A stretch of DNA of 64,000 bases from Candidatus Latescibacterota bacterium (GTDB lineage: Bacteria > Latescibacterota > UBA2968 > GCA-2709665). Position 1 is the first letter of the stretch. Every line of letters starts with the position of its first letter. The position numbers and the translations under genes were made by a program. The stretch lies in the NCBI GenBank assembly GCA_965116875.1, contig OZ220733.1:3616001-3680000 (forward strand), given 5' to 3'. Under the pieces are notes generated by a model that searched no databases, was not told the DNA's origin, and saw nothing but the letters and a program-made list of their open reading frames with translations. Below are positions 1 to 64,000 of the stretch, piece after piece.

Positions 1-208
1 GCATGGCATCCATATCCGCGAGATCGGCAAGGTGGAATTTCTGGTCCGGGATGTCGAGCACCCTCCCGTCGGGCGCCCGGTCCGAAGGATAGCGCCTGCG
101 CGCGAGTGCGTAGGTGTCGTATGCGCCGGGCGACCGGACCAGATGCTCGTATATGGCGCCGGGGATCAGTCCGTATACGCCGGTGACGAGGACTTTTCGG
201 GGCGGCAT
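1..208 (-). CDS. NAD-dependent epimerase/dehydratase family protein (N-terminal part, runs off the window)
   Basis: Hand translation gives MPPRKVLVTGVYGLIPGAIY..., a Rossmann TGxxGxI start; GGAGGT SD upstream. Absent from the ORF track because there is no stop in the window. Confidence 0.7.
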   Translation of the reverse strand, partial: MPPRKVLVTGVYGLIPGAIYEHLVRSPGAYDTYALARRRYPSDRAPDGRVLDIPDQKFHLADLADMDAM

Positions 209-556
209 GTCACCTCCATGGAGGGATGGGTTCGAGATAGGACCGGGAACGGTTGAAGTTCAGGAAGCTATTGATAAAGCGATTTATAATTAACGACTTG
301 GATACATACCTGGGGAACTCCTGACACGTCAGGTCGTCCCCGCCGTTTCGCTTCGAACGGCGAGTCAAGTTAACGCAGGGCCGTGAAATAGGAAAGAGAA
401 AAACCCACTGCTTGCCTCGCCGTCGGGTTCTGTGAAGGCAGCTGAAATCCCAGGGCTTCCGGTCATCTGACGCTCGCGAATGGCGGCCGGGCAACACGGA
501 GCGGCGCACCCGATGCCGGCGTGGAACCCGCGCGTTACGGGAGGGGTTTAATTTCG

Positions 557-584
557 TTGACACACGGCGCAGCCCGTCTATATT
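557..584 (+). promoter_or_regulatory. Putative sigma70 promoter for pyrH-like-purD-purE
   Basis: TTGACA (557-562), 16 nt, TATATT (579-584). Confidence 0.5.
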
Positions 585-780
585 TAACCTGTACGGATTG
601 CAGGGCTGCGCTTCTTTGCGGCGTTCCGTTTTCCGGACTCCCGATATCCCCGTCGGGCATCGTGTTCTGTCCCGGACACAGATTGCCGGAATCCGGCTGT
701 CGAGTCACATCCGAATCTCTTTCTCACCCGGCTTTTGCCCTTTTTCTGTTCCCAACTGTACCCCGGAGCCAATCAGAAAA

Positions 781-1515
781 ATGAGATACAGGCGGATTGT
801 GCTTAAGTTGAGCGGCGCGGCCGTGGCAGGTGACAGGGAGTTCGGTTTTGACCCGGTTGCGCTGGAGTATATTGCCGATGAAATCCTCGCCGTTCACAGG
901 CTGGGCGTTGGCGTTGGCGTTGTCATCGGCGGCGGAAACATCTTCAGAGGGATGCTTGGCGCACAGTGGGGCATCGAAGAGTCGGAGGCACACAACATCG
1001 GAATGCTCGGCACCATCGTCAACAGCCTGATGTTGCGCGGCGTGATGACGGCCAGGAGCGACGCCGAAGTACGCGTGATGACGGCGATTCCCATCAACGC
1101 GGTTGCCGAACCCTTCATCCGGCTGCGGGCCATCCATCATATCGAAAAGGGATATATCGTCATCTTCGCCGGTGGCATCGGAAATCCGTACGTCACAACG
1201 GACTATCCCGGCGTCCAGCGGGCCCTCGAAATCCGGGCCGACGCCATTCTCTTCGCAAAACACAAGACCGCCGGCGTCTATACCGACGATCCGAACAGGA
1301 GTCCGGATGCGCGATTGTATCGCAGCGTCGGATACGACACCGTGGTGCAGGAAAACCTGGGCGCGCTGGACCAGTCGGCCGTGATCCTCGCCCGGGACAA
1401 CCGGCTCCCCATCCATGTCTTCGATTTTGACAAACGCGGGACCATGCGGCGGATTCTGGAAGGCGAAGACCTGGGCACGGTGATCGCGCATGGTTCCGAA
1501 GACGAGTTGGAGTAG
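781..1515 (+). CDS. pyrH: UMP kinase family protein (divergent PyrH paralogue)
   Basis: RIVLKLSG, GGGNIFRG, GMLGT, GNPYVTTD, GVYTDDP motifs; start placed at ATG 781, where homology begins. Confidence 0.8.
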   Translation: MRYRRIVLKLSGAAVAGDREFGFDPVALEYIADEILAVHRLGVGVGVVIGGGNIFRGMLGAQWGIEESEAHNIGMLGTIVNSLMLRGVMTARSDAEVRVMTAIPINAVAEPFIRLRAIHHIEKGYIVIFAGGIGNPYVTTDYPGVQRALEIRADAILFAKHKTAGVYTDDPNRSPDARLYRSVGYDTVVQENLGALDQSAVILARDNRLPIHVFDFDKRGTMRRILEGEDLGTVIAHGSEDELE

Positions 1516-1544
1516 TAAGACTTCAATCCGGGAGTTCCGTACAG

Positions 1545-2825
1545 ATGAGAGTGTTGATCGTGGGAAAGGGGGGGCGCGAGCACGCGTTTGCGTGGAAGAT
1601 CTCACGGAGTCCGAGGGTGAGCCGCGTCTATGCCGCGCCGGGAAACCCGGGAATGGCCAGGCATGCCACGTGCGTGGATATCGGCGTGGACGACCTGGAC
1701 GGACTCGTGGAATTCGCACAACGGGAACGCATCGACTTAACGGTGGTGGGACCCGAGGACCCGCTTGCACTCGGTCTTGCGGACCGGTTCGAGGCGGTGG
1801 GACTTCGGGTGTTCGGACCCTCGCAAAAGGCCGCGCAGATCGAGGCCGATAAGGACTTTGCGCTTCGCCTGATGCACAGGTACGGCATTCCCACGGGCCA
1901 GTATCGGACGTTTTCGGACCCGGACGCCGCGCGGAGTTTCGTGCGGGACTGGGGCGCGCCGGTGGTATTGAAGGCATCGGGTCTGGCCGCCGGAAAGGGT
2001 GCGCTGGTGTGCCACACGTTGGATGAGGCGCTGCGGGCCGTGGACCGGGTGCTCGTGGACCGGGAGTTCGGCGCCGCGGGAGAGAAGCTGGTGCTGATGG
2101 AGTATCTCGAGGGAGAGGAGGCGTCGATTACCGGGTTTACCGATGGGGAACACGTGGCGTGCATCGTCCCCTCCCAGGACCACAAGACTGCGGGCGAGGG
2201 AGATACCGGCCCGAATACGGGCGGCATGGGCGCCTACGCGCCTGCCCCCGTTGTGACCCGGGAGATGCAGAAGGTGATTCTGGAGCGCGTGATGTTGCCC
2301 ACGGTGAAGGCGCTCGCCGCCGAGGGGCGGCCGTACAAGGGGATTCTCTATGGCGGCTTGATCATTACCGAAAGCGGACCCCGGGTTATCGAATTCAACT
2401 GCCGCCTGGGCGACCCGGAGGCGCAGGTCGTGTTGCCGCTGCTGAAGACGGACCTTGTTGACGTCATGGAGGCCGTGTCCGCGGGCGCCCTCAAGGACCT
2501 GTACGTCGAACTGGACGACAGGGCCGCGACCTGCGTGGTACTGGCTTCGGGGGGATATCCGGGGGCGTACGAAACGGGCGCTGCAATTTCGGGGCTGGAC
2601 GTGGCGGAGGCCGGAGACGACGTGCTGGTGTTTCACGCCGGTACGGCGCGGCAGAGAGATACGACGGTTACGGACGGCGGCCGTGTCCTGGGGGTCACGG
2701 CGGTCGGCGAAAATATCAGGGCTTCCGTCGATCGGGCTTACGAGGCGGCCGACAAGATTCAGTTTGAGAACGCGTATTTTCGAAGGGACATCGCACACCG
2801 CGCGCTGGCGCGTGGGGAGAACTGA
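1545..2825 (+). CDS. purD: Phosphoribosylamine-glycine ligase
   Basis: GxGGREHA, APGNPG, GLAAGKG, QDHK..GDTGPNTGGMGAY, EFNCRLGDPE, FHAGT, GGRVL. Confidence 0.97.
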   Translation: MRVLIVGKGGREHAFAWKISRSPRVSRVYAAPGNPGMARHATCVDIGVDDLDGLVEFAQRERIDLTVVGPEDPLALGLADRFEAVGLRVFGPSQKAAQIEADKDFALRLMHRYGIPTGQYRTFSDPDAARSFVRDWGAPVVLKASGLAAGKGALVCHTLDEALRAVDRVLVDREFGAAGEKLVLMEYLEGEEASITGFTDGEHVACIVPSQDHKTAGEGDTGPNTGGMGAYAPAPVVTREMQKVILERVMLPTVKALAAEGRPYKGILYGGLIITESGPRVIEFNCRLGDPEAQVVLPLLKTDLVDVMEAVSAGALKDLYVELDDRAATCVVLASGGYPGAYETGAAISGLDVAEAGDDVLVFHAGTARQRDTTVTDGGRVLGVTAVGENIRASVDRAYEAADKIQFENAYFRRDIAHRALARGEN

Positions 2826-2900
2826 CGCGATTCCGGCAGGATAGATCTGTCATCAATACCACAACAAACCGTTCAACCGTCACGAAGGAGGAAGAGGATC

Positions 2901-3347
2901 GTGGTTGGCATAATCATGGGCAGCAAATCCGATGAACCGATCATGCAGAAGGCAGTCCCCGTCCTGGAAGAGCTGGGGATCGCATACGAGATGACCGTGT
3001 CGTCCGCGCACCGGAATCCCGACCGGACGGGCGAATACGGTCGCACCGCCGAGGCGCGCGGACTGAAAGTGATTATCGCGGGGGCGGGACTGGCGGCGGC
3101 GCTTCCGGGCGTGATGGCGGCGCACACGACGCTGCCGGTTATCGGCGTGCCGATTGCCTCCGGCGCGCTGAACGGGATCGATTCGCTCTATGCGATCGTG
3201 CAGATGCCGCCCGGTGTGCCCGTGGGCTGCGTGGGGATCGACAACGCGCGAAACGCCGCCGTCCTGGCGGCGCAGATCGTCGCGCAGACCGATCCGGAGG
3301 TCAAGGCGAAGCTGGAGGCCTACAAGCAGGCCCTCGCGGCGGGATAG
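2901..3347 (+). CDS. purE: N5-carboxyaminoimidazole ribonucleotide mutase
   Basis: [38 protein letters not shown]; AAGGAGG SD. Confidence 0.96.
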
Positions 3348-3369
3348 GAATTGAGGGGCCGCATTGGAG

Positions 3370-3400
3370 AAAGGCGCATCCCGAAAGGGTTGCGCCTTTT
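3370..3400. terminator. Intrinsic terminator, probably bidirectional
   Basis: AAAGGCGCA-TCCC-GAAA-GGG-T-TGCGCCTTTT between the convergent purE and ybdK-like genes. Confidence 0.8.
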
Positions 3401-3426
3401 GTCATTGAGAACGACGGGGATTTGCG

Positions 3427-4554
3427 TCAGGCTGGGGGCGTGAGGCGGGAGGCGTCGGTGAGTTCCCGTACGACGGAGCGGGCATCGCCTGTTTTCTTCA
3501 GGATATCCACCTGCCTCTGCGCCCAGGTCGGGCAGGACGCCAGGTCCAGAGTCCGCTCGAGGTAGGGAACGCAATCCAGGTCCTGCGCGGCGGGCATCAG
3601 TTGATCGACGAGGCGCCGCACGAGTTCACGCGCCGGCAGGAGCTGGTAGGTGTCCGAGTCTACAAGTTGAGCGTCGAGTCCGTAGCGGGCCGCGCGCCAC
3701 TTGTTCTGCCGAATGAGCATGGGGTGGCAGTCGTGTTGGTAGATTCCGTGGTCGATGTGGTCGGACAGGTATTTGATGAGGGACTGCATCATGGCCACAA
3801 GGCCGAGTGTATCGTGGAAGCTGCCGGGAATATCGCAGATGCGGACCTCGACCGTGCCGAATCTGTTGTGGGGGCGAACGTCCCACCAGATTTCCCGTAT
3901 GGTCTCGATGTACCCTGTTTCCACGAGGTGATTCACCAGCCAGACGTATTCGCTCCAGTTTCGCATCAGCGGGGGCAGGCCGGCGGTGGGAAGGCCATCC
4001 ATGATCTTGGACCGCCACGAGCAGACGCCCGTGTCGCGTCCTTCCCAGAACGGGCTGTTGCAGCTCAGCGCCAGCAGGAGCGGCATGTATCGCAATATGA
4101 ACTCGCAGATCATCACCGCCTTGTCGCCGCTGTCCACGCCCACATGCACGTGCAGACCGAACGTAACCAGTTGGCGAGCCGTGTCCTGCAGCAGGTCGAC
4201 CAGGCCCGCGTAGCGTTTGTTGGGTGTGATTTCCTGGTCCTGCCACGTGGAAAACGGATGAGTTGCCGACCAGTATAGCCGCACGCCCTCCCGATCGGCG
4301 ATGGCCTCCAGCGCGCACAGTTTCTTTCTGAGGTCCGCCTCGACCTCCTGCAGCGTCATGCAGACATCTGAATTGATTTCCACGTAACACTGCATCAGCT
4401 CCGGCTTGATCGTTCCCTGCAGTTGCGGTGGAACGCGCTCCAGAAGCCTCTGGCTGGCGCTGCACAGCGCCATCGTTCGACTGTCCACCAGCGCCAGTTC
4501 GATCTCCACGCCAACCGTGGGTTCGCGGCTGGGGTTGAATTCCATCCGACTCAT
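3427..4554 (-). CDS. YbdK-family carboxylate-amine ligase (GCS2)
   Basis: TVGVEIEL, KPEL..VEINS, ATHPF, FGLHVHVG, LALSCNSPFWEG, WWDVRPH..FGTVEVRICD, NKWRAARYG. Confidence 0.92.
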   Translation of the reverse strand: MSRMEFNPSREPTVGVEIELALVDSRTMALCSASQRLLERVPPQLQGTIKPELMQCYVEINSDVCMTLQEVEADLRKKLCALEAIADREGVRLYWSATHPFSTWQDQEITPNKRYAGLVDLLQDTARQLVTFGLHVHVGVDSGDKAVMICEFILRYMPLLLALSCNSPFWEGRDTGVCSWRSKIMDGLPTAGLPPLMRNWSEYVWLVNHLVETGYIETIREIWWDVRPHNRFGTVEVRICDIPGSFHDTLGLVAMMQSLIKYLSDHIDHGIYQHDCHPMLIRQNKWRAARYGLDAQLVDSDTYQLLPARELVRRLVDQLMPAAQDLDCVPYLERTLDLASCPTWAQRQVDILKKTGDARSVVRELTDASRLTPPA

Positions 4555-5780
4555 CGCTTCGCCTCTTTTTCGTAAGTTTTCGGTTCCGACCAGCGCACGA
4601 CCGCTCGTGCCAGAATCTTTGCGCCAATGCCCAGCGCGCGTTCGTCAACGTCGAAATCAGGGGTATGCAGGCCCGTCGCCCTGGCCCCGGGTCGCGAGCA
4701 TCCGAGGCGAAACAGACTGCCGGGAACGCGTTTGAGATAATGGGCGAAATCGTCGCCCCCCATGCTGGGCTCTCCGATGTACTGGACCCGGTCGGCCCCG
4801 AGCAGATCGACCGCGCACTCCCGGACCAGATCGGTGAGACCGGGATCGTTCATGACCGATGGAGGTCCCGATCTGAATGTAACTTCAATTTTCGTTCCGG
4901 AAGCCCGGGCGACGCCGTCCGCTACCTCCCGCACGCGTTCAACGGCCCGGCGGCGCGCGTTTTCGTCGAGGCTGCGTACGGTGCCCTTCAGCACCGCGCG
5001 ATCGGGAATTGCATTGTACCGTTTTCCGGCTGTTATGGAACCAACCGTCAGGACAACGGTATGCCGCGGGTCCAGCGACCTCGGCACGGCCACGTACAGT
5101 CCATTGATCAACTGGGCCGCGGCGGCAATGGGGTCTCTTGACTCGTAGGGGCGGGCAGCGTGACCGCCGCTGCCCCGGACGAGGACGTGCATCTCGTCGC
5201 AATGGGCGGTGAGGACGCCCGAGCGATGCCCAATGGTTCCAGCCGGCCTCGAGGGATCCACATGCAGCGCCAGCATCGCGCCGACGCCCTCGAGTGCGCC
5301 GGCCTCGATCATTTCCAGGGCGCCCTGGTTCGTCTCTTCCGCGGGCTGAAAGATAGCCCGCCAGATAACGGGCCAGGGCAGATTCCCGGACGTACGTGCG
5401 GCGTCGAGCGCCAGCGCGGCCCCAAGGACAACTGCCGCATGGGCGTCGTGGCCGCAGGCGTGCATCACGCCGCTCACGCGGCTGCGATAGGCTACGGATT
5501 TGGCGTCCTGGATGGGCAGCGCGTCCAGGTCGGCCCTCATGGCGATTCCGGGCCCGGACCCGTTTCCTGCAGATTCGGCGATCACCCCCCGGGCTGTGGG
5601 TCCGGTGCGGACCTTTACACCGTCCGACGCCAACTGTTCTTCCAGGTACCGCGTGGTCCCCGTTTCCTCGCCGCTTATCTCGGGATGGGTATGGAGATGC
5701 CGCCTGGCCTGCACCATACGGTCCTGAAACGCATCGACGGTCTTGTCGAGTTGCCGGGGCCATTCATTTCGATCTGGCAT
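4551..5780 (-). CDS. M20D family amidohydrolase
   Basis: RRHLHTHPE, RADLDALP, MHACGHDAH, FQPAEE, GGHAARP, SMGGDDF, LHTPDF; alternative start 5795; overlaps the ligase start by 4 nt. Confidence 0.92.
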   Translation of the reverse strand: MPDRNEWPRQLDKTVDAFQDRMVQARRHLHTHPEISGEETGTTRYLEEQLASDGVKVRTGPTARGVIAESAGNGSGPGIAMRADLDALPIQDAKSVAYRSRVSGVMHACGHDAHAAVVLGAALALDAARTSGNLPWPVIWRAIFQPAEETNQGALEMIEAGALEGVGAMLALHVDPSRPAGTIGHRSGVLTAHCDEMHVLVRGSGGHAARPYESRDPIAAAAQLINGLYVAVPRSLDPRHTVVLTVGSITAGKRYNAIPDRAVLKGTVRSLDENARRRAVERVREVADGVARASGTKIEVTFRSGPPSVMNDPGLTDLVRECAVDLLGADRVQYIGEPSMGGDDFAHYLKRVPGSLFRLGCSRPGARATGLHTPDFDVDERALGIGAKILARAVVRWSEPKTYEKEAKR

Positions 5781-5969
5781 TGACGACGTGTTCATTCGGG
5801 AAGCGTGCGTTCGATATGGTTTGTACCGATGTGACCGTGTATTGAAAGAAACGCACCGGAACCGGATGATTCACCATACTGCGAATCGGTCGGTTCGGTG
5901 CGTCTGTCATTCGAACGGATTTACGGGAAGACACCCGATCGCGTCCGGACGGATCGGTGGATTCCCCAA

Positions 5970-7910
5970 TTAACCCGCGACCTCTTTGGCGATGGCGACG
6001 CATTTGGCGGCAAAGCCGTCGTAGGCGGCGCGGAACTCGGCGCTGGTTTTCTGCACGGAGCCGAAACCGGGCCAGTCGCCGGGTTCCAGGCCCCGGGTCT
6101 GCCAGCCGGAAACGTCAATGCCAACGACGTTCAGGAGGAAGTCTTTGAGGGACGGCGTGAGGTCGTAGCCGCGGCAGAAGTCCGGAAGTTCGCGAAGGCG
6201 CTGATCCACGCCTGGTTCGTACGTATCCAGCACCGCGTCCCTGAAGTCTTCGAGGTTGAACCCCTCCGCTTCAGAAGCTTCCTGAACGGCTCTCGCGTGA
6301 TTCGGGAATTCGGTATTGCACATATTGGACGCGCCCAGCGTGTGGAAGGAGTCTTCGGGAATGCGCTTGGAGGCCGGAAGTACATCCATTGAATCCACGA
6401 TCCACCGCGCCTGGCCGTCCGTGAGGCCGTACGTCTTTCGAAGATAGTCGGCCCACTTCGGTCTGTTTTCCTGACTGAAGAAGACCCGGTAGACGCGTCG
6501 CGCCACCAGCGTGCCCGCTTTCTTGAGGTCTTCTTCCAGAAGCCGGATGGCGTCAGCGGACTGGCCTGCGGATTCGGCTGCGGCCAGGACGATGGGATGG
6601 TCGAGGGTTTTGAGATTTGCGTACGCGCAGACCGCCCGCGCCCGGTCGGACAGTGACCCTCCGGCCGGATCTTCCGTGCCCAGATCGGCGGCCAGGGCGC
6701 CAAGGAGTTCGCTCGCCTTGCCTTCGCCGGTTCTTGCAGCGGCGGCGAGAAAGATCTTCTCGGCTTCGACTTCACGCAGGTGGCTCACGAACCGGCCGCC
6801 CATGTTGGTTTCGTAGGTGCGCACCACCTGTTCGCCCGCCTTCGCGGCACGGGCCTTGCCCTCGAACGCGTCCAGTATCAACTGGACTTCCTGGGCCACG
6901 GTGTAGACCACGGTGTTATTGGAGCCGATCGCATTGCTGTTGAGCGTTGTGGTGATTTTGCGCGCGGCCTCGTGGCTGGCGGCGACTTTGAAGACGATGT
7001 TGGGCCTGACCCGGCCGGAAAGGTCGCCCAGACCCAGAAGGCGGTCGTATCCTTCAAGGAAATCGGCGGCCAGCCGATATGCATTCCGTGCGTCTTCGAT
7101 GCTCTCGTCGGCCTGATCGGCGATGTTGGGATTCAGCTGGAAGCTGACCATGTAGTCCTTGAGGTCCGTATGCACCGCAAGCGGCCGGAAGATGGACAGG
7201 TTGGGCCAGAGGGCGATGAGGGTGGCCGCCATGGCGATTTCATCGGCGTGCGCTTCCGGGTCTCGCTTCCACTCGTCGTGTTTTTCGATTTCGCTCGTGA
7301 GTTGTTCGGCGAGCGAACCGTCTTCGTCGAAGGCCTTGGCGGCAAGCACCGGGTTCGTTGACACCTGGCAGAATCCATAGTGGCGCAGGTATTCGAGGCC
7401 ACGCGCATAGTCGTTGCCGAATTTACAGTAGTTGTCGCCGACCATCCTCCAGTAGACGCCGCCGCGCATCTGTTGTTTGAGCAGCGTCAGAAACGAACGG
7501 CCCGGGATTGCGTTATTCAGCTCCGCCTCGATGCGTTCGGCCAGAAGGCCCGAGAGGCTGTCGTTCAGGTTTACGGAATTCATATCGGCCAGAAATTCAG
7601 CCACCACGTCTGCCATAACGGACCCTTCGAGATCGTCGATGACGGCCAGTACCTGATCCAGCGCACGGTCGGACTCGTCCGCGTGGTATCCCACGATTTC
7701 CGCGTCCCGCCCCACGAAGTTCATGCCGAGCCGGATCAGCGTGCGGCACACCTCGGCGGCAGGGTAATCGTTGTTCTGCAGGACCGACAGGAGTTCCTCC
7801 ACGCGGGCGGACAGAGCGCCCGGCTGCGGATCGATGAGAACCTGGTCCGCCGCGGCGAGGGACTGTCCGTTTCCCATCGCTTCCGCGACGGCGGAGATGT
7901 CGATTGCCAT
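5970..7910 (-). CDS. Large transaldolase-fold protein with N-terminal extension and internal insertion
   Basis: STNP, SFQLNP, NIVFKV (Schiff-base Lys), NxTVVYTVAQ, GGRF and NT motifs occur in transaldolase order; GGGAGG SD before ATG 7910 (alternative start 7940). Confidence 0.7.
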   Translation of the reverse strand: MAIDISAVAEAMGNGQSLAAADQVLIDPQPGALSARVEELLSVLQNNDYPAAEVCRTLIRLGMNFVGRDAEIVGYHADESDRALDQVLAVIDDLEGSVMADVVAEFLADMNSVNLNDSLSGLLAERIEAELNNAIPGRSFLTLLKQQMRGGVYWRMVGDNYCKFGNDYARGLEYLRHYGFCQVSTNPVLAAKAFDEDGSLAEQLTSEIEKHDEWKRDPEAHADEIAMAATLIALWPNLSIFRPLAVHTDLKDYMVSFQLNPNIADQADESIEDARNAYRLAADFLEGYDRLLGLGDLSGRVRPNIVFKVAASHEAARKITTTLNSNAIGSNNTVVYTVAQEVQLILDAFEGKARAAKAGEQVVRTYETNMGGRFVSHLREVEAEKIFLAAAARTGEGKASELLGALAADLGTEDPAGGSLSDRARAVCAYANLKTLDHPIVLAAAESAGQSADAIRLLEEDLKKAGTLVARRVYRVFFSQENRPKWADYLRKTYGLTDGQARWIVDSMDVLPASKRIPEDSFHTLGASNMCNTEFPNHARAVQEASEAEGFNLEDFRDAVLDTYEPGVDQRLRELPDFCRGYDLTPSLKDFLLNVVGIDVSGWQTRGLEPGDWPGFGSVQKTSAEFRAAYDGFAAKCVAIAKEVAG

Positions 7911-7936
7911 TCTGGGGCCTCCCTTCACATCGTTAT

Positions 7937-8743
7937 TCATGCGATGCCCAGCACGTCTCTCATGCTGAACATCCCCCGCGGCGAGTTCACAGCAAAGCGG
8001 ATCGCCTGAATCACCCCTACGGCGTAGGAATCCCGGCTCTGGGCACGGTGTACCAGCTGAAAGACTTCGCCGGTGCCGCCGAAGATGACGGTATGCTCCC
8101 CGGCCAGGTCTCCCGCGCGGATTGCGTGGATGCCGATTTCATCGCCCGTGCGCGCGCCGACCTCACCGTGGCGTCCGTAAAGGGCCACGTCGTCGAGGTT
8201 TCGGCCCAGACCCCTGGCCGCGGCATTCGCCAGCGCGAGGGCGGTACCGCTGGGTGCGTCGGTCTTGAAGTGGTGGTGGGCCTCGACGATTTCCACGTCG
8301 TACGCGCTACCCATCATCCGTGCGGCGTCTTCCACCAGTTGGGTCAGTACGGTCACGCCAATGCTGAAGCTTGGGGCGAAGACGCAGGCGACGTCCCTGA
8401 CGGCCGTTTCGAATTCAGCAAGTTGCCGTGTCGACATGCCCGTGGTGCCCACCACCATCGGCTTGCCCGTTTTACCCGCGATACGAGCGGCGTCCAGCGT
8501 ACCGTCCGGGGGCGCCGTGAAGGCAACGACCACGTCCGCGTTTTCGATGACGGATTCCAGGTTGTCGACAACGTGGATGCCCGCGCGCTCCGTTCCCAGG
8601 AGCTCGCCGATGTCCCGCCCGATGGCCGGGTTGCCGGGCGCCTCCACGCCGCCGGCGACGTTCAGATCGCCGCTATCCATCGCCAGGTGGGCGATGCGGC
8701 CGCACATGCGACCCGCGATGCCGCAGATAACCAGGTTTGTCAT
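7937..8743 (-). CDS. dapB: 4-hydroxy-tetrahydrodipicolinate reductase
   Basis: GIAGRM, VVGTTG, EIVEAHHHFKTDAPSGTA, IRAGD..GEHTV. Confidence 0.96.
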   Translation of the reverse strand: MTNLVICGIAGRMCGRIAHLAMDSGDLNVAGGVEAPGNPAIGRDIGELLGTERAGIHVVDNLESVIENADVVVAFTAPPDGTLDAARIAGKTGKPMVVGTTGMSTRQLAEFETAVRDVACVFAPSFSIGVTVLTQLVEDAARMMGSAYDVEIVEAHHHFKTDAPSGTALALANAAARGLGRNLDDVALYGRHGEVGARTGDEIGIHAIRAGDLAGEHTVIFGGTGEVFQLVHRAQSRDSYAVGVIQAIRFAVNSPRGMFSMRDVLGIA

Positions 8744-8749
8744 GTGGAT

Positions 8750-8832
8750 TCTCCGCTGAAATTGACCTGCCTGGAGACACGCAACGGAAATGTCTGTCCG
8801 TTCTTGTCCGGATGGACTTTTTCAACGGGCTG
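8750..8832 (+). mobile_element. Degenerate short copy of MITE family A
   Basis: Right end CCGGATGGACTTTTTCAACGGGCTG is identical to the copies at 11716 and 54721; degenerate left end TCCGCTGAAA. Confidence 0.65.
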
Positions 8833-10626
8833 CTATGCGCTCAACCGATCCTCGAGGGCGTTGAGCTCAGTCAGCAGTCTCGCGGGCAGCCGATTTTCGA
8901 ACCCCGCGTAGAATTCGCGGATATCGGGCAGTTCGGCGCGCCAGGCGTCCGGGTCCACGGAAAGCAGCGCTTCAACGTCGGCTTCCGGGATGTCCAGGCC
9001 GTCCAGATCGAGGGCATCGGGGGTGGGCACGTAGCCGATCGGGGTTTCAACCGCATCGGCCGTGCCGTCAATCCGTTCGCAGATCCACTTGAGCACGCGG
9101 CTGTTCTCGCCGAATCCAGGCCAGAGCCAGTTCCCCTCGGCGTCTTTGCGAAACCAGTTCACATAGAAGATTCTGGGCGCGTTTTCGCCCAGCATGGCGC
9201 CGATTGCGAACCAGTGATTGAAATAGTCGCCCATATTATAGCCGCAGAAGGGGAGCATTGCGAAGGGATCTCTCCGCAGCTTGCCCACGGCGCCGGCTGC
9301 CGCGGCCGTGGTTTCGGACGCCATGATGGAACCGAGGAATACCCCATGCGTCCAGTCCAGCGCTTCGAAAACCAGAGGAACGACCGTTGAGCGCCGACCG
9401 CCGAAAATGAATCCGGACATCGGCACCCCGTCCGGATTCTCCCATTCCGGATCGATGACGGGGCACTGTGCCGCGGGTGCGGTGTACCTCGCGTTGGGAT
9501 TGGAAGCATTGTCTTCCGACGACGGCGTCCATTCGCGCCCTAGCCAGTCCTCCAGCCGGGCCGGCGGGTCGTCTGTCATCTCCTCCCACCAGACGTCGCC
9601 TTCGGGGGTGAGGGCCGTGTTGGTGAAGAGACTGTTTTTTTCAAGCGCCGCCATCGCGTGACCGTTGGATTTGAGGCTGGTGCCCGGCGCCACGCCGAAG
9701 AATCCGGCTTCCGGGTTGATCGCCCGGAGCGTGCCGTCGGGACCCTGGCGCATCCATGCGATATCGTCTCCGACGCAACTGGCCTTCCAGCCCGGGACCG
9801 TGGGCTGCAGCATGGCCAGGTTCGTCTTTCCGCACGCGGACGGAAAGGCGGCGCCGATATAATGTTTCCTGTTCTCGGGAGACGTGAGGCCCAGGATGAG
9901 CATATGCTCGGCCATCCATCCTTCGTCGCGGGCCATTGTCGATGCGATGCGAAGGGCGAAACACTTCTTGCCAAGCAGCGCATTGCCGCCGTAGCCGGAG
10001 CCGTAGGACCAGATGGAGGGCTCGTCGGGAAAGTGTACGATGTATTTCTGATCTGCGTCGCAAGGCCAGGAGACATCGGACTGTCCCGGCTCGAGCGGAG
10101 CGCCCACGGAATGCATGCAGGGGAGGAAGTCGCCGTCACCCAGGGCGTCCAGCACCGGATCGCCCGTTCGGGTCATAATGTGCATGCTGCAGACGACGTA
10201 AGGCGAGTCGGAGATTTCCACCCCGATTTTGGAGGTCGACGAACCGATGGGGCCCATGGAAAACGGGATGACGTACATCGTCCGGCCGCGCATGGAACCG
10301 TCGAACAGGCCCTTCAACGTACGTTTCATCTCGACCGGCTCCCGCCAGTTGTTGGTGGGTCCCACGTCCTCTTCGTCCGGCGTACAGATGTAGGTGCGGT
10401 CTTCCACTCGGGCGACGTCGCCCGCATCCGAGCGGGCGAGAAAGCTGTTGGGGCGAAGGTCCGGATTCAGCCGGATGAACGTCCCGGACCGGCACAGCAA
10501 ATCGGCAAGCCGATCGTACTCTTCGCTTGAACCGTTGCACCAGTAAACGTCTTTCGGTTGGCAGAGCCTGGTTGCTTCGTTGACCCAGTCCAGCAGTTTG
10601 CGGTTTGTGGTTCTTGCGTTTCTCAT
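8833..10626 (-). CDS. pckG: Phosphoenolpyruvate carboxykinase (GTP)
   Basis: [76 protein letters not shown]. Confidence 0.97.
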
Positions 10627-10652
10627 TCGACTCCTTCCAGGGATTCATGGGG

Positions 10653-11690
10653 TCAGTCGGCGTACGCCAGGTCTTCCAGAACCGAGGCGTCCGCGACACG
10701 GCTTGATATGTCCACGTTGAAGAATTGTTCGATCGGGGCGAACAGTTCCGGATTGTTGCGCTGAACGGTTCGTGCGATTTCAAGTACCTGTTTCAGTCCC
10801 GCCCGATTCATTCGACCCAGCGGCCGCCTGCACGGACCGGCGGGCATGCCGAGTATATTCATCAGTGTCTTTATTGGCACGGGGTTGCGGGCCTTGACCT
10901 GCGTCGTCCCAAAGGGCGTCTCTTCGTTCGAGAGAACCGTGACCATTCCGAAAAGGGGTTTGAGCGCATCCGCCAGACGATCCGCTTCAGCCATATCGCC
11001 TTCCAGAATCGCCTGCGTAAAACGCTGAATGGGACCGGGAACCACATTGGACATGACGGAAATGACGCCGGTTGCGCCGATGCGGGCGTCTGTCATCATC
11101 GCGTAGGTGACGTCGTCGTCTCCGGAGAGTATATAGAAATCGTCGCCGCAGACTTCACGGGTCCGGGCCATGTTTTCCAGGTCGCCCGTGGCTTCTTTGA
11201 CGGTGTTGACGTTTCCGTATTCGCGGTGCAGGATGGCCAGGTCTTCCGGAAGCAGTTTTGTTCCCGAACGGCCGGGAATGACATAGGAGACCATCTGGAT
11301 TTCCGGGAAGGCTTCGGCGACCGGCGCGATGTATTCCCGGCGGATTTCAAGCGAACTGGGGCCGTTGTAATATGGATCTACCAGCAGCGCGGTATCGGCT
11401 CCGGCGTGTGCGGCGTGTTCCGTTGCGCGCAGGGTTTCCTCGGTGGAATTGCCGCCGGTGCCGGCGATTGCCCGGCATTGCCCTCCGGTCAGCGAGCAGA
11501 CCCGTTCGGTGACGCTGTTGTGTTCCCCGCTGTTGAGGGTTGGGCTTTCCCCGGTGGTGCCGACTGCCAGTACACCGTTAACTCCTTGCGAAACCTGAAA
11601 TTGGACGAGATTCTCCAACCCTGGTTCATCGACGCCTTTGTTGGGATCCAGGGGTGTGATGAGGGCCGTGTAACATCCGCTGAATAACAT
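10653..11690 (-). CDS. dapA: 4-hydroxy-tetrahydrodipicolinate synthase (long variant)
   Basis: TALITP, GTTGESPTL, PYYN, YVIPGR, VKEATG, SGDD, NPVPIK; GGAGGT SD before ATG 11690; lysine riboswitch upstream. Confidence 0.92.
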   Translation of the reverse strand: MLFSGCYTALITPLDPNKGVDEPGLENLVQFQVSQGVNGVLAVGTTGESPTLNSGEHNSVTERVCSLTGGQCRAIAGTGGNSTEETLRATEHAAHAGADTALLVDPYYNGPSSLEIRREYIAPVAEAFPEIQMVSYVIPGRSGTKLLPEDLAILHREYGNVNTVKEATGDLENMARTREVCGDDFYILSGDDDVTYAMMTDARIGATGVISVMSNVVPGPIQRFTQAILEGDMAEADRLADALKPLFGMVTVLSNEETPFGTTQVKARNPVPIKTLMNILGMPAGPCRRPLGRMNRAGLKQVLEIARTVQRNNPELFAPIEQFFNVDISSRVADASVLEDLAYAD

Positions 11691-11715
11691 GGGTTCACCT
11701 CCGGAATGAGTTACG

Positions 11716-11875
11716 CAGTCCGTTGGAAAAGTTGCTCTGCAGGCGAGGCCGAGCCATTGTGGTCGAAGACAAGGCGCGCGACCGAGTCCCATCCTGCGAT
11801 TCGGCGAGGGAGCGCAACGCAGGTTTTCGACCGCAAGGGCAGGCCGTAGCCCGGATGGACTTTTTCAACGGGCTG
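11716..11875 (+). mobile_element. MITE family A, 160-bp copy
   Basis: Imperfect TIRs CAGTCCGTTGGAAAAGT / ACTTTTTCAACGGGCTG; near-identical to 54721-55044 apart from that copy's nested insert. Confidence 0.85.
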
Positions 11876-11887
11876 TTTAGGGGAACC

Positions 11888-11935
11888 CAAAAAAAACAGC
11901 CGGTTCCCGTTGGGGATGGAGGCAAGGCCGGCCGT
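11888..11935 (-). terminator. Riboswitch expression-platform terminator
   Basis: On the minus strand: CGGCCGG...CCGGCTG followed by a T-run; contains CCTTGCC, complementary to GGCAAGG of the riboswitch P1 5' strand. Confidence 0.75.
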
Positions 11936-11956
11936 GCAAGTTCCAGCATGGATGGC

Positions 11957-12134
11957 GCAAGAGAGCACTCCACGGAGCTTTCCGTGACAGTCCAGAGGAT
12001 CTTATCCGATTGGACCAGCCCCTGTCTGCGGCGAAACAGATTCGGGACTTCGGCAGGTTCACCCTTTCACCGATGAGCCGATTACGCCTCGCATTCACCG
12101 GGTACTGTTGAAAACCTGCGCCTCTACCCTTGCC
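11957..12134 (-). ncRNA. Lysine riboswitch (L-box)
   Basis: Minus strand reads GGCAAGGGTAGAGGCGC...AGTA...GAAAGGG...GCCGAAG...CTGG...ACTGTCA...GGAGTGCTCTCTTGC; about 178 nt; directly upstream of dapA. Confidence 0.93.
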
Positions 12135-12147
12135 TTTCGAAAGCAAC

Positions 12148-12176
12148 AAATTAGACAATGGGCGGGTCCGTGTCAA
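12148..12176 (-). promoter_or_regulatory. Sigma70 promoter for the riboswitch-dapA operon
   Basis: TTGACA, 17 nt, TAATTT, just upstream of the aptamer. Confidence 0.7.
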
Positions 12177-12372
12177 GTGGAAAGATGAATTTCGGGGCCT
12201 CAGGTCGTCAGACAGCGGAGAATGAGCATTTTCCAGGCCGGAGAATGTGCAATTCGGCGCCAAGTTTTACTTTCGCGTAACGAATTCGTAGCCTATATTC
12301 CGATTTTTGTTTTCGTGCGTTGTGTCGGACGGAACCGTGCCGCCCGCATGGCATTTCCATGGAAGGTCGACT

Positions 12373-13611
12373 ATGCATTCATCTGAACCTCAGCGACACA
12401 CCCTGAAGAACGGAATTGAAGTCGTCGCCGAGTCCTTGCCCGGCGCCCAATCCGTTGTGGTTGCCTTCCGGTTCGGCTTCGGGGCGCGCGACGACCCTGC
12501 CGATCGGCTCGGGTTGGCCTGGGCTGCCGAAGAGACACTCCTCAAGGGAACGCCGGATCGCGACGCGCGCTCGATTTACGACGCTTTCGATTCCCTGGGC
12601 GCAAGACGCGGTTCGGCGACAGCCGTTGAATTCACGGAGTTCCAGGTGCAGCTCCTGCCCAGGCATTTTCCGAGGGGTTTGCGACTCTACGCCGAAGTGT
12701 TTTGCGGCGCATCCTTTCCGGACGAACAGGTTGAGGTGGCGAAAACGCTTGCGTTGGAGGAACTCAAGCGCCTGGAGGACAATCCGACCCACCAGGTTAT
12801 GTATATGACCTATCAGGCCGGGCTGGGGGATCCGATGGGGCGCAATCCGCTGGGAGAGGCGCCGACCATCGCGGCGATCGAACCGGGCGACGTACGCGGG
12901 TTCTGGCGGCGGCTGTGCAGCCCGCAGCGTCTTCTGATATCCGTGGCCGGCGGCCTCGGAACGGAGGAGATGTTCCGTGCCGTGGAAGAGGCGTTCGGCG
13001 GCTGGGAGAGGTCCGGGCCGCCGCCCGGGGATCCACTGCCGATTTCCGTGGCGAACCGGACGGTGCATCACACCAAAAAGTCCGAACAGGCGCACATCTG
13101 TCTGCTCTTCGGCGCCGCGCCGAGGGGACACGCGCTCTATTATCCCACGCAGCTCGCGGTTGCGGTACTCTCCGGCAGCGGGTCCAGCAGGCTGTTCACC
13201 GAGGTCCGGGAGAAGCGGGGGCTGGCGTACAGTGTCTCGGCCTCGTATCGCGCCCGTCGAGGCGGCGGATTGATTGCGCTGTATGCCGGTACCACGGCCG
13301 ACCGGGCCGACGAAACCCTGTCCGTGTGCCGGAAAGAGGTTGGGCGGGTCGCGGAGGATGTGACCCAGGCCGAGCTCGACAGGGCAAAGACTGTCCTGAA
13401 GGGACAGCTTTTCACAGCCGGTGATTTGCCGGAGGGTCGCGTGGGCAGTATGATGGACGGCCTGTTTATCGATGGGCGTCCGCGTTCCTTGCAGCAGATC
13501 GCGGCGGGTATAGACGGCGTGACATTGGACCGGATAACAGCCAGCCTGGAGGCCTTTCCACCGTCTCCTTCCACGATTGTGACCCTCGGGCCGCGGGCCC
13601 TGGGGTCGTAG
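12373..13611 (+). CDS. M16 (pitrilysin-family) peptidase, non-catalytic subunit
   Basis: LKNGI start, SSRLFTEVREKRGLAYSV; HxxEH replaced by WAAEE. Confidence 0.88.
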   Translation: MHSSEPQRHTLKNGIEVVAESLPGAQSVVVAFRFGFGARDDPADRLGLAWAAEETLLKGTPDRDARSIYDAFDSLGARRGSATAVEFTEFQVQLLPRHFPRGLRLYAEVFCGASFPDEQVEVAKTLALEELKRLEDNPTHQVMYMTYQAGLGDPMGRNPLGEAPTIAAIEPGDVRGFWRRLCSPQRLLISVAGGLGTEEMFRAVEEAFGGWERSGPPPGDPLPISVANRTVHHTKKSEQAHICLLFGAAPRGHALYYPTQLAVAVLSGSGSSRLFTEVREKRGLAYSVSASYRARRGGGLIALYAGTTADRADETLSVCRKEVGRVAEDVTQAELDRAKTVLKGQLFTAGDLPEGRVGSMMDGLFIDGRPRSLQQIAAGIDGVTLDRITASLEAFPPSPSTIVTLGPRALGS

Positions 13612-13642
13612 CGGGACTCGTCAGGATTTACGGGAGATTTGC

Positions 13643-14875
13643 ATGCAGTCACCGTTTTCCACCCATACGCTCGACAACGGGCTCCAGCTGGTGTTCGAGT
13701 CCATTCCCAGGATCAACTCCGCGGCGATCGGATTCTACGTGCATACCGGCTCGCGGGACGAACCGGCAGAACTTGCCGGCGTGTCGCACTTTCTCGAACA
13801 TATGTGTTTCAAGGGCACGGCCAACCGCGACTGGCGCCAGCTGAGTCTCGACGTAGACGATCTCGGCGCCATGTGGAACGCGTATACCTGGTGGGAGGGT
13901 ACCGCCTATTTTCACTGGGTGCAAAGCGAACGGGCGGGAAGCTCGGCGGAGATCCTTGCAGATATGATGCGGTCCACGCTTCCGGAAGACCAGTTCGACA
14001 TGGAGAAGAAGGTCATCCTGGAAGAGATCGCAATGTATCGCGACCGGCCGGACGCGCTGATTATTGACGAACTGATCCAGGAGGCATTTGCGGGGCATCC
14101 GCTCGGGCAGAGCGTTCTGGGGACCGAGGAAACGATCGGCCCGATCTCCAGGGAGCAGATGGCGGACTATTTCAACAGGCGATACGCGCCGGACAATATG
14201 ACGCTCGTCATTACCGGCAGATTCGATCGGGACTCGATGATTCGCACGGCTGAAACGCATTGCGGCGGATGGGAACCGGGGAAGGCCATTCGGGAGCAGG
14301 TGGAGCCCTCATTCCACCCGACCACGCGTGTGCTGGAGCGCCCGAACGTGATCCGCGAGCATATCGCAATGGCGTTTCCCGCACCCTGCGACTCGGATGA
14401 CTGGGCGACGACCGCGGACCTGCTCGCCCACTATCTCGGTGCGGCCAGCAACAGCCGTCTTTACTGGTCGGTTGTACAGAAGGGGCTCGCCGACGAGGCC
14501 TCGGCGGATTTCTACGGTTTCAGCGATACCGGTCTGTTCTACGTGTATGTCTCCGTCGATCCGGAAAACGTCCCGCAGGTGCTCGAGATTGTACGGAAAG
14601 AAATCGACGGCCTGAAGGGGGGAATCAACGGAGAAGCCCTCGCCAGATCCAGGACCAAACAGGCGACTGCCCTGGTTGTCGGCGGCGAACACGGACTCCG
14701 GCGATTCTCACAGATTGTTGGAAGCCTGAGTACGGAGACGCCGCTGAGGACGCTTGAAGAAGAGTTGGCCGAGATCGACGCCGTTACGCCGGAACGGGTG
14801 GCCGAATACCTGGAGCGTTTCCCTCTGGACAGCGACCCGGCGGTGGTGGCGCTTGGGCCGCTGGCGTCCATCTGA
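13643..14875 (+). CDS. M16 peptidase, catalytic subunit
   Basis: GSRDE..GVSHFLEHMCFKGT, NAYT, EKKVILEEI, HPLG..LG. Confidence 0.92.
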   Translation: MQSPFSTHTLDNGLQLVFESIPRINSAAIGFYVHTGSRDEPAELAGVSHFLEHMCFKGTANRDWRQLSLDVDDLGAMWNAYTWWEGTAYFHWVQSERAGSSAEILADMMRSTLPEDQFDMEKKVILEEIAMYRDRPDALIIDELIQEAFAGHPLGQSVLGTEETIGPISREQMADYFNRRYAPDNMTLVITGRFDRDSMIRTAETHCGGWEPGKAIREQVEPSFHPTTRVLERPNVIREHIAMAFPAPCDSDDWATTADLLAHYLGAASNSRLYWSVVQKGLADEASADFYGFSDTGLFYVYVSVDPENVPQVLEIVRKEIDGLKGGINGEALARSRTKQATALVVGGEHGLRRFSQIVGSLSTETPLRTLEEELAEIDAVTPERVAEYLERFPLDSDPAVVALGPLASI

Positions 14876-14999
14876 CTGACGATGTTGAGGTTGGACGATG
14901 CCCGTCAGGAGGCGGTGGCGGGCCCCGGGAAGGTCCGTATCCGCGCCGACTCAAAGACAGGGTTCCGGAACCGGGGATTTACAGGCCGGGACCGGCCGC

Positions 15000-16223
15000 T
15001 CAGGCGTAGCAGGCGAGGACGTCGTCGAGGGATCGGGTGGGTTCGAAGAAGGAGAGCACGCGCAGAAGCACGTCATCGACAATGGCGTCGGGGCACGAAG
15101 CACCTGACGTCAGCGCCACGCTCAGGGGGCGTTTGTCCGGCAGCCAGTCCGTTGTATGGGCGGCTTTTTTTGCGTCCAGGCTGAAATGGCGGATCAGGGT
15201 TTCCGAACGGATTTCATCCGCGCCTTTGATAAAATAGGTGGGCATCTGCTCGAGACAGAGTTCGACGATGTGGGACGTATTGGACGAGTTGTACCCGCCC
15301 ACGACCAGCGCCAGATCCGCATCCTGTTCGACGAGGACATACGTCGCGTTCTGGTTTTCATTGGTTGCGTAGCACAGGGTATCCGAAGTGTCGGCATAGT
15401 GATTCAGGATGTTTTCCTCTCCGTAACGGTCCGCCAGCGCGTCCCGGAGGATTGTTGCGATGTGCCGCGTTTCGGTTGCCAGCATGGTTGTCTGATTGAC
15501 GATTCCGATGCGATGGAGGTGTCGGTCCGGGTCAAAGCCCTCCGAGCATTTGTGGCCGAAGCGTTCGTAAAAAACGCTGCGATCCGCCTTGCCCCTGATG
15601 ACGTCTGCAAGCTCATGCGCCTCTTTCATGTCCAGCACCACGACCGTGGGCGCGTCTCGGACGCTGTGAGAGAAAGTGGCGCGCGTCTCCTGGTGGGTGT
15701 CGTTGCCGTGTACGACCACGGAGAATCCCGACTCACCCAGTTTGGCGCTTCGGTTCCAGACCCGCTCCACAAAGGGGCAGGTTGTGTTATACGTGTAAGC
15801 GTCAATGCCGCGGGACGCAAGCGCTTCCTGGATTTCAACCGTTGTGCCGAACGCGGGAACCACGACGATATCTTCCGGCGCAAGGTAATTCCACGGGATG
15901 AGCTGCATTCCGTACGGGTCGAATATGAATTCGACGCCCCTGTCCTTCAGGTCGTTGTTGACGTTCGGATTGTGGATCATTTCGTTGAGGAAATAGATGC
16001 GCCGGTCCGGGTGTTTCTCGAGCGTCCGGTAGGCGATTTCAATGGCGTTTTCCACGCCGAAACAGAACCCGAAATGACGGGCCAGGAGAAATCGGACCGG
16101 GCCGAAGTCGAGTACCGAGGGAGAAAGATCCCGTTTGCGCATGTCCTGCATCTGCCTGTACGCCTTCACGCGCGATATGACGGGACTCTTGTAAAATTCA
16201 GGAATGTCGAATTTGCGTGCCAT
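15000..16223 (-). CDS. ispH: 4-hydroxy-3-methylbut-2-enyl diphosphate reductase (long type)
   Basis: FGFCFGVENA, EMIHNP, PAFG, TTCPFV, NQTTM, DTLCYAT, VGGYNSSNT, TSGASCPD. Confidence 0.95.
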   Translation of the reverse strand: MARKFDIPEFYKSPVISRVKAYRQMQDMRKRDLSPSVLDFGPVRFLLARHFGFCFGVENAIEIAYRTLEKHPDRRIYFLNEMIHNPNVNNDLKDRGVEFIFDPYGMQLIPWNYLAPEDIVVVPAFGTTVEIQEALASRGIDAYTYNTTCPFVERVWNRSAKLGESGFSVVVHGNDTHQETRATFSHSVRDAPTVVVLDMKEAHELADVIRGKADRSVFYERFGHKCSEGFDPDRHLHRIGIVNQTTMLATETRHIATILRDALADRYGEENILNHYADTSDTLCYATNENQNATYVLVEQDADLALVVGGYNSSNTSHIVELCLEQMPTYFIKGADEIRSETLIRHFSLDAKKAAHTTDWLPDKRPLSVALTSGASCPDAIVDDVLLRVLSFFEPTRSLDDVLACYA

Positions 16224-16226
16224 AGC

Positions 16227-16286
16227 TAACCAGGATTCGTCGGTTTTCGGGGACGTTAACCTTGATTCGTAAGTCTTCGGGGACGT
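16227..16286. repeat. Two tandem 30-bp imperfect repeats immediately upstream of ispH
   Basis: TAACCAGGATTCGTCGGTTTTCGGGGACGT / TAACCTTGATTCGTAAGTCTTCGGGGACGT (25/30 by my count). Confidence 0.85.
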
Positions 16287-16615
16287 TAATTCGAATATGT
16301 GCTTGTAAATAAGGGCGATTAAACTGCTGATTACCAGGATACACCAGGACACTGTACGTGAACGGAAAAAATGTCCTTCTTTACGTCGATAACTCCCCGT
16401 TTCGGAGGGTTTTATCGCGTCGCCGCGTTGCTGTTTTTTCGGATTGAGGTTAATTCGTTATATGTGCAAGTCGATAGGGGCGATTAGACTGCAGATTACC
16501 AGGATACACCAGGTAAGCAGGACGTGAACGAAAAAGATGCCCTTCCTGACGACCATTTCGGCCCGTATCGGGTAGTTTCGTCGGGGTGCCGCGTTGCGGA
16601 ATCTGCGTAATTGAG
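16285..16615. repeat. Two diverged tandem ~164-bp non-coding repeats
   Basis: Units 16285-16448 and 16449-16615 share GTTAATTCG..ATATGTGC, GGGCGATTA, GATTACCAGGATACACCAGG, ACGTGAACG, GCCGCGTTGC, ATTGAG. Confidence 0.85.
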
Positions 16616-16686
16616 TCTGATAAATCGTAGTGGAATCCCCGCGCCCGGTAACGCGGCGGAATCTCCTTGACGGTTGCTCCTGCTCC

Positions 16687-17136
16687 TCAATCCTGCCCGG
16701 TACTCCCGAACCCGCCTCGATCGGGCGCGTCGAGGCGTTCCGTTTCATCCCAGTCGGCCTGGACGATGCGTACGAATATCCCCTGTGCAAGCCGTTCACG
16801 CCGCCGGACACGTACCGGGCCGTCTGTAAAGTTGTAAACCTGGACGTGGATTTCGTCATTGGGCCCGCGGTAATCCTGATCGACTATGCCCATGCCGTTC
16901 GGTACCATCAGGCCCTTTCTGTGCGGCAGGCTGCTTCGGGCGGCAAGCAGGAGCATGTATCCCGGTGGAACGGCAACGATGAGATTGGCCGGGACAAGCC
17001 GGATTTCGCCCGGCGGGACCACGACGTCCTTCCTGCAGAGCAGATCGAATCCGACCGAGCCGGGAGTCTGGTGGCGCGGTAGAGGGAGCGACGGGTCCAC
17101 CCTCCTGATCCGGATTTTCTTTCGGTACTCGCCCAG
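16687..17136 (-). CDS. dut: dUTP diphosphatase (trimeric)
   Basis: GSVGFDL, ARSS, GIVDQDYRG, RLAQ, RGGFGSTG; start uncertain (CTG 17136 or GTG 17100). Confidence 0.92.
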   Translation of the reverse strand: MGEYRKKIRIRRVDPSLPLPRHQTPGSVGFDLLCRKDVVVPPGEIRLVPANLIVAVPPGYMLLLAARSSLPHRKGLMVPNGMGIVDQDYRGPNDEIHVQVYNFTDGPVRVRRRERLAQGIFVRIVQADWDETERLDAPDRGGFGSTGQD

Positions 17137-17189
17137 CGTGGCGCTTCCTTTATCTACGGCCTGTCATCAGCAGGTTTATCAATGAAACC

Positions 17190-17218
17190 ATATTAACCAT
17201 CTGCTCGATTGCTGTCAA
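17190..17218 (-). promoter_or_regulatory. Sigma70 promoter for dut (and possibly ispH)
   Basis: TTGACA, 17 nt, TAATAT. Confidence 0.7.
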
Positions 17219-17405
17219 CAGTTTTCCTGAAATTGACGCGAAAAACCGTCGTTACGGACTGCCGTTATGGCTTGACTTTCCGGTACCCCGTCGCAATCAT
17301 ATACAGCGTAAATCCGATGCGTACAGAAGCCCGCGGACACCAACGCGTCGGCGTGTAAAACGCGGTGTCGGCGCGGCCGAAACCATTCTGTGGATTGGAT
17401 GAGAG

Positions 17406-19391
17406 ATGGAAGATCGTTTCGAGCGATGGAAGCGTTTTCTGCTGCCCCTTCCGCATGAGATCACATTCGAGGGGGACGTTGACTGCCGCCCGGAGGCGGT
17501 TTCGGTTGAGGTGAGACCGGGAGCGGAACCGGCCGAGAAGAACGCGGCAACGATGCTGGAAGCGCTGTGCCTGCCTGCAGCGCAGGACGCTGCACAGGCA
17601 GGCGCCGTGGAGGCGGGGGACGCATCCACAGGCGGCGCATTTGTTATTGCGATCGGTCTGGTGGATGGCGGGCCGGATGCCGACAGGCTGAGAAAGTTGC
17701 CGAATTGCGAGCAGGCATATACGATCCGTCCGGAGGGGCGGCGTCTGGTGCTGGCCGCGTTGTCCGGACGCGGGATCACGTATGCCGCCCGTACCCTTCA
17801 CCAACTCCTTGAACCGGGTTTGTCGCCCGGCAGGATCCGTATTCCGCTTGCATCGGTGACCGATTGGCCGGACCTGGAGGAACGGGGAATGTGGAATTTC
17901 CCCACGCCGGAGGAATGGATCCCCTGGATGGCATCGATGAAGTTGAACTACGGCAAGATGGACTCCACGGAGCTGTCGACGGTGGTGCGCGGGAAGCCCA
18001 ACCACGCCCGGATCAATCGTGCGCTTATGGAAAAGGCGCGACTGCTCGGATTCAACTATGTGCCGCTCATCACCCATCTGAACTTTCTGCATGACCGCGG
18101 CCTGTACCGTGCCTATCCCGAACTGGCGGGCAAGGGCGACGGCGCGCTGGCGGGACGTTATTTCGCCCACAAGGAAGGCAACCGGCATCGGGCGCCGTGC
18201 GCGTCCCATCCCGTTCTGGTGGATATTCTGGAAGAGTGGATGGCGGATATCGCCTCGCAGGGCGCGTCCGAGGTGGGTTGCTGGCTGACCGAACGACCCG
18301 CCCAGTGTGGTTGTGACGACTGTACGGCCCTCGGGCAGTTTGTCCTCGAATCCCGGGCGTTCGTGAATGCCTGGAAGCGTATTCGACCGCGGTTTCCGGA
18401 CTTCGACCTTCGCATTTTTCTGTCCACGACGACGTCCCAGCGGGATTACCGCGTCCTGGCGGAGTTGCCTCCGGAGGTGAAAGTCGGGCGGGCATGCGCT
18501 ACCGAAATGGAACGGGTGCTGCATCTGCCCAGGGATCTCACGGCCAATCCCCTGCTGGATTACCACGCTTCGCAGGGGCGATGGATCGCGAGCTACGACG
18601 TGCCGGTCAATGCCAACGGACGGGTGGAGACCCCCGAATTCAAGGTGCCGCAGTCCTCGCCGCACCGGATCCGGGATTTTGTGGGTCATCTGATTCGACG
18701 GAATTACAGCGGCGCCTTCGGGATGATGGCGTGGGTGACCATGGGCAGGGAGACGTGCGGATACAATGTTGCGGCCCTGGCAGAGTACTCCTGGAACCTG
18801 AACGGGCGCACCGAAAGGGAGTTCGCCATCGCGTGGGCCACGAGGGAAGGGTTCGCAAGCGTCGAGGCGTTTGCGGACTGGTCTGAACTGACAGGCCCCG
18901 TTGCGTTCGACGTCTACGATTCCGACTTTCCGGTCTGCTATTCGTGGGGGAAGGCAGTTGAGATGGTTCGCCGCAAACAACGACCGTATCTCGGCGAGGG
19001 CATGTTCCGGTATTACGAAAGTGAAGCGTCCTTCGAGGAAAAGGCCGACGCATGCCGCCAGGCGATTCAGATTGCGTCTGAATTCGAGAGCCCGGATTGC
19101 GCCAATGAGACCCGCGTCGTCATGACCTACGTGGAACTTGCCCGGCGCGTCTATCTCGTTGCGGAGTCGGTGGCGACGCAAGACCTGGCCGACCCGGTCG
19201 TTCAGGCCGGACTTCAGGCGGCGCTCGAGTCGCTCGAGGCCGCCGGCGAGGCGAACGTCGCCGCGATCCGTCACTGGCGAGGGACGCTTGGGCCCGAGCC
19301 GTGGCATTTTCGGGTCCACGACGCGATTCGAGGCACGGAAGCAACCGTTCGAGAAATCGCCCGGTTCCTGCGCGAACGGTACATCAATTAA
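17406..19391 (+). CDS. Hypothetical protein with GH20 domain-2 (zincin-like) N-terminus; putative glycoside hydrolase
   Basis: LLPLPHEI start, EQAYTI..LVLAA..RGITYAARTLHQL..DWPDLEERG pattern. Confidence 0.55.
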   Translation: MEDRFERWKRFLLPLPHEITFEGDVDCRPEAVSVEVRPGAEPAEKNAATMLEALCLPAAQDAAQAGAVEAGDASTGGAFVIAIGLVDGGPDADRLRKLPNCEQAYTIRPEGRRLVLAALSGRGITYAARTLHQLLEPGLSPGRIRIPLASVTDWPDLEERGMWNFPTPEEWIPWMASMKLNYGKMDSTELSTVVRGKPNHARINRALMEKARLLGFNYVPLITHLNFLHDRGLYRAYPELAGKGDGALAGRYFAHKEGNRHRAPCASHPVLVDILEEWMADIASQGASEVGCWLTERPAQCGCDDCTALGQFVLESRAFVNAWKRIRPRFPDFDLRIFLSTTTSQRDYRVLAELPPEVKVGRACATEMERVLHLPRDLTANPLLDYHASQGRWIASYDVPVNANGRVETPEFKVPQSSPHRIRDFVGHLIRRNYSGAFGMMAWVTMGRETCGYNVAALAEYSWNLNGRTEREFAIAWATREGFASVEAFADWSELTGPVAFDVYDSDFPVCYSWGKAVEMVRRKQRPYLGEGMFRYYESEASFEEKADACRQAIQIASEFESPDCANETRVVMTYVELARRVYLVAESVATQDLADPVVQAGLQAALESLEAAGEANVAAIRHWRGTLGPEPWHFRVHDAIRGTEATVREIARFLRERYIN

Positions 19392-19424
19392 GCGGGTGCA
19401 GACAACACGATTCGGGGAAAGTCG

Positions 19425-20480
19425 ATGCCAATCTTTCCACATCTCAATTTAAGGCAATGCGGATACGCGATATTCGAGGCCGCCGGGCTGCCGGAGGACC
19501 AGGCGCGGACGGTAACGGACCATCTTGTGGACGCGAACCTCGTGGGGCACGACTCTCACGGAATACACCGGATGCCTGGCTACGCGCGCGGCGTCCGGGA
19601 CGGCGCCATCAAGCCGGCCGGAGGCCACAGGGTCGTCCGTGAAACGCCTGTTTCAATGACCATCGACGCTGGAGGCGGGATCGGAATCGCGGTGGCCGGT
19701 CTGGCGATGCGCATGGCGGTCGACCGTGCCGTTGAACACACAATCGGGGCCGTGGCCGTCCATCGTTCAGGCCATATCGGCCGGCTGGGCGAGTTCCCAT
19801 CGATCGCAGCGGAGCGGGACTGTATCGGCATATTGATGTTGAACGGCGGGGGTCGGTTCGCGGCGCCGTTCGGCGGCACGGGCCAGCGGTTGCCTCCCAA
19901 CCCGATCTCGATCGGCGTCCCCACGGGAGACGGGCCGCCGATGACACTGGATATAACCACCTGCATCGTGGCGGGCGGCAAAGTCGACATGTGCCGTATA
20001 CGGGGGCAACCGATGCCCGGAGACTGGATGGTCGACCGGGACGGAAACCCCGTAACCGATCCCGAGGAACTATACTCTGGAAACGCGGCCATGTTGCCTC
20101 TCGGCGGCGCCTATGGCCACAAGGGATACGGCCTGGCGATGATGATCGATGCCATCGCTGGCGGCCTTTCCTGGGCCGGGTGCAGCGCGGAGGCGCCCAC
20201 GCGAGGCGGGAGCGGATATCTGGCGCTTGCAATCAAGATCGAGAGTTTCACCGATGTGGACGACTTCAAGTCAGAGGTGCGGAAGCTGATCGACTGGGTG
20301 AAGTCGTCGCCGACGATGCCGGGAGTGGAGCGGATTTACGTACCGGGAGAAATCGAGACGGAGACCCGGAAGAAGCGGATGTCGGAGGGCGTGTTTCTGG
20401 AGGAGGCGACGTGGCTGGAGATCCGCTCCGTGGCCGAAGAACTTGGCGTGTCGTTGTTGGAAACGGGCGCAGTGGCGTAA
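19425..20480 (+). CDS. Ldh_2 family oxidoreductase (type-2 malate/L-lactate/sulfolactate dehydrogenase-like)
   Basis: ANLVGHDSHG, HIGRLG, APFGG..NPISI, LDI, LPLGG..GHKGYGL, VPGEIE. Confidence 0.9.
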   Translation: MPIFPHLNLRQCGYAIFEAAGLPEDQARTVTDHLVDANLVGHDSHGIHRMPGYARGVRDGAIKPAGGHRVVRETPVSMTIDAGGGIGIAVAGLAMRMAVDRAVEHTIGAVAVHRSGHIGRLGEFPSIAAERDCIGILMLNGGGRFAAPFGGTGQRLPPNPISIGVPTGDGPPMTLDITTCIVAGGKVDMCRIRGQPMPGDWMVDRDGNPVTDPEELYSGNAAMLPLGGAYGHKGYGLAMMIDAIAGGLSWAGCSAEAPTRGGSGYLALAIKIESFTDVDDFKSEVRKLIDWVKSSPTMPGVERIYVPGEIETETRKKRMSEGVFLEEATWLEIRSVAEELGVSLLETGAVA

Positions 20481-20642
20481 GAAGCTGTCTTAAAATTCCC
20501 AGCGGTCTTCGCACGGCTGCAAGAGCGCCGGTCAGCGTTGGTCAAACCCACCCGTATAGACAAATATGGGCGGGTTTTCCCGCCTTGACCGCCACTCTTT
20601 CGCTCGCGCTCGGGAGCTCACCGGTAATTTTAAGACAACTTC
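20481..20642. mobile_element. MITE family B, 162 bp
   Basis: TIRs GAAGCTGTCTTAAAATT / AATTTTAAGACAACTTC (1 mismatch), flanked by TAA on both sides; central hairpin; partial second copy at 34838-34967. Confidence 0.85.
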
Positions 20643-20666
20643 TAAATTTCCCGATGGAGATTTCAT

Positions 20667-23294
20667 ATGCCGGATCGGCCTGGTTCGGTCATCGACTTCT
20701 GTAAGGCGGTCCTGCCGCTGCTGAACGCGAGTACGGACGGCAAACGGGTTCTGGAGGACGTGCGTGCCGTAGTGGCGACGGACCGATGGAACTCGTTTGA
20801 CCGGTTCCGGGAAACCACCGAATATCTGGTGAGCCGCTTCGAAGAATCAGGCGCGAAGGCGGAAGTGCATACCATGCGTACCGGTGGGTCCATCGGATCG
20901 GGGAGATGGATCATCCATAAGGCCGCAGACGTGCGTTCGGCGACCTTGGATGTGATTCATCCGGTAAAGAAGCGCATTCTGGACTATCGGGAGAATCCCT
21001 GGCACGTGATTCAATGGAGCGGCGCCACGCAGCCCGGAGGGATGGAGAGCGAACTGGCTGTCGTGGATTCCAGGGAGGCCCTGAGTCGAGTTTCCCGGGG
21101 CGGGCTGGACGGAAAGACGGTACTCACGCGAATGGACCCGCGCGGAATGTTGCGGTCTTTCGCGGAAGCCGGCGCGGCGGCGGTGGTCACGGATCACCCC
21201 GTGCCGAATCTGCCCAACGCGACCGCATGGACGAAATTCGGATGGGGAGGCGTACCGATTCAGGACGCGGCTGTTCAGATGGTGGGCCTGGTCCTGTCCG
21301 AAAACCAGGGCAAACGGCTGCGCGGGCTGTTTGGCAGACACGGCTCGCTGACGGTCCGGACAGACGTGGATATCCGGCATTACGCCGGCACTCACGGTCA
21401 GGTGAGCGGGGTTGTGCCGGGTGCGGCCGACCCGCAGGACGAAGTATGGGCGCTTGCGCACAGCGCGGAGCCGGGCGCGATCGACAACGCATCCGGCGTG
21501 GCGCTGTGCCTCGAGATCGCCCGCGTGCTCGAGCAGCTGATCGCAGCCGGTAAGCTGCCGCGGCCCCGCCGCACCATTCGCCTGATGAGTGCATACGAAT
21601 GTCACGGGTTCTTCAAGTACCTCGAGGATACGCAGCGTCTGCAAACCCCTCTTGCGGGCGTCGTGATCGATTCGGTGGGAAGCAAACCGTCTGTCTGCGG
21701 CGGCCGGATCGAATGGCATGCCACGATTCCGATGTCGGCCGGCTTCGTGGACAGGCTGGGCGAGACGATTCTGACGGAAACGCTCCGGCTGCGGAATCCC
21801 GGATATCGTCTGCATTTGGAGCCGTTTCAACCCACGTCCGATACGCTGATCGGCGATCCGAAATATGGGTTTCCGTGTCCCTGGCTCACCACGCATCACC
21901 ACAAGCCCGGGCGGGGGTTCGACGCGTACCACTCATCCGCGGATACGCCGGACCTGTTGAGTACAAGGGGGCTGGCTGCCTGCGCGACGGCCATGACGGG
22001 TTATCTGTACTGGCTGGCGGACGCGGGCACAGCGGAGATTGAGGACGTCGCCGCCGCGGAGACCGCACGGACGGTCGGGCGGTTGACAAGGGGGAACCCA
22101 TCGGTCGCGCAGGTCGACTACGAACGCGAGCAGCACCGGGTCATCCTGGAGAAACTTGAACGCTGGATGTGGGGCGGGCGGCGGCGGGACCTCCTGGCCG
22201 GGTTCGCCAGCCACGAGCGGGAGGTGAGGGAAGCCGCCCGGAGCGCGTCAAAAGGCAAAAGAAGAACGCGTCGCAGGCGCGTTGAAGGCGGAGACCGGAT
22301 ACCGAGGCGTACCCGTTTGCTGTCACCCATAGGTGAGAATACGCCGCCCGGGATCGCCGGCCGGATCGGCGGGACGGGGCTATCGCCCTGGGCGCTGTTC
22401 TGGGCGGACGGCAGCCGTACGCTGCACGAGATCGCGCAGGCCGTAGCGAGCGAAACCGGGAGCACGGTCAGGACGGAGCACGCAATCGAATATTTCGAAG
22501 CCCACAGTGAATTGGGATACGTGGAACTTATCGACGAATCGGAGCGGGTGACGCGCGAGGGCCTGATGAAGGACCTTGACGCGCTGGGCCTCGCCAGGGG
22601 CATGGACGTCATGGTGCACAGTTCCCTGTCATCGATCGGACACGTGGTGGGCGGCGCGGATACCGTAATCGAATCGCTGCTGGCGGTGATCGGAAAGCGC
22701 GGCACCCTGATGATGCCGTCGTTCAATCACCGGGCCGCACAGGTGTACAATCCGATGACAACGCCGACGACCAACGGAGCGATCCCTGATGCGTTCTGGC
22801 GGCGCCCGGACGCGGTCAGAAGCGACCATCCCACGCACGCCGTGGCTGCCGTGGGGCCGCGGGCCGAAGCCTATTGCAGGGACCACGGCAAAAAGGGACT
22901 CTGGACGCCTGACAGCCCGATCGGCCGGCTCGTACACGGAAACGGACACATCGTCCTGCTCGGTGTCGACCACAACGCCACAACCGCTTACCACGTGGCG
23001 GAGTTATCCGTGCCCTGCGGCTGCATCGACCCGTTCGGGAATACCTATCGAGTCGTATCGGCCGATGGCAACGTGCGCAGGGTCCGGGGGCTGGCGTTCA
23101 GATCGGCGCTGTGTCCGGTGCCGCCGGGAAAGCTGAACAGGGCTCTGGATCGCAGGGGGAAGCAACGCCGCGGAAAAGTGGGTAAGGCCGATTCGATCTT
23201 CGTCCCGGCAATAGAGGTCTGGAAGGCGCGGCGGGACCATCTCCGGCGCGTATGTCCGACGTGTGACATCAAGCCCGCTATCGTGGCGCCATAG
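20667..23294 (+). CDS. Fusion protein: M28/DUF4910-like peptidase plus C-terminal AAC(3)-family N-acetyltransferase
   Basis: N-part AHSAEPGAIDNASG, YE, YHSSADT; C-part LGLARGMDVMVHSSLSSIG.VVGGA, GTLMMP, RSDHPTH, LLGV..TAYHVAE; one uninterrupted 875-aa ORF. Confidence 0.8.
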   Translation: MPDRPGSVIDFCKAVLPLLNASTDGKRVLEDVRAVVATDRWNSFDRFRETTEYLVSRFEESGAKAEVHTMRTGGSIGSGRWIIHKAADVRSATLDVIHPVKKRILDYRENPWHVIQWSGATQPGGMESELAVVDSREALSRVSRGGLDGKTVLTRMDPRGMLRSFAEAGAAAVVTDHPVPNLPNATAWTKFGWGGVPIQDAAVQMVGLVLSENQGKRLRGLFGRHGSLTVRTDVDIRHYAGTHGQVSGVVPGAADPQDEVWALAHSAEPGAIDNASGVALCLEIARVLEQLIAAGKLPRPRRTIRLMSAYECHGFFKYLEDTQRLQTPLAGVVIDSVGSKPSVCGGRIEWHATIPMSAGFVDRLGETILTETLRLRNPGYRLHLEPFQPTSDTLIGDPKYGFPCPWLTTHHHKPGRGFDAYHSSADTPDLLSTRGLAACATAMTGYLYWLADAGTAEIEDVAAAETARTVGRLTRGNPSVAQVDYEREQHRVILEKLERWMWGGRRRDLLAGFASHEREVREAARSASKGKRRTRRRRVEGGDRIPRRTRLLSPIGENTPPGIAGRIGGTGLSPWALFWADGSRTLHEIAQAVASETGSTVRTEHAIEYFEAHSELGYVELIDESERVTREGLMKDLDALGLARGMDVMVHSSLSSIGHVVGGADTVIESLLAVIGKRGTLMMPSFNHRAAQVYNPMTTPTTNGAIPDAFWRRPDAVRSDHPTHAVAAVGPRAEAYCRDHGKKGLWTPDSPIGRLVHGNGHIVLLGVDHNATTAYHVAELSVPCGCIDPFGNTYRVVSADGNVRRVRGLAFRSALCPVPPGKLNRALDRRGKQRRGKVGKADSIFVPAIEVWKARRDHLRRVCPTCDIKPAIVAP

Positions 23295-23329
23295 GCGGAC
23301 ATCCCCACACCTGGAGAGAGTAGAACGCC

Positions 23330-24625
23330 ATGAATACGGCGCGATCCGCAGCGCTCTTCGATTCGAGTTCTCGCTACCTCGCGATGGGTGTGTCATCCGG
23401 GATGAGACGCGCCGTGACCTCTCCGCCGCTTTTCTTCGAGCGGGCTGACGGGCCATATTACCACGACGTGGACGGGAACCGATTGCTGGACTACACACTG
23501 GCGTGGGGACCGTTGATCCTTGGTTCGAACCACCCGGAGCTGAACGCGGCGGTGACGGCGGCGGTCCGGAGTTCATACACCCTGGGCGCCCAGCATCCGG
23601 GCGAGATCGCGTTCGCAAAGCTGCTGGTGGAAACACTTCCGGGCGTGGACCAGGTGATTTTCTCCAATACGGGTTCCGAAGCCGTTCATGCGGCGCTGCG
23701 GCTTGCCCGCGCGGCCACCGGACGGGCAAAATTCGTCAAATTCGAGGGGCACTATCACGGCTGGTTGAACAATATTCTGGTGAGTTACCACGAATCCGAC
23801 GAAGCGCTTGGCCCTCCGGAGGCGCCCCGGGTCGTGGCCGCGTGCGGCGGGCAGCCTGCGGCGGAGTTCGCGGAGACGGTAACGCTTCCCTGGAACCGTA
23901 TCGACCTGCTGGAAGACCTGTTCGCCAGGAGGGGCGGGGAAATCGCGGCGGTGATCACCGAGCCGGTGCTGGCCAACTCCGGATCGATCATGCCCGGGGA
24001 GGGGTTCCTGAAAGGAATGGTCGACCTGTGCCGGAACTATGGCGCGGTTTCGATATTCGACGAGGTCATCACGGGTTTCCGCCTTGCGCTTGGCGGCGCG
24101 CGGGAATACTTCAACGTCATCCCGGATCTGTCGGTCTACGCAAAAGCCCTCGCCGGCGGCTTTACACTGTCCGCCGTTGCGGGCTCGCGGAGCATGTTCG
24201 ACGCACTCAGAGACGGCGCGACGATCCACGCGGGAACGTACAACGGCAGCACGGTCAATCTGGCCGCGGGGCTTGCGACGGTGAAGATTCTCGGCGCAAA
24301 TCCCCTGGCTTTCCGGCAGATGCATGGGCATGGATACGCGATTCGGCAGGCGATCGAATCGGCCGCGGTTTGCAGGGGAATACCGGTATGCACCTCGGGA
24401 GCAGGTACCGTCTTCAACGTTCACTTTGGCGTGCAGTCTCCACCCGCGCACTATCGGGAACTGAGGAAAACGGATATGGCGCTTTACAACCGGTTCCGGG
24501 CCGGCATGCTGGAGGAGGGTATACAGTTGTTGCCCGATGGCCGCTGGTACGTGGGCCTGACTCACGGCGACGAGGAATTGAACCTGGTGCGTGGGGCGGT
24601 TCGGTCGGTGGTCGCGGGGCTCTAG
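23330..24625 (+). CDS. Class III aminotransferase, glutamate-1-semialdehyde aminomutase-like
   Basis: GVSSGMR, DVDGN..DY..WGPLILG, NTGSEA, KFEGHYHG, FDEVITGFR, PDL..AKALAGG, HAGTYNG. Confidence 0.88.
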   Translation: MNTARSAALFDSSSRYLAMGVSSGMRRAVTSPPLFFERADGPYYHDVDGNRLLDYTLAWGPLILGSNHPELNAAVTAAVRSSYTLGAQHPGEIAFAKLLVETLPGVDQVIFSNTGSEAVHAALRLARAATGRAKFVKFEGHYHGWLNNILVSYHESDEALGPPEAPRVVAACGGQPAAEFAETVTLPWNRIDLLEDLFARRGGEIAAVITEPVLANSGSIMPGEGFLKGMVDLCRNYGAVSIFDEVITGFRLALGGAREYFNVIPDLSVYAKALAGGFTLSAVAGSRSMFDALRDGATIHAGTYNGSTVNLAAGLATVKILGANPLAFRQMHGHGYAIRQAIESAAVCRGIPVCTSGAGTVFNVHFGVQSPPAHYRELRKTDMALYNRFRAGMLEEGIQLLPDGRWYVGLTHGDEELNLVRGAVRSVVAGL

Positions 24626-24663
24626 TCGGCGTTGGGCCAGCAGTATCTGTACGGTCAAAATCC

Positions 24664-24692
24664 TTGACAATGTCGGGGCGTTATGGTAAAAT
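24664..24692 (+). promoter_or_regulatory. Strong sigma70 promoter
   Basis: TTGACA, 17 nt, TAAAAT with extended -10 TG. Confidence 0.8.
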
Positions 24693-24756
24693 CACAAAGA
24701 ATCCCGGAATACCCGTTCGATTCCAGGTTCAGACGGGAGTCTGGAGGAAATTGTCT

Positions 24757-25533
24757 ATGGGGATGGATGACATTCAGCCACTTCTGGATAGCTGGCCCTT
24801 CGAGCCCGACAAACTCTGTGTGAGGCGAATCAAGGGGAAGGACGGCACGGAGAAGATCCAGCTCCGGGTGGAGATGGGTATCCTGCAGATGGAGGTCGCC
24901 GGACGTCCTGACGGGCAGCGTCCTCACGGTTGTGAATCTCTGCTCCACTACTACAAGGAGAAAGCCGGGACGGCGCTGCGGGACTCGAAGTCGTTCAACC
25001 TCGATCCCGATGTCTGCCTTACGCTTCAGGTTGAAGGGCTTCAGTATTACCACCGGCGGATCAGCTTTCTGGAGCTCGGTGAATATCGACTTGCGCAGGA
25101 GGATGCTCAACGAAACCTCGACATGTTCGACTTCGTCAAGGAATTCGCGCGGGAAGAAGAAGACAGCATGGTTCTCGAGCAGTACAGGCCCTTTGTAATC
25201 GGGCATCGCATTCGCGCGGTGGTTCTTCAGGAACTTGAAGCTGAGAATTTCGATCGGGCGCTTCTGGAGATCAACAACGGCATCGAGGAGATCCAGGGCT
25301 TTTACAAAGACTACGACCGGCCCGACCTGGTGGAAGACAGTGAAGAGGTGGTATTTCTGAAGGAGTGGGCGGAGGAGATCCGAAAGGATCGGCCTAGGCC
25401 CCTTTTCCAGGACCTGAAGGAACAACTCAGCGAGGCCGTTGCCATTGAAGATTTCGAACGGGCCGCGCAGCTTCGGGACCAGCTCCAGGCGCTTTCTCCA
25501 GGGGCGGAGAGACAGCCCGGAACCCGCAAATAG
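24757..25533 (+). CDS. Conserved protein with C-terminal UvrB/UvrC (UVR) motif
   Basis: GGAGG SD; IQLRVEMGILQME..GRPDG.RPHG; C-terminal L.EAVAIEDFERAAQLRDQL. Confidence 0.8.
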   Translation: MGMDDIQPLLDSWPFEPDKLCVRRIKGKDGTEKIQLRVEMGILQMEVAGRPDGQRPHGCESLLHYYKEKAGTALRDSKSFNLDPDVCLTLQVEGLQYYHRRISFLELGEYRLAQEDAQRNLDMFDFVKEFAREEEDSMVLEQYRPFVIGHRIRAVVLQELEAENFDRALLEINNGIEEIQGFYKDYDRPDLVEDSEEVVFLKEWAEEIRKDRPRPLFQDLKEQLSEAVAIEDFERAAQLRDQLQALSPGAERQPGTRK

Positions 25534-25581
25534 GGCCGGGCGCCGGGCGCGCCTCTGAGTGCAGGGGAGGAGAACCTTCAA

Positions 25582-26883
25582 TTGGCAGTTCACGAACGTA
25601 TCACGAGGAAGGAGCCGGAACGCGCGATTCTGGTGGGGATGGAGCAGCCGGGCCATACATCCTGGGATGCAATCGACACCCTGAATGAACTTGCGTTGCT
25701 CGCGGATACGGCGGGAGCGCAGGTTGTGGACCGGGTCGTGCAGAAGCGGGATCGCATCGATCCGGCTTTTTTTATCGGTCGGGGAAAGGCTGGGGAACTT
25801 GCGCTCCGCGTGAAGCAACTCAGCGCGCAACTGGTGATTTTCGACGATGACCTGTCGCCCGCCCAGTTCAAGAATCTGGAAGAACTCGCGGGAGTCAACG
25901 TAATCGACAGGAGCCGGCTGATTCTGGACATTTTCGCCGGCAGGGCGAAGACCCGCGAAGCGCAGACACAGGTGGAGTTGGCGCAACTCAACTATCTGCT
26001 GCCGCGTCTGACGCGCCGGTGGACGCATCTGTCGCGCCAGGCCGGTCACGGCGGAACAACCGGCGGAATCGGGACACGCGGGCCGGGCGAGACCCAACTG
26101 GAAGTGGACCGGCGGGCGCTGCGGAGTCGTATCGGGGTACTGTCCAGAGCGCTGAACAGAATCACCCGTCGCCGCGTGCTCGGACGCAAACAGCGAACGG
26201 ATGGGTTTCGTGTCTCCCTCGTGGGCTATACAAATGCAGGAAAGTCAACACTGATGCGCGCACTTTCCGGCGCCGACGTTCTGGTCGAAGACCGCCTGTT
26301 CGCAACGCTGGATTCCACAACCCGCCGGGTTTATCTGGGGTACAATCGTGAGGTCCTGCTGACCGATACGGTCGGCTTCATTCGAAAGCTCCCTCATCAC
26401 CTTGTCGCATCGTTCAGGAGCACCCTCGAAGAGGCCGTGGATGCGGACCTGTTGCTGCATGTTGTCGACGTCAGTCATCCCAGGTGCGAGGATCAGATCG
26501 CGTCGGTGTATGAAACCCTTCAGGGTCTGGGCATTGCGGAGTATCCCACGTTGATGGCTTTCAACAAGATCGACCGGTCTGGCGACCCGGCGATGCAGCG
26601 GCGCCTGCGATCCGCGTTTCCCGATGGCATCTGGGTGTCCGCGCAGGAAGCCCAGGGCCTGGACGAACTTCGATGGGCGATTTACGACCGGCTCGAGGGC
26701 CAGCGAACGGTGATGAATCTGCGCATTCCACAGGCGGAAGGAAAGCTGCTCTCGGAACTGTATCGTGTCGGCGAAATTCTGAATACAGCCTATGAAGGAA
26801 ACGACGTGCTGCTGGAGATTAAACTGAGCCAGCAGAATACACGGCGGCTTCTGCCGGATGGAAGATTTCGGATCAAACGGTAA
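25582..26883 (+). CDS. hflX: GTPase HflX
   Basis: G.GK..EL, DRSRLILDIF, RGPGETQLEVDRR, GYTNAGKST, LFATLD, DTVGFI, NKID. Confidence 0.96.
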   Translation: MAVHERITRKEPERAILVGMEQPGHTSWDAIDTLNELALLADTAGAQVVDRVVQKRDRIDPAFFIGRGKAGELALRVKQLSAQLVIFDDDLSPAQFKNLEELAGVNVIDRSRLILDIFAGRAKTREAQTQVELAQLNYLLPRLTRRWTHLSRQAGHGGTTGGIGTRGPGETQLEVDRRALRSRIGVLSRALNRITRRRVLGRKQRTDGFRVSLVGYTNAGKSTLMRALSGADVLVEDRLFATLDSTTRRVYLGYNREVLLTDTVGFIRKLPHHLVASFRSTLEEAVDADLLLHVVDVSHPRCEDQIASVYETLQGLGIAEYPTLMAFNKIDRSGDPAMQRRLRSAFPDGIWVSAQEAQGLDELRWAIYDRLEGQRTVMNLRIPQAEGKLLSELYRVGEILNTAYEGNDVLLEIKLSQQNTRRLLPDGRFRIKR

Positions 26884-27024
26884 GCTGAAGCTCGGACGGA
26901 TCGCGTACAGGCGGGTTCGACCGACGGAATGCAGCATCGAGGATTGAGTTACAATAAACAGATAGAGGCGTTTGCGGCAGGAAACCGCAAACGCCTCTAT
27001 CTGTTGTTCGGACGCGTGTTGTGT

Positions 27025-27444
27025 TCAGGGCGATGCTTCCTGGGGTTCGCCGGCTCCGACTTCCTCTGTCTCGGCTGCCGGCGAAAACTCGTTGTCGTTA
27101 CCGGCGGTACACTTGCCCCTTATGATGGCGCCTTCTTCGACAACGATCGAACGCGCGGCGATATCTCCGGAAAAAACGGCGCTGGCTTCCAGCTTGACAC
27201 TGCCATCGGCTTCAAGATTTCCCGAGACTTCCCCGCCGATGACCGCGTCTCTTACCCTGAGGATTTCAGCTTCGACCTTTCCGGAAGGCCCGATGACGAG
27301 GGTGCCGGAGGCATGTAACTCGCCCTTGAGGGTCCCGTCCAAACGGATACTCTCTTCGGATTTTACAGAACCTTCCATTACCGTGTCTTTGCCAATCACC
27401 GTTTTGATGGCTTCCTTTTCCAGCTTCTGTTTGAACCCTAACAT
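27025..27444 (-). CDS. Bactofilin (polymer-forming cytoskeletal protein)
   Basis: TVIGKDT..EG, IRLDG.LKGE, LVIG.SG.V, VIGGEVSGN, GDI....VEEGA..GKC. Confidence 0.9.
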   Translation of the reverse strand: MLGFKQKLEKEAIKTVIGKDTVMEGSVKSEESIRLDGTLKGELHASGTLVIGPSGKVEAEILRVRDAVIGGEVSGNLEADGSVKLEASAVFSGDIAARSIVVEEGAIIRGKCTAGNDNEFSPAAETEEVGAGEPQEASP

Positions 27445-27445
27445 T

Positions 27446-27910
27446 TCAATGCCCGCTTGAGCGTGTTTCCCTCGTTTCTGGTGTCTGAGAATTCAACCGG
27501 TTTTGCGCTTCGCTGCCGAACGCCGGCACGCCTTCCTTTCCATTCCCCTCGGTGAGCGCCGCTGGACCGGTATTCGGGTATGCTGTCGGCGCCGATCCGG
27601 AATCGGGCAATAACATGTTACGCAGTTTCTGATCGGTTCCCTGGATTCGCTTCAGGGCGAGCGCCAGTTCTTCCACCCGGGCGACTTCCGCGTGCAGCCT
27701 TCTGTTTTCTCCCGTGAGCGCGCGCGCCGTCTGCCTCCACTCCTGAATCTTCCAGATGAAGGCGAATTCAACAGCCAGCATGACAAGAAACAGGAGAAGC
27801 GCGCCGGCTGCCACCCTCAGCTGCCAGTAGCCGAGTTTCAACACGACTGTACGGGAACCGTCATCGGGAACAAACAGGACCGACGTCTGCCTGCGTTTTC
27901 GTGTGGGCAC
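27446..27910 (-). CDS. Single-TM coiled-coil protein resembling the N-terminal half of M23 peptidases
   Basis: SVLFVPDDG, TM helix, heptad region; stop is 1 nt from the bactofilin start. Confidence 0.65.
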   Translation of the reverse strand: MPTRKRRQTSVLFVPDDGSRTVVLKLGYWQLRVAAGALLLFLVMLAVEFAFIWKIQEWRQTARALTGENRRLHAEVARVEELALALKRIQGTDQKLRNMLLPDSGSAPTAYPNTGPAALTEGNGKEGVPAFGSEAQNRLNSQTPETRETRSSGH

Positions 27911-28169
27911 GCAATTCGTCTCCTATTCGGATGATTTCGATTGCCACCGGGCGACAGGCCAAGCCGCAGGCTCCCGTATCTACCGGATGACGCAAAGCCG
28001 AAAATTTACCCGGATTCCGTTTTTGAACCGATCCCGCCTCCGCGACGGTACTCTATTGAGGTTAGGCTCCATGCCCGGCTTTGTCAAGAGGTTTACGACC
28101 CGGGCGCCGCGGGTGGGCGGAATCAGATTCCACGAAAGCGGCGTGGCGATCGAACCCCCGGACTGGCGT

Positions 28170-28331
28170 CTATGCACGTCTTTGCAGCAGCCAGCCGGCC
28201 AGAAAAATCAAGCCGCCGATGATGGCAAGGCGCAGCTCCCGGCCAATGTCTTCTTCGTACAGGCCGACGAACAGGCCGTATCCCATGTAGATCAGACCCG
28301 CGAGTTGAAGGGTGCGAGCAAGCAGACGCAT
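28170..28331 (-). CDS. Small 2-TM membrane protein (53 aa)
   Basis: GAGGTG SD; MRLLARTLQLAGLIYMGYGLFVG...LAIIGGLIFLAGWLL. Confidence 0.65.
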   Translation of the reverse strand: MRLLARTLQLAGLIYMGYGLFVGLYEEDIGRELRLAIIGGLIFLAGWLLQRRA

Positions 28332-28608
28332 TTGACACCTCGTCCCCGCCTCCACCCGTCTCGTACGAATCCGGGTTGTCGAAACCGGGGAAGGCTTCCG
28401 ATATCTATCGAGACATTAAGAACTCGATGCCTTGCAGTCAATAGTTCATGTCAGCAGTGCGGCGGAATCCTGAGAGGCAAATGTTAAAGCCGACATCCGA
28501 AGACATCGGCTTTTCGTTTCGCAATCCGTGCGCTGTATTGATTTCCGGCCACCCTGTTCCCGATTGCACGGGGGAATTGACGGGGACGTGGCACGTAGAG
28601 AGGCGTGA

Positions 28609-29073
28609 CTAAAATGCCTTGTTGAGATTCAGGCGAACGCCTCGGGTCTTGAGGTCGCCGTTGACGGCTACGCCTATGCCCTTCATTTCGACGAGATTGG
28701 CGTTCTTTTCAGGGGGCGGAAGCTCCTCGCCTTCATCGGAAAGGAAGAGATGGACCGAGTATGCCAGGGTGCCCAGGCCGAGTCCGAGCATGATGGCGGC
28801 CCTGGTGTCGTCGGACTTGCTCTCGTTGTAAAGGTCTCCGGCGGTCTGGGAGGATGTCGCCGCTCTGTACTGTTCGAATGCGTTGTTCGCGTCCTTCCTG
28901 GAAGCGTGCGCCTCCGTGAAGAACCAGATGCTCGCCCCCAGCGAGAGCGCGCCATAGAACTTTTTGGAATAGAGGAAGTCCTTCGTTTTCTGCTGTGCCT
29001 TCGCGGGGACGGCTGAAACAAGAATCGCGATGACGGCGAGGGCGAGCGCGAAGGCACGTTTTCGGCTGTCCAT
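28609..29073 (-). CDS. Hypothetical exported/membrane protein
   Basis: GGAGGA SD, signal peptide (AKA|Q), two hydrophobic helices, C-terminal Phe; follows tolC. Confidence 0.7.
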   Translation of the reverse strand: MDSRKRAFALALAVIAILVSAVPAKAQQKTKDFLYSKKFYGALSLGASIWFFTEAHASRKDANNAFEQYRAATSSQTAGDLYNESKSDDTRAAIMLGLGLGTLAYSVHLFLSDEGEELPPPEKNANLVEMKGIGVAVNGDLKTRGVRLNLNKAF

Positions 29074-29116
29074 GAGTCCTCCGGATATCGAATGGCGCTT
29101 TACATTGTCTGTCGCT

Positions 29117-30493
29117 TCATTCGTCGGCTTGAACAAGCGACCCCCCTACGTGCTGTTCCAGTTGAGCCAATTCGATCTGATACTGGAATCTGTCCTGCAC
29201 CAGCTGGTTGCGGGCCGAGAAGAGCTGTAGCTGCGCCTGCTGACGTTCCAGAAAGGTGCCGCCGCCCAGGTTATACCGCTGGTCCTGAAGTCTGAAGTTT
29301 TCTTCAGTGGCTTTCACCGCGGCTTCGTTCGCGGTTATGCTTCGCCGCAGCCGTTCGAGGTTCAGGAACGACAGCCTGATATCCATGGCCTGCTGCCGTT
29401 TTGCCTGGTCCAGCTGCTCCCGGCTCCTCAGGTACTCCAGCTTCTGGATTTTGACGGTGTTTACGGTATTCAAACCGTTGAATATGGGGATCCTGACACT
29501 GATACCCGCGTTGTACGAATAATTCTTGACGAAGAGATCGCTCACGCCGGCGAAACTGTCGCCCTGGTTCAATCGCCAACTGTACCCTGCACTGCCCGTA
29601 ACCGACGGAAAGCGAACATTGTATTTGGTGGCTTTCAGCGCATCCCTGCTCGCGAGCATTCTGTGTCGTTGCGCCAGGATCTGGGGGCTTCCCTTTTCCG
29701 CCCGTTCCAATGACTCCCGGTACGTGATGGGCGGCGGCGAGACCGAAAACGTCTTCTCAGTCGGCGAAATGTTGACATCGGGACTCAGCCCGAGGGAAAA
29801 CCCAAGTTGGGCGCGTGCGATGGCAACGTCGTTTTCCCTGGCGATCAGCGCCACGCGATCGCCTGCCAGTTGAGACTCTGCGCTCAGGACGTCCGCGATC
29901 GTGCGGGAGCCGATTTCATACATCGTTTTTTCGCGCCGCAGGCTCTCCTCCGAAACGCTTACCTGTTCTTTGGCCAGGTCGAATTGCTCGATTCTCTGCA
30001 GGAGGGTGAAATATCGCTGCTTCACCTGGAACGTGGTCTGCTGCCGGCTTACCGAGAGGTCCATCTCCGCTGCCCGCGCCGTCTTCTTGTTTGCCGCAAG
30101 ATTCGCGAAAGTCGCGGCATTGAAGATGGAGATGCTCAGGGACGAACCTACGGATTGAGACCCGCCCACGCGGTCTTCGCCCAGCGTTGTGATGATTGTT
30201 TGCGTGGTCTGGTCGAAGATGGCGCCTTCCCTGGGGCCCGTGATGCTTCTCGAAAGACCGTAGTTGCTGCTCAACTGCGGCAGAAAGCTGTTACGACTCT
30301 GGTCGATTCTCGCGACCGCGATTTCCCGCGAAAAACGGGACTGGGCGATTTCAGTGTTGTTGGCCAGCGCGATTTCGATGCATTCTGAGAGGCTGAGATG
30401 CATGTCTTTGGTTGTCGTTTCCTCCGCCGCGACCGGCGTGGAGAGGACTGCGGCAATGGTGAAAAGCAGCGCTGTTTTCAGCACGTATGACAT
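29117..30493 (-). CDS. TolC-family outer membrane efflux protein
   Basis: Signal peptide, LSLSECIEIALANN, two OEP repeats (LPQLS; PIFNG; RYNLGGGTFLE). Confidence 0.9.
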   Translation of the reverse strand: MSYVLKTALLFTIAAVLSTPVAAEETTTKDMHLSLSECIEIALANNTEIAQSRFSREIAVARIDQSRNSFLPQLSSNYGLSRSITGPREGAIFDQTTQTIITTLGEDRVGGSQSVGSSLSISIFNAATFANLAANKKTARAAEMDLSVSRQQTTFQVKQRYFTLLQRIEQFDLAKEQVSVSEESLRREKTMYEIGSRTIADVLSAESQLAGDRVALIARENDVAIARAQLGFSLGLSPDVNISPTEKTFSVSPPPITYRESLERAEKGSPQILAQRHRMLASRDALKATKYNVRFPSVTGSAGYSWRLNQGDSFAGVSDLFVKNYSYNAGISVRIPIFNGLNTVNTVKIQKLEYLRSREQLDQAKRQQAMDIRLSFLNLERLRRSITANEAAVKATEENFRLQDQRYNLGGGTFLERQQAQLQLFSARNQLVQDRFQYQIELAQLEQHVGGSLVQADE

Positions 30494-30804
30494 ACCGGGC
30501 GCTCCTGTAATCATCTGAACTCCTGCAGGCTTTTTCGAACTCATGCAGATAGACGTACAACCGGAAAGCGGGGACGCCGGATCGACTCTCCTCGACACCA
30601 ACACGACCGGCCCGACGCCGGCCATTCATTTAGACAGCACGAATTGAGAAAAGTTACGGAAAAACTGCCTCGCGCCGCTGTCGACGGAATAAAAAGAAAA
30701 CAGAATTCTGCGGAAAAGGAAAGCGAAAACTTCCGTGTATTCGAACACCGAACCGTCGCGGCGGCGTGGGATCGGAGGCTGTGCGCCGGTACCCCGTGGG
30801 GGCG

Positions 30805-33800
30805 TCAATCCCCTCGATCCAGGAGTGAATAGACGGTTGGGATGACGATGAGCGTGAGCGCGGTGGAACTGATGAGCCCGGCAACAACGGTAATGGCCAT
30901 GGGGGTGCGAATTTCAGATCCCTCGCCCAGGCCCAGCGCCATGGGAAGGAGTCCCAGAACGGTGGTTGCAGTGGTCATCAGAATCGGTCGCAGCCGCACC
31001 GAGCCGGCCTGTACGATCGCGTCGGTCCTGGACCGGCCGTTGGCCCGCAGGTGGTTGATGTAATCGACAAAGACAATGGCGTTGTTTACGACGATTCCGG
31101 CCAGCATGATCAGGCCCAGGAAAACCACGACGCTGAAAGAGATGCCGGTTACGTAGAGCGTGAACAGCACGCCGATCAGGGCCAGTGGAATCGTAAATAT
31201 GATGACGAAGGGATGGACGAAGGATTCAAACTGGGAGGCCATGACGATGTAGACCAGAAAGACCGCAAGACAGAGTGCGAAGATCAGGCTCTGCAGCGAT
31301 GTCTGCATCTCGCGGTTCTGGCCTCCGATGACGAAGGACACGTCCGCGGGGATGTCGACTTTCTCCAGGGCCCGCTGGATCAGCCCCGTTGCGGTTCCCA
31401 GATCGATGCCGGCGACGTTTGCGGAAACCAGCACCGCGCGCTGTTGGTCGATGCGCCGGATCTCGCTGGGGCCCTCCCGCACCTGGATGTCGGCCACGGC
31501 GGAAAGATAGATCGGGGCTTCGCCCTCCGGGTTGACGACCAGGCGTTTCAGATCCGACACTCCGGACCGATCGGATTCGTCCACGCGAACGAGGACATCG
31601 ATGCGGCGGTCGGCCTCTCTGAAGCGGGTGACCACGTCTCCCTGCACTTTTTCCCGGACCAGCGTGGCAACGCTTCGCAGATTGAGGCCATAGGATGCGA
31701 GCAGGTCTCGCCTGTAGACGATCTGTACTTCCGGACTCCCCCGCTGGAGGCTGGACTTCACGTCGTACAACCCTGGAATTCCTGAAAGGGCGAGTTCCAC
31801 GTCCCGTCCCAGCCTTGCGAGGTCATCCAGATCGTAGCCTCGAATCTCCAGCTCCACCGGCGTCTTGAACGTAAACATCGCCGGCCGGGAAAAATCCACG
31901 GTGACCTGCGGGAGATCGCTGAGACTGTCCCGCAGCCGGGACATGAGGTCCGCCTCTCGTTTTGCCAGAAACGTATTGCCGGAAATACCCGACCAGACTC
32001 TTTCCGGAAGCGTGCTGACGTCCTGCCAGAACCGGCCCGGCCCGCCGGCGCCGTTTGTGGTTTCGTCCGATACGACGATGGTGACCCTGGAGGTATGTTC
32101 TCCCTGGTCGGAGGTGGAAACCGAGGTTTTGTCCACGCCCACGACCGTGGCGATGCGCGCAACGCCGGATTCGTTCAGGACCTTCGACTCCACGTCGGCA
32201 ACGGTCTCCTGGGTGCGTTCCAGCGGCGTACCCACGGGCATGGCGAGTTCGAGGTCGAACTCGCCATGGTGAACGGCCGGAATGAGTTCCCGACCGATAT
32301 GGGGCACCAGGACGTACCAGCAGAAAACAAACGGCAGAATGGCCATCACAACGATGGCGAGGCGGTTCTTCAACGCCCACCGGATCGCGGAAGGATAGAC
32401 CCGGCTGATGGCGCCGAAGCCGACTTCAAAGGCATGTATGACGGGCGTAAGCAGCGGAACCGCGACGGCTGCCAGCAGGGACACGACCGTCAACCCGAGT
32501 GGAAAGGTAATCATCAGAAGCAGGATCAGCAGTTTGCCGAGCAGGGACAACAACTGGAATATGAGGAATCGCACGACGACGTAGACGGGACCGAGCACGA
32601 AGAGTGAGCACAGAAGCAGAACGCCGGCGCCGGCTGCGGGAAACCGCGGGACAACAGACAGACCTCCGCGGCGCATCGGCCATTTGCACGTGCGCCGGGT
32701 GGCACTCCAGGTCCATCGAAAGCAGCCGGCGAATCCTTCACCGAGCGGGACCGGCGCGTTGAAAACCAGCAGATCGTGCCAGATGGCGTGGACGATCCGG
32801 GATCCGAACGGCGTCGGGTTTTCCGACCACACGCACAGGCCCTTCCAGGCATGCGCCGGTTTCTTCCGGATCTTCAGTACAAGCGCGGCGAAAGGGTAGT
32901 ACAGAATCGGGCCAAGGATGACAAGCGCCGCTTTCAGAACCACAATCAGGATTGCGAGTACGACCCAGAGTGTGCGCCAGGTGAATTCGAACACCAGCCA
33001 CAAGACATAGACGAGGCCCCTGAGCGCCAGGGCCGGGAGACGTTTTGGAGATCGATCTCCCGCAAGTGCCTTCAGCCGTGCGAGTGAGTTGAACTGCAGC
33101 AGTTCAGAGTTGAACATGTCGCCGATTGTCGAGCCCGCCCCTCCGCTCCCCGCGATCCGTATCTGCCGGGAAGCCAGCATCGGAATGAAGAAGAGCGCGA
33201 CGGCGAGCGACGCCACGAGTGAAAAGACCACGGTAAGGGACATGTCGCCGAAGACCTGGCCGGCCACGCCTTCGACGAAGACAATCGGAAAAAAGACCGC
33301 GACCGTGGTAAGCGTGGAGGCAAAGACCGCGCCGCCAACCTCGCCGGTGCCCCGGACCGCCGCCGTAACCATGTCGTCGCCCTCTTCGCGGCATCGGAAG
33401 ATGCTCTCCAGTACGACGATCGAGTTGTCTACGAGCATTCCAATGCCCAGCGCCATGCCTCCCAGCGACATGATGTTCAAAGACACGCCGAAAATCTTCA
33501 TGGGAGCGAACGTCGCGACGATGGAAATGGGGATCGCCAGGCTGACGATGCCGGTGTGTGACGGATTTCGCAGGAAGACATACAGCACCAGGATGGCAAG
33601 AATGCCCCCGATGATCGCCGTCTGTTTCACTTCGTCGATGGATCGTTTAATAAACTGCGACTGGTCCGACAGCACTTCCACCTGCATTCCCGGCGGCAGC
33701 GAATAGCCGATGAAGCTGGTCATTTCCTTCAGTTTGACGAACTGCCGCACCTGCGCCGCCCGGTCCGTGGCTTCGGCCTGTTTGATTTCTCCGGCCCGGA

Positions 33801-34791
33801 GTCGCTTCACGTAGGCCAGTTGTTCCGGTGTGCCGAACAGACGGTCCCGTACCCGCTGCGCCGCGGCGACGATATTCGCGTCGGCTTCCTTGAAGATATC
33901 GATTTCCACACTCTCCACGCCGTTGACGCGGGTGATGATCTCTCGATCCTTGTGGCCGCGAACAACGTCGCTCACGTCTCTCAGCCGGATATCCGCGCCG
34001 TTTTTCTGTCCGATAACGAGATCGCGGATTTCGTCCACCGTCCGGAACTCGTTGAGGGTGCGCACCATGTACTGGGTCTGGCCGTCCAGAAGACTGCCCC
34101 CGGCGAGGTTGACGTTCTCTTCGCGAAGACGTCTGTTGATGTCGCCGATGCCGAGCCCCATCAGGGCGAGTTGCCGTTCGTTGATTTCAACGCGGATTTC
34201 TTCTTCCAGACCCCCGTGCACCCGTGCCGCGGCCACCCCTTTCATCGCTTCCAGCGCCTGTTTGATTTCCTCCTCGGCAATCAGTCTCAGCGCATACAGA
34301 TCGGCATCGCCGTAAAGACCGATGCGCATGATGGGATCCTGCGTGGGATCGTAACGCAGAATCAGGGGTTTGTTGACGCCCCGGGGCATGTTCAGCCGGT
34401 CCAGGTTCTCCCGCACCGTCTGAACCGCGTCGTTCATGTCCGTGTCCCAGCCGAATTCAAGGATGACGTCCGACATCCCCGCACGGGAAATGGAGACGAT
34501 GCTGGCCAGATTGTTGACAACGCCCAGCCGTTGTTCGATCTGCCTGGAAATCAGGTTTTCTACTTCCTCCGGCGCGGTATCGGGATAGTCCGTACGGATG
34601 GTGAGGGTGGGGTAGGAGATATCCGGCATCAGGGTGAGCGGCAGCTGTTGGTAGGAAATGTAACCGAAGACCGCGACAGCGAGGACGACCATAAAAATGG
34701 CCACCGGCCTGCGGGTGGTGATTTCGAACGTGCGGGAGACCTGCTCCCGTGTGCGGGAAAGGGGATTTCGGGAAGCGGAGTCGTCGTTCAT
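30805..34791 (-). CDS. RND (AcrB/AcrD/AcrF-family) permease with large insertion
   Basis: RRPVA, PEEVE, GMLVDNSIVVLE, ASTLTT..VFFP, QFES..HP, GIVVNNAIV, RLRPILMT. Confidence 0.94.
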   Translation of the reverse strand: MNDDSASRNPLSRTREQVSRTFEITTRRPVAIFMVVLAVAVFGYISYQQLPLTLMPDISYPTLTIRTDYPDTAPEEVENLISRQIEQRLGVVNNLASIVSISRAGMSDVILEFGWDTDMNDAVQTVRENLDRLNMPRGVNKPLILRYDPTQDPIMRIGLYGDADLYALRLIAEEEIKQALEAMKGVAAARVHGGLEEEIRVEINERQLALMGLGIGDINRRLREENVNLAGGSLLDGQTQYMVRTLNEFRTVDEIRDLVIGQKNGADIRLRDVSDVVRGHKDREIITRVNGVESVEIDIFKEADANIVAAAQRVRDRLFGTPEQLAYVKRLRAGEIKQAEATDRAAQVRQFVKLKEMTSFIGYSLPPGMQVEVLSDQSQFIKRSIDEVKQTAIIGGILAILVLYVFLRNPSHTGIVSLAIPISIVATFAPMKIFGVSLNIMSLGGMALGIGMLVDNSIVVLESIFRCREEGDDMVTAAVRGTGEVGGAVFASTLTTVAVFFPIVFVEGVAGQVFGDMSLTVVFSLVASLAVALFFIPMLASRQIRIAGSGGAGSTIGDMFNSELLQFNSLARLKALAGDRSPKRLPALALRGLVYVLWLVFEFTWRTLWVVLAILIVVLKAALVILGPILYYPFAALVLKIRKKPAHAWKGLCVWSENPTPFGSRIVHAIWHDLLVFNAPVPLGEGFAGCFRWTWSATRRTCKWPMRRGGLSVVPRFPAAGAGVLLLCSLFVLGPVYVVVRFLIFQLLSLLGKLLILLLMITFPLGLTVVSLLAAVAVPLLTPVIHAFEVGFGAISRVYPSAIRWALKNRLAIVVMAILPFVFCWYVLVPHIGRELIPAVHHGEFDLELAMPVGTPLERTQETVADVESKVLNESGVARIATVVGVDKTSVSTSDQGEHTSRVTIVVSDETTNGAGGPGRFWQDVSTLPERVWSGISGNTFLAKREADLMSRLRDSLSDLPQVTVDFSRPAMFTFKTPVELEIRGYDLDDLARLGRDVELALSGIPGLYDVKSSLQRGSPEVQIVYRRDLLASYGLNLRSVATLVREKVQGDVVTRFREADRRIDVLVRVDESDRSGVSDLKRLVVNPEGEAPIYLSAVADIQVREGPSEIRRIDQQRAVLVSANVAGIDLGTATGLIQRALEKVDIPADVSFVIGGQNREMQTSLQSLIFALCLAVFLVYIVMASQFESFVHPFVIIFTIPLALIGVLFTLYVTGISFSVVVFLGLIMLAGIVVNNAIVFVDYINHLRANGRSRTDAIVQAGSVRLRPILMTTATTVLGLLPMALGLGEGSEIRTPMAITVVAGLISSTALTLIVIPTVYSLLDRGD

Positions 34792-34837
34792 GTTTTCCTG
34801 ACCCTGAGTCAGCTGCGTCGACGGGCGGCCTGCCCCT

Positions 34838-34967
34838 TTGCAGCCGTGCGAAGACCGCTGGGAATCTTAACAGCCCGTTGAAAAAGTCCATCCGGGCTAC
34901 CTGCCTGCCAAGACTTCACTGGCAGGCCTGCAGAGCGACTTTATCAACGGACTGTCAAGGCAGCTTC
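34838..34967 (-). mobile_element. MITE B end interrupted by a short MITE A copy (34871-34954)
   Basis: TTGCAGCCGTGCGAAGACCGCTGGGAAT matches the reverse complement of element B; A copy flanked by TTAA/TCAA; B TIR resumes as GGCAGCTTC. Confidence 0.8.
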
Positions 34968-36158
34968 TTAGCCCGGGGTTTCCTGCGGTTCCTGTCCGGT
35001 GGTATCCGGTTTGGCCGGAATGCGCAGACCCTTGCCTTCGATCACCCGGACCCTGGCCTGATCCTTGAGGCCATTCTGGCCCACGACGACGATGCTGTCG
35101 CCCGGCGAGACGCCGCTGAGAACCTCCAGGTTCCGGGTATCCTCAAATCCCACGTCGAGTTGAATCTTGCGTGCCGTGCTGTCCTGGACGACGAACACAT
35201 GAGGATATCCGTCATCGTAGACGACGGCGCGTTTGGGAACCAGCAGGGCCCGGTCGTGCGTGGCGGTGACGATTTTCGTTGTGACGAACAAACCGGGACG
35301 CAACTTTCCTTGCTCGTCGTCGATGGCCAGCGTAACCCTGAAGGTGCCGCTGTTCGGGTCGATCACCGGGCTGATGCGGATGATCCGGCCCGGAAAATCG
35401 ACGTCGGGTATCAGATCCGTGGTGATGCGGGCCTGCTGGCCGACAGAGATATTGGGCAGTTCTGATCCGGGTATGTGTGCTCTGGATATCAGACTCTTCA
35501 GGTTGACCAGGACGTATAGTTTGGATGTCGGCCCGATCCTGTCGCCCAATTTGACGATCCGTTCCGCCACGATCCCGGATATTGGAGATCGAACCGATGC
35601 ATGATCCAGATCCAGTTGGGCGCGCTGCCACCGGATCCTGGCCTGTTCCAGGTCGAATTCGTCACGTTCATACTCTTCTTTGGAAAGCAGATTCCTGGAG
35701 TAGATTTCCTTGCGGCGCTTAAAGTTGCTCTCCAGTTTGCGGTAAGCGACCTGTGCCTCCGCTTCGGCGAGCTTGAGCTGGTGGTCGACGAGGTGGACAA
35801 GTACCTGGCCCACCTTAACCCGGTCGCCCTCCTCGGCCAGCACCCTTTTGACGAGCCCGGATCCGTGGGCGTAAACATCCACCGTCTCTTCGGCCTCTAC
35901 CTTCGCATTGTAGAGCATATATGAGGAAATCGAACCCTGTTGAACATGATGGACCTTAACGGGTACGCCCTCCGGCGCTTTTTTCTTCTTCGCGGCCGCG
36001 GTCGTGTCGACGGCTGTCGAGTCGACCTTCGTCGAATCCGCCGTCGCTTCAGTCGTGCTCTTGTCCGCGGCCTTTTCACCGCTGCACCCGGCAAGCGCCC
36101 AGCCTGCAAAAATCATCGCCAGCAATACAGGATACTTAACAACGCGTGTTTCCGTCAT
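34968..36158 (-). CDS. RND periplasmic adaptor (MFP), lipoprotein
   Basis: Lipobox LAGC, EEGDRVKVGQVL, VRSPISG, ISPVIDP.SGT, LRPG.F, VPKRAV. Confidence 0.93.
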   Translation of the reverse strand: MTETRVVKYPVLLAMIFAGWALAGCSGEKAADKSTTEATADSTKVDSTAVDTTAAAKKKKAPEGVPVKVHHVQQGSISSYMLYNAKVEAEETVDVYAHGSGLVKRVLAEEGDRVKVGQVLVHLVDHQLKLAEAEAQVAYRKLESNFKRRKEIYSRNLLSKEEYERDEFDLEQARIRWQRAQLDLDHASVRSPISGIVAERIVKLGDRIGPTSKLYVLVNLKSLISRAHIPGSELPNISVGQQARITTDLIPDVDFPGRIIRISPVIDPNSGTFRVTLAIDDEQGKLRPGLFVTTKIVTATHDRALLVPKRAVVYDDGYPHVFVVQDSTARKIQLDVGFEDTRNLEVLSGVSPGDSIVVVGQNGLKDQARVRVIEGKGLRIPAKPDTTGQEPQETPG

Positions 36159-36322
36159 CCGTACATCCTTACAGGGCGATAGGTGGATTTTCCCGGCGGC
36201 TTTTCGAACTGAGGGCCTCTCCCGGCACGGCCATCGGGAGATGCATCGACGGCACAGACGACGCCGGTCCGGGCTGAAATTGCCTACACTCTTTGACTCC
36301 CCAGACCGGCCGGATGTTTCGC

Positions 36323-36365
36323 AAAAAAAGACGCCGGGCGGCCATTGTTCCGACGGCCCGGACGT
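36323..36365 (-). terminator. Intrinsic terminator after mrp
   Basis: Minus strand ACGTCCGGGC...GCCCGGCGTC followed by TTTTTTT. Confidence 0.65.
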
Positions 36366-36402
36366 GGGTGGTGCCGGCGCACAGGTCGAATGCGGGGTTG
36401 AC

Positions 36403-37197
36403 TCAAGCTCCCACGGCCTTTCTGACGCCTGACGCGATTTCGTCGTAACGCCTGGAGACAGGGGATTCGGGGTCGCCGGCCGTTATCGGGGCGCCGGTGT
36501 CACCAGCCCTGCGTATCCGCAGGTCCAGGGGGATTTCACCCAGAAGCGGCACGCCGTATTCGGAAGCCATCTTCGCGCCGCCGCCCTTGCCGAAGATATC
36601 TGTCCGGGTATTGCAGTTGCCGCAAATATACTCGCTCATGTTTTCAACGATGCCGATAACGGGAACCTCGACCGTGTTGAACATCCGGATGCCGCGACGC
36701 ACGTCCTCGAGTGCCACGGATTGGGGTGTTGTCACGATGACGGCGCCGTCGAGCCGGGCGGATTGAATCAGGGTGAGCTGGACGTCGCCCGTCCCGGGCG
36801 GGAGATCGATTACGAGAAAGTCCAGCGGCGCCCAGGAAACGTCCCTGAGGAATTGCATCACCATCTTGGCCAGCATGGGACCACGCCAGATCACCGGCGC
36901 TCCCGCTTCGGTGATGAACCCGAGCGAGATCATCTTGACGTTGTGACGTTCGAGGGGGAGGATCCCGCCATTCGCATCCATGTCGGGCGTTTCGTTCACA
37001 CCCATCATGATCGGAACGTTCGGGCCGTAGATGTCCGCGTCCATGAGGCCAACCGCGGCGCCCTGCCTGGCCAGCGCCACGCAGAGATTCGCGGCGGTGG
37101 TGGATTTCCCCACGCCTCCCTTGCCGCTGGCGACGGCGATCAGGCGCCGGACGCCCGGAATCGGCGCGGGTCGAGGTACGTTTTCAGGATTGTTCAT
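36403..37197 (-). CDS. mrp: Mrp/ApbC/NBP35 Fe-S cluster carrier ATPase
   Basis: SGKGGVGKST, DADIYGP, WRGPM, DLPPGTGD, VTTPQ, ENMS..CGNC. Confidence 0.95.
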   Translation of the reverse strand: MNNPENVPRPAPIPGVRRLIAVASGKGGVGKSTTAANLCVALARQGAAVGLMDADIYGPNVPIMMGVNETPDMDANGGILPLERHNVKMISLGFITEAGAPVIWRGPMLAKMVMQFLRDVSWAPLDFLVIDLPPGTGDVQLTLIQSARLDGAVIVTTPQSVALEDVRRGIRMFNTVEVPVIGIVENMSEYICGNCNTRTDIFGKGGGAKMASEYGVPLLGEIPLDLRIRRAGDTGAPITAGDPESPVSRRYDEIASGVRKAVGA

Positions 37198-37233
37198 TGC
37201 GGTGCTTCCCCAGGCGGTTCGTGAGTGCCGCGT

Positions 37234-38358
37234 TCAATCGGACATCTTCAGGCTGTTGCGAACGCAATCGGCCAGGATGGGTACCCCTTCCCGGATATCG
37301 TGGTGCGTCGCATATCCGAAGGCGAGCCTGATGTACGGAACATCCATATTGGATACGTGGAAGGCCTTGCCGGTGGCATAGTCAATACCCATTGACTCCG
37401 CGAGTTGCTCACAGGCCGCGGTGTCGGTGGCGTCGGGCAACTTGACCCAGATAAAGAGACCGCCCTTCGGTCGGCTGAACCACTCGAACGCATCGGGAAA
37501 ACGCGAGAGCATCTCGAACATCAGATCGCGTTTCTTCCTGACGATGGCATTGATTCTGTCCACGTGCGACCAGAGTTCCTCTCTGAAATACTCGCAGACG
37601 ACGGCCGCGCTGAGCGCGCTTGTTCCTCCGTCGCGCCGATATTGAAGAATCCGGTCGAGTAGATCTCGAGGCGCCGCCAGGTAGCCAAGACGGATTCCCG
37701 GCCCCAGAATCTTGGACAGGGATTCTATGTGAATTACCGGCGTATCGTGCTCGAGGGTCCAGAGGGCGGGTTCGTGATGGTCTTCGTAGACGGTGTCGGC
37801 GTAGCAATGATCTTCAACCACCGGTATGGCGTAACGGCCCGCGATATCCAGCAGTTCGCGGCGCCGGCCGAGCGGCATGATCGAACCCGTAGGGTTCTGA
37901 TAGGTTGCCAGGGTATAGATGAATTTCGGTATTCTGTTCCCGGACGCAAGCCGGGCCAGCGTTTCTTCCAGGGCGTCCATTCGCATGCCGTGGTCGTCCA
38001 GCGGGACGCCGACGAGTTCTGCCTTCTCCTTGCGGTACGCGCTCAGCGTGCCCGAATAGGAGAATTCCTCGAGCACAATCACGTCGCCGGGCGACTCGAC
38101 CAGGACCTGGGCGACCAGCGTAACCGCCTGCATGGACCCGGTGGTGAGCGCAATCCGGTCGACGGGCAGGGCAACGCCCTCCCGGTGGGCGAACCTCCGG
38201 GACATGAGCTTTCGGAGCGGTTCGTATCCCAGCGAACCGGGATAGCACGCCAGCTCATCGCCCAGTTCCGGCAGAATGCGCATTGCGGCTTCGGCCAGAC
38301 CTCTGTTTGGAAAGGAGGCCGGGTCGGGACGGCCGCTACCAAAGGGGTATGTCTTCAC
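37234..38358 (-). CDS. PLP-dependent class I aminotransferase (Aro8/MocR-like, no HTH)
   Basis: G.PDP, YQNPTG, EDHCY, SLSKILGPGIRLG, PKGGLFIW, IRLAF. Confidence 0.88.
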   Translation of the reverse strand: MKTYPFGSGRPDPASFPNRGLAEAAMRILPELGDELACYPGSLGYEPLRKLMSRRFAHREGVALPVDRIALTTGSMQAVTLVAQVLVESPGDVIVLEEFSYSGTLSAYRKEKAELVGVPLDDHGMRMDALEETLARLASGNRIPKFIYTLATYQNPTGSIMPLGRRRELLDIAGRYAIPVVEDHCYADTVYEDHHEPALWTLEHDTPVIHIESLSKILGPGIRLGYLAAPRDLLDRILQYRRDGGTSALSAAVVCEYFREELWSHVDRINAIVRKKRDLMFEMLSRFPDAFEWFSRPKGGLFIWVKLPDATDTAACEQLAESMGIDYATGKAFHVSNMDVPYIRLAFGYATHHDIREGVPILADCVRNSLKMSD

Positions 38359-38364
38359 AGCGCT

Positions 38365-39993
38365 TCAGATCCCTCTCTCCTTGCCCCGTATTCTGGGGTC
38401 GAGCGTAGCGAGGAGTTCGTCGTCTTCCGTGATTTCAATGGCTCGGACATTGGCCGCCGCACTCCCCTTGCCCAGCGCGTATTTGATCTCCGACTTCAGG
38501 TATTGGGGCGCTATTTCACCAAATCCTTCTTCGACCGTGACCCATTCGTTGCCTTCGGAGTGTACTCTGGGCGCGCTGACCGCCCAGTCGAGGTCCTCGT
38601 CCAGTATCAGTCGCCGTGTGAGTACCTGAAACAGGGAGGACGGGATACGGGTGCCGCCCGATGCGCCGAGGGTCATTACGGGCTCTCCGTCGCTCATGAT
38701 GAGAATGGGGCACATGTTGTTGATGGGCGACTTGCCCGCGTCGACCGAGTTGGGCAGCCCGGAACCGGGATCGAAGCGGGACATGCCGGCGTTCATGATG
38801 AGTCCCATCCTGGGAATGGTCACATACGAGCCGAAACCGGGGCCGTGGGTCAGGGTCAGGGAAGCCATATTGCGGTCGCGGTCCACAACGGAGACGTGGG
38901 TGGTTCCGCCGTAGGAGAGCGGGCGCAGCAACGCCTGCCCGCGCGTACCCTCCGACACATGATCTGCGATTTCGCGGCCCGTTGCTCCGATCTGGATTTC
39001 GGAGGTAAGGGTTTCCAGCGGTACCTTGACGAATCGGGGGTCGCCGAAATACCTGTACCGGTCCAGCCAGGCTGCGCGGATGGTTTCGGTCAGCCCGTGG
39101 GCGAGACGGGCGGCGTCGCGGGCCCAGAGATCCAGTTCAGCGACTTCGGCGATGCGACACATCTGAAGCACGGAAGGGCCGCTGGTACAGAGGGGTGGGG
39201 TGTACAGGTCGTAACCGAGAAACGAGGCGTGGACGGGTTCGACGTGGCGGGCCTGATAGTCCGCGAAGTCTTCTTCCGTGAGTATTCCGCCGTTCTCCCG
39301 AACGTGTTTCACGATTCTCCCGGCGATCCTTCCCCGGTAGAATTCATCGACTCCGTTCTTTGCGACCTGCTCGAGGATCCGACCCAGGCTCGCATTGGCC
39401 GCCCGATCTCTGGTTGTGGGCGCCCCATCGTCGACCAGCAGCAGCCGTTCCGTGTCCCGGTATGTGCGGATCCGCCTTTCGTTCGCTCCCACGGCGCTGG
39501 CGTAATCGGGTGAAACCCGAAATCCGTTCTTGCAAGCGCGTATGGCCGGAACAAGCGCCTGATCCAGCGGCATTTTTCCGTATTTCTCGATCGCCGCGGC
39601 CAGCCCGGCGAGTACGCCGGGAACGGAAATCGCGAGACAGCCCGTCTCGTTGGCCCTGCCGCTGACCAGCGACCCGAAACGTCCGTCTGAGCGGACCACC
39701 TGGAACATCCTGCTCGTGGCGGCCCCCGGCGCGACGGTGTTGAAGTCGATGCAACCGATTTCCCCGTTCATGCAAACCATCAGGGAGCCGCCGTAACCGC
39801 CGACGCCCGTGTGGTGCGGCGTCACCACGCAGGCGAGCAGGGCGGCCGTGACGGCTGCATCGACGGCATTGCCTCCCTTTTTCAATACGTTGACGGCTGC
39901 GGCGTCGGCTTCGGGCTGACCGACGACCGCGGCCTCCTGGAACGTGGCTGACACGTAAAGCGGCCCTCCTTCGAACGCTCGAAATTTACGCAA
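38365..39993 (-). CDS. ggt: Gamma-glutamyltransferase family (Ntn) hydrolase
   Basis: GGNAVDAAV, GVGG.G, VPG, FYRG.IA, TTHVSVVD nucleophile, GASGG.RI, APRVH, DPR; start uncertain. Confidence 0.88.
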   Translation of the reverse strand: MRKFRAFEGGPLYVSATFQEAAVVGQPEADAAAVNVLKKGGNAVDAAVTAALLACVVTPHHTGVGGYGGSLMVCMNGEIGCIDFNTVAPGAATSRMFQVVRSDGRFGSLVSGRANETGCLAISVPGVLAGLAAAIEKYGKMPLDQALVPAIRACKNGFRVSPDYASAVGANERRIRTYRDTERLLLVDDGAPTTRDRAANASLGRILEQVAKNGVDEFYRGRIAGRIVKHVRENGGILTEEDFADYQARHVEPVHASFLGYDLYTPPLCTSGPSVLQMCRIAEVAELDLWARDAARLAHGLTETIRAAWLDRYRYFGDPRFVKVPLETLTSEIQIGATGREIADHVSEGTRGQALLRPLSYGGTTHVSVVDRDRNMASLTLTHGPGFGSYVTIPRMGLIMNAGMSRFDPGSGLPNSVDAGKSPINNMCPILIMSDGEPVMTLGASGGTRIPSSLFQVLTRRLILDEDLDWAVSAPRVHSEGNEWVTVEEGFGEIAPQYLKSEIKYALGKGSAAANVRAIEITEDDELLATLDPRIRGKERGI

Positions 39994-40004
39994 CGACCTG
40001 TTCG

Positions 40005-40033
40005 ATAATATAAGCGCGCCGTGCGCAGGTCAA
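40005..40033 (-). promoter_or_regulatory. Putative sigma70 promoter for ggt-aminotransferase-mrp
   Basis: TTGACC, 17 nt, TATTAT. Confidence 0.55.
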
Positions 40034-40126
40034 GGGTTTTTTTGTCATTTGGCGATTTTCGGTTGCCGGAACCTCTTGCGCCGGAAACGAACAGGCCGGA
40101 CGTGACCGTTTCTGCCGGTGTCGGCG

Positions 40127-42301
40127 TTACAGTGAACCTGTTCCGGAGGTTACGTATATCGGGCTTGTCCAGGCCTTGGCGCCGTCTGTCTGCGTTACCC
40201 GTACCCAGTAGGGGTGGCAGCCGTCCGGCAATTCGGACTCGCGGCAGGTGAAGCTGGCTTCGCTTCCGACGCCGCCGGGCGCCAGTTCGAAGACAACGGC
40301 AATGTCGATGCCACCCGCGGATATCCGAACGGGCCCTTTCGCGATTTCCCGGAGCGTAACCGCGTGGGAGACGACATCCGTTTGGAAGTCGATGGTTGCC
40401 TGCGGCGGGGCATCCACGGTGAGTATGACGCCGTCGGCGTCACCTGTTGTGACGGATTTCCAGGTCACGGAATGGTCCGAAACGGACTGGATGCCCTCCG
40501 AAGCCGAATCGAATGCGAATCCTTCGGCGCGTCGAATGCGGCCCTGCGCGAGGGTGAGGCCGCCGTCCCAGCGAACAAGGCGGTTGCGTGCGCGAATTCT
40601 CTGGCCCGACCAGGCAATGCGGACCCTGTCTTCCGCGCGGGGTATGGTTTCCGGGAACCTGTGTACGAGCTTCATACCTCTGAATACTTCAACACGCTCT
40701 ATCGGCGCGGTGCCGATCACGTCAACCGCGATTTCAGGAGGATCCAACGTTTTGAGGTCCGACCCCATCGGGTGTCCGTCGGCTGCGACGTTCACGAGGA
40801 TTCGCTGACCCGTGGTGCCATAGCAGCGCCGGGCTTTCAGCGCTTCCCAAAGTCCTCGCCGGCTGAGTTCGGCCGCAAATACGCAGGTGAGCCCCCCGTA
40901 GACGCCGAAGGAGCCGCTGCCGGGGTACGCGGCGCCCGGCCTGCCCTTGTGGTCGTCGCTTCCGGCGGTGAATCCCACCCGATAGCCGTTTTCGAGGGCC
41001 CATTTGAGGAACCATTCGAATTCGCCCCACTCGGAGTAGACTTCCACCAGGCGCTCGACTTCGGGGTCGTGCCAGTCCAGATTGGCGTACCGGCCCCCTA
41101 CGTGGGGAACGAGCAGGACGTCCGTTCCCTTCATCGCCTTGTAGAGATCGGATACGTGAAGGCAATCCGCATGGACGTCGGCCTTGTCCGGAATCAGCAC
41201 GTGGCTGGAGCGATGCAGGGGTCCGGTGTCGCCCGGGAAGTAGACGTTGCGATCGCCGCCGACGGGCGTGTTTCCGGACCATTCGTACCCGACGAAGGCG
41301 ACGAACCGTCCGGGGTCGTTCCGCGTATTCGCCTGGTGTTTGATTTCCTCCCAGACGGCTTCGGTAATCTGAAAATCATTTCCCTGATGCCCTGCGAAAT
41401 CGACAAAGGCGGACTCGCGAGCGAAGCGGAAGTATGAGGACACGGGGTTCGTTCCCACCGTTTCTTCGCTTTGCCCGTGCAGGTCGCCCCAGTACGGCCG
41501 GTATCCGGTACCGGATTCGACGCACCGCATCGGGTTGCTTTTCGCATTCAGGCCGAGAGCCCTGTCTTCGGCCCCGATGCGGAAAATGCCGCGCCGGGGG
41601 GCGACGACGTTTTCAAACCGACGGGTTCCCGCGTCCTCGGGGCGAAAACGAAATGCCTCGGGGAGTCCCGACAGACCGCCGGCATCCACCGCGACTTCGC
41701 CCGTGTAGTCACGGCAAGGATTCCCCCACACGTCCTCCGCCTTAATTCCAACCCAGGCGCACTCGCCGGGCGCAGTCTCCGAAGCGCAGACGGCGACAAG
41801 CTTGTGGGGCGCGCCGCTGACGATGGTCACAGCGGGAGACGGGACCTCCTCGTAGACCCAGGTTCCGCACCAGTCGACCGCAACCCGGAATTCGAACCGC
41901 TCCTTGCAGAAGGTCTGCGCGCGGATCCCGGGAGAGCCTCCGGAGGTGTCTCCCAGCGTGAGGGTAACCGTGTCGCCTTCGGAAAGAGAGTCGTCGAAGA
42001 CATCGATGGTGACGCACAGCCGCCACGGGCGCACGTAGCGCTGTTTTTCGAAGGCGGGTCGGAGCGACGCGGGTCCCGACGTGGATACGGAGGCGTATCC
42101 GGGGGCATCGGGCTCGACGAACTGCGGCGCCTGCCAATCGCTTACGTCACGCCAGGCGATTTTTATGACGCCGCCGTCGTCCACGCCGTACCTGCCGGCG
42201 TGGTAGACGATGCGCCACGTTCCGGTGGCCCCCGCAGTGACCGGTCCCGCGGGGTTGATCTCTGCCCACCCGTAACGCTCGCGAGTTTCCGCGTCGGCCA
42301 T
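40127..42301 (-). CDS. DUF3604-like PHP-fold metallohydrolase
   Basis: YWGDLHGQS, GYEWS, GGDRNV, PHVGGR, EVYSEWG, GFTAGSDDHKGRPG, RRCYGTTG, YWVRVTQ.DG..AWTSPI. Confidence 0.75.
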   Translation of the reverse strand: MADAETRERYGWAEINPAGPVTAGATGTWRIVYHAGRYGVDDGGVIKIAWRDVSDWQAPQFVEPDAPGYASVSTSGPASLRPAFEKQRYVRPWRLCVTIDVFDDSLSEGDTVTLTLGDTSGGSPGIRAQTFCKERFEFRVAVDWCGTWVYEEVPSPAVTIVSGAPHKLVAVCASETAPGECAWVGIKAEDVWGNPCRDYTGEVAVDAGGLSGLPEAFRFRPEDAGTRRFENVVAPRRGIFRIGAEDRALGLNAKSNPMRCVESGTGYRPYWGDLHGQSEETVGTNPVSSYFRFARESAFVDFAGHQGNDFQITEAVWEEIKHQANTRNDPGRFVAFVGYEWSGNTPVGGDRNVYFPGDTGPLHRSSHVLIPDKADVHADCLHVSDLYKAMKGTDVLLVPHVGGRYANLDWHDPEVERLVEVYSEWGEFEWFLKWALENGYRVGFTAGSDDHKGRPGAAYPGSGSFGVYGGLTCVFAAELSRRGLWEALKARRCYGTTGQRILVNVAADGHPMGSDLKTLDPPEIAVDVIGTAPIERVEVFRGMKLVHRFPETIPRAEDRVRIAWSGQRIRARNRLVRWDGGLTLAQGRIRRAEGFAFDSASEGIQSVSDHSVTWKSVTTGDADGVILTVDAPPQATIDFQTDVVSHAVTLREIAKGPVRISAGGIDIAVVFELAPGGVGSEASFTCRESELPDGCHPYWVRVTQTDGAKAWTSPIYVTSGTGSL

Positions 42302-42579
42302 TTCAACTTCCCTTCAGGTTTCGTTTGACAGCGACTGCCCCGGGTATTCTGATTGAACGGCAGCGCGTGGGGGGCCTGAGTTTCCGCGAGGCGTTTCCTT
42401 TCTGCAGGAAAGGAGTTGGGCGAATTTAAGATATGGGTTATTCGACGTGGGACAAGTGAAATCATGGCAGGGATTCACGCGCCCTTTCCGCTTGACCCGA
42501 TGTGGCTTTCAGGTTAACTTTTCGGCGGTTTTCGCGTTCATTCCATTCCCTTCGCCCCGCATGCCGCCGGTCGGTTCCG

Positions 42580-42864
42580 ATGTCCGAACCCCTCCCCGTG
42601 GTCAGGCTTTTCTCCAGGAACGACTGCCATCTGTGCGACGTCGCGAAAGGGCGCATCCAGTCCGCCGGGCGGCGGGTCCCGTTTCGGCTTGAGACCGTCG
42701 ATATAGACGGTGACGCCGAGCTGGCTGCGCGATACAACGACCGGGTCCCGGTCGTACACGTAAACGGGGAAGAAGTGTTCGCGTACCGTGTAAACGAGAG
42801 GGCCCTGGTGCGAATGCTGAAATCGCTGTCGGAACGGACGGGGAGAGGATATGGACGGGGATGA
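42580..42864 (+). CDS. Glutaredoxin-like protein (DUF836 type)
   Basis: LFSRNDCHLCD, VDID.D.EL..RY..RVPV. Confidence 0.88.
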   Translation: MSEPLPVVRLFSRNDCHLCDVAKGRIQSAGRRVPFRLETVDIDGDAELAARYNDRVPVVHVNGEEVFAYRVNERALVRMLKSLSERTGRGYGRG

Positions 42865-44191
42865 CCTGTTCGCCGCTCTTGAGCCTGAGGCGCCGCTTGC
42901 GGACCGGATGAGACCGCGCAACCTGGATGAAGTGCGGGGGCAGGATCACCTTACCGCGCCGGAAGCGCCGTTTCGCAAGCTGATCGAGAGCGACCGGGCG
43001 CCGTCGATGATCTTCTGGGGACCGCCGGGTTCGGGCAAGACCACGCTGGCGCGCCTCGTGGCCGAGTCCACGAAGAGCCGTTTCGTGGCTTTCAGCGCGG
43101 TCACCTCCGGAGTGAAAGTGGTGAGGGAAATCGTCGCGCGCGCAAGAGGGGACCGCCGGAACGGGCGGCGGACCATCCTGTTCATAGACGAGATCCACCG
43201 GTTCAATCGCGCACAGCAGGATGCGTTTCTGCCGCACGTCGAAGACGGCACCATCAGTCTGATCGGGGCCACGACGGAGAATCCATCATTCGAAGTGAAC
43301 GCGGCATTGCTGTCTCGGACGCAGGTGTTCGTGCTGAATCTGCTGGATGTCCCTTCGATATGCGAAATCCTGAATGCCGCGCTCGCGGGAGGCGCGCGCG
43401 GATTGCCGGGTCTGGCCGCCGACAGCGATGCCCTGGAGACGATTGCGAGCGCATCGGAGGGCGACGCCCGGCGCGCGCTCAATGTGCTGGAAACCGTCTG
43501 GGCGTCATTGGAAAACGGCGCGAGGGTGACCGCGGAGTCCGTCAAGGCGGCGATGGGCGGCAAAGCGCTGCTCTACGACAAGAGCGGCGAGGAACACTAT
43601 AACCTGATTTCGGCGCTTCACAAGACCTTGAGGGACAGCGATCCGCATGCATCGCTGTATTGGCTGGCGCGCATGCTTGAATCGGGCGAACACCCGCACT
43701 ATATCCTCCGCCGCATGGTCCGGTTTGCTTCGGAGGATATCGGGAACGCGGATCCGCGGGCGCTTTCAATTACGCTGGCCGCGAAGGAAGCATACGATTT
43801 TCTGGGCAGTCCCGAGGGCGACCTGGCCATTGCGCACGCGGTCGTGTACATGGCCACGGCGCCCAAGAGCAATTCGGTCTACGCGGCTTATGGTGCGGCG
43901 CAAAAGGACGTCAGGGAGCATCCGAACCTGCCTGTGCCGATGCATCTCAGAAACGCGCCGACGGGCCTGATGCAGGAACTGGGATACGGGCGGGGTTATC
44001 AGTACGCGCACGACGACCCGGATGGGGTGGTGTCGCAGAGCCATTTGCCGGAGAATCTGGAGGGACGGGTCTATTATCGTCCGTCCGATCGGGGCTACGA
44101 GCAGAGGATCCGGGAACTGATGGACTGGTGGGAAGCGCTGAGAAGGCGGAAATCCCGGTTGAAAAGCGCACCGGATGAGGATTCACATTGA
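42851..44191 (+). CDS. rarA: Replication-associated recombination protein A (MgsA/RarA)
   Basis: PLADRMRP, WGPPGSGKTT, DEIHRFN, GATTENPSF, GDARR, YNLISALHK, ASEDIGNADP, PKSNS, VPMHLRNAP. Confidence 0.96.
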   Translation: MDGDDLFAALEPEAPLADRMRPRNLDEVRGQDHLTAPEAPFRKLIESDRAPSMIFWGPPGSGKTTLARLVAESTKSRFVAFSAVTSGVKVVREIVARARGDRRNGRRTILFIDEIHRFNRAQQDAFLPHVEDGTISLIGATTENPSFEVNAALLSRTQVFVLNLLDVPSICEILNAALAGGARGLPGLAADSDALETIASASEGDARRALNVLETVWASLENGARVTAESVKAAMGGKALLYDKSGEEHYNLISALHKTLRDSDPHASLYWLARMLESGEHPHYILRRMVRFASEDIGNADPRALSITLAAKEAYDFLGSPEGDLAIAHAVVYMATAPKSNSVYAAYGAAQKDVREHPNLPVPMHLRNAPTGLMQELGYGRGYQYAHDDPDGVVSQSHLPENLEGRVYYRPSDRGYEQRIRELMDWWEALRRRKSRLKSAPDEDSH

Positions 44192-44317
44192 AAAGTGCAT
44201 CCACTATTGTGTATATTGTGGAGGACCATTGTGTACACTTCGGCTTCGGTCGGCTGGGTGCGGAATCTTCACATTTCCAACGATTGATCTGAATTGTCGA
44301 GAGAAGGGAGGCGCAAC

Positions 44318-44371
44318 ATGAGGCTGAACGGAATCTTCCACGTAATCTATCCGCCTCCAGAGGGTTTCTGA
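44318..44371 (+). CDS. Putative 17-aa leader peptide MRLNGIFHVIYPPPEGF
   Basis: GGGAGG SD 6 nt before the ATG; followed by a terminator-like hairpin. Confidence 0.45.
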   Translation: MRLNGIFHVIYPPPEGF

Positions 44372-44416
44372 CGGATTCGCAGTCGTACACGTTGCAACTC
44401 GATCGCCCCTCCGGAG

Positions 44417-44448
44417 CCGCGGGTAGGGATTTTCCCCGCGGTATTTTT
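44417..44448 (+). terminator. Terminator-like hairpin between the uORF and the sigma4-like gene
   Basis: CCGCGGG...CCCGCGG followed by TATTTTT. Confidence 0.6.
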
Positions 44449-44496
44449 CTGCCCGCATGTGCGGGCTGTCGTTATTCGGAGGTGACGATCGGTTTT

Positions 44497-44889
44497 ATGT
44501 ACAATTCTGATTTCTGGGAAATCCGGCTGAATCAGCGGGACATTGAGAAGATCCCGAACGAGAATGGAATCTGGTTTGAGTCGCGTGAAGACCGGCAGTT
44601 GCGATACGTGCGGGAAGACCGGGTTGCCGCAGTGGCTGTCCGGATTATCGAAGCGTTCCCGCATTGCCTTACGGACAGACAGCGGGAGGCGGCGCTGCTG
44701 TATTTCCGCCATGGGAAAACACAGCGAGAGATCGCGGAGATTATGGGGATCTCCCGCCGCGTGGTCAGCCAGCACCTGTTCGGCATTACGCGAGGGGGAC
44801 GGCAGGTGGGCGGCGCGATGCGCAAACTGAGGAAGTACTGTGACGAGGAGTCGCTGGGCCCGTGCGTGGGGAATTCCCGGTCGAAGTGA
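44497..44889 (+). CDS. Stand-alone sigma70 region-4-like HTH protein
   Basis: LTDRQREAALLYF..GKTQREIAEIMGISRRVVSQHL; no region 2. Confidence 0.8.
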   Translation: MYNSDFWEIRLNQRDIEKIPNENGIWFESREDRQLRYVREDRVAAVAVRIIEAFPHCLTDRQREAALLYFRHGKTQREIAEIMGISRRVVSQHLFGITRGGRQVGGAMRKLRKYCDEESLGPCVGNSRSK

Positions 44890-44900
44890 ACGTCGCCTGA

Positions 44901-44953
44901 CAGCCCGTTGAAAGAGCCCGACCGGCCCCGCCTTCAGGCGGTTTTGTCAACGG
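44901..44953 (-). mobile_element. Short degenerate MITE A remnant; may act as a terminator between convergent genes
   Basis: CAGCCCGTTGAAAGAGCC...TTTTGTCAACGG. Confidence 0.5.
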
Positions 44954-44965
44954 AAAAACAAGCCG

Positions 44966-46168
44966 TCAGACCGCCCATTTCTTCATCTTCTCTTCGTCCA
45001 GCTCGACGCCCAGTCCCGGCTTTTCGAAAGGTAAGAGTGCGCCGTCTCTGTACCTGAACGGAGTCGTGGTGACGTCGTCCACCAGGAGGGCAGGCCCTAC
45101 CAGGTCCGACGGTACGGTTACGTTATCTGACGCAACGGCAAGGTGGACAAACGCGGCCGTGCCGGGCCCCATCTCCACGGTGCTGCCCAGCAATACGGGG
45201 ATCCCCGCCGTCTGTGCGAGGTGGATCAGGCGTTGACTGCGCAGAATGCCGCCTGCCTGGGAGGGGATGACGTTCATGACGTCCACTGCCCGGTGGCGTA
45301 CGAGGGCCGTGGAAAAACCATCGTCCATGTCGGCCACGTGTTCGATGATCTGAACGGAGGTCTGTTTCCGGACTCGGGCCAGGGAGCAGGCCGCTTCATC
45401 GGCGTTCTCATTGATCCGCTCGGGATTGTCGTTGGCCACGGCGCGGTTCACCGCGACCACCGGCGTCTCGCAAGCGTCGATGCCGGCGGCGGCCATGTCC
45501 CGGATCTTTCCCACGGCCTCGTCTTCCTCCCACGCGCCGCTGGCGTCGGCTTTGAGGTAGACGTCCGGACCCGCTACCTGGCGAAGGCGCGCGATGCGGT
45601 CCAGATCGCGCGGATGATCCTCGCCGACCTTGAGCTTGAAAGCACGAAGGCCACGTGAGACCATCGTACTGATTTCATCCTCAAGCGCATCGAGCTCATC
45701 GTGCAGCGAGACGCCCCGCCGCATATAGGCGACCCAGCAGACGTCGACGCGTTTCTGACGGCGCCCGCCCAGAAGTTCGTATAGGGGGGCGCCGTATTGT
45801 TTTCCGGCAAGGTCGAGCAGGGCGATCTCCACGCCGAACAGCGTGAGACCTCTGAGTTCCGGGTGGATGCCCGCGGGAAGTTCATCGGCGATGCGTGCGC
45901 CCAGGACGTTTCGATCGGCGACGTCGCCGCCTTTCAGCACCTGCAGGAGGAGACCGCGCAGGTCGTCGGCCCGGAGCGGATTCATCCGGTCGGCGATGTC
46001 CGGGACTTCTCCCAGCCCCACGCGGCCGGTGTCCGTGAAGAACTCGAGGATCTGGTATCGGGACCGGCTGAGGTCCTCCCCCGGCTGCAGGTTCTGCGGG
46101 TCCGCGGCATACGTGGTATAGATGCGCGGCACCGAGACTTCCCGCACCTGGACGTCGGTGATCTTCAT
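44966..46168 (-). CDS. Mandelate racemase/muconate lactonizing enzyme family protein
   Basis: GRVGLGE, EIALLDL.GK....PLYELLGG, FKLKVG, ADA, ETP, PGLGVELD. Confidence 0.85.
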   Translation of the reverse strand: MKITDVQVREVSVPRIYTTYAADPQNLQPGEDLSRSRYQILEFFTDTGRVGLGEVPDIADRMNPLRADDLRGLLLQVLKGGDVADRNVLGARIADELPAGIHPELRGLTLFGVEIALLDLAGKQYGAPLYELLGGRRQKRVDVCWVAYMRRGVSLHDELDALEDEISTMVSRGLRAFKLKVGEDHPRDLDRIARLRQVAGPDVYLKADASGAWEEDEAVGKIRDMAAAGIDACETPVVAVNRAVANDNPERINENADEAACSLARVRKQTSVQIIEHVADMDDGFSTALVRHRAVDVMNVIPSQAGGILRSQRLIHLAQTAGIPVLLGSTVEMGPGTAAFVHLAVASDNVTVPSDLVGPALLVDDVTTTPFRYRDGALLPFEKPGLGVELDEEKMKKWAV

Positions 46169-46186
46169 GGATGCGGCCCTCGTGGT

Positions 46187-46525
46187 TCAGGCTGAACCCG
46201 TGATACCGAGCAGGTTACGTGTATAGGACAGGAGGCCGGCCGTGACGATGCTGGCGATGAGCAGCACGCCCGCGGGCATCAGTTTTCGGGTCCTGATGAA
46301 TCGACTCAGGGATATCCCGGTCAGCAGCAGGGAGAGCATCAGACCGATGAGCAGGCCCGTTGCCGGGTCCGTGCGTCCGGTCCACCAGGCGTACAGCGCG
46401 ACCAGGCCGCTGATGCCGCCCGCGGCGAGCGAAACCGAACTGTCCGATTTGAGTTTGCCCACGACGCCGCCGGCGATCAGCAGCAGGCCGTAGAGCGCCA
46501 GGACGGTTTGTGCGAGTTGGAGCAT
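46187..46525 (-). CDS. TMEM14-family membrane protein
   Basis: YGLLLIAGGVVG..KS.S.VSLAAG, RFIRTRKLMPAG. Confidence 0.8.
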   Translation of the reverse strand: MLQLAQTVLALYGLLLIAGGVVGKLKSDSSVSLAAGGISGLVALYAWWTGRTDPATGLLIGLMLSLLLTGISLSRFIRTRKLMPAGVLLIASIVTAGLLSYTRNLLGITGSA

Positions 46526-46551
46526 GGTTTACCTCCGGTTGCGAATGTCGA

Positions 46552-47556
46552 TCAACCCGTGCGGTATTGATCCACCGTGGCCATATCCAGCGACACCCCC
46601 AGACCCGGTCCTTCGGGCAGAATGAAGTGCCCGTCCTTTATGACAAGGGCCCCGTTCACGACGTCGGCCACGCGGGTGAACGGCAGTTCGTCGCAGGGCA
46701 GGGTCGCGTTTGGAATGGTCGCCTGGACGTGCACGGAATACGCGGCGAGGACGCCCAGGCACAGGCCGCCCATCTGCACCCAGCACGGGACGTCCGCGGC
46801 TTCCGCGATGGCCGCGGACTTCTTCACCTGCTGCGCCGGCCCACCCAGGTTGACGTAGTCGATGCACTCGGCCTTCAGCGCGTTCAGTACGCCTGCGGGA
46901 GGGCCCAGGTGCAACGCGATCGGGATGTGAGTCTTCTGGCGCAGGAGACGGTACCAATCCAGGTTGTTCTTGAGTACGGGATCTTCGAAGTTGGCGACGG
47001 TGCCGATGGGTTCCAGCTCTTCCGCAAGGCGGGCGGCGACGGTGGGGTGCCGAAACGCCGTGTTGGGATCCACGCCGACGGTGTATTCGGGCCCCGTGGC
47101 ATCCGCCATCAGCCTGACGGTTTCCACGATGTTCCAGGGCCGCGCCTTGAGCTTGTGGTTCGTGAAGCCCAGTCCGGCGCCGACCTCGGCCTCGGCCGCG
47201 GTCTCCTCGGGCTGCATGGCGCACGACCAGTAGGAGACGGGGATGCGGTCGCGGATCTTCTCCCCGAAAAATCGCCATAGGGGGATGCCGTAGGCCTGAC
47301 CGGCGACGTCCAGGAGCGCGCACGCGAAGGGGTCGGGTTCGGCGAACGGATCCAGGTTGAGTGGATCCCTACCTGTCAGCGCGGCGGCTCGTTCCGCAAA
47401 CTGGCTTGGCTCGCCCTGGCATTCGCCGATGCCCTCGAGACCGCCGTCGGTGTGGATGCGGCACAGCGTGATCGAATAGATCCTGGGATGGTACCTGGCA
47501 ATAACCGGTATGGGCGGGACTTCCACTTCGAAGAGTTCGATTTCGGTGATTTTCAC
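46552..47556 (-). CDS. Mandelate racemase/muconate lactonizing enzyme family protein
   Basis: GTG start MKITEIE, GLEGIGE, ALLDVAGQ, HKLKA, VDPN, FEDP, PEGPGLGVSLD. Confidence 0.85.
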   Translation of the reverse strand: MKITEIELFEVEVPPIPVIARYHPRIYSITLCRIHTDGGLEGIGECQGEPSQFAERAAALTGRDPLNLDPFAEPDPFACALLDVAGQAYGIPLWRFFGEKIRDRIPVSYWSCAMQPEETAAEAEVGAGLGFTNHKLKARPWNIVETVRLMADATGPEYTVGVDPNTAFRHPTVAARLAEELEPIGTVANFEDPVLKNNLDWYRLLRQKTHIPIALHLGPPAGVLNALKAECIDYVNLGGPAQQVKKSAAIAEAADVPCWVQMGGLCLGVLAAYSVHVQATIPNATLPCDELPFTRVADVVNGALVIKDGHFILPEGPGLGVSLDMATVDQYRTG

Positions 47557-49058
47557 TTCGAGCCTCCTTTGAGCAGGCACTGTCTGACGGCTGCGAGGCA
47601 GACCTCGACGACCGTGTCCGTATTCATGACAAGGGCGTGCACGTCGTCGCGGTTGCCGGACATTTCGATGAGGAAGGCGGCCGGCGTGCCGCGTTCGGCC
47701 GCGTAGGAGATGCAATAGGGCTCAGGGGGACGGAATTCAGTGATGCGGTCCATGTTTACCTGCTGGTACGCGCCCGCGTATGGCTTCTGGGTCAGATAAC
47801 GGTCCCTCAGACGTTCACGGACGTCCCCATGAATGGCGGCGAGCAGTTCGGCGTCTCCCCTGTGCGGCAGCATCATGATGTAGTCGGCGGTATGGAAGTC
47901 GATGACGCAAAGCGGCCGGCGCCTGTCGATGATGCCCTGGATGACCCGCGTCTCGCGCTCGGATGCGGCTTTCGTGCCCATGTAATTGTAATCCCAGGGC
48001 ATACGTACGTCCTGCGTGTAGTGAAATCCGTCCCAATTGCAATCGAAGTTGCGGTTCAGATCGACGCCCCGGGAGTTCTGGCGGGTGAAACGGTCGAACC
48101 CGCCCGGGTTCTGCACCGGCAGTATCTTGAAGTGCAGATCGCGGGTCTTCAGACCCTCCACGTCAGGATTCCGGGCCAGGATTTCCGCGAGGCGCAGCAG
48201 GCCGTACGCGTTCTCCCATTCCCAGCCATGAATGGCGGCGCCGAAGTACATGGTGGGCCTGGATTCATCGCCGACGTTCAGGGAAACCATCGGCCTGCCG
48301 TCGCTGGAGCGTCCCTCGTCCTCCAGAAAAAGGTCCGGATACCGTTCCACGGTGTCGAACATGAGATCGACGAATCCATCGTAGGAAAGTCGTTCCGGAT
48401 AGTGTTTGCCGTAACGAACGGCGTTGTTGACGATGTTACCCAGGAACAGATATTTGTTTGTGCTGCCCCAGGAATTGTACCACGGGCGTACCGGCGATGC
48501 AAGGTCCATGGCCACGATGCGTCCGTCTCCAACGCTTTCCTCCAGCATGACGGCGCCGCCGTTCAGGTTGGAAATGGCCAGTGCGGAAACGCTCCCGGAG
48601 TTCTCCAGGCCGAGGATCTGGCGCTGGAACATCTGGTTGGCATAGCTCTGATCGGGGGCGCTCGTGACGGTTCCGTACCACCACACGGTGTCGCCGGCGG
48701 AATAGCCCCGGGTCACGTCGTTCTCGATTTCGATTCGCATCTCCGGACGAATGCGGTCCTGCACGTGCGTCTTGCTGAAATGCAGGCCCCGGTTGCGGGC
48801 GTACTCGAAGAGACAGGAGATGACCTGACCCCCGGATTCCGCGAATTCGGTGACGGCGCCGTAGTCCAGACGGTGCAGATTGCGTCCGTCATTCACAGCG
48901 GTGATCACGAATTCATACCGGTTGAGTACGCCGGGGTCGCAGGGTTCGCTTCTGAAGTCCAGGCGTCTGACCCTGCCCGGATAGAGAATGTCCAGATCCG
49001 CCCCGATGGTTCCGCCGGAACCGTCGGAAAGCAGGAGGATGTTCTGACTGGATTGCAT
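47553..49058 (-). CDS. M14 zinc carboxypeptidase family protein with extra N-terminal domain
   Basis: G.SSDGRP, AIHGWE, PVQNPGG, RQN..GVDLNRNF, SERET, IDFH, LIE. Confidence 0.82.
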   Translation of the reverse strand: MQSSQNILLLSDGSGGTIGADLDILYPGRVRRLDFRSEPCDPGVLNRYEFVITAVNDGRNLHRLDYGAVTEFAESGGQVISCLFEYARNRGLHFSKTHVQDRIRPEMRIEIENDVTRGYSAGDTVWWYGTVTSAPDQSYANQMFQRQILGLENSGSVSALAISNLNGGAVMLEESVGDGRIVAMDLASPVRPWYNSWGSTNKYLFLGNIVNNAVRYGKHYPERLSYDGFVDLMFDTVERYPDLFLEDEGRSSDGRPMVSLNVGDESRPTMYFGAAIHGWEWENAYGLLRLAEILARNPDVEGLKTRDLHFKILPVQNPGGFDRFTRQNSRGVDLNRNFDCNWDGFHYTQDVRMPWDYNYMGTKAASERETRVIQGIIDRRRPLCVIDFHTADYIMMLPHRGDAELLAAIHGDVRERLRDRYLTQKPYAGAYQQVNMDRITEFRPPEPYCISYAAERGTPAAFLIEMSGNRDDVHALVMNTDTVVEVCLAAVRQCLLKGGSK

Positions 49059-49121
49059 AGTGCCGCCTGTCCACGGCGCTCTCAATTCCGTGCGAAGCGT
49101 GGACCCGTGACGACCGATCGG

Positions 49122-50138
49122 CTATGGTCCTGTGATTGCTGGAGGGTTGACGACATTTCTGAGCGGCTGACCGAGCAGGGCCTTTCTGCAGGTTTCGGCG
49201 GTACTGGTGCGCAGGTCCGTCAGACTCTGCTCCGAGTAGAATGCGGAATGCGGCGTCAATAGCACGCGATGGTGTGCGGCGTGTGCGGGATCCCGCCAGG
49301 CGACGACGAGTGGATCGTCTTCCTTGAGCTGTTCCCATTCGAAAACGTCGATCCCCGCCCCGGCCAGACGGCCGGAAGCGACGGCGTCAGGGATCGCCGA
49401 CGTGTCGACGATCGCGCCGCGGGCGGTATTCACCAGGTACGAACCTTCAGGCATGAGCGCGATGGCCTCGGCGTTTATCAGGTGGCGGGTCTCGTCCGTA
49501 AGCGGGCAGTGGATGCTGAGCGTGAAGGCCTGACCGAGTGTTTCCTCCAGGGTTTCCACGCGGCGTATGCCAAGGGCTTTGGCGTATCCATCCGGCTTGT
49601 ACGGATCGTAAAAACATACGTCCATGCCCAGCGCCCTTGCGCGCAGGGCGGCGGCCGTGCCGATGCGCCCAAGGCCGACAATGGCAAACACGCTTCCGCG
49701 AACGCGTTGCAGGGGCGCCGCCTGGGAGGGCGACCAGGGTCCCTGCGACGCCCGCAGGCGCGAGTTGAGGAACGCGACGCCCCGGATCATCGAGACTGCC
49801 ATGCCCACGGCGGCATCGGCCACGTCTTCGGTACCGTAATCCGGCACGTTGCAGACCGGAATGCCCAGTTCGCGGGCGCGGACCACGTCTACGTTGTCGA
49901 ATCCCACGCCGCCGCGTGCGATGACTCTGCAATTCCGGAGACGATTCAGGGTCAGCCCGGAGAGGACGATATAGTGGTAGGGAATGATGGCGTCGGCGCC
50001 TTCAATCCTGCCCGCGAGTTCGTCTTCCCGCGTCGCGTTCAGGACCCGGACGTCGGCAACGTCGCGCAGGATTTCCGTCTCAAGATCGGGATTCGAGATG
50101 AAATCCGTGATGACGACGTCTGATCTGGGTCCGGACAT
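49122..50138 (-). CDS. D-2-hydroxyacid dehydrogenase (CtBP-like)
   Basis: GVGFDNVD, NVPDYG, GLGRIG, HCPLT, NTARG, GAGIDV, TPHSAFYS. Confidence 0.92.
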   Translation of the reverse strand: MSGPRSDVVITDFISNPDLETEILRDVADVRVLNATREDELAGRIEGADAIIPYHYIVLSGLTLNRLRNCRVIARGGVGFDNVDVVRARELGIPVCNVPDYGTEDVADAAVGMAVSMIRGVAFLNSRLRASQGPWSPSQAAPLQRVRGSVFAIVGLGRIGTAAALRARALGMDVCFYDPYKPDGYAKALGIRRVETLEETLGQAFTLSIHCPLTDETRHLINAEAIALMPEGSYLVNTARGAIVDTSAIPDAVASGRLAGAGIDVFEWEQLKEDDPLVVAWRDPAHAAHHRVLLTPHSAFYSEQSLTDLRTSTAETCRKALLGQPLRNVVNPPAITGP

Positions 50139-50315
50139 GTTGGATATGGCGGCGTGTGGGAATGAGGGGACGGAAGGTGTTCGCGACCGTTCGGGACATC
50201 AACCTATGTTCGTATTCCGGGCAAGTCAAGCCCATTCCGGTCACCCTCAAGGGTCCCCAAAAACGGGGAGTCGATGCAGTCCGGGCCGCAGTGACCTGTC
50301 GACCCGTCTCAGCCG

Positions 50316-50348
50316 TCGCAGCCCGGATGGGCTTTTTTCAACGGGCTG
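50316..50348 (+). mobile_element. MITE A right-end remnant overlapping the 3' end of a gene
   Basis: GCAGCCCGGATGGGCTTTTTTCAACGGGCTG. Confidence 0.65.
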
Positions 50349-51591
50349 CCGGATCGCTCCATCGCTCGCGGGCGTATCGGATGACGTCAGGACCGGGTTT
50401 CACGTAACCGCGCGTGCTGGGAGGCGGCTGGTCGGGGCCGGCGTCCTCCGGGTAGGGCGACCAGCGGTCCTCCACGTAGGGCATGCACGCTGTTTTCCGC
50501 CGGAAGTCGGGAACCGGAAACGGGGCGCCGTTTTCGAGGCAGGAACGCCAGGCCTGCACGCCGACGGCGGCCATGGCAACGCCCCGGTACACGTTCAGAT
50601 AGGGTTGGCGGCCTGAACGGATGGCGCGCGCGAAGTGGAAATTGGTCCAGAAATCTCCGCCTCCGTGGCCGGCCTTCCGGGCGAGATCGCCGTGTTCGGG
50701 CCAGTCGGCGGTGTACGTCCGGTCCAGTGGCTGACCCCTGTCGCGCAGCCAGTCTTCGTGATGTATGCGGACGCAGCTCCAGTGGTTGGGTTCGGCGGTG
50801 GCAATGAGACCCCGTTCACCGTGGATCTCGTAGCGTACCCGGTGGATGGAACTGAGCTGCAGGCCCAGAATCCGAAAGACGGCGCCTTTGTCCATGCGGA
50901 CCAGGATCAAACCGCCCTGATCCCCCACGCGTACCCGGTGGGGAGACTGGGTGGGTTCTTCAACGATCGACAGCGCGTTGACGGATACGGGCATGGTCCC
51001 CGTGATGCACATCAGCGGCGCGAGTGCGTGGCTGCAGTAGTATGTGGGCGGAATCCAGTTGCGCCAGTGATTCAGCCCCGGAGAGATACCCAGGCGCCAG
51101 TTTTCCTCGGCGGCGTGGTTGTATTCTCCTTCGGCGTAGGTGACGTTTCCGATCTCGCCGCTGCGGTACAGGCGGCGCAACTCCTGGTTGGCCGCGGAAA
51201 AAGGGTAGTTTTCGGCGAACATGTAGATCCGACCGCTGGCTTCCACCGCCCGGCAGAGGGCAACGCCTTCGGCAAGCGTCTTGCACGCGGCCGTTTCGCT
51301 CATCACGTGCTTGTCCGCCTGAAGCGCCTTGATGGCGAACGGCGCGTGCTCATGGCTGTAGTTCGCCAGGATGACCGCGTCCATTTCATGCTCGAGGAAA
51401 CGGTCGTAGTCCGTGTACGTGGCCACGCCGTACTCCCTGCCCACCTGTTCGAGCTTCTCCTTCCAGGTATCGCAGAGCGCCACGAGTTTCATACCCACCG
51501 TGTCGGTAGCGCCCCGGGCGAAGCTCTGCCCCCGGCCCACACCGATGATACCGACCCGGATGGGGCCTTTACCGGACTGGTGCTGCGGCAT
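50338..51591 (-). CDS. Gfo/Idh/MocA oxidoreductase
   Basis: IRVGIIGVG, HAP.AI.AL..KHVMSE, ENY, GEYNH, GHGGGDF. Confidence 0.88.
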   Translation of the reverse strand: MPQHQSGKGPIRVGIIGVGRGQSFARGATDTVGMKLVALCDTWKEKLEQVGREYGVATYTDYDRFLEHEMDAVILANYSHEHAPFAIKALQADKHVMSETAACKTLAEGVALCRAVEASGRIYMFAENYPFSAANQELRRLYRSGEIGNVTYAEGEYNHAAEENWRLGISPGLNHWRNWIPPTYYCSHALAPLMCITGTMPVSVNALSIVEEPTQSPHRVRVGDQGGLILVRMDKGAVFRILGLQLSSIHRVRYEIHGERGLIATAEPNHWSCVRIHHEDWLRDRGQPLDRTYTADWPEHGDLARKAGHGGGDFWTNFHFARAIRSGRQPYLNVYRGVAMAAVGVQAWRSCLENGAPFPVPDFRRKTACMPYVEDRWSPYPEDAGPDQPPPSTRGYVKPGPDVIRYARERWSDPAAR

Positions 51592-51720
51592 CTATGGAGC
51601 TCCTCGCGTTCAAAGTGGCGGAATGGATCGGTTCTCCAATGCGCCTCGTGTGGCAATTGATTTCACCCACGGGTGTTTCGTAGTCGTGCGTTTTTCGTCT
51701 TCTCGTCCCTTCCTCCGCGT

Positions 51721-52578
51721 TCATGCCTCCAGCAACCGCCGGATATATGTACCCTGTTCGCCGACCTTGGCGTCGTCGTCACCCGGACCGAAGTCTTCCA
51801 GCGAAAGGTACCCGGAATAGCCGACGGCTTTGAAGTCACGAACGATCTGGCCGACGTTGGCGATCCCTTCCCGGACGTCGGCGAAGTCCCATTCCCAGAT
51901 CCGGGCGCCGGTCTCGTCACGGCCGGTAACGACAGGGCTGCCGTTGCCGATGTGGCAGTGGGCGAGATAGGGACCGAGCATCTCCATACCCATCCTGGTG
52001 TCTTCGAGGCCCACGCGCAGCATGTTCGGAATATCGTAGATGGCGCCGATCCGGTCCGGGTCCAGGTCGCGCAGCAGTTCGATGGCGCGTGAACAGGTGA
52101 CGGCGACGGTGCCCACGTGAATCTCGTAGAGGATTTTGACGTTATAGGTACGGGCGGTCTCGGCGAGGTTCGCAAAACCTGCCCGCGCATCGAGAAACTG
52201 GGGCCAGTAGGGCTGCGTCCTGTCGTGCCTCGGCGCGCCGATGCGGATCATGGGTGGATTGTCCGGATTCAGCGCGGCGGCGCCCCGGAACAGCTTCTCC
52301 ACGACTTCGGTATCTTCCAACGTCACGTTCGGGGCCAGTGCGATCACCTTTATGCCGGACCGTCTCTCTGCCGCCCGGATCGCTTCGGCCTTCTGAACGA
52401 TGTTATCGGGGCTGACGTCGGACAGGTGACGGCCCCAGAACGAGGGCGCTTCGGAATCGTCTTCCGGGTTGTAACGACAGCGCAATTCGATGCCGTCGTA
52501 CCCATGTTCGGCCAGCTTGTCGAAGGTGCGGTCCAGGTCCCAGCGAGGAAGCATGACCGACGTGCAGGAGAGTTTCAT
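51721..52578 (-). CDS. Sugar-phosphate isomerase/epimerase (AP-endonuclease-2 TIM barrel)
   Basis: GYDGIEL, YEIH, YDIPN, HCH, GYSGYLSLE. Confidence 0.82.
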   Translation of the reverse strand: MKLSCTSVMLPRWDLDRTFDKLAEHGYDGIELRCRYNPEDDSEAPSFWGRHLSDVSPDNIVQKAEAIRAAERRSGIKVIALAPNVTLEDTEVVEKLFRGAAALNPDNPPMIRIGAPRHDRTQPYWPQFLDARAGFANLAETARTYNVKILYEIHVGTVAVTCSRAIELLRDLDPDRIGAIYDIPNMLRVGLEDTRMGMEMLGPYLAHCHIGNGSPVVTGRDETGARIWEWDFADVREGIANVGQIVRDFKAVGYSGYLSLEDFGPGDDDAKVGEQGTYIRRLLEA

Positions 52579-52590
52579 AGGGCCTCCGGC

Positions 52591-53655
52591 CTACGGTATG
52601 AATCGGGTTTTCGGCGTGATTGCCAGGATGAATTCGGTGAGCAGGGCAACGGTCCGGTCCAGGTCCTTCAGCGAGAGAACCTCCACGGGCGTGTGCATGT
52701 AACGCAACGCCACGCTGACGAGGCCCGTGGCCACCCCGGCGCGCGTGAGCTGGATGGCATTCGCGTCCGTTCCCGTCCCCCCCGCCGCGGCCTCGATCTG
52801 AACCGGCACATCGGCCTTTCGCGCCGCGGCCACGAGGCGTTTGAAGACGACGGGATTGATGTTCGCTCCACGGGCGATGACGGGGCCCGCCCCCACCTTC
52901 AGATCGCCGTCCCGGCGTTTGTCGACGTCCGGATGATCGGTGGCGCACGCGACGTCCAGGCCGATGCCGACGTGCGGGTTGATTCCGTACGCACTGGTTC
53001 TGGCGCCTCGAAGTCCGATCTCTTCCTGGACGGTGGCAACCGCGAACAGGGCGGCTCCGGACGTTTTCTCGGACCGGGCAACGCAGCGCAGGGTCTCCGC
53101 CGCGACGTACGCGCCCATTTTGTTGTCGAACGCGCGGGAGACGGCCAGGTCTCCCCGGATCACTTCGAAATTGGGATCGTACGTGACGGGATCGCCGATG
53201 TCGACGACTTTACCGGCCTCCTCCTTGTCCGCTGCGCCGACGTCGATCCAGAGATCGTGAATCTTCGGTGTCTTTTTCCGGTCTTCATCGGTCATCAGAT
53301 GGACCGGTTTCTTGCCGAATACGCCGGGAATGGGGCCGGATGACGTGTGGATGCGGACTTTCCTGCCCGGGATGATATTCGTGTCGAAGCCGCCGATCGC
53401 GTTGACGTAGATGAATCCGTTGTCGTCGATATGGTTGACCTGGAATCCCAGTTCATCCATATGCCCGGCCAGCATGATTCGCGGGCTGCCTTTGGGATTG
53501 TGGACGGCAATCGCGTTGCCGTGCGCGTCAACGGAGACTTTGTCCGCGTATTTCTTCGCTTCCGCCGTCCAGACGTCGCGGACGGGGCCTTCGTACCCGG
53601 ATGGACCGGGCGCATTGAGCATGGATTCGAGAAAAGCACGGGAAGATTTACGCAT
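52591..53655 (-). CDS. M42 family aminopeptidase
   Basis: PSGYE, D.HGN, AGHMDELG, AFDNK, TVQEEIGLRGA, LDV, TGTDA, RYMHTPVE. Confidence 0.94.
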   Translation of the reverse strand: MRKSSRAFLESMLNAPGPSGYEGPVRDVWTAEAKKYADKVSVDAHGNAIAVHNPKGSPRIMLAGHMDELGFQVNHIDDNGFIYVNAIGGFDTNIIPGRKVRIHTSSGPIPGVFGKKPVHLMTDEDRKKTPKIHDLWIDVGAADKEEAGKVVDIGDPVTYDPNFEVIRGDLAVSRAFDNKMGAYVAAETLRCVARSEKTSGAALFAVATVQEEIGLRGARTSAYGINPHVGIGLDVACATDHPDVDKRRDGDLKVGAGPVIARGANINPVVFKRLVAAARKADVPVQIEAAAGGTGTDANAIQLTRAGVATGLVSVALRYMHTPVEVLSLKDLDRTVALLTEFILAITPKTRFIP

Positions 53656-54694
53656 CGCTTTCCTTTCTGTTTACTGCGCGTCTCCGGCATTGTTCGATGA
53701 CGCGGATCAATTCGCGTGATTCGTGGATCCCGATATGGGGCTCCGCGTTTCCCGTCAATGTATCATGGATGTTCGCGTAAAAGTCGAGCTGGGCTTCCGG
53801 GCGGATCGGCACGGTCTCTTCCCGCCACGGGAGCCGGTCCTTGTTGTCATAGCTGCGCCCGGGCGCCGCGCCGTCGAAAACCTCCAGTTCCGGCGCCTGT
53901 TCGGGGTTGTAATACCGGATATGAAACGCGTCTTCCGACTGGGCGAGGGTTCCGTGACGACCGCACACGTGCCAGGGCGGAAGCGGGAGGGCGGCGGCCT
54001 GATTGATCTCCAGATCGAGAAGCTGGTTCCGCAGGGTCTTGAGCCAGACCTTCACCACGTCGTCCGCGTCTCCGCGCGTCGCGACGGCCCAGAGGCTGCA
54101 TTGCGTATCGACAACGGGCGTGCCATCCGAGAGATACAGCAACTGGTCGATGTAGTGGGCGCCGTAGTTGTTGAGCATACCGCCGCCGTGTTTGCGCAGG
54201 CTCTGCCAGTCACTGCGTCGCACGTAGCGCGTCAACGACCTTCGGATGAGGTATACCGGACCGAGGATTTCGCTGTCCAGGATGCCTTTGAGCGTCTGGG
54301 TCTCGGCAGCGAGGCGATGCGGCTGGTAGACAAGTACGCGGCGGCCGTGCCGCTCCGCCTCGTCAATGATACGGTCGGCCGATTTGAGGGTGGTGGTCAT
54401 CGGCTTTTCGAGGATGACGTGACAGCCTTCGCGGAGCGCTCGACGGGCGTGCCGTTCGTGGAGTCTTGTAGGGGTTGCGACGACCAGTATGTCAGGGCGT
54501 TCTTTCTTCCAGAACGCTCCGGGAGTCCGGTATGTCCGGCAGCCGGACAGAGCCGCCGCCTCCTGGAGACGCTCGGGGAGCGGGTCGATTACGGCGGCGA
54601 GCTGGAAATTCGGCGCATCCTTGAGTTTATTGAAGTGTATGGACCATCCGGCCCGGCCCAGTCCGGCTATCGCCACCCTCAACTCTGTCGACAT
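53648..54694 (-). CDS. Gfo/Idh/MocA oxidoreductase
   Basis: VAIAGLGRAG, ATPT..H, HVILEKPM, GGGML.NYGAH.ID. Confidence 0.9.
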   Translation of the reverse strand: MSTELRVAIAGLGRAGWSIHFNKLKDAPNFQLAAVIDPLPERLQEAAALSGCRTYRTPGAFWKKERPDILVVATPTRLHERHARRALREGCHVILEKPMTTTLKSADRIIDEAERHGRRVLVYQPHRLAAETQTLKGILDSEILGPVYLIRRSLTRYVRRSDWQSLRKHGGGMLNNYGAHYIDQLLYLSDGTPVVDTQCSLWAVATRGDADDVVKVWLKTLRNQLLDLEINQAAALPLPPWHVCGRHGTLAQSEDAFHIRYYNPEQAPELEVFDGAAPGRSYDNKDRLPWREETVPIRPEAQLDFYANIHDTLTGNAEPHIGIHESRELIRVIEQCRRRAVNRKESDA

Positions 54695-54720
54695 CTCTGG
54701 TATCCCGAGGCATTTGCTAA

Positions 54721-55044
54721 CAGTCCGTTGAGAAAGTCGCTCTGCAGGCGAGGCCTGGTGTTCCGGCCCGGAAATATGTCACCATTCATCCGCCGATTCA
54801 TCCCGTCTGGCGGCGTTGCCTTCGCTCGGTGACCGTAAGCAGGTCGCCTTGCTCAGGCGCCTTGCCAGCCGGGCGACTCGGCGGCCAAATTTCGGCAATC
54901 TATTTCCGGGGCGGAACACTTGCCATTGTGGTCGAAGACAAGGCGCGCGACCGAGTCCCATCCTGCGATTCGGCGAGGGAGCGCAACGCAGTATTTCGAC
55001 CGCAAGGGCCGGCCGTAGCCCGGATGGACTTTTTCAACGGGCTG
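54721..55044 (+). mobile_element. MITE family A with perfect 4-bp TSD, carrying nested element C
   Basis: CTAA|CAGTCCGTTGAGAAAGTC...GACTTTTTCAACGGGCTG|CTAA. Confidence 0.9.
54758..54919. mobile_element. MITE family C, 162 bp, nested in A
   Basis: TIRs GTGTTCCGGCCCGGAAATA / TATTTCCGGGGCGGAACAC (18/19); absent from the A copy at 11716. Confidence 0.85.
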
Positions 55045-55058
55045 CTAACGTGAGAAAG

Positions 55059-55087
55059 TTGACGGCGTTGCTTTCTCTGTCTATATT
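55059..55087 (+). promoter_or_regulatory. Putative sigma70 promoter for the membrane protein-polX pair
   Basis: TTGACG, 17 nt, TATATT. Confidence 0.6.
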
Positions 55088-55211
55088 CCTGCGAACGGCG
55101 TAGAAGATAAATCCTGCGACCCAATTGTCCAAAGGAATCATGAGGGGTTTTCGCTGGATCCGGGCGTCGTGCGTGCTGGTCATCTTTCTTTGAATTGTCA
55201 GGAGGTCCGCG

Positions 55212-55787
55212 GTGGGAACCGGGTCGGAACGTCCGGGTGCTTCCGAGGGGGTCAGATCGACAACGATGCAGGCGGCGATTCTGGGCATGCTCGTTGTAAA
55301 TGTCCCGCTGTTGCTGGTCAGCTTCGGGATGGGTTACGCGTCGCGTTTCGACCTGATGTCGGTGTCGGTGAGCGCCCACCTGAAGGTGGGGCTTCTCGCC
55401 GCGTTTCTCACGGTCCTGACGCAGACGACGACGATGTTTTACTTTATGGGAACGGGTTCCGCGATCAAGGCCGAGGTGCGGGAGCGAGGTCTGAGTCCGG
55501 AGTTTCTGGCGCGCGCCCGCTCGTTCAAGGGGGGTTTCTTCTACCTTCTGACCCTTGGTATTCTGCTGATTATGGCCGCAGCAATGATCGGTGGCGGCGC
55601 CCACGCCGACCTGCTGTGGAGCGGCGGCGAAGGGGGCCGTACATTTTACCAGATCCTGCACGAGGTCCTGGCGATCCTGAGTCTTCTGGTGAATATGATC
55701 GCGTTTGCCCTCACACCCATCTATATCCGGAAGAACAACCGGTTGCTGGACGACGTAGGCAGTACACGGGCCGCGGCACAGGAGTAG
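55212..55787 (+). CDS. Hypothetical 4-TM membrane protein
   Basis: AGGAGG SD before GTG (alternative ATG 55266); four hydrophobic segments, several with His; FYFMGTG. Confidence 0.75.
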   Translation: MGTGSERPGASEGVRSTTMQAAILGMLVVNVPLLLVSFGMGYASRFDLMSVSVSAHLKVGLLAAFLTVLTQTTTMFYFMGTGSAIKAEVRERGLSPEFLARARSFKGGFFYLLTLGILLIMAAAMIGGGAHADLLWSGGEGGRTFYQILHEVLAILSLLVNMIAFALTPIYIRKNNRLLDDVGSTRAAAQE

Positions 55788-55840
55788 ACGGCCGCGGCCG
55801 GGGAACGCACCGCCGCCTGCAAGCGGATCACGGAGGGACT

Positions 55841-57562
55841 ATGGACAACCGGGAGGTCGCGGATATCCTGGAGGAGATGGCGACGTTGATGGAATTGAAC
55901 GGCGACAGCGGTTTTCGCATTCGCGCGTACGCCAACGCCGCCCGGGCAATCGATTCCCTCCGGGATCCGGTCGCCGCGCTGGCAGCCGGGGGAAAGCTGG
56001 ATTCGGTCCGGGGTATCGGGAAGGGGCTCGCCGGGCGGATCGGCGAACTCGTGGAAACCGGACATCTGCCCGGCCTGGAGGAATTGAAAGCGTCCGTCCC
56101 GGAAGGATTAATGGAAATGACTGAAATACCGGGTCTCGGGGCCAAAAGAGTGCGCGCGATCTACGAAGAACTGGGCATCGTGGACATCGATGCGCTCTCC
56201 AGAGCCTGCGACTCAGGCGATCTTGAGGCGATGAGCGGATTCGGCCGCAAGACCGCCGAACGGATCGCCCACGGCATTCAATACATGCAGAAGCACCGGG
56301 GCCGGTTTCTGTGCGATTACGCAGGCCAGGACGCGGGGGCCGTTCGGGCGTTCCTCGAAGACCGGGCGAACGTGGACCGCGTGGCCGTGGCCGGATCGAT
56401 ACGACGCCGCATGGAAGCGCACAGCGACCTCGATCTCGTGGCAAGTACAGAGGACCCCGATGCGCTGGCCGTGGCATTTACAGGCTATGGAGAAGTGGCC
56501 GAAGTTGTCGAAACCGGGGAATCGCGGGTGAGCGTGATACTGAAGTCGGGCATGCGCGCGAATCTGTGGATGGTGGAGGAGCCGGCGTTCCCGACGGCAC
56601 TGCATTGCGCTACGGGAAACGAGGCGCACGTTGCGCAGATGTACGACAGAGCGTCCGAATTGGGACTGAAGCTGGACGAGCGCGGTCTCTTCGATGGCGA
56701 ACGTCGAATCCCATGTGGAGACGAGTCCGCGTTATACAAAGCGCTGGGACTGTCTGAAATCCCGCCGGAACTGCGCGAGGGTGCCGGCGAAGTCCGGTTG
56801 GCCGGGACCGGGGGGCTCCCGAAGCTGGTGTCGCGCGCGGACCTGCGAGGTACGCTTCACGTGCATACCCGGCACAGCGACGGCCGGGCGGAGCTGAGGG
56901 AGATGGCGAAGGCGGCGGCCGGTCTGGGATATGAATACATAGGGATATGCGACCACAGCAAGGCTGCGGCCTATGCGAACGGCCTGACCGAGGACAGGGT
57001 CCGCGCCCAGTGGGAGGAGATCGACAGCGTACACGATGAACTCGACGACATCCGGGTGTTGAAGGGCATCGAAGTGGATATTCTGGGCGATGGACGGCTG
57101 GACTTCGAGGACGAATTCCTGTCGGAGTTCGAAGTCGTCGTGGCGTCGGTGCATTCCAGGTTCGGCATGACCGAGGTCGAGGCGACTGAGCGGATCGTGC
57201 GCGCGGTTCAGAATCCTCACGTACACATCCTGGGACATCCCACGGGGCGATTGTTGCTTTCGCGAGAGGGTTATCCGCTGGACCACCGTGCGGTAATCGA
57301 CGCCGCGGCCGAGGCCAATACCGCCATCGAGCTGAATGCCAATCCACGCCGGCTGGACATGGACTGGCGGCATATCGGATACGCACGGGAAAAGGGCGTG
57401 AAGATTTCCATCAATACCGATGCACACAGCATCAAGGGACTGGAGCAGATGGATTATGGTCTGGGCGTCGGTCGGAAGGGCGGACTGACGGCCGAGGACG
57501 TCCTGAATGCGATGTCCCTCGATGAATTCCAGTCATGGTGCACGGAATCTGAAGATGCTTGA
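55841..57562 (+). CDS. polX: DNA polymerase X / PHP 3'-5' exonuclease (non-canonical PolX)
   Basis: MDNREVA..FRIRAY, HhH motifs, GSIRR..DLD, IPPELRE, PHP motifs HVHT..SDG, DHS, GIEVDI, HPTGR, NTDAH. Confidence 0.93.
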   Translation: MDNREVADILEEMATLMELNGDSGFRIRAYANAARAIDSLRDPVAALAAGGKLDSVRGIGKGLAGRIGELVETGHLPGLEELKASVPEGLMEMTEIPGLGAKRVRAIYEELGIVDIDALSRACDSGDLEAMSGFGRKTAERIAHGIQYMQKHRGRFLCDYAGQDAGAVRAFLEDRANVDRVAVAGSIRRRMEAHSDLDLVASTEDPDALAVAFTGYGEVAEVVETGESRVSVILKSGMRANLWMVEEPAFPTALHCATGNEAHVAQMYDRASELGLKLDERGLFDGERRIPCGDESALYKALGLSEIPPELREGAGEVRLAGTGGLPKLVSRADLRGTLHVHTRHSDGRAELREMAKAAAGLGYEYIGICDHSKAAAYANGLTEDRVRAQWEEIDSVHDELDDIRVLKGIEVDILGDGRLDFEDEFLSEFEVVVASVHSRFGMTEVEATERIVRAVQNPHVHILGHPTGRLLLSREGYPLDHRAVIDAAAEANTAIELNANPRRLDMDWRHIGYAREKGVKISINTDAHSIKGLEQMDYGLGVGRKGGLTAEDVLNAMSLDEFQSWCTESEDA

Positions 57563-57697
57563 AACATGGATGGACAGGATGAACAGGATAGAGGCCACAG
57601 ACACTGAATGCGGTTCTGTGCCTTGCCTTGGTTGAGTGATTCTGAGATTTTTTCTGCATTTCGGTTTTCATCCTGCCCATCCTGTGTATCCATGTTT
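57562..57697. repeat. Palindromic element with 9-bp internal periodicity
   Basis: Arms AAACATGGATGGACAGGATGAACAGGAT / ATCCTGCCCATCCTGTGTATCCATGTTT (24/28 complementary). Confidence 0.75.
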
Positions 57698-57754
57698 GAT
57701 GATGTTCGCAGCCATTCGGATATAGTCCTCAACTGCAACAGACCTGGAGATCGC

Positions 57755-58486
57755 GTGACACGCGAAGAGATTTACGAAACGGTTCAATCTCTGGCCGTTG
57801 AAAAGGACCTCTACGCCGCGAGCGAGTTCGTACTCGGACTCTGGGAAGAGACCGACGTGGCAAAGGTTTTTGAAGACCTCATGCTCGATTGTTATTGGAA
57901 GGCAAAGTCCACGGAGCATGTGATCCACTTCGCAAACGCGGGCATCCATTATTGTCTCACACACGCGTGTGAATACGATAAGGACGACGATTCCGCGAGA
58001 GAGCTTCGGTTCGCCGCCAAGAGGATGGCCACCAACGCCGCGTCGTTCACGTGGATCGGCTGGGAGGAACCGGGCGTGGCGATTTCGCCCGAGCAGATGC
58101 GCCAGGGTCTCGCCTGCGCACGGTACGCCGTCCGGCAACTCCATGAACTGGACCCGACGGACGCGCAACTCGCCTTTACGTACTGGTATCTCGGCGTGCA
58201 TCTCATGGCGGATGGGTCGTACGCGGAGGCGCTGTCGATATTTGAAGCGGCCAGAGACTACAGCGCGTCGGATGGCAGGAACCTGGATAACCGGACCATG
58301 CACGAAGGCTACATCGGGCTGACGAAGATCCTCTCGGGCGACACCAAAGCCGGCGAATCGGAGTTCGACGCATCCATCGCCGCGCTGAAATCCCGCGATA
58401 GCGAAGATGCCGCGTTCTTCGTGAAGCAACTCGTGGGCGGACGGGCGTTTTTCGAGAATCGCAAGGCGGCAGACGCGGAGCGATAA
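57755..58486 (+). CDS. Hypothetical alpha-helical (TPR-like) protein
   Basis: GGAG SD before GTG; NAASFTWIGWEEPG; AFTYWYLG.......YAEAL..F. Confidence 0.7.
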   Translation: MTREEIYETVQSLAVEKDLYAASEFVLGLWEETDVAKVFEDLMLDCYWKAKSTEHVIHFANAGIHYCLTHACEYDKDDDSARELRFAAKRMATNAASFTWIGWEEPGVAISPEQMRQGLACARYAVRQLHELDPTDAQLAFTYWYLGVHLMADGSYAEALSIFEAARDYSASDGRNLDNRTMHEGYIGLTKILSGDTKAGESEFDASIAALKSRDSEDAAFFVKQLVGGRAFFENRKAADAER

Positions 58487-58679
58487 CGGTCACCTCACCC
58501 ATCTGCTGCACCTTGAGGCATATCTCACACGAAGCCACGAAGGCACAAAGACACAGAGGGAAAGCCGAAAACCGTTAACTGTTGCATTTTGCGACACTTG
58601 TCTCATACCGTCGCGTAAGGTTGGTTATCACAAGGAGCAGCCTTTCGTCCACACCATTGACCCCGCAGCCGGAGCCGCT

Positions 58680-58772
58680 CCCTGAGCCTGTCGAAGGGTC
58701 GGCGAAGGTTGAAGAAGCACCGAAACACGAGCGTTTCGACATTTCGACAAGCTCAATGCAGGCATGCTCAGC
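58680..58772. repeat. REP-like palindrome
   Basis: CCCTGAGCCTGTCGAAGGG with inverted partner TTCGACAAGCTCA. Confidence 0.6.
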
Positions 58773-58941
58773 GTCGACGGTTGGGCAAGTACCGATCCGC
58801 AGTAGCAAGTGCAATAGTTGACAACGATTCACTTCTTCTGGCAATAGGTGGAAAGACGTAAGGATACCACGCTGCACCCCGGCTGCCAGGCGCTGCGGCT
58901 TGAGTTCATCCGCTGTATTTGCCCGACTTGTAGAAAAGCAA

Positions 58942-58970
58942 TTGCACAGGTTTGGCAGGTTTGATATATT
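58942..58970 (+). promoter_or_regulatory. Putative promoter of hicBA
   Basis: TTGCAC, 17 nt, TATATT with extended -10 TG. Confidence 0.55.
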
Positions 58971-59062
58971 CGCTATCGGGCCCCGATACAGTCAGTAGCG
59001 CCCGCCCCGCTTCTTTATTATCGTGGATCTTGGTGCGACGGATGATTCTCCAGGAGGATCCA

Positions 59063-59248
59063 ATGGCTGCGAGAAATTTAACCGCGGTGATTACAAAAGA
59101 GGATGATTTGTACGTTGCCGATTGTCCGGCATTGGGTACGGTAAGCCAGGGTACTTCCCCAAAGGAAGCATTGGAAAACCTCAAGGAAGCCACGACACTT
59201 TACCTTGAAGAAACCGGTGCTACGGTGACGGAGTTCAAGATTGCCTAA
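59063..59248 (+). CDS. hicB: HicB-family antitoxin (short, no DNA-binding domain)
   Basis: AGGAGG SD; YVADCPALGTVSQGTSPKEALENLKEATTLYLE. Confidence 0.9.
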   Translation: MAARNLTAVITKEDDLYVADCPALGTVSQGTSPKEALENLKEATTLYLEETGATVTEFKIA

Positions 59249-59471
59249 ATTGCCATCGAACAAGTCCGGCAACGACGTAATAGCAGCACTGGAAAAACTC
59301 GGATTCAGTTTTGTGAGGCAAAGTGGCAGCCATGTTGTTCCAAAGCGACTCGATCCGATCAAAAGCAGAGTAGCTGTTGTTCCTGCTCACAAACGACTGA
59401 CGCGCGGCACCATTAGCGGTATTCTCAAACAGGCGGGTATTGATCGGGACGATTTTCTAAGTGTCATATAA
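59241..59471 (+). CDS. hicA: HicA-family mRNA interferase toxin
   Basis: MPKLP, LEKLGF.FVRQSGSH, VVPAH..L.RGT..GILKQAG. Confidence 0.9.
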   Translation: MPKLPSNKSGNDVIAALEKLGFSFVRQSGSHVVPKRLDPIKSRVAVVPAHKRLTRGTISGILKQAGIDRDDFLSVI

Positions 59472-59492
59472 ACATTGAAAAACGCTGCACGC

Positions 59493-59523
59493 GAGGGTTT
59501 GTCGGTTAGAGCGACAAGCCCTC
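59493..59523 (+). terminator. Hairpin after hicA
   Basis: GAGGGTTTGTCG-loop-CGACAAGCCCTC with weak T tail. Confidence 0.5.
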
Positions 59524-59772
59524 TTATGCATAAAGCCCATATCGCCAGAGAATTGGCGGCGAATTCACAACCTGCGAGCGTACTTTTTGCTTTAATTGAC
59601 ACTGTATTGCTGAGACATTGGAATAAGTTGGGATCAGTCTTGAGAGACAGTTGTCCGCATGGTTTCTTGAGGTCAACCCCTTATGACCAACAAATGGAGC
59701 GTGGAAGCCGCTGGAGCATTGCTTGAAGCACTCTACCAGCCGCACTGTCAATTCTAGAGTCGACTGCATCCT

Positions 59773-61326
59773 ATGAACGTCAAGGACCGTCTGCTGTTGA
59801 CCGGGCGCAATCTCCTCGGCAGTCTGTCGCGCGACGACGGCTACCTGCCGTACTGGCACATGGCCGTCGACGGCGAGTTGCGCGCCATGTACCAGTTTCG
59901 GCCGCGCTGCACCGGCCACAACGTCGGCCGCTGGTGGAACGCGATGCTGCGGCTCGAGCGCGCCGCCGGTTTCGAGATCCCCGTGGAGATGGAAGCGGCG
60001 ATGCTGGAGAACAGCCGGCGTCTGTCCGACAACGCCAGCGGCATCTTCCTCGAGGACGTCGACCCCAGGGACCCCGCGACCTGGTACATCCATTCCTACC
60101 GCGAAAGCATGCTGTCATTCGGACTGCTTGTCGAATGTCGCGGCAGTGAACGCGCCGCGGAGTGGGGCCAACGGGCGATCGAGGGGATGAGCTGCGCCAG
60201 CCGGGACCTGACGAAGTGGAGGTTCTCGTTCGACGGCGGACCTGAGCGGGCAAAGCACGGCAACAGCGCCGCCCCGGCGTACACCCACGGCCGCGCCATC
60301 GAGGGTCTGCTCTGTTTCCACGCGGCCACCGGCGCGCCGGCCGCCCTCGAGGAAGCGGAGCGCCTGGCCGAGTTCCACTTCGGATACGTGCTGAACGCGG
60401 ACGGCAGCCTCGCCGGGGGCAGCGGCCATCACACCCACTCGTACCTCAACACCCTCCGCGGCCTGCTGATGCTGGCCGTACTCCAGGGTTCCCGCGAACG
60501 CCAGGAGCGGATATACAAGACCTACCGGGATGCCGTATCCGGGATGATCACCCGCTCGGGGTTCGTCACCCACGACATCGGCAACCGGTACGGCGGCGAC
60601 ATCGCCTCGGCCGGGGACATCGCCCACGTCGCCCTGTTGCTGTGGGACCTGTTCGCCGACCCCGGACTGCTCGACGATGCCGAGCGCATTGCACGGACCC
60701 GGCTGTTTCCGGCGCAGGTGCGGGAACCGGTACCGATCCGGCCTGCCGTAGCGGATGACCCCCGCGACTGTTACCGCGACCTTCCCAACCGTTTCGTGGG
60801 TACCATCGGCGGCTCCGTAGGCCACGTCAGCGGTCAGACCTGCGTCACCGATTTCACCGCCGCCACCCTGCACAGCCTGATCGAGCTCTGGACACGGACC
60901 GTTGACGTGGAGGAAGAAATCGTCCGCGTGAACTTCCACTTCAACCGCGAAGTGCCGGGTGTGGGGGTGAGGGCGGAGCGCGATGAAAACGGGGGGCGGG
61001 TCATCGTGGTCAACCGAACCGGAAAGGAGCTGCGCCTGCGCTTCCCGGGCTGGGCTGATGAGTGTACCTGCTCGGTGACCGTCGACGGACGGCCTGTCGA
61101 GACAACGGTGGAGAACGGGTTCGTGGTGGTGGCGCAGGGTGAAGTGGCAACGACCACCGAATTGCGTTTCGCTGTTCCCGAGTACGAGGAGGAGGAGTTG
61201 TCGCGGGACCCGTCCGCCGAAGAAGAGACGGTGACCTTTCGCTGGCGCGGAGACGAGATCACCGGCGTCAGCGGCGGCGGGGCCTACATGGCGCCGCGTC
61301 CGGCAATCTGCCATTCGCTGCTGTAG
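59773..61326 (+). CDS. Hypothetical protein, possibly GH127/GH146-like (alpha/alpha)6 barrel plus beta-sandwich
   Basis: 517-aa ORF with host-like GC3; GRWWNA, HTHS..TLRG, C-terminal LRLRFPGWA..VTVDG. Confidence 0.5.
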   Translation: MNVKDRLLLTGRNLLGSLSRDDGYLPYWHMAVDGELRAMYQFRPRCTGHNVGRWWNAMLRLERAAGFEIPVEMEAAMLENSRRLSDNASGIFLEDVDPRDPATWYIHSYRESMLSFGLLVECRGSERAAEWGQRAIEGMSCASRDLTKWRFSFDGGPERAKHGNSAAPAYTHGRAIEGLLCFHAATGAPAALEEAERLAEFHFGYVLNADGSLAGGSGHHTHSYLNTLRGLLMLAVLQGSRERQERIYKTYRDAVSGMITRSGFVTHDIGNRYGGDIASAGDIAHVALLLWDLFADPGLLDDAERIARTRLFPAQVREPVPIRPAVADDPRDCYRDLPNRFVGTIGGSVGHVSGQTCVTDFTAATLHSLIELWTRTVDVEEEIVRVNFHFNREVPGVGVRAERDENGGRVIVVNRTGKELRLRFPGWADECTCSVTVDGRPVETTVENGFVVVAQGEVATTTELRFAVPEYEEEELSRDPSAEEETVTFRWRGDEITGVSGGGAYMAPRPAICHSLL

Positions 61327-61545
61327 GGTGGTTGACGGGGGCCTGGCGCCGCCTTCCGGGTTAGCGAGTCCGATAGTGGGTTGATCGGCAGGCGGAAGAG
61401 GTGTCCCGAAGCCAACGTCTCTCACGTATCAGGCGCAGGCCACGATGCGTGGAGGATCCGGATCGGCTGGAGGGCGGTCGCGGGTGAATTGTGGACGGAT
61501 GAACCAGATTCGAGCCTTCGCGACGTCTGATATCGGGGATCATTC

Positions 61546-61620
61546 ATGGTTCCGAATCTGAGCAGAAAAGTCGCACTTGTGACGGGCGGAAACCGCGGGA
61601 TCGGTCGTTTCGTCGTGTAA
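61546..61620 (+). pseudogene. Truncated SDR oxidoreductase 5' stub
   Basis: MVPNLSRKVALVTGGNRGIGRFVV* (TGxxxGIG motif), then an AT-richer tract begins. Confidence 0.7.
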
Positions 61621-61970
61621 TCGGCCGGAATTTCAGCATCGAGAACGGTGCTGCGGTATTTTCGAAAGGAGTAGGGGAACGAGATGCCGACACGAAGGAA
61701 AAGACATTATGGTTGACAAGAGGCAGGATTTATTTCTTCTTTTTGCGTATGCTGGTTTTTCAGAACAATGCACGGGATATGATTCAGGAGGTAATCGATT
61801 TGAAGGAGAGACGTTAAGAAGGAGGTTCGGGCTGCTATTTGAGGGCCTCCCCGGAAAAAGGTTGCTGAAAACATGCCTGAATCGCCGTGAGAAAAAGCAA
61901 GACATTTTTTCGTGAAGCGGGGCGTGGTTGGAGTAGCCAGTTGTTCCTTTTTCTAGCATAGGAGGGCACT

Positions 61971-62216
61971 ATGGGCTTTGCATCAACAGTCGTAACAACA
62001 GCCCACAGGCTGATTGATATAATTGCCCCGGGTAATCCTGCGAAGGACGTCGAAGACGAGACAGTGACGGATCATCCCATTGACGACGTTGACGAAGCCC
62101 TCTGTGATATAGCCAATGCTGACGAGAGGGCTGGTCGTGGTGAGGTTATGTCGGATTCAGAAATGGCGAGATACTTTCCCAATAGCGCTCGCCGGCGCCG
62201 GGAGAGACGTCGTTGA
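61971..62216 (+). CDS. Putative acidic antitoxin
   Basis: AGGAGG SD; acidic 81 aa; ADERAGRGEVMS pattern; TTGA overlap with the toxin. Confidence 0.65.
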   Translation: MGFASTVVTTAHRLIDIIAPGNPAKDVEDETVTDHPIDDVDEALCDIANADERAGRGEVMSDSEMARYFPNSARRRRERRR

Positions 62217-62581
62217 GTAAAAGGAAGAAAAAGAGGACTGGGAGACGAAAACCTGCCGGCAAGAGAAAACCTGTTGGTGAGAGATCCAGGAAACGTATTC
62301 TGGTAGTGAAAAAGAGAGTTGGAAAAGATCTGGAGAATATTCCCGTAGAACGCAGGGCGGCACTTCAGGAAAAGATTGACGATCTGCAGGACAATGCCTT
62401 TCCGCGAGGGGCAAAGAAAGTAAAAGACGAGAAGAACCTTGAAGGTCTTCCATATTACCGTATCCGCAGTGGTGACTGGCGAGTCGTTTATACTGTCGAC
62501 GTTGAGGAGGTAACGGTTTACATTGCAGGACACCGATCATCTGTTTACGGCTATCTGTCAGAGGCAAGAGACCTACCCTGA
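62213..62581 (+). CDS. relE: RelE/ParE-family toxin with basic N-terminal extension
   Basis: KDL..I, L.DN..PRGAKK, YRIRSGDWRVVY, GHRSSVY. Confidence 0.85.
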   Translation: MSKRKKKRTGRRKPAGKRKPVGERSRKRILVVKKRVGKDLENIPVERRAALQEKIDDLQDNAFPRGAKKVKDEKNLEGLPYYRIRSGDWRVVYTVDVEEVTVYIAGHRSSVYGYLSEARDLP

Positions 62582-62782
62582 CGCCGCTCTGAGTCGCCCG
62601 CAAGTGACCTCATGTCGAAACAATCCGACTGTCTTTTTAGATGAGCTACTCCAGGAAAACTGGCAAGAGCCCTGGCGAGAGCCGCCCTGGAAAGTCGCAA
62701 GCAAGCGCAGAGAGTAAACAACGGTGATACACCGGATGAAACCCAAAGCTTCAGATCTAACCCACGGCTCCTGAGAAGAAAT

Positions 62783-62817
62783 GAGAAACGCCCGGGGATT
62801 CCCCGGGCGTTTCTCTT
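62783..62817. terminator. Intrinsic terminator
   Basis: Perfect 15-bp stem GAGAAACGCCCGGGG-ATT-CCCCGGGCGTTTCTC. Confidence 0.8.
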
Positions 62818-62879
62818 GGGATCTCAGTATCTTTCAAGTCAAATGCAAAAGTCCACCCTGAAAGGAATAGCTCAACGAG

Positions 62880-64000
62880 ATGGCTTCACGAATGGAAACG
62901 ACCAGTCCGGAAGAGCCTGTTGATCCCTTTTCTGAACTGACGTGGGACGATCTGGAGGAATGGGCCGGCAGTCGCATTGTCGCCCGGGGTCGGTCCTATC
63001 GGAGAAAAGGGGCTGTTCGGGAATTGCAGCGCGACGAAGAAGAGGACGCGCTGGTCGCCTCGGTTGTGGGCAGTCGCCTCTACGCCGTAAGGGTGCGCAT
63101 CGACGGAAGCAAGGACCTGATATCCGAATGCACCTGTCCCTACCGGACAACGTGCAAGCACGCCGTTGCCGTCGTGGTGGAATACCTGGAGATGGTCAAG
63201 ACCCGAACCGCCGTCGGTCGCGTTGAGGCTGACGACCCGCGCCTCGAGGAGTTGGACGCAATCACGCAAGATGACGACGAGAAACTGGAATTTTACGTGG
63301 AAGAGGACCTGGAAGAAGAGCCGCAGGAATCTGACGTGAATGAACCTGACGAGGAGTCTGCCGAGACACTTTCGGAAAGTTCCGGAACCGGTCAATCCGG
63401 AGACGCTTCCTTGCGCGCCTACATGCAAGAGCATACCAAAGCCGAACTCGTAGAACTGCTGTTGGAACTCGCCGAAACGCACGACGAAGTGCGCCAGTCG
63501 CTCGAAAACCGCCGCAACCTGACCTCGGGGGAGACCCGCAGGGTGCTGAAGAGCATCCGCTCCGAGATCGCTACGCTGGAGGAACCCGCATGGGAAAGCC
63601 ACCATTACGGGTACCGCAATACGGATCGCCTCAAGGCAATGCTTCAGGCGCTGGTGGCGTCCGGACAGGCTCACGCCGCCGTGCGGCTGGGACCGGAACT
63701 TCTGGCCGCGGGCACCCAGGCGCTGGAGTACGAGCATGAAGGAGAGTCAACCGGAGCGATCAGCGATTGCCTCGACGTTCTTTTTTTGGCCCTCGACAGA
63801 ACGTCCATGCCGCCCGCGGACCGTATTGAATGGGTCCTGGACATGGCCCTTGCAGACGAGTATGAACTTTGCTGCGAAGGACTCGAAAATCTCTGGGAGG
63901 GAGACTATGCGGAAAGCGATTGGTCGGAGGTGTGCGACCGCCTGGCGCGGCGCCTCGACAATCAAGAGCAAACTCCCGGAGATGATGAGTTATCGCGCGA
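62880..64000 (+). CDS. SWIM zinc-finger protein (3' end outside the window)
   Basis: Hand translation: LTWDDLEEWAGSRIVARGRSY...CTCPYRTTCKHAVAV; start 62880 or 62892. Confidence 0.85.
   Translation, partial: MASRMETTSPEEPVDPFSELTWDDLEEWAGSRIVARGRSYRRKGAVRELQRDEEEDALVASVVGSRLYAVRVRIDGSKDLISECTCPYRTTCKHAVAVVVEYLEMVKTRTAVGRVEADDPRLEELDAITQDDDEKLEFYVEEDLEEEPQESDVNEPDEESAETLSESSGTGQSGDASLRAYMQEHTKAELVELLLELAETHDEVRQSLENRRNLTSGETRRVLKSIRSEIATLEEPAWESHHYGYRNTDRLKAMLQALVASGQAHAAVRLGPELLAAGTQALEYEHEGESTGAISDCLDVLFLALDRTSMPPADRIEWVLDMALADEYELCCEGLENLWEGDYAESDWSEVCDRLARRLDNQEQTPGDDELSR

Follow-up and report, generated by a model that had tools for sequence, protein, structure and literature searches.

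Biocatalytic carbon-carbon bond formation relies heavily on enzymes of the TAL/FSA superfamily, whose reaction specificity is determined by two active-site positions, one held by Glu or Gln and the other by Phe or Tyr. Transaldolase proper transfers a dihydroxyacetone unit between F6P/S7P and G3P/E4P. In E. coli transaldolase B (TalB, 1onr/1ucw), for which mutant structures are available at D17, N35, E96, T156, S176, F178, and R181, the two positions are Glu96 and Phe178. E. coli FSA, a subfamily V enzyme of 220 aa, pairs Gln with a catalytic Tyr (Y131), and the PDB titles of FSA entries 4rxf and 4rxg name Y131F and Q59E. The transaldolases of N. gonorrhoeae (3clm/7bbx) and C. glutamicum (3r5e), at 350-360 aa, stand here for subfamily III, a label given to the C. 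glutamicum enzyme in an excerpt of PMC7092467. In excerpted text, a 6-deoxy-6-sulfofructose transaldolase is described as a member of the TAL family that has taken on a non-classical ketose donor (PMC7491151); we liken it by description only, as a precedent, to the protein reported here, and no sulfoquinovose-pathway gene was found among the annotated neighbors of the latter.

The window analyzed here, a stretch of 64,000 nucleotides from a Candidatus Latescibacterota bacterium, contains a large gene of this superfamily that we call bigTAL (Table 1). Its minus-strand open reading frame spans 5970..7940 in the full-length, 656-aa form. Translation probably begins at the ATG at 7910, which has the ribosome-binding site GAAGGGAGG 7 nt upstream and gives the same length as that called for the identical database protein P0002; a second possible ATG at 7940 forms an ATGA overlap with the dapB stop codon (7939-7937). 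For dapA, which starts at the ATG at 11690 with GGAGG ahead, a longer frame (379 aa, from 11792) runs into a MITE-like repeat that has at least 40 genomic copies and sits between the riboswitch platform and dapA. The hairpin of the putative expression platform folds no better than shuffled sequence. The genome has a single copy of dapB.

Table 1. Features of the bigTAL locus, in window coordinates
Feature	Position	Strand	Basis
Two stable hairpins right after the bigTAL stop codon	5840..5966	-	MFE -63.8 kcal/mol, z -2.8
bigTAL (large TAL/FSA-superfamily gene), 646 aa	5970..7910	-	ORF, profile, model, and family conservation
dapB-bigTAL spacer, 26 nt	7911..7936	-	Contains GAAGGGAGG; no promoter or terminator motifs found
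dapB (4-hydroxy-tetrahydrodipicolinate reductase)	7937..8743	-	TIGR00036, 251 bits vs cut-off 122
GTP-dependent PEP carboxykinase (PEPCK)	8833..10626	-	NF003253, 970 bits
dapA, 345 aa	10653..11690	-	TIGR00674, 222.9 bits vs 206
MITE-like repeat, 160 bp	11716..11875		Depth 480-1000 vs 11-13
Putative riboswitch expression platform, hairpin then U8	11889..11936	-	Centroid fold only
Lysine riboswitch aptamer	11955..12134	-	RF00168, 78.2 bits, E 9e-19

The AlphaFold model of bigTAL (pLDDT 95.3, pTM 0.93) depicts a TAL-type (beta/alpha)8 TIM barrel built from residues ~163-375 and ~505-535, with an N-terminal helical domain (~1-160), a helical insert of ~130 aa (~375-505), and a C-terminal helical extension. 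The Pfam TAL_FSA profile (PF00923) matches at 43.8 bits against a gathering cut-off of 27, which places the protein in the superfamily. In the 656-aa form, this match is confined to residues 183-354 and to profile positions 13-148 of 285, pointing to an N-terminal extension of ~160-170 aa and an interrupted C-terminal half of the barrel. An earlier note on this DNA had described an oversized protein with a ~160-aa N-terminal extension and an insert after GGRF, and the reading frame, profile coverage, and model all bear this out. When the model was compared with the PDB by Foldseek, 37 matches were returned at E <= 0.001, and these were TAL or FSA throughout among the matches listed, in support of the TAL/FSA-type fold. 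The best structural matches are subfamily III transaldolases (TM 0.71-0.78 on target), led by the N. gonorrhoeae enzyme (E 1.7e-8, TM 0.78 on target, 14% identity) and including that of C. glutamicum, whereas E. coli FSA shares the superfamily fold (TM 0.61 on target) at an E-value of only 1.7e-2. Subfamily III and bigTAL have in common the barrel, the Schiff-base Lys strand, the S/T-x-N-P motif, and an N-x-T strand, but they are 14-15% identical, and only bigTAL has the three added modules. A separate model of the N-terminal domain (residues 1-160, pLDDT 89) had no PDB match (best E 0.6, TM <= 0.36 on query), and a phmmer search of the PDB with bigTAL gave 0 matches.

The motifs that the earlier note had read are all present in the translation (IVFKV, QVSTNP, VSFQLNP, and ETNMGGRF). 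We paired catalytic residues by aligning the family profile to the N. gonorrhoeae transaldolase and tallied each residue over 98 bigTAL family sequences. The alignment sets V-F-K-V on I-K-V, QVSTNP on G-V-T-S-N-P, and S-F-Q-L-N-P on S-L-E-V-S-P. Lys308, at the Schiff-base position on the fourth strand that is characteristic of the superfamily, aligns with the Lys of both the N. gonorrhoeae and the C. glutamicum enzymes and is conserved in 98/98 sequences; the proposed retention of this Lys and of STNP is thereby confirmed. Gln258 falls on the Glu of the N. gonorrhoeae enzyme that is named E93 in the PDB title of 7oey, and it too is conserved in 98/98, so the suggested Gln holds and the catalytic Glu of transaldolases (E96 in TalB, E93 in N. 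gonorrhoeae) is absent. As for the Met proposed at the Phe/Tyr position, the residue itself stands (Met370 of the T-N-M-G-G-R motif, 97/98), while its equivalence to that position comes only from the motif register, with the invariant Arg373 set on the transaldolase Arg, and from its place just after model strand 365-369. E. coli FSA therefore shares the Gln but not, by that register, the catalytic Tyr, and TIGR00875 (FSA) is absent among the NCBIfam matches to bigTAL at E <= 0.01. Counterparts of the TalB residues can be placed in the bigTAL motifs, with Asp167, Asn186, Thr333, Thr368, and Arg373 invariant, but identity is 12% and those of Glu96 and Phe178 are Gln and Met. Asp167 (98/98) follows model strand 163-166, and its tentative placement as the first-strand catalytic Asp is taken from the model, outside the alignment. 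Across the clade, the conserved set comprises Lys308, Asp167, Ser184/Asn186, Gln258, Asn331/Thr333, Thr368, Met370 (97/98), Arg373, Ser514, Lys515, and Arg516, of which Arg373, Ser514, and Arg516 probably form a phosphate site, as judged from the motif register.

bigTAL belongs to a real, distinct, strongly conserved, and uncharacterized family related to transaldolase. Database searches returned at least 773 relatives of ~635-655 aa, at 60-93% identity among the best matches, named only "hypothetical" or "transaldolase (family)", with source names that span Gemmatimonadota, Latescibacteria, Poribacteria, and Dehalococcoidia; farther members (~40% identity) come from Thermoprotei archaea. Among 1.84 billion representatives, 110 match at E <= 1e-3, and TAL-like proteins from outside the family emerge only at E 1e-8 to 1e-3. 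The ESM Atlas gave TAL_FSA-labeled clusters only (582-696 aa), and no bigTAL match was left there once PF00923 was subtracted. Scores against the NCBIfam models of transaldolase proper (EC 2.2.1.2; TIGR00874/TIGR00876/NF002881) lie far below their cut-offs (31.7 vs 367, 25.6 vs 233.75, and 18.9 vs 344). The nearest sequence neighbor outside the family, at E 1e-8 to 1e-3, is an uncharacterized TAL-like clade of intermediate size (355-580 aa; P0202, P0206, P0207, P0211, and P0220), likewise under all NCBIfam cut-offs. This clade shares G-N-D-Y-A, S-L-Q-V-N-P with its Gln, V-F-K-V-P, and T-x-M-x-G-R with its Met, but lacks the 130-aa insert and the His377 and Glu534 that are invariant in bigTAL. 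Our literature search, in which subscription journals were thinly covered, found neither a large transaldolase-like family nor such a lysine-riboswitch operon. The model, structural matches, alignment, and 98-sequence tallies thus agree with the earlier description of a non-canonical, uncharacterized protein of TAL/FSA fold. Within the phylum, 50 of 168 genomes carry bigTAL. We rejected bigTAL as a replacement for the canonical transaldolase, since a short TAL resides in the genome of the window (206.8 bits) and alongside bigTAL in 21/21 genomes of family f1, 30/31 of f2, and 3/3 of f3.

The lysine riboswitch that the earlier note placed upstream of these genes is real (Table 1) and lies on the same strand. 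Simple motif scans found no promoter-like or terminator-like site between dapB and bigTAL, and no TATATT-like hexamer on the minus strand of 7880-8800; the gap, noted as 27 nt without a terminator, indeed has no terminator motif but measures 26 nt. Terminator-like hairpins occur only downstream of the bigTAL stop codon, where UUUCUUUC directly follows the second of the pair in Table 1, the probable end of the transcription unit. Given a short spacer that carries a ribosome-binding site but none of these signals, and hairpins only after the stop, bigTAL very probably lies on the lysine-riboswitch transcript in this genome. An RNA-library run labeled sponge metagenome (X1), in which 0.13 of sampled words matched, yielded short contigs of depth 3-4 over 6207-7050 (bigTAL), 7917-8142 (the end of dapB with 20 nt of the adjoining spacer), PEPCK, and dapA. 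None of these contigs spans the dapB-bigTAL junction and DNA carry-over is possible, so the run is neutral on co-transcription.

The arrangement differs among relatives. The earlier note had proposed to test whether homologues cluster with dapA/dapB; bigTAL adjoins dapB in only 20 of 73 evaluable loci (53 are unlinked, and 19 further loci were too short to judge), all in a single clade. These 20 loci keep the order riboswitch-dapA-dapB-bigTAL, with a riboswitch in 15/15 of those that cover the dapA 5' flank, and their dapB proteins are 60-73% identical across two families of one order. In sister genomes of the same order (G040, G041, and G063), the riboswitch-dapA-(PEPCK)-dapB unit ends at dapB, and no bigTAL homologue was found. 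In 13/20 linked relatives, a spacer of 105-296 nt contains a TATATT (-10-like) element, often TGGTATATT-like; in two loci (L043 and L047), a strong terminator immediately after dapB accompanies the element. These elements and terminators suggest that the relatives, unlike this window, probably have an independent bigTAL promoter, which the earlier note had named as evidence against the operon and which our scans did not find in the window. A place on the lysine-riboswitch transcript is very probable for this genome but does not extend to a conserved place in the lysine regulon, given one-clade adjacency, TATATT-bearing spacers, and sister genera that lack the gene. On sequence grounds, the association with lysine appears to reflect gene order in one lineage and not the function of the family.

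In distant clades, where reading frames were picked crudely on metagenome contigs, bigTAL adjoins sugar and inositol genes. The neighbors include a myo-inositol-1-phosphate-synthase-like protein (12 loci), DUF4432 (10), a UxaE-like epimerase (7), Zn-ADH (6), HAD phosphatase (5), a sugar ABC transporter (5), FBPase (4), xylose-isomerase-like TIM barrels (3 + 3), and KduI/IolB (3); in L062, beyond the seven UxaE-like loci, a 483-bit UxaE overlaps the end of bigTAL. UxaE is the most recurrent sugar-gene neighbor but was found neither in the genome of the window nor in family f1 (0/21), and we rejected it as an obligatory partner for this lineage. Its lack in f1 means that the sugar context of the distant clades may not transfer here.

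The gene order of the window would by itself suggest a Schiff-base aldolase of lysine metabolism, a true regulon member that uses an aspartate-semialdehyde-type acceptor or supplies a precursor. The tight dapB junction and the order and riboswitch kept among linked loci speak for such a role, as does the second lysine riboswitch of the genome, which controls asd and makes the regulon otherwise purely lysine-biosynthetic. However, sister genera operate the same operon without bigTAL, most evaluable loci are unlinked, and the linked relatives show the promoter-like elements and terminators described above. Moreover, every lysine-pathway step tested has a candidate. A DapL-like aminotransferase is present (TIGR03540, 484 bits, under the cut-off of 593), which leaves no missing diaminopimelate step for bigTAL to fill; DapD_Ac and Ddh, not found in the genome, are unneeded, and we rejected that role, which sister genera also manage without. 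An archaeal-type aminodeoxyheptulosonate route from aspartate semialdehyde was rejected as well, because PF01959 (type II dehydroquinate synthase) has no match in this 97.7% complete genome and one PF00793 (DAHP-synthase family) gene is present. Together with the sugar and inositol neighbors elsewhere, these results leave the precursor supply or aspartate-semialdehyde chemistry of the earlier note unsupported, and we consider a lysine-metabolic enzyme quite unlikely. Selection could instead have brought a sugar-phosphate (trans)aldolase and PEPCK under common control during lysine limitation, directing carbon to oxaloacetate/pyruvate for lysine. Two central-carbon genes do share one lysine-riboswitch operon in f1, the only family with PEPCK between dapA and dapB; tblastn found no second homologue of the operon PEPCK in the genome, no other GTP-type copy was identified, and the adjacency has survived order-level divergence. 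Adjacency across two families and recruitment of PEPCK to the same operon hint at selection rather than accident. Nevertheless, this co-regulation is doubtful: the relatives appear to use their own bigTAL promoter, PEPCK is missing from the f2 operon, a transaldolase reaction has no apparent stoichiometric connection to pyruvate or oxaloacetate, and the distribution of bigTAL is accessory, down to its lack in the three sister genomes.

Another account is that bigTAL is an ordinary isozyme of transaldolase, with F6P/S7P and G3P/E4P as substrates and extra domains as decoration. The TAL fold, the conserved Lys, Asp, Asn, and Thr, the Arg/Ser anion site, and the Pfam score above cut-off would all agree with it, but Gln replaces the catalytic Glu throughout and Met occupies the Phe/Tyr position in all but one sequence, and PDB titles identify these positions as the ones altered to switch or eliminate TAL and FSA activity. 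With a canonical TAL co-resident, and with 60-93% identity over four phyla (by best matches and source names) suggesting a distinct constraint, an isozyme appears unlikely. The loss of the canonical acid/base residues and a divergent relative without the Lys motif (P0140) might also indicate a non-catalytic or regulatory TAL-fold protein; this is very improbable, as Lys308 and its surrounding residue set are invariant (98/98), as expected of an active site.

On balance we lean toward bigTAL as part of an undescribed, deep branch of TAL/FSA, probably an accessory Schiff-base sugar-phosphate (trans)aldolase that joined a lysine-controlled transcript in this genus alone. The substrate class is suggested by conserved residues and heterogeneous neighborhoods only. 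In such an enzyme, the C2 carbonyl of a ketose (phosphate) would condense with Lys308 to give an imine, retro-aldol or aldol chemistry would come next, and Arg373, Ser514, and Arg516 would grip an anionic group, probably phosphate. Because neither the Glu of transaldolase nor the Tyr of FSA is present in the clade, the acid/base role has probably shifted to Asp167 and a clade-specific invariant residue, for which Glu534, His377, and Tyr366 are candidates. Physiologically, this accessory (trans)aldolase would use some substrate outside the classical F6P/S7P pair and would not be a step of lysine biosynthesis. The position behind dapB would have arisen once, in one lineage; with the spacer collapsed to 26 nt in this genus, bigTAL most likely shares a transcript with dapA-PEPCK-dapB and is shut off by lysine. 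A bolder and rather improbable extension would unite bigTAL and the intermediate-size Gln/Met clade as a sixth, functionally distinct TAL/FSA branch with a new acid/base set (Gln258 and Met370 with Glu534, His377, or Tyr366), cleaving or forming a non-classical ketose phosphate and, in this genus, tied to lysine availability alongside the only GTP-PEPCK of the cell as a lysine-sensing control on central carbon; the UxaE, MIPS-like, and IolB neighbors prompt a tagatose-type or inositol-derived keto-sugar as an example.

Our results highlight a Gln/Met pair and three extra modules in a clade that is invariant at these positions, very strongly conserved, and spread over phyla, which makes a new substrate or stereochemistry likely. 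They also fill an annotation gap, as hundreds of these proteins bear only the name "hypothetical". The lysine link carries lesser weight, as an example of how a riboswitch-controlled transcript can take in an accessory gene within a single genus; judged by gene order only, bigTAL would have been wrongly placed in lysine metabolism.

The gene that we call bigTAL encodes a 646-aa protein of the transaldolase (TAL)/fructose-6-phosphate aldolase (FSA) superfamily, and the earlier note gave its position and size correctly; an identical database protein also has 646 aa. Its start codon, the ATG at 7910, has GAAGGGAGG ahead of it and begins 26 nt downstream of the dapB stop codon, which an alternative ATG at 7940 overlaps as ATGA. 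The Pfam TAL_FSA model covers the first half of the barrel only (43.8 bits), the protein scores far under the cut-offs of the NCBIfam transaldolase models, and phmmer against the PDB gave no match. An AlphaFold model built with 22 diverse homologues is very confident (pLDDT 95.3, pTM 0.93), and the structural matches listed for it from the PDB are all transaldolases or FSA, led by the N. gonorrhoeae and C. glutamicum transaldolases (TM 0.71-0.78 on the target, 14-15% identity). The N-terminal extension and the insert after GGRF described earlier are both seen in the model and alignments, as a helical domain of residues about 1-160, ahead of barrel strands starting at residue 163, and a helical stretch of ~130 residues C-terminal to the TNMGGR strand; the C-terminal extension is also helical. 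No significant structural relative of the N-terminal domain, modelled alone, was found.

In a profile alignment with the N. gonorrhoeae transaldolase, whose catalytic Glu the title of 7oey calls E93, Lys308 pairs with the Schiff-base Lys and Gln258 with that Glu, in agreement with the earlier reading of both positions. These two residues, together with Asp167, Asn186, Thr333, Arg373, Ser514, and Arg516, are each present in 98 of 98 family sequences. Met370 (97/98) is the putative counterpart, assigned by motif register only, of the Phe(TAL)/Tyr(FSA) position, where a Met had indeed been proposed. Glu534 (98/98) and His377 (97/98) are clade-specific.

A word-indexed search gave 773 matches, with Gemmatimonadota, Latescibacteria, Poribacteria, and Dehalococcoidia MAGs among their sources. 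Identity is 60-100% and length mostly 635-655 aa in the best 120, which are annotated as "hypothetical protein" or "transaldolase (family protein)". Only 110 matches at E <= 1e-3 came from an exhaustive search of 1.84 billion representatives, ~16 of them full-length clusters, some from Thermoprotei archaea. Beyond the family, the closest proteins belong not to the classical transaldolases but to a second clade, also uncharacterised, of 355-580 aa (P0202, P0206, P0207, P0211, P0220; also P0226, 1084 aa), which has the GND(YA), Gln, FKV, and MxGR (Met) features in common with the bigTAL family and likewise scores far under every NCBIfam transaldolase cut-off. We note that the giant proteins P0200 (2953 aa) and P0214 (4369 aa) carry a similar TAL-like domain near residue 2400. 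PMC7092467 describes five transaldolase subfamilies, and our literature search found no published description of the large form.

In the window, bigTAL belongs to a series of seven minus-strand features. Because the genome has a single dapB and a second lysine riboswitch stands before asd, the riboswitch-headed unit is a genuine lysine-biosynthesis operon. Two stable hairpins immediately follow the bigTAL stop codon, with UUUCUUUC after the second. The closest named models for the M20 amidohydrolase, carboxypeptidase CpsA and N-acetyl-diaminobutyrate deacetylase, both score below cut-off; its gene overlaps that of the ligase by 4 nt, and the pair lies downstream of the operon in the closest relatives only (L045, L046).

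Features of the bigTAL operon and associated elements (window coordinates unless a contig is named)
Feature	Position	Strand	Remarks
Lysine riboswitch aptamer	12134..11955	-	RF00168, 78.2 bits
MITE-like repeat	11716-11875		160 bp
dapA	between riboswitch and PEPCK	-
GTP-dependent PEP carboxykinase (PEPCK)	8833-10626	-	between dapA and dapB
MITE-like repeat fragment	8792-8817		in the 89-nt PEPCK-dapB spacer; matches one repeat end
dapB	directly upstream of bigTAL	-	sole dapB of the genome
bigTAL	7910..5970	-
M20 amidohydrolase	within 3427-5795	-	174-nt gap after bigTAL; TIGR01891, 356 bits
YbdK/GCS2-type carboxylate-amine ligase	within 3427-5795	-	last of the seven
Further MITE-like repeat copies	about 54922-55044 and 54721-54755
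Second lysine riboswitch	G000:C1:4859818-4860003 (locus L012)		84.4 bits; upstream of archaeal-type asd (NF006416, 428 bits)

Across the phylum bigTAL occurs in 50 of 168 genomes (f1, 19/21; f2, 27/31; f3, 3/3; the remaining eleven, 0/112). The earlier note had proposed testing whether homologues cluster with dapA/dapB: among 92 loci (12 genome, 80 metagenome), dapB lies directly upstream in 20, whereas in 53 neither gene appears in an upstream stretch of 1 kb or more; the other 19 are too short to call. In a FastTree phylogeny every linked row falls within one 29-row clade, which also holds the unlinked L052, L061, and L057, too-short rows, and three proteins of unseen context, so the linkage arose once. 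The riboswitch precedes dapA in 15/15 linked loci that include the dapA flank, and equally in sister genomes G040, G041, and G063, where the operon stops at dapB and no bigTAL homologue was found anywhere.

An independent promoter had been named as evidence against co-regulation. Simple scans of the window's spacer and its surroundings gave no promoter-like or terminator-like site, and no TATATT-like hexamer lies in 7880-8800. In linked relatives, however, the spacer is 35-296 nt, and 13 of 20 contain TATATT, often as TGGTATATT, an extended -10 form. This TGGTATATT-like element, conserved 54-137 nt upstream of the ATG (L034, L036, L037, L043, L044, L047-L051, L053, L054, L056), looks like a dedicated bigTAL promoter; in some loci it follows CCCTTGTTGCC and a strong post-dapB terminator, a GC-rich hairpin with a T-run in L043 and L047. 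Near-duplicates reduce these loci to about eight independent cases. Independent transcription of bigTAL is therefore probable in most relatives, and the 26-nt junction of the window's genus is a derived state. In L046, from a close relative (91% identical), a ~60-nt GC-rich hairpin is inserted in an otherwise short spacer (9891-10001).

The earlier interpretation finds support in part: the case for bigTAL in lysine metabolism is weak, and the reading of an unusual TAL/FSA-fold protein stands. That it acts on lysine intermediates or aspartate semialdehyde is quite improbable: a DapL-like aminotransferase leaves no lysine-pathway step vacant, and a transaldol route consuming aspartate semialdehyde is ruled out by the lack of a type II dehydroquinate synthase in the genome. 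Selected co-regulation with PEPCK is unlikely, if less so. This enzyme, the only GTP-type PEP carboxykinase that tblastn detected in the genome, sits between dapA and dapB in f1 (L041-L043, L045, L046, L059; also the bigTAL-less G040 and G041), not in f2, and lysine control of a gluconeogenic or anaplerotic enzyme is unusual. The repeat fragment beside it, where DNA-run depth reaches 59 vs 11, may be a trace of its entry into the operon. The full repeat, with imperfect inverted repeats at its ends, separates the riboswitch platform from the real dapA start, inflating the dapA ORF to 379 aa; at least 40 genomic copies have 88-98% identity (40 scored of 163 first-look candidates).

An ordinary transaldolase isozyme is as doubtful as PEPCK co-regulation, since a canonical short transaldolase is kept in every lineage with bigTAL; a pseudoenzyme is very improbable, and the fold, the intact Schiff-base lysine, and the conserved residues around it are established. 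Distant clades have carbohydrate genes beside bigTAL: MIPS-like (12 loci), DUF4432 (10), UxaE-like epimerase (7, plus a strong overlapping one in L062), Zn-dependent and 2-hydroxyacid dehydrogenases (6 each), HAD phosphatase and sugar ABC transporter (5 each), FBPase (4), xylose-isomerase-like barrels (3 + 3), and KduI/IolB (3). As UxaE is missing from both the window's genome and f1, such neighbourhoods hint at sugar-phosphate chemistry only in general terms. Family f3 has a PpiD/SurA-like chaperone as the neighbour, and in three loci of the most distant clade, all on metagenome contigs (L108, L114, L123), a eukaryote-type topoisomerase IB gene lies just upstream of bigTAL.

We lean toward bigTAL being an accessory sugar-phosphate (trans)aldolase of a new clade, with lysine control local to the window's genus. 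Its lysine would form an imine with the C2 carbonyl of a ketose phosphate, whose anionic tail Arg373, Ser514, and Arg516 may grip, and an aldol or retro-aldol step would follow; because the TAL Glu and FSA Tyr are both absent, the acid/base role would fall to another invariant residue. The family is a branch of the TAL/FSA superfamily that has no name, an expanded architecture, and an unusual catalytic pair; it is of moderate interest, chiefly for enzymologists.
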